Under the pieces are notes generated by a model that saw nothing but the letters and a program-made list of their open reading frames with translations, was not told the origin of the DNA and made no database searches. This document shows positions 1 to 57,576 of a stretch of DNA of 57,576 bases, one piece after another; position 1 is the first letter of the stretch, and each line of letters starts with the position of its first letter. The stretch is from an uncultured Clostridia bacterium (lineage in GTDB: Bacteria; Bacillota; Clostridia; TANB77; CAG-508). Location of the stretch: NCBI GenBank assembly GCA_947589265.1, contig CANQAI010000002.1, positions 1 to 57,576 of the forward strand, in the 5' to 3' direction. The translations under genes and the position numbers were made by a program.

Positions 1-111
1 TAAATAAGATAAAAAACACAGCTTAACAATTAAAATATATATTAAGTTTTTGTTGCATTAGAATTTTGAATGCACATTTTAAATTATAGTTATGAAAATG
101 TTTTAAAACTG

Positions 112-140
112 TTGACAAACAAACCAAAAGTTAGTATAAT
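112..140 (+). promoter_or_regulatory. sigma-A type promoter upstream of rpmF
   Basis: TTGACA (112-117), 17-nt spacer, TATAAT (135-140); about 110-nt leader before rpmF. Confidence 0.6.
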
Positions 141-252
141 TTTATAGTACGAATTTTATGTAGAAAATTCAAAATAGTTATAAATTATAAAATTAAGATA
201 GTTAACAACATATATCTTTATAAACTGAAAGAAGTTAAGGGAGGGAATAAAA

Positions 253-438
253 ATGGCACAACCAAAAAGAAGATGGTCAAAAGCAAGAACACACTTAAAA
301 AGATCAACATGGAAATTAGAAAATCAAAATTTAGTAGATTGTCCACATTGCCACGAAAAAGTTATGCAACATAGAGTTTGCCCAAATTGTGGATATTATG
401 ATGGAAAAGAAGTAGTAGCTCAAAAACAAGAAAATTAA
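253..438 (+). CDS. rpmF: 50S ribosomal protein L32
   Basis: MAQPKRRWSKARTHLKRS N-terminus and CPHC...CPNCG zinc knuckle typical of L32; GGGAGG RBS upstream. Confidence 0.95.
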   Translation: MAQPKRRWSKARTHLKRSTWKLENQNLVDCPHCHEKVMQHRVCPNCGYYDGKEVVAQKQEN

Positions 439-477
439 AAAATAGAATGCTGTAAAATAAGGCTAAAAACAAAGATA

Positions 478-503
478 CCAGTGAACGATCACTGGTTTTT
501 TTG
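478..503 (+). terminator. rho-independent terminator of rpmF
   Basis: stem ccagtga/tcactgg followed by a T-run. Confidence 0.8.
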
Positions 504-594
504 ATTGTAAAGCATTGTTTGCATAAAAAATATTAAAATTATATGAAAGTGCAAAATAATTATACGAAAAAAATATAATCTTTTTTAAATAACA

Positions 595-630
595 AAAAGG
601 GCTTTTTGTGTAAAAGCCCTTTTTTTGTGT
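595..630. terminator. GC-cored hairpin with flanking A and T runs (bidirectional terminator-like)
   Basis: aaaagggctttt / aaaagccctttt stem followed by T-run, just upstream of the YcaO gene. Confidence 0.5.
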
Positions 631-682
631 AAATAAAATGATAGAATTTTGTCGAAAAATAAGGAAAAAGGGAGGAATAAAA

Positions 683-2503
683 ATGAGCGATTTACAGCAA
701 ATGCGTTATAAAGAAACAAGCCCACAAAAAACAGTAAAAAGAATAAAAGAAATTTTAAAAAATAATAATGTTGAAGTTGAAGAAAATTGGACTAAAAAAA
801 GTAGTGTAAACACATATTCTTTAAGATTATGCATAAAAGGAACTAATCTTGGACAAAACGGAAAAGGAATGACAAAAGATTTTGCTTTAGCAAGTGCGTA
901 TGCAGAGTTTTTAGAAAGATATCAAAATGGAATGCTAGTATTTAGAACAGAGAAACCAAACCAAGAATTTCCATTTTTGTATTCTGCAGATGAGAAAAAA
1001 TTAAGTTTAGAGGAACTTGCTAATCAAAATGATAGCTTTATAGAGCAAATATTTGAAGAAAATAAAGAAGAATGTAAAACAAAATTAGAACTTTTAGAAA
1101 AAATATTTGGAAATGCAAAACAAATAGTCTCACTTCCACAGTATAGTGTGAGAGATAAAAAAATAGTATATATTCCACATGTACTTTCATGCCATTTAGT
1201 AGGCTCAAATGGTATGTGTGCAGGCAACAGCCCAGAAGAAGCACTAATTGAGGGAATATCTGAAATATTAGAAAGATATGTTTCTATGCAAATAATTTAT
1301 CAAAAACTAGCACTTCCTGAAATTCCAGAAGAGTTTATTGAAAGATTTCCAAAAGTAAAAGAGATGTACCAAAAACTTAAAAAATCAGAAGAATATGTAT
1401 GCAAATTATTAGATTGTTCTATGGGAGGAAAATATCCAGTAGCAGGGTTAATAATATTACAAAAAAATACAGGAAGGTTTGGTTTTAAGTTGGGAGCTCA
1501 CCCAGACTATGGTATTGCAATGGAAAGATGCTTTACAGAAGCTGCACAAGGAATGGACATTTACACTTATGCCCAAGGATGTATATTTGACTTTAAAAAC
1601 GAAGATTTAGATAATGCAGAAAACATTAGAGAATTTGTAGATAAGAATGTAGCTACATTACCATATCAATTAGTATCACCAGAAAAATCATATAAATTTA
1701 CAGAAGTAGAAGATGTTTCAAATTTAAATAATAGTCAAATTTTAAATAAATTAGTAAATAAAATTTTAAAAGAAGGACATGACATTATAATAAGAGATGT
1801 ATCAACACTTGGATTTCCAAGTTTTAGAGTTATTATACCTGGAATGACAGAAGTAACTAGAACCAAAATGGCAGGAAGATATCGTGAATTTGAAGACATA
1901 GAATATTTATTGAAAGATTTAAATAGGATTAATTTAAACAACTTACCAAAAGTTATACAAATGTTAGAAACGCTAATATATGATGGAGGCTTTGAATCTT
2001 TGTATTTCTTAATGAATGTAAAAGACACTAATCTACTTCCATGTGAAAAAATAAACAATGGTACAAAATATTTCTTAGCAATTTGTTATATTATGAACAA
2101 AGAATATAAAAAAGCTGAGAAAATTTTAGAAGAAATTTTATTTATTGCAAGTAATTTAATACCAGAAGATATAACTACAGTTTTAGTAAGAGCAGTATAT
2201 TATTATTCAGAAGCAATGAGCAGACTAAATAGTCATCAAAAAGCAATGGAATATATAAATTTATTGTTTGATACAGAAATAGCAGAAGCTATAGACTTTA
2301 GCTTTAATAAAAGAGAAAATATTTTGCTAAATCATTACTTAGTAAAGCAAGAAGATTACGTTGAAAATGATGATACATATTATTTACCATTTATGAAAAC
2401 ACTTAAAAAAATGCAAAAAGAAAATATAATTGACCAAATGGAATTAAAAGATTTATTTAATTATAGCAATTTTGAAACTAAAGAAAAATTAGCTATAAAA
2501 TAA
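683..2503 (+). CDS. YcaO-domain protein with a long helical (TPR-like) C-terminal region
   Basis: NGKGMTKDFALASAYAEFLERYQNG and AGNSPEEALIEGISEILERY match YcaO ATP-binding motifs; start moved to ATG 683 behind the GGGAGG RBS. Confidence 0.8.
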   Translation: MSDLQQMRYKETSPQKTVKRIKEILKNNNVEVEENWTKKSSVNTYSLRLCIKGTNLGQNGKGMTKDFALASAYAEFLERYQNGMLVFRTEKPNQEFPFLYSADEKKLSLEELANQNDSFIEQIFEENKEECKTKLELLEKIFGNAKQIVSLPQYSVRDKKIVYIPHVLSCHLVGSNGMCAGNSPEEALIEGISEILERYVSMQIIYQKLALPEIPEEFIERFPKVKEMYQKLKKSEEYVCKLLDCSMGGKYPVAGLIILQKNTGRFGFKLGAHPDYGIAMERCFTEAAQGMDIYTYAQGCIFDFKNEDLDNAENIREFVDKNVATLPYQLVSPEKSYKFTEVEDVSNLNNSQILNKLVNKILKEGHDIIIRDVSTLGFPSFRVIIPGMTEVTRTKMAGRYREFEDIEYLLKDLNRINLNNLPKVIQMLETLIYDGGFESLYFLMNVKDTNLLPCEKINNGTKYFLAICYIMNKEYKKAEKILEEILFIASNLIPEDITTVLVRAVYYYSEAMSRLNSHQKAMEYINLLFDTEIAEAIDFSFNKRENILLNHYLVKQEDYVENDDTYYLPFMKTLKKMQKENIIDQMELKDLFNYSNFETKEKLAIK

Positions 2504-2521
2504 TGCTATTTATAACTAATT

Positions 2522-2637
2522 GCTTAAATAGTACTAGTTTTCTTGTTTTTCAAATGCCCGTTGCAGTAAGAAAAGTTTAAAGAGAAGTAACTCAGAACGG
2601 GACCTCTCAAAACTGCGAAAAATAGTACCATTTAAGC
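2522..2637 (+). repeat. structured intergenic repeat, copy A (long imperfect hairpin)
   Basis: near-identical to 30234-30346 and related to 13611-13720; outer stem gcttaaatagtact/agtaccatttaagc, inner stem cccgtt/aacggg. Confidence 0.8.
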
Positions 2638-2668
2638 TTTAATATAATTATGACTCAGCAAAAAAATC

Positions 2669-2701
2669 AAATAGCAAGTTTTGTCTTGCTATTTTTTTTT
2701 G
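2669..2701 (+). terminator. rho-independent terminator
   Basis: atagcaag/cttgctat stem followed by T10. Confidence 0.8.
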
Positions 2702-2875
2702 CTTATAGTAAAATAAATACGGAAAGAAAAAATAATGTTATAGCGAAAATATTAAAATTTATAGAAATGCTATTAATATAACAAATATCATATAAAAGGT
2801 TTATAGATATAGCCTTATTAAAAATCTAAATATATTAAATAAAGGAGTAGAGGGAAAAATACCTCATAGTAAAAA

Positions 2876-4198
2876 ATGTCAAAAGCAACAGTTGCAATTA
2901 TAGGAAGACCCAATGTAGGGAAATCTACCTTTTTTAATTATATAGTAGGAAAAAGAATTTCTATTGTAGAAGATACACCAGGCGTTACAAGAGACAGAGT
3001 ATATGCAGATGCTACTTGGAGAGATAGAGACTTTACCTTAATAGATACCGGAGGCATTGAACCAGAAAGTGATGACACTATAACTATTCAAATGAGAAAT
3101 CAAGCAAATATTGCAATAGAGCTTGCAGATGTAATAGTATTTTTAACAGATATTAAGCAAGGAGTAACTGCATCAGATAAAGACATTGCACTAATGCTTA
3201 AAAAATCTAAAAAGCCGGTTATATTAGTTTGCAATAAGTCAGATACTTATGGAGAAGTTCCAAATGAACTATACGAATTTTACAATTTAGGACTTGGAGA
3301 GCCTTATGCAGTATCTGCAGTAAATGCTAAGGGAATTGGAGATGTATTAGATGCTATTTTTGAAAAGTTACCACCTCAAACAGAAAAAAATGAAGATGAC
3401 CTAGTTATAAAAGTAGCAATGATAGGAAAGCCAAATGTAGGAAAATCTTCACTTATAAATAAAATACTAGGAGAAAATAGAGTAATAGTAAGTGATATAG
3501 CAGGAACAACTAGAGATGCTATAGATTCGGAATTTGAAAATGAGTTTGGTAAATATGTATTTATAGATACAGCAGGAATTAGAAGAAAAAGTAAAGTAGA
3601 TGATAACCTAGAAAAATATAGCGTAGTAAGAAGCATGCTTGCAATAGAAAGAGCAGATGTGTGTGTTTTAATGCTAGATGCAAATGAAGGAGTAACTGCT
3701 CAAGATGCAAAAATAGCAGGAGAAGCACATGAAGCAGGGAAAGGCATAATTATTGCAGTAAATAAATGGGACGAAATTGAAAAAGACAATCAAACACTAG
3801 AAAACTATAAAAAAGAAGTATATAATAAACTATCATATTTATCGTATGCACCAATAATATTTATTTCTGCAAAAACAGGTCAAAGAGTAAATAAACTATA
3901 TGAAATGATAAATATGGTAGCAAATCAAAACGCTTTAAGAGTATCAACTTCTGTATTAAATGATATTTTAAGCGAGGCAGTAACAATTGTTCAGCCACCT
4001 ACAGACAAAGGAAAAAGACTCAAAATTTATTATATGACACAAGCAGGAACAAAACCACCAACATTTGTTGTATTTGTAAATGACAAAGACTTATTTCACT
4101 TTTCTTATGAACGTTATTTAATAAACCAAATAAGAAAAGAATTCGGAGGGCTTATTGGCACTCCAGTTAGAATGATAGTAAGAGAAAAAGGAGAGTGA
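2876..4198 (+). CDS. der: ribosome-associated GTPase Der/EngA (two GTPase domains)
   Basis: two G1 motifs GRPNVGKST and GKPNVGKSS, KH-like C-terminus. Confidence 0.95.
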   Translation: MSKATVAIIGRPNVGKSTFFNYIVGKRISIVEDTPGVTRDRVYADATWRDRDFTLIDTGGIEPESDDTITIQMRNQANIAIELADVIVFLTDIKQGVTASDKDIALMLKKSKKPVILVCNKSDTYGEVPNELYEFYNLGLGEPYAVSAVNAKGIGDVLDAIFEKLPPQTEKNEDDLVIKVAMIGKPNVGKSSLINKILGENRVIVSDIAGTTRDAIDSEFENEFGKYVFIDTAGIRRKSKVDDNLEKYSVVRSMLAIERADVCVLMLDANEGVTAQDAKIAGEAHEAGKGIIIAVNKWDEIEKDNQTLENYKKEVYNKLSYLSYAPIIFISAKTGQRVNKLYEMINMVANQNALRVSTSVLNDILSEAVTIVQPPTDKGKRLKIYYMTQAGTKPPTFVVFVNDKDLFHFSYERYLINQIRKEFGGLIGTPVRMIVREKGE

Positions 4199-4203
4199 TT
4201 TTT

Positions 4204-4842
4204 ATGGCAACATATATAATAGTTGCAATTATTGCCTATTTGTTAGGTAGTATTAGTTTTTCAGTTATTATTAGCAAAAAAGTAGCAGGATTTGATGTAA
4301 GAGAAAAAGGAAGTGGAAACGCAGGAACCACAAATGTATTAAGGTCAGTTGGCAAAGGAGCTGCTGCTGTTACATTAATTTGTGATGTTTTAAAAGGTGT
4401 TGTAGCAGTTTTAATTGCATATTTAGCAGGAAAAATTGTACATAATTTAGATAATGCACTTTTACTACAACTTGCAGGCATATTTGTTATTTTAGGGCAC
4501 ACTTTTCCTGTATTTTTCAAATTTAAAGGAGGAAAAGGAATTGCAACATCATTAGGTGTACTTTTAATTACAAATTGGCAAATTGGACTAATTTGTTTGG
4601 TATTTGCTTTAATATTAATGGCTTTAACAAGAATGGTGTCAGTAGGTTCAATTGCAGCTGCAGTATTATTTCCAGTATTAGTACTATTTATTAATCAAAA
4701 TTATTTAGTAGAGGCCAATAATTGGAGCTATTTAATATATAGTATTATATTAGCAGTTTTAGTTATATTTAATCATAGAGCAAATATAAAAAGACTTTTA
4801 GCCGGAGAAGAAAATAAAATAAGCTTCAAAAAAAATAATTAA
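4204..4842 (+). CDS. plsY: glycerol-3-phosphate acyltransferase PlsY
   Basis: multi-TM protein with GSGNAGTTN motif; der-plsY-gpsA synteny; ATG 4204 chosen behind the AGGAG-like RBS. Confidence 0.9.
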   Translation: MATYIIVAIIAYLLGSISFSVIISKKVAGFDVREKGSGNAGTTNVLRSVGKGAAAVTLICDVLKGVVAVLIAYLAGKIVHNLDNALLLQLAGIFVILGHTFPVFFKFKGGKGIATSLGVLLITNWQIGLICLVFALILMALTRMVSVGSIAAAVLFPVLVLFINQNYLVEANNWSYLIYSIILAVLVIFNHRANIKRLLAGEENKISFKKNN

Positions 4843-4888
4843 AAATTTATAATCAAAAGTAGTGATGCTAAATTTAGAAAGGAAGACT

Positions 4889-5872
4889 ATGAAAAAAATT
4901 TGTATAATTGGAAGTGGTAGCTGGGGATGTGCTCTAGCCATTCATGCTGCTAAACTAGGACATAAAGTAAAAATCTGGTCATTTACAGAAGAGGAAACCA
5001 ATGCCATAAACAATGAAAAAAAATGTGTATTTTTACCAATGGCGAAAATTCCTGATGGTGTATATTGTACAACAGATATAAAAGAGGCTGTTGAAGGAAC
5101 AGATATAATTTTACATGTAACACCTTCAAAATTTTTTAGGGAAACTGTAAAAAAATATAAGGGATATATTACAGATCAGCCTATTATTATTTGTTCTAAA
5201 GGGTTTGAAGCTTCTACATTATCTTTACTAAGCGAAGTTGCAAATGAGGAAATACCAAATTCAAAAATTGGAGTATTTTCAGGTCCAAGTCATGCAGAAG
5301 AAGTATCTATTGGAATACCTACTGCGATTGTAATTGCGTCAAAAGACTATGATGTACAAAATATGATGCAAGAAGAATTTATGAATGAAAATATGAGAAT
5401 TTATACAAGCACAGATGTAAGAGGTGTAGAACTAGGAGGAGCTCTAAAAAATATTATCGCCTTTTGTGCAGGAGCAGCAGCAGAATTAGGACTAGGAGAT
5501 AATAGTTTCGCAGCATTAATATCTAGAGGCTTAACAGAAATTTCAAGACTAGGTGTTGCAATGGGAGGAGAGCATGATACATTCTATGGCTTATCTGGAT
5601 TAGGAGATTTAATTGTAACTTGCTTAAGTGAACATAGTAGAAATAGAAGAGCTGGAAGATGTATAGGAAGAGGGCTTTCAGTAGAGGAAACTAGAAAAGA
5701 AATAGGAATGGTAATAGAAAGTATTGATAATATTGAAGTTGCACATGAGTTATCAAAAAAGTACAATATAGAAATGCCAATTGTGCAAACAGTATATGAT
5801 GTTTTATACAATAATTTGCCACCCAAAGAAGCAGTTACAAAGTTAATGACACGTGATAAAAAAAGTGAATAA
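4889..5872 (+). CDS. gpsA: NAD(P)H-dependent glycerol-3-phosphate dehydrogenase
   Basis: MKKICIIGSGSWG Rossmann N-terminus, GALKNIIA motif. Confidence 0.92.
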   Translation: MKKICIIGSGSWGCALAIHAAKLGHKVKIWSFTEEETNAINNEKKCVFLPMAKIPDGVYCTTDIKEAVEGTDIILHVTPSKFFRETVKKYKGYITDQPIIICSKGFEASTLSLLSEVANEEIPNSKIGVFSGPSHAEEVSIGIPTAIVIASKDYDVQNMMQEEFMNENMRIYTSTDVRGVELGGALKNIIAFCAGAAAELGLGDNSFAALISRGLTEISRLGVAMGGEHDTFYGLSGLGDLIVTCLSEHSRNRRAGRCIGRGLSVEETRKEIGMVIESIDNIEVAHELSKKYNIEMPIVQTVYDVLYNNLPPKEAVTKLMTRDKKSE

Positions 5873-5941
5873 AATTTTGGTATATTTTTCATTTTTAAGT
5901 CCATAATATTACAAGAACTATATGAAAGGATGGATTTTTAA

Positions 5942-6505
5942 ATGGAAAAAATAATTGACAATATAAAAAAAGGTGCATATAACACATATAAATATGCAGC
6001 AGAAAGTGCCGGAAAAATTGCTCGTGAAATAAAATTAAAAACACAAATGGCAAATAATAAATTACAAATTAAAGATTTATATGAAGATATAGGAAAAAAT
6101 GTATATGAAAAATATTTATTAAAAGAAAAAATAGACATTGATTCAGACTTCACAACTGATTGTTCAATGATAGACATTTTGGCAGGAGAAATAGAAGAAA
6201 TTCGTAAAGAAATATTAAGCTTAAAAGAACTAAAGCAATGTCCGGAATGTAATTATGAAATTGGTATAGATTATCATTATTGCCCTAATTGTGGATATGA
6301 GCAAGACCTAGACAAAAAAGACATGAAAAACGATGGTCCTGCAACAATAGAAACAACAGACAATATAGATAAAACTTTAAAAAGGAAAAATAACTTCAAT
6401 GACTATGACATGAGCGAAGATGATACAATAAATGAAAACGACACAGATTATGAAAAAACAGAAAGCCAAGATATAGAAAACGAAGAAATAGAAGATGATG
6501 AATAA
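5942..6505 (+). CDS. zinc-ribbon domain protein with acidic C-terminal tail
   Basis: [19 protein letters not shown] zinc ribbon; no closer family recognised. Confidence 0.55.
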
Positions 6506-6536
6506 CATCATCTTTTTGAATAATGAAAGGAAAAAT

Positions 6537-6977
6537 ATGAAACTAGTAGTACAAAGAGTAAAAAAAGCAAATGTAGTAGTAAACAATGAAACAATAGGAG
6601 AAATTGGTCAAGGATATATGGTACTTATAGGGGTTGGACCACAAGACACAAAACAAACAGCAGATTTTTTAGTACAAAAATTAATAAAACTAAGAATATT
6701 TGAAGATGAAAACCAAAAGATGAATTTATCTATTAAAGATATAAATGGAGAACTTTTAATAGTATCACAATTTACTTTATATGCAGATACAAATTCAGGA
6801 AATAGACCAAGTTTTGTAAATGCAGCAAAGCCAGACTTAGCAAATGAGCTTTATGAATATTTTGTAGAAGAATGCAAAAAACAAAATATTAAAAAAGTAG
6901 CTACTGGCAAGTTTGGAGAGGACATGCAAGTAACACTTCAAAATGATGGACCAGTTACTATTATTTTAGAAAAATAG
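6537..6977 (+). CDS. dtd: D-aminoacyl-tRNA deacylase
   Basis: MKLVVQRV..., SQFTLYAD and GNRPSF motifs. Confidence 0.92.
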
Positions 6978-6985
6978 ATTCTAAG

Positions 6986-7309
6986 TTAATAAGGATAACG
7001 CTCATACAAATAACGAATTACATCATCTGCATTATTATGAGTTACATTAATAAGCATATTCTTATCTAAACTAATCCACATATTAATTTTATAATCCTCT
7101 TGATTTTCAATTAAGGCACTAATTATATCTGCTATTTCAATAGGATTTTCATATTCTTTTTGCCATAGTAAATCATCTTCTATATTATCTATATTAGAAG
7201 ATGATTTTTCATAAAAATGTTCTAAAAATCTATTAATTTCACCACTTTTGTTACTATATAACTTGACAATTGCCCTCATAATTACTGACATTCCTTTCTT
7301 TAATGACAC
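6986..7309 (-). CDS. hypothetical protein (start uncertain)
   Basis: 107-aa ORF, the only minus-strand ORF in its neighbourhood; no family recognised. Confidence 0.4.
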   Translation of the reverse strand: MSLKKGMSVIMRAIVKLYSNKSGEINRFLEHFYEKSSSNIDNIEDDLLWQKEYENPIEIADIISALIENQEDYKINMWISLDKNMLINVTHNNADDVIRYLYERYPY

Positions 7310-7494
7310 AAAATTTACGTAAAATAAATTTTTAACTTAAAAACTCCTTTTATACATAGTATTTTTTAAAGAAAAATATTTATACTTGAGAATAAAAGGT
7401 AATTTTTTGGAAACACTAAAACTATTAAATTAGTAATTCGAAACAATTGTAAATATGAAAGGAGAATATGATTAAATAATCATATAAAAAATTT

Positions 7495-8445
7495 ATGAAA
7501 AAAAATTTAATAATTATAATTCCTACAATAGTTATCATAATTTTAATAATAAGTTCCTTATTCGTATATGCTGGCATAAATAATCAAAATAAAACTCCTA
7601 AATTAGAAGAGAAAGTATCACAAGAAATTAAATATTTAAATAGCTATTTAATAGCCATTTTAGGGGATTTTAATGGACTTACAATTGAAAATAGTGTATT
7701 TCAATTAAACCCAGAAGAAACAGAGCTAGAAAAATCAGAAAATAACTCTTCTACAATAGAATCAGAAGAAGAAAAAGAAGGAGGAAACTCTAATAATAAA
7801 GCACAAGGAAACGAAGAAGCAAACCAAGACAACAAATCACAAGACCAATCTGATGCAAACAACAAAAATAACCAAAGTGGCGCATCAGATAAAACACAAA
7901 CAGGAATATTAAATCATAATGGAAAATATGAAACTAAATGGAGTGAAATAAAAAATAAAATTGAAGAGCTTTATACAACATGGAATTCAATTGCACTTGA
8001 TTTACATGCATTAAATGTGGATGGTAATTCAATATTATCTTTTAGCAATATATTAAATAGTGCAACACAAAACATAAAAAAAGAAGATAAGCAAAAATCC
8101 ATGGAAAATCTAGGAAGCTTAAGTGAGCTATTAGTACAATATATGAACAGTTATAGCTCAAATTCAAGAGAAAAAGAAATGTTAAATGTAGAAGTGCAAA
8201 CACTTTTAGCATATATAAATGTTACAGGTGAAAAATGGGATGAAGCTTTAAAAAATGCAAATGTTGCAGAACAATCATTAGCTGGAACAATTAATTCAGT
8301 AGCAAAAAACGACCAAAAGCAAGGAACAATAAACCAATGTTATATATTAGTAAATGAATTAAGAAATGCAATTAATATAAAAGATAAGGACATTTTTTAT
8401 ATACAGTATCAGAACTTAATAACAAAAATGGAAATACTGTTTTAA
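7495..8445 (+). CDS. hypothetical membrane-anchored protein with a Ser/Asn/Gln/Glu-rich linker
   Basis: N-terminal TM helix, low-complexity segment, helical C-terminus. Confidence 0.5.
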   Translation: MKKNLIIIIPTIVIIILIISSLFVYAGINNQNKTPKLEEKVSQEIKYLNSYLIAILGDFNGLTIENSVFQLNPEETELEKSENNSSTIESEEEKEGGNSNNKAQGNEEANQDNKSQDQSDANNKNNQSGASDKTQTGILNHNGKYETKWSEIKNKIEELYTTWNSIALDLHALNVDGNSILSFSNILNSATQNIKKEDKQKSMENLGSLSELLVQYMNSYSSNSREKEMLNVEVQTLLAYINVTGEKWDEALKNANVAEQSLAGTINSVAKNDQKQGTINQCYILVNELRNAINIKDKDIFYIQYQNLITKMEILF

Positions 8446-8474
8446 AAAAGGGACAGTCCCTTTTTCCCTTTTTC

Positions 8475-8503
8475 TTGATTTTTACCCCAAAGTATAGTAT
8501 AAT
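8475..8503 (+). promoter_or_regulatory. promoter of rnpB
   Basis: TTGATT, 17-nt spacer, TATAAT; ends about 7 nt before the P1 stem. Confidence 0.55.
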
Positions 8504-8509
8504 TTAAAG

Positions 8510-8857
8510 GTAGCAAGTTGGATAGTCGCGTATAGCAAGGCCGAAAGACAGCGTACGAGGAAAGTCCGGGCTCCATAGAGTAATGATGCTGGATAACGTC
8601 CAGTGAGGGAAACCTTAAGGAAAGTGCAACAGAAAATAACCACCTAAATTTTTAGGTAAGGGTGAAAAGGCAGGGTAAGAGCCTACCGCTAATATGGTGA
8701 CATATTAGGTTAGTGTAAACCCCATCTGGAGCAACACCGAGCAAGGAAAGCTAAGGCTACTCGCCATTTTCCTGATTTGGTGGCATGATGCTTACAGTAA
8801 TGTAAGTACTAGATAAATGACTATCCTAGACAGAACCCGGCTTATAGACTTGCTACA
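8510..8857 (+). ncRNA. rnpB: RNase P RNA (bacterial, type B-like)
   Basis: universal GAGGAAAGTCCGGGCTCC and ACAGAACCCGGCTTA elements; P1 pairing tagcaagt/acttgcta. Confidence 0.9.
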
Positions 8858-9726
8858 TTTTGCATATCACTAGGCAATTCAATTTCATAAACTTTTTTAT
8901 CTTTTGTAATAGGATGTGTAAAGCTAATATAATAACTGTGTAAAGCTTGCCTATTAATTAAATTAGATGGCATGCCATAAAGAGTATCACCTAAAAGAGG
9001 ATGTCCAATATAGGCAAAGTGAACACGAATTTGGTGAGTTCTGCCAGTTTCTAAAGAACATTCTATAACATCAAAATTTTTTTCTTTATTAGAACTTAAA
9101 ACTTTATAATGTGTAATAGCAGTTTCACCGTTTTCATTTACACATCTTTCAATAATGCTTTCAGCTTTTCTAGCAATAGGAGCAAAAATACTTCCTTCAT
9201 TTTTTTCTAAATTCCCATTAACAATAGCTATATACTTTTTTTCAAATTCTTTTGTTTTCATTTGTTTTACTAAACATTCTTGAATATATTCATTTTTAGC
9301 AAATACAACCAAACCAGAGGTGTCTTTATCCAATCTATTAACAGGTCTTATTTTTTTATGAACCCCTATTTTATCAAAATAAAATCTAACACCATTTGAT
9401 AAAGTATTTGAATAATGCTTAGCAGAAGGATGAATAGAAATTCCAAAAGGTTTATTAATAACTAAATAGCAATCATCTTCATATATAATATCTAAAGGCA
9501 TTTGAGTAGGAACTACATTTTCATTTTCTTCATCATAATCTAAATCTACAGTAATTACATCACCAACATTAATAGAATGATGAACATAAACTATTTCACC
9601 ATTTAAAGTGATTTTTTTCATATTTTTAAGTTTTAATAAAAGCCTATCAGACATAAGAAAATGTACTTTCAAGGCTTCCTTAACATTCGAATAAGCATTA
9701 TTTATAACTTTATAGCTTAATTTCAT
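8842..9726 (-). CDS. RluA-family 23S rRNA pseudouridine synthase (RluD-like) with S4 domain
   Basis: NRLDKDTSGLVVFAK catalytic motif, GRTHQIRVH motif. Confidence 0.88.
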   Translation of the reverse strand: MKLSYKVINNAYSNVKEALKVHFLMSDRLLLKLKNMKKITLNGEIVYVHHSINVGDVITVDLDYDEENENVVPTQMPLDIIYEDDCYLVINKPFGISIHPSAKHYSNTLSNGVRFYFDKIGVHKKIRPVNRLDKDTSGLVVFAKNEYIQECLVKQMKTKEFEKKYIAIVNGNLEKNEGSIFAPIARKAESIIERCVNENGETAITHYKVLSSNKEKNFDVIECSLETGRTHQIRVHFAYIGHPLLGDTLYGMPSNLINRQALHSYYISFTHPITKDKKVYEIELPSDMQNVASL

Positions 9727-9757
9727 AATTTCCTCTTATATAAAATATTAAAATTAA

Positions 9758-10342
9758 TTATTTTTTATTTCTAGACTCTAAGATATAGGTAGCTTCTAAA
9801 TCAGCCTCATGAAGTGCAAGAGCTAAAGGATATTTTTCATAAACAGTGCTAATAGTATTATATAATTCCTTTGGCTCTGTAAAGCCCATATGCCAACGAA
9901 TAGCATACATTTCTTCTAAACTTAAATCTATGAACTTAGTAATCATCATAACAGATTTTTCGCCATGTCCATAAGGAATAGTATCATTAACAGTGTAATA
10001 AGGCTCTTTTACCCAAATACCGTCTTCATTTTTCTTATTTCTGTAATCAACAGTATAATAATTTGCTTTACAAAGGTCGTGAAGAAGTGTAATTAAAATA
10101 ATAGTTTCATCACTTGCATTAATAATATTAGAATATGGCTTATGAGATAATTTCTCTTTTAGCAAATTATAAACATTTAAACTGTGCTCTAATAATCCAC
10201 CTTCATAATTTCCATGAAATCTAGTACTTGCAGGAGCTTTAAAAAAATCTGTTTTTTCAATATATGCAATTAATTTATCTATTCCATCTCTATTTACTTG
10301 TTTTAATAATTCTAAAAATTGTTCTTTCATATTAAAATTCAT
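9758..10342 (-). CDS. HD-domain phosphohydrolase
   Basis: RFHGNYEGGLLEHSLNV and LLHDLCK HD-type metal motifs. Confidence 0.7.
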   Translation of the reverse strand: MNFNMKEQFLELLKQVNRDGIDKLIAYIEKTDFFKAPASTRFHGNYEGGLLEHSLNVYNLLKEKLSHKPYSNIINASDETIILITLLHDLCKANYYTVDYRNKKNEDGIWVKEPYYTVNDTIPYGHGEKSVMMITKFIDLSLEEMYAIRWHMGFTEPKELYNTISTVYEKYPLALALHEADLEATYILESRNKK

Positions 10343-10697
10343 TCCCTTCTTGATATTAGTTATGAAAAATTATTTTTTTTCTAATATTTTATTTTCTAAG
10401 TATATCATAACTTAAATTAAAAGTATACATTATATATTACAAATCATTATATGAAATATGTCGAAATTTGTCATACGATTTTTGTTGAATAAAAAAACAA
10501 GTTCTGCTATAATTCCTTTAATGTTAATTCTAAATTAGTATAAGTTTTATCAAAATATTTGTTATCAAAAAAAGTTTTATCTGCAATTAGCAAAAAGAAG
10601 CAAATTTTAATTGACCAATTAACCATTTTATAGTATTATAAAAGAAACTTATGGAAAGAATATGCTTTTTTATAGCATATTATATGAGGAAATTAAA

Positions 10698-11465
10698 ATG
10701 AGAATACTAACAGTAGGTGACATTGTAGGAGAAAATGGTTTAGATAAATTAAAACAAATACTTCCAAAACTTAAAGAAGAAATGAAAATAGACTTTATAG
10801 TGGTAAATGCAGAAAACGTGTCTGGAGGAATGGGCGTAAGCATAAAATCGTGGGACGACTTATTAAAACTTCCAATAGACTGTTTTACAATGGGAAATCA
10901 CACTTGGGCTAAAAAAGACATCTTTACTTTTATAGACCATCCAAAATTAATAAGGCCAGCCAACTATTCAAAAGGAGTTCAAGGAAAAGGCTTTAATATA
11001 TATAAATGCAATAATAAAAAAGTAGCTGTTATTAATTTAATAGGCAGAACAGATATGACAATTCTTTCTGAAAATCCATTTACAGTAGTGGATGAAATTA
11101 TATCTAAAATTGATGCAGATGTTATTATAGTAGACTTTCATGCAGAAGCAACTGCAGAAAAAATAGCCATGAAATATTTTCTAGATGGAAAAGTAAACAT
11201 ATTAGTAGGTACACATACACATGTACAAACAGCAGACGAAGAAATTACAGAAAATGGAATGGGATATATTACAGACTTAGGAATGACAGGTCCTAAAAGA
11301 TCTGTTATAGGTATGGATGCAGAAGTATCTATTAAAAGATTTCTAACATCACTTCCAGAAAGATATAAGCTAGCAGATGGTGAATGCATATTCAATGGCT
11401 GTATATTTGATTTAAATGACGAAAATTGTAAAACAGAGAAGATTGAAAGACTTTACATTAAATAA
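10698..11465 (+). CDS. ymdB: YmdB-family metallophosphoesterase (2',3'-cyclic-nucleotide phosphodiesterase)
   Basis: MRILTVGDIVG, VNAEN, GNHTW, DFHAEATAEK motifs; followed by spoVS as in other Firmicutes. Confidence 0.88.
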   Translation: MRILTVGDIVGENGLDKLKQILPKLKEEMKIDFIVVNAENVSGGMGVSIKSWDDLLKLPIDCFTMGNHTWAKKDIFTFIDHPKLIRPANYSKGVQGKGFNIYKCNNKKVAVINLIGRTDMTILSENPFTVVDEIISKIDADVIIVDFHAEATAEKIAMKYFLDGKVNILVGTHTHVQTADEEITENGMGYITDLGMTGPKRSVIGMDAEVSIKRFLTSLPERYKLADGECIFNGCIFDLNDENCKTEKIERLYIK

Positions 11466-11598
11466 TTGACAAATATTGTAAAAAAGAGCCGATAAAAATT
11501 TCCACTTTTTTCCAAAAACTACTAGACAAATTTTAAAATATATATTATAACTAATATTGTTCGCGAAACAAAAAAATTTAAAATTATAGGAGGCAAAA

Positions 11599-11862
11599 AT
11601 GGAAGTTTTAAAAATCTCATCAAAGTCAAATCCAAATTCAGTAGCAGGAGCGATTGCTGGTTTGGTAAAAGAATCAAGTAAGGCAGAAATGCAAGCAATT
11701 GGAGCAGGAGCATTAAATCAAGCAGTAAAAGCTATTGCAATAGCAAGAGGATTCGTAGCACCAGCAGGGGTGGACTTAGTATGTATACCAGCCTTTGCAG
11801 AAGTAGAGGTAGAAGGCGAAGACAGAACAGGGATTAAGTTAATTGTAGAAAGCAGAAAATAA
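11599..11862 (+). CDS. spoVS: stage V sporulation protein S
   Basis: MEVLKISSKSNPNSVAGAIAG... is a near-canonical SpoVS sequence. Confidence 0.93.
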   Translation: MEVLKISSKSNPNSVAGAIAGLVKESSKAEMQAIGAGALNQAVKAIAIARGFVAPAGVDLVCIPAFAEVEVEGEDRTGIKLIVESRK

Positions 11863-11994
11863 TCGGATTTCTAAATTATTATTTAATATATGGGGCACAA
11901 AAATAGGGGAATTACTATTTTTGTGCTTTTTTTGTAAATTTATGTATGGATAATTGAAAAAAGTAACAATATATTATATGATATCAAAAAAGGA

Positions 11995-13573
11995 ATGATA
12001 ATAATAATGAAAAATATAATACCTAAAATAATAATAACTATATTAATAATTTTTATTATATTAGTAGCCCTTTATTTTATTACTGAAAAGAAAAACTTAA
12101 AACAAACTGAGGAAGGCTTAAACATTACTTACCAAACAATAAATATGGTTACTAATATTAGATTTGGAATTTCTGATTTTGATACAGTTAATCCATACAT
12201 TACTCAAAATAGAGAAATGCTTTACATAGATAGCTTAATATTTGAACCATTGCTAAGTATTTCACAAGATTATAGCTTAAATGAGTGTTTAGCAAAAGAA
12301 TGGTCAAAGGTTGATGCTAAAAGTTATGTAATTAAACTAAAAGAAAATGTAAAATGGTCTAATGGAAAAAACTTAACGGCTACTAATATAAAAGATTCAG
12401 TTCAAACAATTCAAAAAAATAAAGACTCTATTTATTATGAAAATGTAAAAGACATTAAAAACGTAGAAGTTATTGATACTAATACTATTCGTATACAACT
12501 AAACAAAGAAATTCCATTTTTTGAATACAACTTAATTTTTCCAATAGTTTTAACTGATAAAGATAATATTATTGGAACAGGAAAATATAAAATTAGCAGT
12601 ATTCAAGAAAAGAAAATAGAACTTACTAAAAATGAAACCTGGCATAAAATAGAAAGCGAAAATCCAAATATAAAGACTATTACTATTAATTTATACAAAA
12701 CTATGGGAGAAGTATATAATGCATTTAAGTTAGGAAGCATAGACTTTTTGCATACTACAAATGCAAATGTAGAAGAATATATTGGAACAATGGGGTATGG
12801 AAAAGCTGTGTATCCAAATAGAGAATATGACTATTTGGCATTAAACTGCAAAGATACAATACTTAAATATGTAGAAGTAAGAAAGGCAATTAGCTTAATA
12901 ATAGATAAAGAAAAAATAGTAAGTTCTATTTTAGAAAACAGAGCATATACAGCACAATTCCAATTACAAGATAATAACTACTTATTAAAAGATGTATCTA
13001 TTTCTAATGTTACAGATACAGAAGAGGCTAAAAAATTATTAGAAGATAACCGGCTGGAGCTATGAATATGGTCTTTGGCAAAAAGAAATAGATGGAAGAA
13101 CAAGAACACTAAATATTACGCTATCTGTTAGTAAAGATGATAAAAACCGAGTAAAAGTAGCAGAAGAAATAAAAAGTGAATTAGAAGCTGTAGGAATAAA
13201 AGTTTCTATAGAAAAGATATCAGATAGTAAATATAAAAGTTATTTAAAAAACTATAATTATGAAATGCTTTTAACAGGAATATATACTTCACTTTCACCA
13301 GACTTAAGCAATTTTTTAGGAGAAAATAATTTGGCAAACTATGAAAATGAAGAAATAACATATATACTAAAAGAATTAAATAGCATTACAGACGAAAATC
13401 TTCAAAAAGAAAAATATAAAAAAATAATTGAAATATATCAAAAAGAAGTGCCATATATAGGCTTATATAGAAATCAAGATATAGTAGTATACAGCAATGA
13501 ATTCAGAGGAGATGTTACACCAAATACTTATAGCTTGTACTATAACTTTTCTAATTGGTATAGAGAATATTAG
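11995..13573 (+). pseudogene. family-5 (peptide/nickel) ABC substrate-binding protein, interrupted by +1 frame break at in-frame CGG 13051
   Basis: ORFs 11995-13065 and (13052)-13573 are N- and C-terminal parts of one SBP; reading GGC TGG from 13052 gives ...LEDN-GWSYEYGLWQKE... Confidence 0.8.
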
Positions 13574-13610
13574 TTATAATTTACAAATATTTATAATTAA
13601 ATTAAAGTTC

Positions 13611-13720
13611 TTGCATAGTATAGTTTTTTTGCTTTTCAAATGCCCATTGCTAGTCAAGCAAATTCGAAGAAGAACGTCAGAACATGACCTTTCAAAACTG
13701 TAAAAACTAGTACTATGCAA
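13611..13720 (+). repeat. structured intergenic repeat, copy B (divergent)
   Basis: shares core TTTTCAAATGCCC(A)TTGC ... CAGAAC(AT)GACCT(T)TCAAAACTG with copies A and C; outer stem differs (ttgcatagta/tactatgcaa) but stays complementary. Confidence 0.7.
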
Positions 13721-13775
13721 TTATATATAAAACAATTAACTAGTAATACAAATATTAAAAAATTTTAAAAAATAC

Positions 13776-13803
13776 TTGACAATATTTTTAAATAAGATAT
13801 AAT
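13776..13803 (+). promoter_or_regulatory. recA promoter
   Basis: TTGACA, 16-nt spacer, TATAAT. Confidence 0.55.
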
Positions 13804-13807
13804 AAAC

Positions 13808-13823
13808 ACAAACATACGTTTAC
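13808..13823 (+). promoter_or_regulatory. possible LexA (Cheo-box-like) operator
   Basis: AAAC-ATAC-GTTT palindrome just downstream of the -10, resembling Gram-positive GAAC-N4-GTTC. Confidence 0.35.
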
Positions 13824-13880
13824 ACAAAAAATATAAAAATAAATAAACACAATGAACAAACAAATAGGAGGAAAAAAACA

Positions 13881-14960
13881 ATGAGTAATGAAAATTCAGA
13901 AAAAATGAAAGCATTAGAGGCAGCACTTGGTCAAATTGAAAAACAATTTGGTAAAGGTTCTGTTATGAAATTAGGTGATTTTACAGCAATGAATGTAGAA
14001 GCAATTCCAACAGGAGCTTTAAGTTTAGATATTGCATTAGGAATAGGAGGTATTCCTAGAGGAAGAATTATAGAAATATTTGGACCAGAATCTTCTGGAA
14101 AAACTACAATAGCACTTCACATGATAGCAGAAGCACAAAAATTAGGAGGAGAAGCAGCATTTATAGATGCAGAACACGCATTAGATCCAGTATATGCAAA
14201 ACACCTAGGAGTTGATATAGATAACTTAATTGTATCTCAACCAGATACAGGAGAACAAGCACTAGAAATAGCAGAAGCTTTAGTTAGAAGTGGAGCTTTA
14301 GATATAATTGTTGTAGACTCAGTAGCAGCCCTAACCCCAAAAGCTGAAATTGATGGAGATATGGGAGATAGCCATGTTGGTTTACAAGCAAGATTAATGT
14401 CACAAGCATTAAGAAAACTAGCAGGTGTAATTAATAAATCAAAATGTGTTATAGTATTTATTAACCAATTAAGAGAAAAAGTTGGAGTTATGTTTGGAAA
14501 TCCAGAAACAACTCCAGGAGGTAGAGCACTAAAGTTCTATGCTTCTGTTAGATTAGACATTAGAAGAATTGAAAGCATAAAACAAGATGGAGAAGTTATA
14601 GGTAACCGTACAAGAGTAAAAGTTGTTAAAAATAAAGTAGCTCCACCATTTAGAGAAGCAGAATTTGATATTATATATGGTAAAGGTGTATCAAAAGAAG
14701 GAAATATTCTAGATATAGCAGTTAACTTAGATATTATTGAAAAAAGTGGTTCTTGGTTTAGCTATAATGGTGAAAGAATTGGACAAGGTAGAGAAAATGC
14801 AAAAGACTACTTAATGCAAAATCCTAAAGTAGCAGAAGAAGTAGAAAAGAAAATTAGAGAAAATTATGCTGCAGCATTTGAAAAAAGCCTAGGTGACGAT
14901 GATGATGAACAACAAGAAACAGAACCAGATGAAGAAATAGAGTCAGAAGATGAAGAATAA
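13881..14960 (+). CDS. recA: recombinase RecA
   Basis: GPESSGKTT Walker A and canonical RecA sequence throughout; acidic tail. Confidence 0.98.
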
Positions 14961-14997
14961 ATTTAACAAAAACAATATAAGGAGAAAAACTTAATCT

Positions 14998-15606
14998 ATG
15001 AAAACTTTTGAAGACTTTCTTGAAAAGCACCCTGAAGTAAAATATACACAAAATAATATAAATAACACAAAAACTAAAATAAATACTTCAAAAAACAATA
15101 TACAAAACACCAAAAGAAACATAAAGCACACAAACAGCAATAGCAAAAATGAAAAAATAGAAGAATTTGACAAATTAAAAACTAAAGTTTTAAAATATGT
15201 TTTGTATAAAAAAAGAACAGAACAAGAAATAAAGCAAAAGTTTTCTTCAGAAATAGACGAAAATTTATTAGAAGACATTATACAAGACTTAAAAGAAAAT
15301 GGATACATAAGTGATACAAGTTATATACAAAGAGCAGTAAATGAATTTATGGCAATAAAAACTCTTTCCATAAAAGAAATATATATGAAACTGTATGCAA
15401 AGGGTATTAGCAGTAATACAATTGAAGAATATTTTAATGAAAATCAAGAAATATTAGAACAATATGAAATATCTTGTGCAAAAAAAATAATCTTAAAAAA
15501 GAGTTCTCAAATGGAAGAAGAAGAAATAAAAAATTTCTTATATAAAAAAGGCTATAAATCAGAAAATATTAAAATTGCATTTGAAGAAGAAGGAGATAAA
15601 AAATAA
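14998..15606 (+). CDS. recX: RecX-family regulator with Asn/Lys-rich N-terminal extension
   Basis: position directly after recA; C-terminal three-helix repeat pattern typical of RecX. Confidence 0.65.
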   Translation: MKTFEDFLEKHPEVKYTQNNINNTKTKINTSKNNIQNTKRNIKHTNSNSKNEKIEEFDKLKTKVLKYVLYKKRTEQEIKQKFSSEIDENLLEDIIQDLKENGYISDTSYIQRAVNEFMAIKTLSIKEIYMKLYAKGISSNTIEEYFNENQEILEQYEISCAKKIILKKSSQMEEEEIKNFLYKKGYKSENIKIAFEEEGDKK

Positions 15607-16358
15607 TGCCAAACCTATTAACATTAGAAACTAGCAAATACAACGTAAAAATAAACAATTTTGAAGGACCACTAGACTTATTATGCTATTTAATAGACAA
15701 AAACAAAATAGACATTTGTGATATTAAAATCAGTGAAATTACAGACCAATATATTAGCTACTTAAATGAAATGGAAGAATTAAATTTAGAAATTGCAAGT
15801 GAATTTTTAGTAATGGCATCAACACTTCTTTACTTAAAATCTAGAACCCTTCTCCCAAATGTAGTAGAAGAAGAAAAAGAACTTACAGAAGAAGAACTAC
15901 TAAGAAGAATTATAGAATACAAAAAATATAAAGAAATAACACAAAAATTAAAAGAATTTATGCTTCAAAATGAAAAGAAGATATTCAAAAACCCAGAAAT
16001 AATAGAATTACCAAAACAGAAATTAGAAGAAAACTATACAAAAGAACAAATCTCACAAATTTATAAAAACCTAATAGAAAGAAATTCACAAAAAATAAAT
16101 CAAAATGCAAAAAACATTGAACAAATAGCAATCACAGATACATACACAGTAGAAAGCAAAGTAAAAGTAATGTTTAAAGAATTAATTAGAAAGAAGAAAT
16201 TTATTTTTAATAAGCTTTTCTCACTAAAAAAATGCAATAATCAAGAAGTGGTTACAGCTTTTACTGGACTTTTAGAATTATCTAGAAGAAGCAAAGTAAT
16301 AACAAATCAACAAAAACTTTTTGGAGATATTACTGTAGAAAAGGCAAAAAGAGCATAA
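15606..16358 (+). CDS. scpA: segregation and condensation protein A
   Basis: FEGPLDLLCYLIDKNKIDICDIKISEITDQYISYL matches the ScpA N-terminus. Confidence 0.88.
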   Translation: MPNLLTLETSKYNVKINNFEGPLDLLCYLIDKNKIDICDIKISEITDQYISYLNEMEELNLEIASEFLVMASTLLYLKSRTLLPNVVEEEKELTEEELLRRIIEYKKYKEITQKLKEFMLQNEKKIFKNPEIIELPKQKLEENYTKEQISQIYKNLIERNSQKINQNAKNIEQIAITDTYTVESKVKVMFKELIRKKKFIFNKLFSLKKCNNQEVVTAFTGLLELSRRSKVITNQQKLFGDITVEKAKRA

Positions 16359-16474
16359 ACACAAAAAATAAAACTATAAAACAATATAAAAGTATAAAAC
16401 AACATAAAAATGTTTAAAATTTCTAAAAATGGAAAAACTAATATCAAATAACTTCATCATAAAAGGAGGTTATA

Positions 16475-17101
16475 ATGTTATTAGTTTTTATTTTGCTTGG
16501 AATTATTTCAATTATATTGCTTTTGTTATTCTTAATACTTATTTCAACTCTAAAAATAGAAATACAAGACTTAAAACTAAGTAATATGAAAAATGACAAA
16601 AAAGCAAGTTATATTATAAAAATTTCACTTAATTTATTTAATAATATTAAATGGTTATGGATTTCTTTAAATAATAAAAAAGTAAAAAAATTAATTTCTA
16701 AAATACCAAAAATAGATATTAAAACAATTGAAAATGATTTTAAATTAAAAGACATTAAAACATTAAAAAAATTGCACTTAAAAATTTCTAAGCTAAAATT
16801 AGACGCAATACTTGGACTAGAAAGCCCAGTAACAACAGCATTCTTAATAGCAATCTTATCATCTGGTATAAGTATAGCAATTCCACACTTAATAAAAAAA
16901 TGGGATAAAGAAAGCTATAAATATAATATTCAGCCAATATATAATAACCAAAATTTATACAAAATTAGCTTAAATTGTATAATTGAACTAAAAGTTGTAC
17001 ATATTATAAATGTAATATATATTTTAGTAAAGAAAGGAAAGCGTGATAAAAATGAGCGAACCACATCCAATAGAAAACCTTATGCTTACAGCAATGAATA
17101 G
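16475..17101 (+). CDS. DUF2953/YtfI-like sporulation membrane protein
   Basis: N-terminal TM helix and position upstream of ytfJ/gerW; family call is tentative. Confidence 0.45.
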   Translation: MLLVFILLGIISIILLLLFLILISTLKIEIQDLKLSNMKNDKKASYIIKISLNLFNNIKWLWISLNNKKVKKLISKIPKIDIKTIENDFKLKDIKTLKKLHLKISKLKLDAILGLESPVTTAFLIAILSSGISIAIPHLIKKWDKESYKYNIQPIYNNQNLYKISLNCIIELKVVHIINVIYILVKKGKRDKNERTTSNRKPYAYSNE

Positions 17102-17675
17102 CATTGAAGATATGGTAGATGTAAATACCATTATAGGAGAGCCAATTGAAACAAGCAATAATATTGTTATTATACCAATTTCAAAAGTAGGATTTGGCTT
17201 TGCAGCAGGTGGTAGTGAATTTAAAGGAGAAACAATAGATGAATATAGTAGAAAAGATAAAGAAGAGGAAATACAATACCGCTTGCCATTTGGAGGAGGA
17301 AGTGGAGCAGGTGTATCAATTTCTCCAGTGGCATTTTTAGTAGTTCAGCAAAATAATGTAAAACTACTTCCAGTAGAGCATTGTTCATGTATAGATAGAC
17401 TATTAGATTATGTGCCAGATTTAATGGAAAAAATGAATAGCTATTTAAACAAAACAATGCAAAATAAAAAAGAAGAAAAGAAAGAAGAACTAAAAAGCAA
17501 AGAAAAAGCCAGAAAAGAATTTAAAGAAACTTTAGAAGATATTGCAGAAAATGCCAATAATACTATAATAGCAAAAACAAAACCAAAAAGAAATAAAATT
17601 CCAAGAGAACCGGAATATGACTATGAATATAACGAAGTAGAAGATGAAGACGATGACGAAGACTATGATGAATAA
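17052..17675 (+). CDS. ytfJ: GerW/YtfJ-family sporulation protein with acidic C-terminal extension
   Basis: IIGEPIETSNNIVIIPISKVGFGFAAGGSEF and LPFGGGSGAGVSISPVAFLVV motifs. Confidence 0.8.
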   Translation: MSEPHPIENLMLTAMNSIEDMVDVNTIIGEPIETSNNIVIIPISKVGFGFAAGGSEFKGETIDEYSRKDKEEEIQYRLPFGGGSGAGVSISPVAFLVVQQNNVKLLPVEHCSCIDRLLDYVPDLMEKMNSYLNKTMQNKKEEKKEELKSKEKARKEFKETLEDIAENANNTIIAKTKPKRNKIPREPEYDYEYNEVEDEDDDEDYDE

Positions 17676-18002
17676 AAAAATAATAGAGTTTTATATTTTA
17701 AATCAAAATAATTAAAAAACTCTATTCTTTGAAAGATGCATATAAAACTATTTTGCATCTTTTTTTGTTGGTGGAAAATATTCTATAATATCCTCTATCT
17801 TATAATTTTAAATTCACTTCACCCCATTTATCCATGGTATCACCTCTAAAAAAATAATATCATAAAAGGTATCTCTTTTGTAATTAGCAATATACATAGT
17901 AGGTATAAACATACGATTTTTTAAAAAAATTAAAATTTTATTAAAAATATATTAATTATAAATATTATATGATATACTACCAATAAAGAAAGGGGAAAAG
18001 CA

Positions 18003-20216
18003 ATGTTAAAATTAGAAAACGTATCAAAATTTTATTATAACAAAGGCATTATTGCATCAGGTTTTACAAAAGTAAACCTAGAACTAAAAATTGGAGAATT
18101 TGTTGTAATAACTGGTGAATCAGGAAGTGGAAAAAGCACACTTTTAAATGTAATATCTGGGTTAGATAGCTATGAAGAAGGCGAAATGTACATAAATGGC
18201 AAAGAAACAAGCCATTACACAGAAAAAGATTTTGAAGATTATAGAAGAAAATACATAGCAAACATATTTCAAAGTTTTAATTTAATTAATAGTTATACAG
18301 TTTATCAAAATGTAGAACTTGTATTATTGCTTAATGGATATAAAAAGCATGAAGTTAAGAAAAAAGTATTAGACATGATTGATAAAGTAGGACTTACAAA
18401 ATTTAAAAATACAAAAGTATCTAAATTATCTGGTGGGCAAAAACAAAGAGTAGCAATAGCAAGAGCTATGGTAAAAGAAACTCCTATTATTGTTGCAGAT
18501 GAGCCAACTGGAAATTTAGACTCTAAGTCTGCAAGTGAAATCATAGAAATATTAAAAAATATTGCAAAAGACAAGCTTGTTATAATTGTAACACACAATA
18601 TAGAGCAAGTAGAACAATATGCAACAAGAATTATAAAAATGAATGATGGCAGAATAATTGAAAATACAGAAATAAAGAAAATAGAAAATGAACCTGAGGC
18701 AAAGAAAAGTATATATAACAATATAAGCATATTTAATAAATACAGGCTTGGAATTAGAAATACCTTTAATATAAAAACAAAATTCTTATTACTTTTTGCA
18801 GTATTTCTTTTTATGAGCACAGCCATTTTAGCAGAATATGCAAGCTTTCAAATGTCAGAAGTAGAAAGCTTAGACGAAGGCTATAGCCTAACCTTTAGAG
18901 ACCTATCTGAAAATAGAATTTTAATTAATAAGAAAAGTAGAAAATCATTCACAAATGATGATTATGAAAAAATAAAGCAGTTATCTAATGTAGATTATAT
19001 AGTTGAAGACGATATATTTTTAGATAGTGGAATAATGTTAACTAGAAACGAAATGAGCTTGTATGGAAATTTACTTAATATAGATACATTAAAAGGTAAT
19101 ATCGATGCAGGTAGAATGCCAAAAAGCGAAAATGAAATAGTTATAAAAATAAGAAAAGATTACTATGCTAAAGATAAAACAAATGAAATGCTAAATAAAA
19201 CATTTTCAGTAATGAAATCTGCAGGAATAAATGGCTATACTAATGAAAAAACAAAAGATTTAGTAATTGTAGGAATGCAATATTATACTGATGAAGAAAA
19301 AAATACTTATGATATTAAAATTTATGCTAAGAAAAGCGTATTAGATGAATTAAGAGTAGATATAAATAAAAATTATAGTACGCTTAAGCTATTATTTAAC
19401 GGCAAATATCAACAATATACAGTAGAGCCAAACGACAAAGTAAAAAAAGGAAAAGCAATAGTAGATAATGACTTTAAGTATGAATTTAAAAATTATGCAA
19501 TATTAAATAAACCTGTAAAAGTGCAAGTTAGCAACATTTATTATAAAGATGAACTAAATTTAACTATATCTAATACATATAATGAATATAACTTTAAAAG
19601 ACTAACAGGTCTTGAAAAATATGATAACAATAGATACAGAATATTTGTAAATACAGATGACTACAATTCACTTTATAACAAGCCATCTTACCAATCAAGC
19701 GTATTTGTAAAAGATGTAGATAATATAGAAGAAACAATTAGTCAGCTTGAAAACTTGGGCCTTACTGCTAAAAAAGTAACAGATTTTAAGGTAAGCGATT
19801 GGGGAGCATATTCTCAAGTAATAAAAATTATAAAAGTAGTTGTAACAATTGCTCTTATTATAGTACTATTCTTTATTTCTTATTTAATTATAAGAATAAT
19901 ATTGAAATCAAGAAACATATATTACACAACTTTAAGAATGCTTGGTGCTACATACAAAAATGTAAGAAGAATACTAGATATAGAGTTATTTACAAACTCA
20001 ACAATTTCATATTTATTCTTAATGCTATTTATTTATTTGGTAAAAACAAATGTAATAGCACTAGAATACATAGCAAAACTTGTAAGCTTTTTAAGTATAA
20101 AAGAATATGTGCTTATGTATATAATACTAATTGTAATTTCAAGATTAATATCAATAAAATTTGCAAGAAAACTATTTAAAAATACAGCAATAAATACATA
20201 CAATGAGGAGGTGTAA
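18003..20216 (+). CDS. fused ABC ATPase / FtsX-type permease
   Basis: GESGSGKSTLLN Walker A, LSGGQKQRVAIARA signature, large extracytoplasmic region, C-terminal FtsX-like TM bundle. Confidence 0.85.
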   Translation: MLKLENVSKFYYNKGIIASGFTKVNLELKIGEFVVITGESGSGKSTLLNVISGLDSYEEGEMYINGKETSHYTEKDFEDYRRKYIANIFQSFNLINSYTVYQNVELVLLLNGYKKHEVKKKVLDMIDKVGLTKFKNTKVSKLSGGQKQRVAIARAMVKETPIIVADEPTGNLDSKSASEIIEILKNIAKDKLVIIVTHNIEQVEQYATRIIKMNDGRIIENTEIKKIENEPEAKKSIYNNISIFNKYRLGIRNTFNIKTKFLLLFAVFLFMSTAILAEYASFQMSEVESLDEGYSLTFRDLSENRILINKKSRKSFTNDDYEKIKQLSNVDYIVEDDIFLDSGIMLTRNEMSLYGNLLNIDTLKGNIDAGRMPKSENEIVIKIRKDYYAKDKTNEMLNKTFSVMKSAGINGYTNEKTKDLVIVGMQYYTDEEKNTYDIKIYAKKSVLDELRVDINKNYSTLKLLFNGKYQQYTVEPNDKVKKGKAIVDNDFKYEFKNYAILNKPVKVQVSNIYYKDELNLTISNTYNEYNFKRLTGLEKYDNNRYRIFVNTDDYNSLYNKPSYQSSVFVKDVDNIEETISQLENLGLTAKKVTDFKVSDWGAYSQVIKIIKVVVTIALIIVLFFISYLIIRIILKSRNIYYTTLRMLGATYKNVRRILDIELFTNSTISYLFLMLFIYLVKTNVIALEYIAKLVSFLSIKEYVLMYIILIVISRLISIKFARKLFKNTAINTYNEEV

Positions 20217-20220
20217 TAAT

Positions 20221-22675
20221 ATGATAAAGTTGCAAAAAGTAAATAAATATTTTAATAGAAGAAGAAAAAATCAAATTCATATTATTAATAACACCTCATT
20301 AGAACTTCGGAAATACTGGTTTAGTTGCAATTTTAGGACAATCTGGTAGTGGAAAAACCACACTTTTAAATGCAATAGGTGGTCTAGATAAAGTAAATAG
20401 CGGAAAAATCTATATAAATGGCAAAAAAATAACAAAAAGAAGAACATACACAGTTGATAAAATAAGAAACTTAAATATTGGTTACATATTTCAAGATTAT
20501 AAGCTAATAGAAAATATGTCTGTATTTGATAATATTGCAATTAGCTTAAGAATGATAGGTTTAAAAAATAAAAAAGAAATAACCAAAAGAGTTAACTATG
20601 TTTTAGAAGCAGTAAACATGTATAGGTATAGAAATAGACCAGCAGGAATGCTATCTGGCGGAGAAAAGCAAAGAGTAGCAATAGCAAGGGCAATTGTTAA
20701 AAATCCAAGCATTGTAATTGCAGATGAACCAACAGGAAACTTAGATAGCAAAAATTCATTAGAAATAATGAACATTATAAAAGCAATATCAAAAGAAAAG
20801 CTAGTAATACTTGTAACACATGAAGTTGATTTAGCTAAATTTTATGCAACAAGAGTAATAGAACTTCAAGATGGCAAAATTGTAAATGATTATGAAAATA
20901 CCTCATCAGAGTCTTTAGAATATAGGCTAGATAATAAAATATATTTGAAAGACTTTAAAGATATTAATAACTTTAAAAATAACAAAATTAACATTGATGT
21001 ATATTCAGATAATGAAAATACTAATATGGATGTTAAATTAGTATTTAAAAATAACAGCATATTTATACAAGCAGAAAATAAAAAGGTTGAAGTAGTAGAT
21101 GATAATTCTTCAATAGAATTTGTAAATGACCATTATAAAAAAATAGATAAAAGCATTTATGAAAAGTATAAATATAACATAGAAGAAATTGCAGACAATA
21201 AATACAAAGTAAAATATAGCTCTATATATGGAATTATGAAATCTATAAAAAATGGATTTAATAGAATACTAAATTATTCTGTATTAAAGAAATTTTTACT
21301 TTTAGGTTTTTTAGCATCTAGTATGTTTGTAGTATATAGTGTATGTAATATTGCAGGTGCAACAGATATTAGAGAATCTGATTATATAACCATTGATAAA
21401 AATTATCTTTATGTAGATAGTGCAAAAGTAAATGTAAACGATTATTTAAAATATGAAAAACTAAAAAATGTAGATTATATAGTGCCTGGAGATACAAGTG
21501 TAAGTTTTAAAATAAAAATGGATACATATTATCAAGTAGCAAGAAATTCTTATGAACTTCGTGGTTCTTTAGTAGATATTGGCAAAATTAATGAAAGCTC
21601 TATAATAAGTGGAAAAATGCCTAAAAATGACTATGAAATAGTAATAGATAAAAAAGTAGTAGATAATATGCTTGCAGACCAGTTTTCAACATTTAAGGCT
21701 ATGGGCATAAATTCAGCAGAAGATTTATTAAATAAAGTAGTTAATATAGACGAAATGAAGGACTTTACCATAGTAGGTATTGTAGATAAATTAAGCCCAT
21801 CAATTTATGTAAAAAAGAACTTATTTATTAACATATTAAACAATATGAAACAAAGCGATTCACTACTTGGATTTTATTTTGATGAGGATAATAATAATAA
21901 AGAAGCAGTAATTCAAGATTATACCTTATACTTAGATGATATAACATTAACTAAGGGAAAACTTCCTAAAAATGACTATGAAATAATTGTAAATTCACTC
22001 AATTCAGAAGAAATGAAACTAAACAAAACAATAGATGCAAAAGTAAATGGAAAGAGCTTAAAGGTAGTAGGCTATTATGACAGCAAAACTAATAAGCAAG
22101 AATATTTGGCAAATAATAATACCATAAAATATAATATTATTTCAAAAAATAATGGATTTACAATATATCCTAAAGATAAGCTTAATGTATTAAGTGAATT
22201 TCAAAACAAATATGACTTAAATATTATAGATATATATGAACGAGATAAACAATCTTACATAAAAGGCAAACATGATGAAATAGTTAGTAGCGTAATTTTT
22301 GCAGGAGTAATACTTGCAATATCTTTAATAGAAATTTATTTAATGATGAGGTCTTCATTCTTATCTAGAATAAAAGAAGTAGGAGTGCTAAGAGCAATAG
22401 GAATAAAAAGGAAAGACATATATAGAATGTTTTTAGGAGAAACTATTGCAATAACAACAATAGCAAGTATGCCTGGCATAATACTTATGACATATATATT
22501 AAAACAAATTTCAAAAATTTCTTATGTTAATAGAATGTTTATTGTAAACTTTAAAACAGTTGCAATTTCAATACTTATACTTTACTTATTTAACATAGTA
22601 GTTGGTTTATTACCACTATTTAAAGTAGTTAGAAAAACTCCAGCAAAAATTTTAGCGAGACATGATGTAGAGTAA
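20221..22675 (+). pseudogene. second fused ABC ATPase / FtsX-type permease, interrupted by +1 frame break at in-frame CGG 20308
   Basis: ATG 20221 ... tta gaa ctt CGG; reading from 20309 gives GNTGLVAILGQSGSGKTTLLNAIGGLD (Walker A) and joins ORF 20516-22675. Confidence 0.85.
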
Positions 22676-22959
22676 AAATATTAAATAGAGAATATTGTAC
22701 CAATTATGTGGTAAAATATTCTCTATTTTTATGCTCTTTCAGCTTAAAATTTATTAATAATATTATTTTAGAACACCTTCATCTTAAAATTTGTTAAATC
22801 TTTTCTTAATACTTTATTAAAATCAATTTTTAATCTAATAACCTATGCTAAAATAAAAATGTATAAGATGAAAACAAAATTATGAAGTATTTTGTATGTC
22901 TTTGAAAAAAATTGATTTGAAAGTTTATAAACATATATAAAAAAGGAGAGCTTTTTAAC

Positions 22960-23640
22960 ATGGAAATTTTAAAAGTAGAAAATTTAAGTAAAGTGTATAG
23001 TGAAGGAGAAACAAAAGTAACAGCTTTAGATGATGTTTCATTCAATGTGCAAAAGGGAGAATTTGTTTCTATTATTGGAGCAAGTGGTAGTGGAAAATCA
23101 ACACTTCTTCACTTAATGGGAGGAATAGATAAGCCAACAAGTGGAAGAGTTTCTATTGAAAATACTGACCTATCTAGACTAGACGAAAATAAGTTAACAA
23201 TATTTCGCAGAAGAAAAATTGGACTTATTTATCAATTTTATAATTTAGTTCCTATTTTAACAGTAAAAGAGAATATTGAATTACCTATTTTACTAGATAA
23301 TTCAAAAGTACAGAAAGAAAAATTAAAAGAAATAGTAGAGATGCTAAAATTAGAGGATAGACTAAACCATTTGCCAAGTCAGCTATCAGGAGGTCAGCAA
23401 CAAAGAGTAGCAATAGCTAGAGCGTTAATCAGTTGCCCTTCAATAATTTTGGCAGATGAGCCAACTGGTAATCTAGACTCTAAAAACTCGAACGAAGTTT
23501 TTTCTTATTTAAAGTATTGCAATAGAAAATATACACAAACAATTATAATGGTAACTCATAATGAAGACCTAGCAAAACAAACAGATAGAGTTATTAAGTT
23601 AGAAGACGGAAAAATAATATTGGACAAAAAAATAATATAA
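22960..23640 (+). CDS. ABC transporter ATP-binding protein (MacB/BceA-like)
   Basis: GASGSGKSTLLH, LSGGQQQRVAIARA, ILADEPTGNLD. Confidence 0.92.
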   Translation: MEILKVENLSKVYSEGETKVTALDDVSFNVQKGEFVSIIGASGSGKSTLLHLMGGIDKPTSGRVSIENTDLSRLDENKLTIFRRRKIGLIYQFYNLVPILTVKENIELPILLDNSKVQKEKLKEIVEMLKLEDRLNHLPSQLSGGQQQRVAIARALISCPSIILADEPTGNLDSKNSNEVFSYLKYCNRKYTQTIIMVTHNEDLAKQTDRVIKLEDGKIILDKKII

Positions 23641-23663
23641 TATTGCTATGAAAGGAGAATATT

Positions 23664-26247
23664 ATGGGAATAAATATAAAAATGGCCCAAAAATATTTAA
23701 TGCAAAATAAAAAGAGGACAATTACTAGCATAATAGGAATTATAATTGTTACAATTTTGCTTTGCTCTATTTTATTATTATTAAATGTTTATCAGGAATA
23801 TATGGTAAAAGGTGAAAGGGGTCTTTCTAATTGGGAAGTTAGCTTCCAAAGTATTCCTTATGAAAAGGCTTGTGCACTAAAGGAACTTAGTGATATTAAA
23901 GAAGTTTCTATTGTTAAAAAACTAGGAATTTCAGCCGAAAATTATATTTTGGATCCAGCATTTGGAGAAGCACATATTTGCTTAAGAGCTTATGATAAAA
24001 TAGCAATGAATAATATGGAACTTAATTTAACAGAAGGAAGGCTTCCAGAAAATGAAAATGAAATAGTTATTAGCCAAACCTTTATGAATATAGGAGATTT
24101 TACGAATATAACAATTAATGGAAAAACCAAAACATATAAAGTAGTAGGAAGAATAATGTCTCCATCTTTTGAAAAAACATCATTTAACAATATTGAAATA
24201 ACTGCTATAACATATTTAAGCGAAAATATCAGGACTGATGAAATTGTAGATGCCAACATTGTTTATAAGAATATTAATGATACTTACACAAAAACAGAAG
24301 AAATTGCAAAAGTACTAAACTTATACACAAATAATACAAATGCTAATATAAAATATAATGAAGAATTATTACATTATTCAAATGTTTGGAATATGAATTC
24401 TAAAGAAGATTTAAGCTTGATTAGAATTATTGCTTTTATTATAGTAGTAATAATTATTATAGCAATTACCTTTATTTATTCTATCTTTAACATATCAATA
24501 AAAGAAAGAAACAGAGAATTTGCTAATTTGAATTCTATTGGAGCAACAAAAAAACAAATAATAGGCATTATATTATGGGAGGCAGCAATACTGCTAGCTA
24601 TTTCAATACCAATTGCTATAATACTTTCTGTTCTATTAATGGCAGGGTTTGTTAATATAATAAATAGTCTATTGCCAGATATGGGCTATATACTAGGTTA
24701 TAGCAATGTAAAAATAGAATTTAGTATTCCATATATGAAATTGCTAGTTAGCATTTTACTAATTATAATATCAACATATTTAGCTGTTTTAAAACCAGCG
24801 ATAATGGCAAGCAAAAATTCTATTATAGAAGATATAAAAGGAAATAATAAATCTTTAAAAAAGAGCATTTTAAAGAAAAAATATAAAAAAATAGAAAACT
24901 TATTAAGCTTTAGAAATAGAAATGCCAATAGAAGTAGGTACATTAGTGTTATAGTAACTATTACTGTTAGTGTATTTCTATTCATATTTACACAAGGATT
25001 CATACAAAATAAATTCCATAGTAAAATGCCGTCTAATTATAACTGTAGAATAATTGTAGAAAGTAAGTACTTAGAAAATGTAAAAAATGAATTAAAACCA
25101 ATGGCAAAGAATAGTGAAATAATAGCATTAATAGTTGGATATACTCCTTATACTACTCTTGAAGATGAAAAGATGAATGACTCATTAAAAAAGGCAATAG
25201 AAGAATGCCCAGAAGCCTTTTTTAATCAAACTCATTTTGATGCAAATGAATTTAGATGCGATGTATATGCATTAGATAGCGAAAGTAGGCAACTATTATT
25301 AAAAGAATATGGAATAAATGAGCTAAAAGATGGGGAATGTATTTTAATAAATTATAATCCAGTAGAAATAAAATCACAAGCTGGTATTTATATGACTAAT
25401 TACAAAGAAGGAGATGAAATAAAGTTATATGGGCAAGAAAAATCTACAATTGTAGGAACTGGAAGTATAGAAGAATTAATTGAGCAAGAGAAAAACGGCA
25501 ATGGTACTGTAATTCGGAGATAAGCAAGCAAGTGTAAAATTGAAAATTGCTAAGGTATTAAATACACAAGTTAACAAAATGTTTTATCAGTTAGAACCAC
25601 AATCTGAGATATACATTATTGTAAATTTAGAAACATTAAAAAATACTGAATATCAAATATCTATTGGACCAGATACTCCAATAGATGAAGTTAATTTTGG
25701 CTATAAGTATACACTATTAATGAATACAACTAGTAATAAAGAAACTATGGAAAATAAAATAGAACAAATTAAAGCAAAATATCAAATGGACAACTATGAC
25801 TTAACTTTATACTATTCAGATAATGCAAGTGAAGAAAATTCAAAAATAATTACACAAACATTTCTATATAGCATTAATGTATTAATTGTATTTGTTATGA
25901 TAAGTAATATTGTAAATGTGTTATCTAGTGATATGATAGCTAAAAGTAAAGAATTTGCAGTGTTATCATCTATTGGAATGGAAAAGAAACAATATAAAAA
26001 GATGTTACTATTAGAATATATATCTTATTTAGGAATTGGCTTTATATTTGGAATGCTACCAGCAGTTTTTGTAAATTATATTATTTATTTACTTGATAAA
26101 AGTTATTATATGTTTAAATTTCCATATATCGCAATAGGAGTTACTATATTAGCATTAATGAGCCTATTAATTGCTATTATGATATATATTAACAAAAAAA
26201 TGAAGAAAAATAATATTATAGAAATTATAAAAAATGAAAATATATAA
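23664..26247 (+). pseudogene. dual-FtsX-domain (BceB-like) permease, interrupted by +1 frame break at in-frame CGG 25515
   Basis: ORFs 23664-25523 and 25540-26247 are contiguous halves; reading from 25516 gives ...NGTVI-GDKQASVKLKIAKVLNTQ... Confidence 0.8.
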
Positions 26248-26450
26248 TTAAAAGGATTTTAATTCAAAAAGTAGCCATGCCACAATTAGCAATAAGCCTG
26301 CTATGTATAGACATATAAAGCAATAATAAATGTTGACATTAAAAATTCGGTAATATATAATACACTTAGTAAGATGTACATATTAACAACAAAAAGTCAC
26401 TAGTATATTATATAAAAATTAGTAAAAACTAAAGAAAAAGGAGAAGGACC

Positions 26451-28605
26451 ATGAAAAATAAAGGTATAACATTAATTGCATTAGTTGTAACAATAATAGT
26501 TTTATTAATACTAGCAGGTATAACAATAACGATGGTAGTAGGAGAAAACGGAATAGTAGAATTAGCAAAAAGGGCAGCCCAAAAAACAGAAAATACAGAA
26601 GGAAATGAAATAAAAGACTTAAACAATTTGTCTGACTATACACATGAGTTACTAGATGAAGGAAATACAAGCATAAAGCAAGTAACAGATGAAACACCAG
26701 GAGAGTTAGTAGGAATAGGAACAGAAACAAATCCATATTTAATAGAAAGTATAGAAGACTTAGTAGCATTTTCAAATGAAGTAGCAGAGGGAAATACATT
26801 TGAAGAAAAGGTAGTAAGACTAAGTGTAAGCTTGGATTTTCAGTCAGACTTGTCATATAGAAATCCACAAACAACAGAATTTAACGATGTAAACGGAGAT
26901 ACTAAAACAGAGCCATTAAAAACAGAACTAACAACAGGTGGAGGGTTTAATCCAATAGGGCCAGATGAAACACATCCATTTAAAGGAACATTTAATGGAG
27001 GAAAGCATGCAATAAAAAACCTATATATAAATGAAAAAAACAATTATGTAGGACTATTTGGATATGCAGGAGAAAACAGTAGTATAAACAATATAATAAT
27101 GACAGATGTAAATATAACAACGACAGAAAGCTATGCAGGAGGTCTAGTAGGAAGAAATGATAATGGGATAATAGAAAATGTAAAAACAGAAGGAGGAACA
27201 GTAAAAGCCAAAGAATATGCAGGAGGAATAGTAGGGCAAAATGATAACGGTGGAAGTATTATATTATGTAGTAATAGTGCAAATATTAGTGAGAATGGAG
27301 TTGCAGATAATACAAATCATGTAGGTGTGCAAATCGGGGGAATAGTAGGAAATAGTCGTAATAATAGCATAGTTAAAGAATGCCTTAACATAGGTAAAAT
27401 AACGGCATTAAATGGAAGTGTTGGGGGAATAGTAGGAAACAGTAATGTAGGTGGTACAGTAGAAAAATGCCAAAACAAAGGAGAGGTAACATCAACAGGA
27501 AAAGCTGCTCAAAACATAGCAGGAATAGTAGGCTGGTGTGGAGCTGGAACAATAAAAGAATGTGAAAACACAGGAAAAATAACAGGAACTAGTTATGATG
27601 TGGGAGGAATAGTAGGAGACATTAAAAACGAAGGGGCGACTGTAATATCTTGTGCAAATGAAGGAATAATAGAAGGCAAACAGCGTGTAGGAGGTATAGC
27701 AGGAATAGTAGGAGAAGGCACCACCAGTAAAGTGAAAATTGTATCATGTACAAATAACGGTGCAGTTACAGGAGATAAAAATATAGGTGGAATAGCAGGC
27801 TATAGTTACAATACTGTAATAGATAGTTGTAGCAATAATGGAATAATAACAGGAAAAGGTATATGGAATGTTGATGACCATTCATATTATGCGTGCACGG
27901 GAGGAATAGTGGGACAAGCCGTTAGTCAAAGTGAAATAAAAAATTCACGTAATCATAATGAAATAAAGTCTAGAGGTATATGTGTTGGTGGAATTTCGGG
28001 TTGGACGATGGATAAATCTTCAATATATGATTGTTACAACGAAGGAAAAATAGGAAGTTTAGAAAAAGAGCAAAGCATAAAAGGAATAGGAGGAATTAGT
28101 GGCTACCTAAAAGGAGAATCGACAATATCAAGATGCTATAATAAAGGTGAAATAAATGGAGAATATTATGTGGGGGGCATCTCGGGATGGGTTGGCCAGA
28201 GTTCGAATTCATATATAGACAATTGTTATAATAAAGGAGTAGTAAAATCAATTAAAGGACAGGTTGGAGGTATAGCTTGTATAACTGTAAGGGCGACTGG
28301 CGTTGAAATAACAAACTGCTATAATGTAGGAAATGTTAGTGCAACTGAACCAACTAATAGCTATATTCGGAGGAATTGTAGGAACTGGAAATTTAAATAA
28401 TACAACAGTTATAAACTGTTATTATTTACAAGAAACCTGTACAGGAGCAATAAACCTAAAAGATAATGCAGAAGCCCCAGAAAGTAGAACAGCAGAACAA
28501 ATGCAAGAAGAAGCTTTTGTAACAAAACTAAACGAAGGAAACGATGAAACAGTTTGGCTAAAAGATGAGAACAATAAGAACAATGGTTACCCAGTATTAA
28601 AATAA
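26451..28605 (+). pseudogene. GLUG-motif repeat surface protein with prepilin-like N-terminus, interrupted by +1 frame break at in-frame CGG 28368
   Basis: MKNKGITLIALVVTIIVLLILAG N-terminus; many xCxNxGxI...(V/I)GGI(V/A)G repeats; reading from 28369 restores ...NSYI-GGIVGTGNL... Confidence 0.8.
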
Positions 28606-28792
28606 TTATATAAAAAACACATAAATGAAAATAAAGGCATACTAGTACAAAGTATGCCCTTGTTTTATGGCTTATTCATTCATAATTAAAAAAATTAAGA
28701 TATTTTATTGTTTGAACATAAACTATATGATAAAATTATATATGCTAAAAAATAATTAATCTATCCCTTCAAAGTTAGCAAAAAAGTGAGGA

Positions 28793-29272
28793 ATGAAACA
28801 AATGCAAGAAGCCGAAAAATATATGAAACAAGCACTAAAACAAGCAAAAAAAGCATACGAAAAAGAAGAAATACCAGTAGGAGCAGTAATAGTAAAAAAT
28901 AATAAAATAATAGCAAGAGCATATAATAAAAAAGAAGAAACTAATAATCCTATAAATCATGCTGAAATAATAGCAATACAAAAAGCAAGCAAAAAATTAG
29001 GATCATGGCGCTTGACTGATTGTGAAATGTATGTTACACTAGAACCTTGCAGTATGTGTGCAGGAGCACTAATCCAATCAAGAATAAAAAAAGTATATAT
29101 AGGAACAATGGATGAAAAAACTGGTAGCTGTGGTTCAAAATTGAATCTTTTAGAAAATTATACATTTAATCATAAAGTAGAAATAGAAACAGGAATAATG
29201 CAAAAAGAATGTGAAAACTTACTTAAACAATTTTTTAAAGAACTAAGAAACAAAAAAATTAATAATCAATAA
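28793..29272 (+). CDS. tadA: tRNA-specific adenosine deaminase
   Basis: HAEIIAI and PCSMCAGAL zinc-binding deaminase motifs; conserved tadA-tRNA-Ser-ffs-dnaX neighbourhood. Confidence 0.92.
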   Translation: MKQMQEAEKYMKQALKQAKKAYEKEEIPVGAVIVKNNKIIARAYNKKEETNNPINHAEIIAIQKASKKLGSWRLTDCEMYVTLEPCSMCAGALIQSRIKKVYIGTMDEKTGSCGSKLNLLENYTFNHKVEIETGIMQKECENLLKQFFKELRNKKINNQ

Positions 29273-29278
29273 ACATTA

Positions 29279-29373
29279 GGAGTGGTATCGAAGTGGTCAT
29301 AACGAGGTTGACTCGAAATCAATTGGGCGTATTAATATGCGCCACGTGGGTTCGAATCCCACCCACTCCGCCA
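29279..29373 (+). tRNA. tRNA-Ser (anticodon CGA), class II with long variable arm, CCA encoded
   Basis: acceptor GGAGTGG/CCACTCC, anticodon loop ct-CGA-aa, T arm gtggg-ttcgaat-cccac, terminal GCCA. Confidence 0.88.
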
Positions 29374-29452
29374 AAGTATCACACGAACAAAGCACTACTA
29401 AAGTAACACATAACCCAAAAATGTATAGAAAAACATAAAAGGAGGAAAATCT

Positions 29453-30205
29453 TTGATAACAGAAGAAAGAAAACAAACAATAAAATTAATGATTGCAATA
29501 GCAGTTTTAGCATTAATTTTAATACTTGTACTTATGGCAATGATAAAATATGAAGTAGAAGGTGAGCAAAATATGCCATTCAAACTATCTAAAATTATTG
29601 TTATAAGTACTGCAGAAGGAATAGAAAATGAAACAGAAAATAAAAATAAACTAAAATGGAATTTTGATATTTTTCAAAATAATGATGTAAGTTTTTACAT
29701 AGATTCAAACACAGAAGACGAAAATTTACTAATAAAAAGTGTAACAATTGACAATATTAAAATATTAAAAGCGCCACAAAAAGGCGAAATAAAAGTATAT
29801 ATGCCAAATAGCGAAGCAGGTCGTTTATATAATTATGAGGATCAATATGTAGTAAATGATAGTCTACAATATAAAGGAGCAAGCCAAAGTAGTTCCACAG
29901 AACTAGAAATAGGAAGCAAAGGTGGAACAGCATGGATTTGCTTTAACAATATGGGTATAGGTAACTACACTTCTGACGAAGTTAAAGAAGAAATACGCCA
30001 GGATGGTACATGGCTAAAAAAACTTGAAATACCAAAAGAAGAAATAGAATTCACAGCTTCTTTTGATTTTACAATAGAAACCACAAAAACAAAATACAAA
30101 GCAAACATTACATTAGATTTTCCAGCAGGTGACATTAGCGAAGATGGAAGAAGCTCTTTAGAAAAAACAGATATGAGAGATATTATATTTAAAAGAGTTA
30201 AATGA
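29453..30205 (+). CDS. hypothetical membrane-anchored protein (TTG start)
   Basis: AGGAGG RBS, single N-terminal TM helix, beta-rich extracytoplasmic part; no family recognised. Confidence 0.5.
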   Translation: MITEERKQTIKLMIAIAVLALILILVLMAMIKYEVEGEQNMPFKLSKIIVISTAEGIENETENKNKLKWNFDIFQNNDVSFYIDSNTEDENLLIKSVTIDNIKILKAPQKGEIKVYMPNSEAGRLYNYEDQYVVNDSLQYKGASQSSSTELEIGSKGGTAWICFNNMGIGNYTSDEVKEEIRQDGTWLKKLEIPKEEIEFTASFDFTIETTKTKYKANITLDFPAGDISEDGRSSLEKTDMRDIIFKRVK

Positions 30206-30233
30206 TAAAATAAAAAGCAAGTTACTAGTTAAT

Positions 30234-30346
30234 GGCTTAAATAGCACTAGTTTTCTTGTTTTTCAAATGCCCGTTGCAGATGAAAATTCAAAGAGGAAAG
30301 TTCAGAACGGGACCTCTCAAAACTGCGAAAATAGTACTATTTAAGC
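30234..30346 (+). repeat. structured intergenic repeat, copy C
   Basis: about 90% identical to copy A over both arms; apical region differs. Confidence 0.8.
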
Positions 30347-30440
30347 TTTAATGTAATTATAACTATTATGTAGTAATAAATTAGCCAACAAAAAACACAT
30401 AAATACTTGCTAAACCCAATAAAAAAGTATATAATGCAAA

Positions 30441-30590
30441 TGGTATGAATTAAACTTAGCCATTGTATGGAAAGTAAAACCAATGGAAGCCTATGAAACT
30501 TGTCAGGTCCGGAAGGAAGCAGCAATAAATAGATCCTTCTTATGTGGAGTTTACTTTCCATAGAGTGGCTAAGAAAAAAACTCATACCAT
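30441..30590 (+). ncRNA. ffs: signal recognition particle RNA (short, 4.5S-like form)
   Basis: GTCAGGTCCGGAAGGAAGCAGC domain IV motif; long helix cttagccattgtatggaaagtaaa/tttactttccatagagtggctaag closed by tggtatga/tcatacca; TTGCTA-17-TATAAT promoter ends near 30434. Confidence 0.85.
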
Positions 30591-30618
30591 TTTATTAGTT
30601 AGAATAAAGAGGTAAAAT

Positions 30619-32226
30619 ATGGCATATACAGCTTTATATAGAAAATTTAGACCATTAAAATTTGAAGATATGGTTGGTCAAGAACATATTACAAAAACTA
30701 TAAAAAATCAAATAATGGCTGGTAGAGTAGGCCATGCTTATTTACTAACTGGAGGCAGAGGAACAGGAAAAACAACAACTGCCAAAATTTTAGCAAGAGC
30801 CGTAAATTGCTTAAATCCACAAAACGGTGAACCATGTAACGAATGTGAAATTTGTAAAGCAGCACTTTCAGGTTCACTAACAGACATTGTAGAAATGGAT
30901 GCAGCATCTAACAACAGTGTAGATGATATTAGAGCTATTCGCGATGAAGTAAATTTTTTACCAACACTTGCAAAATATAGAGTATATATCATAGATGAGG
31001 TACACATGCTATCAACAGGTGCATTCAATGCACTTTTAAAAACTTTAGAAGAGCCACCTACACATGTAAAATTTATTTTAGCAACAACAGAACCACAAAA
31101 ACTACCTGCAACTATTCTTTCAAGATGCCAAAGATTTGACTTTAAAAAAATATCAAATGCAGACATTATTAAAAGATTAGAATATGTATGTAAAGAAAGC
31201 AACATTGAAATTTCAAAAGAAGCATTAAATATTATAGCAATCTTATCTGAGGGGGCAATGAGGGATGCTTTAAGCATATTAGAAAGATGCCTTCAAGAGG
31301 GAAATCAAAAAATAGACGAAAACTTTGTAAAAGACTTAGTTGGAATTCCAAAATTAACCTTCATATCACAAATTATGGAAGGAATTATCAACTACAATGT
31401 AGAAAACGTATTAGCAACAATACAAAAAGTAGAAAATGAAGGAAAAGATTTGCAAAATCTTTTATGGGAATTAATAAAATATGCAAAAGACATCCTAGTA
31501 TGGAAAACAAGTCAAAAACTAGAGATATATAATGAAGAAGAACAAAAACAAATTGCAAAACTATCCGAAAATATATCTAAAGAAAGATTACTACAAATAA
31601 TATATACACTTTCAGAATTAGAAAATGAAATGAAATGGTCATCTCAAAAAACAATATTATTTGAAGTAGCAATGATTAAACTATGTAATAAGCAAGAAGC
31701 TAAAGAAAATAACTCACAAGATTTATCAGATATATATAATAGGCTCAACAAATTAGAAGAAAAGGCAAACTCTGGAGCACTACTAAAAGCACCTGAAGAA
31801 ATTCCAACAGAAAAAGAAACCAAAAATATAAAAGTAAATAATGTACCAAAACCAAAAATAGAAAAAGTAACAGATCTAAAAATAGATAAATTAGATTTTT
31901 GGCCAAAAATAATTGCAAGCTTAAAAGAGCAAAGAAAAATGATGTTAGTAAGTAATTTACTAAACACGGTAGCAACAATGCTAAATGATTTAACAGTTGG
32001 AATTGTATTTCAAAATGGATTAACACCATTTGTAAAAAGCATTATGGAAAAACCAGAAAACATTCAAGAATTAACAAGATTAGTATCTATTGAATGTGGA
32101 AAACAAATGACCATTAAACTTTTAGACTGCCAAGATGAAATTCTACAGAAAAAAATGAAAGAAAAAAATCCAGAAGAACAGGTAATAGAAGAATTAGATA
32201 TTCCTGTTAATGTAATAGAAGAATAA
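30619..32226 (+). CDS. dnaX: DNA polymerase III subunit gamma/tau
   Basis: GGRGTGKTTTAKILA Walker A, zinc module CNECEIC, IIDEVHMLS. Confidence 0.95.
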   Translation: MAYTALYRKFRPLKFEDMVGQEHITKTIKNQIMAGRVGHAYLLTGGRGTGKTTTAKILARAVNCLNPQNGEPCNECEICKAALSGSLTDIVEMDAASNNSVDDIRAIRDEVNFLPTLAKYRVYIIDEVHMLSTGAFNALLKTLEEPPTHVKFILATTEPQKLPATILSRCQRFDFKKISNADIIKRLEYVCKESNIEISKEALNIIAILSEGAMRDALSILERCLQEGNQKIDENFVKDLVGIPKLTFISQIMEGIINYNVENVLATIQKVENEGKDLQNLLWELIKYAKDILVWKTSQKLEIYNEEEQKQIAKLSENISKERLLQIIYTLSELENEMKWSSQKTILFEVAMIKLCNKQEAKENNSQDLSDIYNRLNKLEEKANSGALLKAPEEIPTEKETKNIKVNNVPKPKIEKVTDLKIDKLDFWPKIIASLKEQRKMMLVSNLLNTVATMLNDLTVGIVFQNGLTPFVKSIMEKPENIQELTRLVSIECGKQMTIKLLDCQDEILQKKMKEKNPEEQVIEELDIPVNVIEE

Positions 32227-32303
32227 TATAATAGAACTATAACTTAAGCAGGAATACAATTTAATAGAATAATAATATAATAAAATAATAAGGAGGAAAA
32301 GTT

Positions 32304-32645
32304 ATGTCAAAAAGAGGGTTCCCAGGAATGGGTGGAGGATTTGGTGGAATGAACATAAACCAATTGATGAAAGAAGCAAAAAAAATGCAAGCAGATATGG
32401 AAAAATCACAAACAGAACTAGCAGCAAAAGAATTCGATAGCAGTGTAGGTGGAGGAGCTGTTTATGTTAAAGTATCTGGAAACAAAGAAGTAAAAGAAAT
32501 AAAAATAAAAAAAGAAGCAGTAGACCCAGAAGATGTAGAAATGCTACAAGATTTAATTTTAACTTGTGTAAATGAAGCATTAAGAAAAGTAGACAGTGCG
32601 CAAGCACAAGAACTTGGAAAATATAATATACCAGGACTAATGTAA
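32304..32645 (+). CDS. ybaB: YbaB/EbfC nucleoid-associated protein
   Basis: canonical dnaX-ybaB-recR order; [14 protein letters not shown]... family signature. Confidence 0.9.
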
Positions 32646-32655
32646 GGAGCAAACT

Positions 32656-33255
32656 ATGTCATACTATTCACCATCAATAGAAAAATTAATAGAAGCATTT
32701 GAAAAATTACCTAGCATAGGAAACAAAACAGCAGCTAGGCTTGCTTTTCATATTCTAGATGCAACTGAGGAACAAACAAATGAATTTGTTAAGGCAATTT
32801 TAGATGCAAAAAAGAACTTAAAATACTGTTCTATTTGCTATAACATTTCAGATACAGACCCATGTCCAATATGTGCAAACCAAAATAGAGATCACACTAC
32901 AATTTGCGTAGTAGAAGATGTAAGAGATGTTGTAGCAATGGAAAAAACACATGAATTTAAAGGAATATACCATGTACTACATGGAAGCATCTCACCAATG
33001 AATGGAATAGGACCTGATGACATCAAAATAAAAGAACTACTTTCACATATAATGGAAGGAAATATAAAAGAAATTATATTGGCAACAAACCCTAGAGTTG
33101 AAGGCGAGGCAACAGCCATGTATATTTCTAAACTTGTAAAACCATTAGGAGTTAAAGTAACAAGAATTGCACATGGAATTCCTGTTGGTGGAGACTTAGA
33201 ATACACAGATGAAGTAACTTTAAGCAAAGCTCTAGAAGGAAGAAGAGAATTGTAA
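32656..33255 (+). CDS. recR: recombination protein RecR
   Basis: [15 protein letters not shown] HhH, C4 zinc finger, Toprim domain. Confidence 0.95.
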
Positions 33256-33286
33256 AAAAACTCCGTTTAACTACGGAGCTTTTTTA
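33256..33286. terminator. bidirectional terminator between recR and the convergent glycosyltransferase gene
   Basis: ctccgt/acggag stem flanked by an A-run and a T-run. Confidence 0.7.
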
Positions 33287-33290
33287 TACC

Positions 33291-34418
33291 TTAATTTCCT
33301 AAAACAACCTCGCAAATATTTTTGGTCGAATTAAGTTTGCAAAGAGTTTTTGTCTTTTTTCTCATATCTTCAATTTTTTCGTCATTTTCAAATAATTTTG
33401 AAATAACCTCATTAGGATTATCACTTTTTCTAATCCAAACTCCAACGCCATTTTTTTCTAAAAATTCAGCATTTTCTTCCTCTTGACCAGGAATAGGATT
33501 AATTATAATCATAGGAAGTCCAGACGCCAAACTCTCTGTTGTAGTAAGGCCACCGGGCTTTGTTACAACCATATAAGAAATACTCATAAGCTCTGGGACC
33601 TTATCTGTAAAGCCAAGTACAACAACTCTATTTTGAGAGTTACAAGATAAAACTAATTGCTCAAATGCCTCTTTCATTTTTACATTTTTACCACTAACAG
33701 CAACTATTTGATAATTTGGAAGTTTTTCTATTAAAGTTTTTAAAACTTGCACAGTCCTATCTTTTCCAAGCCCAAACTCTCCACCACCAAAAAATAAAAT
33801 AACCTTTTTTTCTTGGTCTAATTTAAAATCTTCGTAAATCTTTTGCTTATCAAAACTTTCAGAAAATCTATCAGACATAGGAATTCCAGTTACATATATT
33901 TTATTTTCAGAAACACCATAATTTATAATATCTTGCTTCATATTCTCATTTGAAACAAAAAAATAATCTGTATACTCATGTCCAATCAACCATTGCCTAT
34001 GCATAGCAAAATCTGTCATAATAGTAGCAAGAGTACAGTTCAATTTTTGCTTTCTTTTTAAATAACTAACCATTTGACTGCTAAAAGGGTGAGTAGAAAT
34101 TACTACATCTGCATTTTTTTCTTGAAGTAATTTATTAAGCCTAACTGCCATAAGTTTATTACTATCTTTACTAAACTTAGAAAGTAAGCCCCTTTGAGAA
34201 CCAGAATAAACCTTTCCCCATAACTTAGGAACCTTTTTTGCCATTTCACGATAAGCAACAGTTGTCATTTTTTCTATGTGTTTACTTACATATTTCATAC
34301 AATCTATCATTTCTACATCAATAAGAGGAAAATTTTTTTCAATACACTGTAAAATAGACTTCGCAGCAGATAAATGCCCTCCTCCATAGGAAGCATAAAA
34401 AACAATAACTTTTTTCAT
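33291..34418 (-). CDS. MGDG-synthase-family (UgtP-like) diacylglycerol glycosyltransferase
   Basis: MKKVIVFYASYGGGH N-terminus, C-terminal GT-B motif KPGGLTTTESLASGLPMI. Confidence 0.8.
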   Translation of the reverse strand: MKKVIVFYASYGGGHLSAAKSILQCIEKNFPLIDVEMIDCMKYVSKHIEKMTTVAYREMAKKVPKLWGKVYSGSQRGLLSKFSKDSNKLMAVRLNKLLQEKNADVVISTHPFSSQMVSYLKRKQKLNCTLATIMTDFAMHRQWLIGHEYTDYFFVSNENMKQDIINYGVSENKIYVTGIPMSDRFSESFDKQKIYEDFKLDQEKKVILFFGGGEFGLGKDRTVQVLKTLIEKLPNYQIVAVSGKNVKMKEAFEQLVLSCNSQNRVVVLGFTDKVPELMSISYMVVTKPGGLTTTESLASGLPMIIINPIPGQEEENAEFLEKNGVGVWIRKSDNPNEVISKLFENDEKIEDMRKKTKTLCKLNSTKNICEVVLGN

Positions 34419-34649
34419 ATAAATCCTTTCCAACATAAACTTATAATATTTAAAAAATTAATAATTCAGAAACATTATAACATATTAAATAAAAAAACTA
34501 CAATATTATATATATCAAAAATAAAAAATGCATAATTTAACAAAAAATGGACAAAATGAGATTATATAAAACTTATAGAAAGGAAAAACTGTCTTTTAAA
34601 TTTATATAAAAAATATATAAATTTAAAAACAGAATTTTAAACAAAAACA

Positions 34650-35123
34650 ATGAAAAGAATTATAAAAATTATATTTTTATTATCAGTAACTTCACTATTA
34701 ATAATAGAACTAATTAATTTTTTAAGTAATCAAAAACAAGTAAAAGCAGCCTCAAAAAGTGGAACTACTTCAGATGTCCAATTATTAGCAAGAGCAATAA
34801 ATGGAGAAGCGAGAGGAGAGCCTTATGAAGGGCAAGTAGCAGTTGGAGCAGTAATTTTAAATCGCGTGGCAAGTTCAAAATTCCCTAATACAATTTCAGG
34901 AGTTATATACCAACCAGGAGCATTTACAGCAGTGTCAGATGGACAAATTAATGTACCAATTGCAGAATCATCATCAGTAGTAAAAGCAGCACGAGATGCA
35001 TTAAATGGTTGGGACCCAACAGGGGGAGCAATATATTATTTCAATCCAGCTACAGCAACAAATAAATGGATATGGTCAAGGCCACTTATAAAAACAATAG
35101 GAAAGCATAGGTTTTGCAAGTAA
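34650..35123 (+). CDS. sleB: spore cortex-lytic enzyme, SleB/CwlJ-type cell wall hydrolase domain
   Basis: LLARAINGEARGEPYEGQVAVGAVILNRV, YQPGAFTAV motifs; followed by ypeB. Confidence 0.85.
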   Translation: MKRIIKIIFLLSVTSLLIIELINFLSNQKQVKAASKSGTTSDVQLLARAINGEARGEPYEGQVAVGAVILNRVASSKFPNTISGVIYQPGAFTAVSDGQINVPIAESSSVVKAARDALNGWDPTGGAIYYFNPATATNKWIWSRPLIKTIGKHRFCK

Positions 35124-35181
35124 AATAACAAAATTATGTAAAGTAATAAGATTTACATAAATAAAGAAAGGAATTAAAATT

Positions 35182-36573
35182 ATGGGAAAAATAACTAATA
35201 AATTAACAGACTGGAAAAATAGATTACAAGATAGACACATGCTTAGTATTATTGTAGTATTATTTGCAATAATAATAGCAATGGGAGTATGGATTTATAA
35301 AAAACAAGTAGATTATAGGCAAGCCTCAGAAAATGGGTATAATATGGCATTTTTTGAATTAGTAGATTATGTACAAAATGTAGAAACATATTTAGCAAAA
35401 TCAATAATTTCTAGTACTCCAGAGCATGGAGCAGAAACACTAACAAATGTATGGAGAGAAGCAAACTTAGCCCAGGTTTATTTATCCAGACTTCCAATAG
35501 AAAGTAACGAACTAGAAAAAACTGCAAAATTTTTAAACCAAGTAAGTGATTATAGTTACTCACTGTCTAGAAAAAATATATATAACGAAGAGCTTTCACA
35601 AGAAGACTTAGATAATTTGCAAGAACTTCATGACTATAGTGTAGAATTAGAAAATACTTTAAACCAGCTATCAGCAGATATGAATGAAGGAAGAATTAGC
35701 TGGAGTGAATTAACTAAAAAAGGAAACATAGCCTTTGCTCAAGAAGTAAGCAATATTTCAAAAGATAGCTTTAGCAACTTAGAAGAAAACTTTCACGAAT
35801 ATTCTGGCTTAATATATGATGGCGCATTTTCAGAGCACATGACATCAGCTGAAAAGAAAGGCTTAACAGGTGAAAACATTAGTGAAGAAAAAGCAAAAGA
35901 AATAGCAGAAAAATTTATTGGTAAAGATAAAATACAAGAAATTTCTTTATCAGGAAAATCAGAAAACACAGATATGGTAACATATGACTTTAACGCAAAA
36001 GTAAATGGCGAAAAAGATGCAAATGTGGTAATTTCTATATCAGAAAAAGGTGGACATGTAGTATTTATGAACTATAATAGAAATATTGAAGCAGAAAGTG
36101 TTTCACAAGAAAGAGCAGATGAAATTGGAAAAAAATTCTTAGAAGAACATGATTTTCCAAATATGAAAGAAACTTATTACTTAAAAGAAAGTGGAATAGT
36201 TACAATAAATTATGCTTATGAACAAGATGGAGTCGTTATTTATCCGGATCTAGTAAAGCTAAAAGTAGCATTAGATAATGGCGAAATAATGGGAATTGAA
36301 ACAACAGGATATTTAAATTCACATCAAGAAAGAGATTTACCAGAAGTTAAAATTACAAAACAGCAAGCAAAAAGTAGCTTAAATCCAAAATTAGATATTA
36401 AAAGTGAAAATTTAGGAATTATTCCAACAGAATGGAAAACAGAAGTAATGTGTTGGGAATTTAAAGGTAAAGTAAACGATACAGACTTTTTAGTATATAT
36501 AAATTGTCAAACAGGAAAAGAAGAAGATATATTAGTAATAGTAAATACCCCAAACGGAACTTTAACACATTAA
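35182..36573 (+). CDS. ypeB: germination protein YpeB
   Basis: N-terminal TM helix, helical region, C-terminal PepSY-like repeats; sleB-ypeB operon order. Confidence 0.8.
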   Translation: MGKITNKLTDWKNRLQDRHMLSIIVVLFAIIIAMGVWIYKKQVDYRQASENGYNMAFFELVDYVQNVETYLAKSIISSTPEHGAETLTNVWREANLAQVYLSRLPIESNELEKTAKFLNQVSDYSYSLSRKNIYNEELSQEDLDNLQELHDYSVELENTLNQLSADMNEGRISWSELTKKGNIAFAQEVSNISKDSFSNLEENFHEYSGLIYDGAFSEHMTSAEKKGLTGENISEEKAKEIAEKFIGKDKIQEISLSGKSENTDMVTYDFNAKVNGEKDANVVISISEKGGHVVFMNYNRNIEAESVSQERADEIGKKFLEEHDFPNMKETYYLKESGIVTINYAYEQDGVVIYPDLVKLKVALDNGEIMGIETTGYLNSHQERDLPEVKITKQQAKSSLNPKLDIKSENLGIIPTEWKTEVMCWEFKGKVNDTDFLVYINCQTGKEEDILVIVNTPNGTLTH

Positions 36574-36696
36574 AATCTAGATAAATTAATTTGGAAAAAA
36601 TTTTAAAAATATTTTTCAAAAAATAAAACAAAATAATAATGTGAAAATATAATTTTTCACAATTAAAACTAAAAGATCTGTTAGGAGGTAGTTATT

Positions 36697-36873
36697 ATGT
36701 CAAATAACAGAAAACTAATTTCTGATAAATTAAGAGAAGAAATAGCAAAAGAACTTGGAGTATATGACCAAGTAAAACAAGACGGAGGATGGGGAAACGT
36801 ACCATCTAAAACTTGTGGTAATATTGTAAGCAAAGCAATTGAAATTGCAAACAGAACAGCTCAAAATAGCTAG
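36697..36873 (+). CDS. alpha/beta-type small acid-soluble spore protein (58 aa, below the ORF-track cutoff)
   Basis: AGGAGG RBS; translation MSNNRKLISDKLREEIAKELGVYDQVKQDGGWGNVPSKTCGNIVSKAIEIANRTAQNS has the KxEIAxELGV and G-x-V-x-S-K-x-x-G-x-(I/V) SASP pattern. Confidence 0.75.
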   Translation: MSNNRKLISDKLREEIAKELGVYDQVKQDGGWGNVPSKTCGNIVSKAIEIANRTAQNS

Positions 36874-36897
36874 TTTTAATTTAATAGTATTTAGCTA

Positions 36898-36935
36898 AAA
36901 GGAAACTCATTAATTTGAGTTTCCTTTATTTTCAT
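36898..36935. terminator. bidirectional terminator (SASP gene / toxN-like gene)
   Basis: aggaaactca/tgagtttcct stem followed by a T-rich run. Confidence 0.65.
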
Positions 36936-37421
36936 TTATACTTTGCTTTTCTAATAACTTGAAATTACAAGATATTGTTTTAAGGAAGTTTCTTTTATGC
37001 TTTGTTACAGCAACATACATTTTATTAGCCCTTTTGTATATCTCTTCTTTGTTAGAATTTATATATCTATATTCGCCGATATTAAATCTTTATATTTTTT
37101 ATCCTGTTTATTGTATTCTAAAACAGATGTCACCTTTATATTGCTAGGAACTGGTATCATAGCTGAAAATTTAATAATTGCTAATGGTTTCTTTCTCCTA
37201 TTGTATACCAAAAAGAAACTAGGATTATTTTTATATTTTTGATAATGAATTTTATAAGAATATAAAGGTACAAAATATTCATAACTTTCTATTCTTAATA
37301 CTATTCCTAAATATGGTCTACTATGCCCAAGTTCTTCTTTATTATAGCTTACATTACTTTCAAATTTACTTAAATATTTAATATAATTTTTATCAATTGT
37401 ATAAAATAATAATTCTTCCAT
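36910..37421 (-). pseudogene. ToxN/AbiQ-family type III toxin (endoribonuclease), -1 frame break near 37062-37090
   Basis: N-terminal 120 aa (FYTIDKNYIKYLSKFESNV...RPYLGIVLRIESYEYFVPLYS) matches the ToxN/AbiQ pattern; the C-terminus IGEYRYINSNKEEIYKRANKMYVAV...ISCNFKLLEKQ continues in the -1 frame to stop 36910; total about 170 aa. Confidence 0.75.
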
Positions 37422-37439
37422 TTTTCCTCACTTTTTTGT

Positions 37440-37477
37440 AAAATATAAGGAGGTACACTTTTTAAAATGTACCCCCC
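37440..37477 (-). terminator. hairpin (attenuating terminator) between antitoxin repeats and toxin gene
   Basis: minus strand ggggggtaca-N10-tgtacctcc followed by a T-rich tract, just upstream of the toxin RBS. Confidence 0.55.
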
Positions 37478-37490
37478 TAATTTAAAACTG

Positions 37491-37612
37491 CTTATTTATA
37501 AGGCTTAAGCATTACCTAATTTCAAATCAGTTCATTTATAAGGCTTGAACTTTACCTAATTTCAAATCGTTCTTTTTTAGGTAAGAACTTCCTATTAGTA
37601 ATCAAATGATTA
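37491..37612 (-). ncRNA. ToxI-like antitoxin RNA array: two ~40-nt tandem repeats plus one degenerate repeat
   Basis: atttataaggctt(a/g)a(g/a)c(a/t)ttacctaatttcaaatc repeated at 37494 and 37534 (period 40); degenerate third unit 37571-37612; lies between promoter and toxin gene. Confidence 0.7.
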
Positions 37613-37628
37613 CCCTTTTAGTATATTA

Positions 37629-37657
37629 ATTATACTATTTTTTATTCTTTGTGTCAA
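37629..37657 (-). promoter_or_regulatory. promoter of the type III TA locus
   Basis: minus strand TTGACA, 17-nt spacer, TATAAT; ends about 10 nt upstream of the repeat array. Confidence 0.6.
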
Positions 37658-37839
37658 TGAAATAAGCTAATTTTTTACCTAACTACCTTTACCTAACTAT
37701 TTCTTTCGTAATTTTAGTTGCAGTTTATAAATAATTAGAATATAATAGCAATAAATTATACGTAAAATTAAAAAATATTAATAAGAATTAAAAAACTAGG
37801 TTTATAGGTACCTATTTTATCAAAAAACCTAAATATATT

Positions 37840-39255
37840 ATGCAAGGAATTAAAACAAAAATGAATAAAACAATAACAGTAAGAAATATATTAGATGTAA
37901 CAGGTGGAAAATTAATTTATGGAAATGAAAACTTAATTTGTGAAAAATTTTCAAAAGACACAAGAGAACTTAATAAAGGTGAAGTCTATGTAGGACTTCA
38001 AGGTGAGAACTTCAATGGAAGTACATTATATGAGCAAGCTCTAGAAAAAGAAGCGATAGCCTGCATTTTACAAGGGGTAGAAGTACCAAAAGAAACTATA
38101 CAAAAATATCCAAATACAGCGATTATATTAGTAGAAAACACAGTAAAAGCACTTCAACAAATTGCTACATATAAAAGAAGCTTATATAACATACCAGTAG
38201 TTGCAATTACTGGGAGCGTAGGAAAAACAAGCACCAAAGATATGGTTGCAAGTGTACTTTCTAAAAAATATAAAGTATTAAAAACAATGGGAAATTATAA
38301 CAACGAAATAGGCTTGCCACTAACAATACTTAACTTAACAAATGAAGAAATAATGGTTTTAGAAATGGGAATGAATTCTTTTGGAGAAATAAGTATACTT
38401 ACAAACATAGCAAAACCAGATGTAGCAGTAATCACAAACATTGGCACAGCACATATTGGCATGCTTGGCTCAAGAGAAAATATTTTAAAAGCGAAACTAG
38501 AAATTTTAGAAGGATTAAACCCTAATGGAACAGTAGTTATAAATTATGATAACGACTTACTACATAACTGGTATGAAAAAGAAAACCAAAATTATAATAT
38601 AATTACTTATGGCTTAAATAAACAAAGTAACATTCTAGGCCAAAACCCTAAGCTTCACGAAAACGGAAGTGAATGTGAAGTAATACTTAATGGTGAAAAA
38701 TATAACCTACATATTCCAGTAGGAGGAGAACATTTTATACAAAATAGCTTATGTGCAATAGCTGTTGCAAAAATATTTAACATAGAAATGCCCAAAATAA
38801 TAGAAGGAATTGCAAACTTTGAACTTACAAAAAAAAGAATGGAAATTAAAAAAGCCAAAAATGGAGCAAAAGTAATTAATGATTGCTATAATGCAAACTA
38901 TGACTCAATGAAAGCAGCCATAGATTACTTAGGGAAATTTCCAAACAGTAAAAAAATAGCTGTATTAGGAGATATGCTAGAACTTGGTGAGTATAGCAAA
39001 GAACTTCATCAAAAAGTTGGTGAAGTAGTTGCAAACAACAAAATAAATTTATTAATCTGCGTAGGAGAAGACTCTAAATATATAGCACAAAAAGCCCAAG
39101 AAATGGGAATGAACAAAGAAAAAATATTCCTATGTAAAACTAACAATGAGGCAATTAGTATTTTGCAAAAAGAAATGAATGAGCAAGATGTAGTTTTGCT
39201 TAAAGCATCAAACGGATTGCACTTTACTGAAATTTGTGATGCAATTTGTGATTAA
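37840..39255 (+). CDS. murF: UDP-N-acetylmuramoyl-tripeptide--D-alanyl-D-alanine ligase (start uncertain: 37840 or 37861)
   Basis: ITGSVGKTSTKDM P-loop and Mur ligase middle and C-terminal domains. Confidence 0.92.
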   Translation: MQGIKTKMNKTITVRNILDVTGGKLIYGNENLICEKFSKDTRELNKGEVYVGLQGENFNGSTLYEQALEKEAIACILQGVEVPKETIQKYPNTAIILVENTVKALQQIATYKRSLYNIPVVAITGSVGKTSTKDMVASVLSKKYKVLKTMGNYNNEIGLPLTILNLTNEEIMVLEMGMNSFGEISILTNIAKPDVAVITNIGTAHIGMLGSRENILKAKLEILEGLNPNGTVVINYDNDLLHNWYEKENQNYNIITYGLNKQSNILGQNPKLHENGSECEVILNGEKYNLHIPVGGEHFIQNSLCAIAVAKIFNIEMPKIIEGIANFELTKKRMEIKKAKNGAKVINDCYNANYDSMKAAIDYLGKFPNSKKIAVLGDMLELGEYSKELHQKVGEVVANNKINLLICVGEDSKYIAQKAQEMGMNKEKIFLCKTNNEAISILQKEMNEQDVVLLKASNGLHFTEICDAICD

Positions 39256-39287
39256 GAACTAAAATAGTAAGAGGAGTGATTTTTTAA

Positions 39288-40340
39288 ATGAATAAAATAA
39301 AATTAGGTGTCATCTTTGGGGGAATGTCAACAGAACACGATGTATCAGTTGTGTCTGCTACATCAATTATAAAAAATTTAAATCGCGAAAAATATGAAAT
39401 ATTTCCAATTTATATAGACAATGAAGGAAAATGGTATCACTATACAAAAAATATAGAAGAAATAGAAATTTTAAATATAGGTGAAAAATTATCTAATATA
39501 GAACCTATAGAAAATGTATTAGAATACTTAGGAAGATTAGATGTAGCATTTCCAGTACTACACGGACTATATGGAGAAGATGGAACAATTCAAGGACTAT
39601 TTGAATTATTAAAATTAAAATATGTAGGATGCAAGGTCCTTGGATCTAGTCTTTGTATGGATAAGGCCTATGCAAAAGTAATATTCGATAAAGCTGAAAT
39701 AAAACAAGCAAAATACATATATATAAAAGCAAAAAACGATGATTATCGTTACATAGATAGTAATTTTAATGAACAAAAACAAACTTTAGATGAAATTGCT
39801 AAAAAAGTAAAAGAAAAATTAGGTTTTCCTGTATTTGTAAAACCATCTAATTCTGGTTCTTCCGTAGGAATTAAAAAGGCAGATAATGAAGAAAATTTAA
39901 AACAAGCTATTTTATATTCTGCAAAATATGACACAAAAATTATCATAGAAGAAGAAATAATTGGCAGAGAAGTAGAATGTGCAGTACTTGGAAACGAAGA
40001 TGTAGAAGCTACTTGTGTAGGCGAAATTTTACCAGCAGAAGAATTTTACACATTTGATGCAAAATATAAAAATGCTCAGTCGCAAGTGATAATACCTGCT
40101 GAAATTTCAAGCGAAAAGCAAGAAGAAATTAAAAAACTAGCAATAAAGGCTTTTAAAGCAGTAGATGGAAAAGGATTATCAAGAGTAGATTTCTTTATTA
40201 AAAAAGATACTGAAGAAGTAGTTATAAACGAAATAAATACATTACCAGGATTTACACAAATTAGCATGTACCCAAAACTATGGGAAAATAGTGGGTTAAG
40301 CTATACAGAGCTTTTAGATAGACTAATAGAATTAGCTTAA
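39288..40340 (+). CDS. ddl: D-alanine--D-alanine ligase
   Basis: GGMSTEHDVS, HGLYGEDGTIQG, ATP-grasp motifs, EINTLPGFT. Confidence 0.95.
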   Translation: MNKIKLGVIFGGMSTEHDVSVVSATSIIKNLNREKYEIFPIYIDNEGKWYHYTKNIEEIEILNIGEKLSNIEPIENVLEYLGRLDVAFPVLHGLYGEDGTIQGLFELLKLKYVGCKVLGSSLCMDKAYAKVIFDKAEIKQAKYIYIKAKNDDYRYIDSNFNEQKQTLDEIAKKVKEKLGFPVFVKPSNSGSSVGIKKADNEENLKQAILYSAKYDTKIIIEEEIIGREVECAVLGNEDVEATCVGEILPAEEFYTFDAKYKNAQSQVIIPAEISSEKQEEIKKLAIKAFKAVDGKGLSRVDFFIKKDTEEVVINEINTLPGFTQISMYPKLWENSGLSYTELLDRLIELA

Positions 40341-40398
40341 TGAGTATATGAGTTTATAGGTTTTTCACAAAAACCTAAATATATAAAAAGGACAAGTT

Positions 40399-57576: not shown

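Follow-up and report, generated by a model that had tools for sequence, protein, structure and literature searches.

A ToxIN-family type III toxin-antitoxin cassette with a frameshifted toxin gene in an uncultured Clostridia bacterium

The window analyzed here, a stretch of 57,576 nucleotides from an uncultured Clostridia bacterium, carries on its minus strand a type III toxin-antitoxin cassette of the ToxIN family, of the ToxN/AbiQ type, with an alpha/beta-type SASP gene on one side and a murF-like gene for a Mur ligase on the other. The parts follow one another in the order promoter, 5' hairpin, three antitoxin-like units, terminator, ribosome-binding site, and ToxN/AbiQ-family gene (Table 1). 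The locus is a member of the family by descent, and the toxin gene as sequenced is a pseudogene, split by a one-base deletion. The reading that we consider probable is that of a horizontally acquired cassette in which the toxin is most likely inactivated and the antitoxin RNA survives. A first-pass annotation of this DNA had proposed the type III order promoter, repeats, terminator, and toxin; the Pfam score, the fold of a homologue, the architecture across genomes, and the pseudoknot fit all agree with it, and the elements it named were all found, with coordinates agreeing within a few bases.

Table 1. Features of the toxIN locus, numbered by position in the window
Feature	Position	Strand	Basis or detail
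Inserted toxIN cassette, approximate extent	36928..37716	-	by comparison with close relatives whose SASP-murF site is empty
Two copies of AGTTAGGTAAA (14-nt tandem duplication), 5' of the -35 box	37675..37697	-	motif clustering
Sigma-70/SigA-type promoter TTGACA-17-TATAAT	37629..37657	-	-35 box 37657-37652, -10 box 37634-37629; 12/12 consensus
Hairpin GGTAATC-ATTT-GATTACT, predicted transcript 5' end	37597..37614	-	conserved in related loci
ToxI-like unit A (36 nt, divergent): UAGG-AA-GUUCUU-A-CCUA-AAAA-AAGAAC-GAUUUGAAAU	37559..37594	-	cross-locus comparison
ToxI-like unit B (40 nt): UAGG-UAAA-GUUCA-AG-CCUUA-UAAA-UGAAC-UGAUUUGAAAU	37519..37558	-	Tandem Repeats Finder, cross-locus comparison
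ToxI-like unit C (39 nt): UAGG-UAAU-GCUUA-AG-CCUUA-UAAA-UAAGC-AGUUUUAAAU	37480..37518	-	Tandem Repeats Finder, cross-locus comparison
Rho-independent terminator between antitoxin array and toxin gene	37436..37479	-	15-pair stem 37479-37446, then T-rich tail
Ribosome-binding site GAGGA, 5' of the toxin ATG	37425..37429	-	read from sequence
toxN 5' part, present ORF (120 aa = 116 native residues + NIDI + stop)	37059..37421	-	PF13958, PADLOC AbiQ
1-nt deletion site	37074..37075	-	GCAGAA in relatives, GCGAA in window; DNA alignment with 14 intact relatives
toxN 3' part, -1 frame, 54 codons + stop	36910..37074	-	PF13958
Hairpin terminator of the convergent SASP gene	36898..36927		read from sequence

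The frame-corrected toxin, searched against the ToxN/AbiQ families as the first-pass annotation had suggested, matches the Pfam model ToxN_toxin (PF13958) with 143.3 bits (E 9.3e-42, cut-off 25) and the PADLOC AbiQ model with 131.6 bits (E 7.2e-39). The 5' part by itself scores 101.1 bits against PF13958 (E 9.4e-29, profile positions 3-112) and gives an E value of 1.3e-25 with PADLOC AbiQ, and the 3' part, which codes the C terminus and the greater part of the kinked helix that binds RNA, scores 35.8 bits (E 1.1e-08, positions 112-155), the two fragments matching contiguous positions of the Pfam profile. The ORF at 37421-36910 was thereby correctly assigned to the ToxN/AbiQ family by the earlier annotation, but it is not a single frame, being split into 37421-37059 and a -1 frame at 37074-36910. 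That annotation had seen that the frame had to be corrected, though not that this copy is most likely out of function. No NCBIfam model matches the repaired protein, apart from one spurious 13-bit match. Membership in CptIN or TenpIN was also considered and rejected, only the ToxN and AbiQ models having matched in Pfam and PADLOC. Among proteins of the PDB, phmmer found B. thuringiensis ToxN (4ATO, 5.8e-22), AbiQ (1.4e-13), E. coli ToxN (2.1e-13), and P. atrosepticum ToxN (9.4e-13). The fold was assessed on an intact homologue, P0001, which is 89% identical to the window toxin (AlphaFold, pLDDT 88). Its model matches the ToxN fold, a twisted beta core with a long kinked helix H3, superposing on 4ATO, 4GLK, 7D8O, and 2XD0 with query-normalised TM values of 0.73-0.79. 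The active-site residues are Ser51 in AbiQ and T52, S53, and K55 in ToxN_Pa (PMC5086642). The PLYSYK segment of the window toxin corresponds in the alignment to PLLSYK in AbiQ and to PLTSPK in ToxN_Pa, which makes S55 and K57 the equivalents of AbiQ Ser51 and of ToxN_Pa S53/K55, and both residues are invariant among 28 members of the clade. Judged by its sequence the window toxin belongs to a separate clade with more than 170 relatives (protein clusters) and is no more than 37% identical to ToxN from plasmids or phages, a divergence that is normal for the diverse ToxIN family.

The promoter is the sole 12/12 match to the consensus in the region, as the earlier annotation had described, and neither hexamer varies among 19 aligned loci. 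Extra motif copies had also been reported just upstream of it and are indeed present: TTAGGTAA occurs at 37675-37682 and 37689-37696, and five of the seven sites in the whole 57.6-kb window fall inside 185 nt at the toxIN locus. The syntenic loci L001 and L017 lack the duplicate AGTTAGGTAAA copies at the equivalent position, and the copies are confined to the window allele. The hairpin at the predicted 5' end of the transcript shows one compensatory A-U to G-C change and several G-U variants in related loci, and it may have a stabilizing or boundary role. A single upstream promoter and a terminator between repeats and toxin belong to the type III architecture (PMC5086642), and both are predicted from the sequence and conserved here. 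The hairpin with T-rich tail noted earlier in front of the toxin gene has 15 pairs and a T tail; 0.4 such terminators were expected in shuffled sequence, and two to three of its pairs show compensatory changes across loci. The ribosome-binding site is kept as (G)AGG in related loci. At the other end of the cassette, one arm of the SASP terminator also codes the last six toxin codons (KGNSN*), and this hairpin probably ends the toxIN transcript too.

The antitoxin array was recovered by Tandem Repeats Finder at 37476-37576 with a period of 40, 2.6 copies, and 82% matches; its structural register comprises three units of 36, 40, and 39 nt. The tandem array of the first-pass annotation is therefore real, but the span given for it, 37612-37491, is shifted and takes in part of the separate 5' hairpin (37614-37597). 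That annotation had further suggested a distinct subfamily from the unit length, a view that finds no support, as published toxIN loci have repeats of 31-62 nt in 1.9-5.6 copies and a mean toxin length of 168 aa (PMC3401426), which places 40 nt, about three units, and 170 aa in the middle of the range. The locus is a new yet ordinary member of a well-known family. Unit B is identical in seven of 19 fully aligned loci and nearly invariant in the remaining ones, unit C is almost invariant too, and unit A is degenerate in four loci (L014, L019, L020, and L022). Across 24 genomes, units B and C are better conserved than the toxin protein. Every junction between units carries an AA/AU-type motif, GAAAUUAGGU, located at GAAAUUAGG, and by analogy with known systems these junctions are putative cleavage sites. 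The junction motif AAAUU(N)(A)GGU recurs in ToxI_Pa and ToxI_Bt, a verified ToxI_Pa sequence having been used for the comparison. The Rfam ToxI model (RF02519) gave no match at E <= 10 in 36500-38000. In a control the model found three ToxI_Bt units and missed the archetypal ToxI_Pa; because it models only the Bt subtype, its miss does not exclude a ToxI function. Two Rfam matches at a permissive threshold, to one snoRNA and one miRNA family, were both at chance level and were discarded.

ToxI RNAs form an H-type pseudoknot in which two stems of 3-5 bp are nested and the loops measure 3-4, 1-2, and up to 7 nt (PMC3401426). The units at this locus fit that template: stem 1 pairs UAGG with CCU(U)A, stem 2 pairs GUUCA with UGAAC, and the loops are 4, 2, and 4-5 nt long, so that each unit is predicted to be able to form a ToxI-type pseudoknot. 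A pseudoknot prediction for the unit had been proposed as a check in the first-pass annotation. Units B/C and unit A were assessed apart because a single MAFFT alignment mis-registered unit A. Stem cells of the pseudoknot are paired in 97.6% of cases in the units, compared with 13-57% when the partners are slid, and RNA structure cells overall in 98%, compared with 34-54%. Stem 2 changes between units in a compensatory manner (GUUCA/UGAAC, GCUUA/UAAGC, GCUCA/UGAGC), affecting two pairs, this covariation consisting of few independent events among paralogous units. Covariation in stem 1 is seen only in unit A (UUUAG/CUAAA in L018 versus UUGAG/CUCAA in L023); in units B and C stem 1 is invariant and for this reason lacks such support. 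The minimum-free-energy fold of the whole leader contains some alternative pairings, for example of the unit A ACCUAA loop with a downstream UUAGGU, and it was given no weight on structure because pseudoknots cannot be represented in it.

At least 24 genomes of gut Clostridia conserve the module over its full length, from the promoter to the toxin stop codon. Of 26 related loci, 24 agree at almost every base from promoter to toxin, and the region from promoter to ATG has a mean column identity of 86% in the 19 loci that are fully aligned. Two close relatives of the window (L100 and L103; YpeB 94% and MurF 85-86% identical) have an empty site, with only about 110 nt between SASP and murF. They have in common with the window the terminator of the SASP gene and the murF promoter GTTGCAGTTTATAAATAATTAGAATATAAT, whose start is window position 37717. 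Because the site is empty in these relatives, the cassette of about 790 bp is taken to have spread horizontally. In other cassette-bearing genomes the toxin is 80-83% identical to that of the window and MurF only 52-57%. A defence island or mobile element setting was considered and rejected, the neighbors being housekeeping genes in the window and in the P0014 loci. Searches for carriage on phages or plasmids returned only relatives at most 37% identical to the window toxin.

At the deletion point all intact relatives read TCAGCAGAA, the extra base being present in 14 of 14 that were aligned. The deletion falls after codon 115/116, the native sequence ends at residue 116, and a stop follows after 120 codons; in the intact frame the window allele would read TCGGCAGAA. 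In the P0001 model, the break cuts through or precedes helices 108-123 and 125-141 and the C-terminal helices, and the 120-aa product is without most of helices 108-141 and the remaining C terminus. ToxI is recognized chiefly by helix H3 (PMC5086642). The one-base deletion makes it most likely that the abortive-infection function of the window copy has been lost. Decay of the toxin recurs in the clade and is common, since four of 26 related genomes (L023, L024, L025, and L026) have broken toxin genes.

The clade-invariant residues encoded in the window are all kept (52 of 52), 15 of them past the frameshift. As the other conserved residues are intact, the lesion is likely to be recent or, less likely, an assembly error. 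An artefact of sequencing or assembly would leave a fully functional toxIN, and to these residues can be added a downstream frame open for 55 codons (P ~0.025 by composition) and the fact that promoter, antitoxin units, and terminator all have the sequence of the most frequent alleles. The lack of other degeneration suits a sequence error as well as a very recent mutation. We nevertheless regard an artefact as unlikely: the deletion lies outside a homopolymer, an unusual place for an assembly indel, and toxin genes are broken elsewhere in the clade. The identical truncated allele is found on a separately assembled ENA contig (L027, 100% identity over 2,024 nt, coverage ~3x), which is not clearly independent because it possibly comes from the same sample. 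Neither the frameshifted nor the restored allele had an exact match in scans of genome and metagenome collections, and no intact allele of this lineage was among the results.

The promoter and antitoxin array of the window are intact. We think it improbable that, after the loss of the toxin, the three-unit array has been kept as an orphan antitoxin neutralizing the ToxN of incoming related toxIN cassettes, which move freely among these gut Clostridia, as we do the related idea that units A, B, and C, conserved yet non-identical, template a defined hetero-RNA ring and are not interchangeable repeats. Phages escape ToxIN through pseudo-ToxI mimics, and an orphan array, if true, would have a comparable anti-addiction or "immunity to Abi" role. 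It is very improbable that the toxin is still active, whether ribosomes make a programmed -1 frameshift or the truncated product of 116 residues is itself a nuclease that keeps Ser55/Lys57. The catalytic-site residues do lie in the retained N-terminal part and the -1 frame is open from just 5' of the frame-0 stop, but the 30-nt overlap lacks an X XXY YYZ slippery heptamer, and more than 170 relatives all do without a frameshift. Conservation is also high in the C-terminal third that has been lost, where the RNA-binding kinked helix lies, and an active toxin that had lost its hold on the antitoxin would kill its host and could not last. That the repeats are no antitoxin at all, being a leader that regulates in cis or an AT-rich repeat found by chance 5' of a ToxN-like gene, is hardly credible, since the lack of an Rfam match is uninformative for a model that also misses ToxI_Pa, units B and C are better conserved than the toxin protein, and the position, number, and length of the units, the terminator, and the pseudoknot-compatible pairing agree with the defining type III architecture.

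The preferred reading, a horizontally acquired cassette with a decayed toxin gene, implies the following working. In intact relatives a constitutive consensus promoter would drive a transcript of the 5' hairpin and three ~36-40-nt units, and the strong terminator would pass only a fraction of transcripts into toxN, leaving antitoxin RNA in excess. The ToxN endoribonuclease would cut the precursor at the A-rich junctions GAA/AUUAGG (AA/AU type), and the released units may fold as H-type pseudoknots that link the toxin monomers, giving a closed ring of RNA and protein without activity. Once a phage shuts off host transcription the labile RNA would decay, and free ToxN would cleave RNA, giving abortive infection. 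In the lineage of the window, horizontal transfer brought the cassette to its present place, flanked by the terminator of the SASP gene and the promoter of murF. The deletion has cost ToxN the greater part of its long kinked helix, which is the chief ToxI-binding surface, together with all that follows it; the toxin is most likely non-functional, with antitoxin RNA alone probably still made.

The locus adds a gut-Clostridia clade to the ToxIN family. The antitoxin RNA of this clade matches no Rfam model and would stay unannotated; RefSeq labels even the archetypal ToxI array a hypothetical protein. The clade presents a minimal cassette, from promoter to stop codon, that appears to hop among intergenic sites of housekeeping genes although mobility genes are absent from its surroundings, and it shows recurrent toxin decay with survival of the antitoxin. 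The known working of type III systems is unchanged by it.

Like CptIN and TenpIN, the locus has the order promoter, repeats, terminator, and endoribonuclease. CptN (4RMO) shares a distantly related core fold with its toxin (query-normalised TM 0.57, E 4.6e-3), with no match at the sequence level. AbiQ/antiQ of L. lactis (pSRQ900, PDB 4GLK) is nearer, with a query-normalised TM of 0.76, the catalytic Ser of PL(L/Y)SYK in both toxins, and about three repeats (35 nt x 2.8 in antiQ), but the repeat sequence is different, the toxins are 25% identical, and AbiQ cuts at A/AAA. The toxin of ToxIN_Pa (P. atrosepticum pECA1039, PDB 2XDB/2XDD) has the same Pfam family and fold as that of the window. The two antitoxins share the junction GAAAUU(C)AGGU, the 1b element (A/G)CCUU, the order of the H-type pseudoknot elements, the loop lengths, and an AA/AU cleavage motif at each unit junction (PMC5086642). 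ToxI_Pa has 5.5 near-identical units of 36 nt with a 3-bp stem 2, whereas the window has three diverged units with a stem 2 of 5 bp; ToxN_Pa is 24% identical to the window toxin, and the window context is Gram-positive and chromosomal, with the toxin inactivated. The closest solved toxin is ToxN of B. thuringiensis (ToxIN_Bt, pAW63, PDB 4ATO), with a Foldseek query-normalised TM of 0.79 at 31% identity, the toxins being ~31-34% identical. ToxIN_Bt is plasmid-borne, whereas the window copy is chromosomal and solitary with a frameshifted toxin gene, and the 34 nt x 2.9 of ToxI_Bt (RF02519) compare with units of 36-40 nt in RNA sequences that are not alignable. Both systems are nonetheless from Firmicutes and have about three non-identical units whose inner stem differs by compensatory changes. 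In each, UUGGUG or UUAGGU comes directly after an A-rich junction, one promoter serves the locus, and the toxin is preceded by a terminator.

The elements of the cassette, which lies on the minus strand (36910-37716) between the SASP and murF genes, are listed in the table. The first-pass annotation had described a type III toxin-antitoxin locus element by element, and this description was right, as promoter, repeats, terminator, ribosome-binding site and ORF were all located; the repeats are present, with their coordinates slightly shifted from those first assigned (the units span 37594-37480). The array has a period of 40, 2.6 copies and 82% matches in Tandem Repeats Finder. The extra motif copies reported upstream of the promoter were found as a 14-nt tandem duplication, AGTTAGGTAAAGGT followed by AGTTAGGTAAAAAA, at 37675-37697 (minus strand), directly upstream of the toxIN -35 box. 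This duplication resembles the ToxI unit junction AAATTAGGTAAAG, yet lies outside the predicted transcript; L001 and L017, which are syntenic, lack it. Of the seven TTAGGTAA sites in the window, five are clustered at this position.

Features of the toxIN cassette, its neighbors and a separate repeated element
Feature	Coordinates	Strand	Remark
Promoter, TTGACA-17-TATAAT, perfect	37657-37629	-	sole 12/12 match in region
Short 5' hairpin, GGTAATC-ATTT-GATTACT	37614-37597	-	
Repeat unit A, 36 nt	37594-37559	-	divergent
Repeat unit B, 40 nt	37558-37519	-	
Repeat unit C, 39 nt	37518-37480	-	
Terminator, G+C-rich hairpin of 15 pairs plus T tail	37479-37436	-	shuffles expect 0.4 such sites
RBS GAGGA, then ORF start	ORF from 37421	-	
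ORF as it stands, 120 codons	37421-37059	-	stop at 37059
Remainder of toxin frame	37074-36910	-	-1 frame
Neighbors, one side: SleB-like hydrolase, YpeB, alpha/beta-type SASP			
Neighbors, other side: Mur ligase (murF-like), Ddl			
Repeated element, ~115-125 nt	2522-2647; ~13610-13730 (core match 13632-13650); 30235-30379	+	
Same-type copy outside the window	L001 6239-6384		

The 120-aa fragment matches the Pfam family ToxN_toxin (PF13958) over profile positions 3-112 (E 9.4e-29) and the downstream fragment over positions 112-155 (E 1.1e-8). The frame-corrected 170-aa protein matches PF13958 with an E value of 9.3e-42 and the PADLOC AbiQ model at 7.2e-39, confirming the proposed ToxN/AbiQ family membership. 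Among solved structures, sequence matching ranks ToxN from B. thuringiensis first (4ATO, 5.8e-22), ahead of AbiQ, E. coli ToxN and ToxN_Pa. All 52 residues invariant in the clade (28 members) are kept in the restored protein, 15 of them downstream of the shift. PLYSYK, the predicted active-site motif, lines up with PLLSYK of AbiQ, which holds the catalytic Ser51, and with PLTSPK of ToxN_Pa. The AlphaFold model of P0001, an intact homologue with 89% identity (pLDDT 88), gives query-normalized TM scores of 0.73-0.79 to 4ATO, 4GLK, 7D8O and 2XD0. The identity of the locus, a ToxN/AbiQ toxin with an antitoxin array, had been correctly recognized.

The non-coding part resembles an antitoxin RNA in its behavior. 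More than 170 protein clusters with 68-89% identity occur in gut "uncultured Clostridia/Clostridium" assemblies, and conservation was assessed in the 26 species-representative loci fetched. In 24 of these, almost every base from the -35 box through the ATG is conserved, and units B and C are near-invariant even where the toxins share just 71-83% identity. The proposed structure, comprising the 5' hairpin, one hairpin and a second, pseudoknot-forming stem per unit, and the terminator, is satisfied in 98.4% of cells, compared with 34-54% when the partners are slid. Cross-locus covariation is scarce, since orthologous units show hardly any variation; there are two to three compensatory pairs in the terminator and one in the 5' hairpin. 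Between unit types the inner stem is compensatory (GUUCA/UGAAC in B, GCUUA/UAAGC in C, GCUCA/UGAGC in L026 and GUUCUU/AAGAAC in A), and the unit A outer stem reads UUUAG/CUAAA in L018 and UUGAG/CUCAA in L023. The unit register, UAGG-UAAA-GUUCA-AG-CCUUA-UAAA-UGAAC-tail, has the order 1a-2a-1b-2b with loops of 4, 2 and 4-5 nt. Element order and loops fit the ToxI pseudoknot template published by Blower et al. 2012, where group I loops are 3-4, 1-2 and up to 7 nt (PMC3401426). We infer where the RNA is processed, how it folds in three dimensions and in what stoichiometry the complex assembles.

In DNA alignment with 14 intact relatives, exactly one base is missing from the toxin gene, between 37075 and 37074, where the relatives have ...ATATCAGCAGAATAT... 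and the window has ...ATATCGGC-GAATAT.... The truncated product consists of 116 native residues followed by NIDI. The P0001 model places the break within the first half of a long kinked helix (helices 108-123 and 125-141); this helix, H3, is described as the main antitoxin-recognition surface (PMC5086642). The truncated product is left without both H3 and the conserved C-terminus. The frameshift is probably a real and recent inactivation: the deletion lies outside any homopolymer, the identical truncated allele is present on a separately assembled ENA contig (L027, 100% identical across 2,024 nt) and toxin decay is common in the clade. A sequence error would instead fit the lack of decay in the rest of the gene; moreover, coverage of the second contig is ~3x and it may stem from the same sample, and scans of other collections matched neither the truncated nor the restored allele. 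On balance, the locus as sequenced most likely comprises a toxin pseudogene and an antitoxin array that is still intact. L027 also lacks 50 nt within murF (window 38241-38290), splitting it into two called genes; this gap reflects either true polymorphism or a misassembly at low coverage.

Toxin genes are decayed in 4 of the 26 species-representative genomes, by an internal deletion (L023, 136 aa), a 5' truncation (L024), an early stop at codon 44 (L025) and a frameshift near codon 83 (L026, 99-aa product). The ToxI array is kept ahead of the disrupted toxin in all except L024, a 5'-truncated remnant with no array. It is unlikely, though conceivable, that the window's orphan antitoxin array has been kept to guard against related toxins arriving from outside. 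Only two units are found in L016, L018, L023 and L026, either A and C or A and a B/C hybrid with the stem GCUCA/UGAGC; three units are not obligatory, since L016 and L018 have intact toxins. L017 carries a ~65-nt insertion (~2935-3000) with its own small hairpin (GAAAGAAATCAATCTTTCATTTC) between terminator and toxin start codon.

The locus forms a small mobile cassette. L001 and L017 are the only related loci fetched that likewise have it between SASP and murF. The equally close relatives L100 and L103 (YpeB 94%, MurF 85-86% identical) have a SASP-murF gap of ~110 nt, where the SASP terminator and the murF promoter match those of the window and toxIN is absent, which places the insert at ~36928-37716; an arm of the SASP terminator supplies the last six toxin codons (KGNSN and stop). 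In other genomes the cassette lies between unrelated housekeeping genes, such as those for an amidase and a GH94 enzyme at the loci of toxin cluster P0014. Six genomes have a toxin sharing 80-83% identity with that of the window, far exceeding the identity of their MurF (52-57% in five, 71% in the sixth), which indicates horizontal spread. No integrase or transposase is found near the cassette, and searches of sequenced plasmids and phages did not find the clade, the best matches there having at most 37% identity. In the region 37717-37870, the mechanical murF ORF starts at 37840, but homologues align only from residue 5-8 and that of L100 begins MNK, so that murF probably starts at the ATG at 37861 instead. 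Between the shared murF promoter and the start codon, the window is ~75 nt longer than L100 and L103, and the palindrome TATAGGTACCTATTTTA is part of this extra sequence.

A separate repeated element occurs in three copies in the window, versus 0.03 expected. Its ends are inverted repeats of 15 bp (GCTTAAATAGTACTA...TAGTACTATTTAAGC) and its core (TTTTTCAAATGCCCGTTGC...AACGGGACCTCTCAAAACTGCG) is conserved; it folds as a long hairpin (z -2.9), and none of the Rfam families matches it at the gathering score. A MITE-like element and a so far undescribed small RNA are both candidates.

No Rfam match was obtained at the toxIN locus. The Rfam ToxI model (RF02519) recognizes only B. thuringiensis units and misses ToxI_Pa, so this reflects a gap in the model rather than novelty of kind. 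RefSeq labels the archetypal ToxI_Pa array of pECA1039 (L114, 872-1093) as a "hypothetical protein" CDS; L113 411-512 was also examined. This label and the RF02519 miss indicate that ToxI antitoxin RNAs are systematically missed or mis-annotated. Only two features, the conserved 5' hairpin and the extreme cross-species conservation of the RNA, had no description in the publications consulted, and both are minor. The idea that unit length marks a distinct subfamily is unsupported, as published toxIN repeats are 31-62 nt long (mean 38.1) in 1.9-5.6 copies (mean 2.8), with a mean toxin length of 168 aa (PMC3401426). With units of 36-40 nt, about three units and a 170-aa toxin, the locus is typical of toxIN. 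Its unit junction GAAAUUAGGU contains the AA/AU motif cleaved by ToxN_Pa (PMC5086642) and resembles those of ToxI_Pa (GAAAUUCAGGU, verified in pECA1039) and ToxI_Bt (AAAAUUGGUG), the latter likewise built of non-identical units with compensatory differences.
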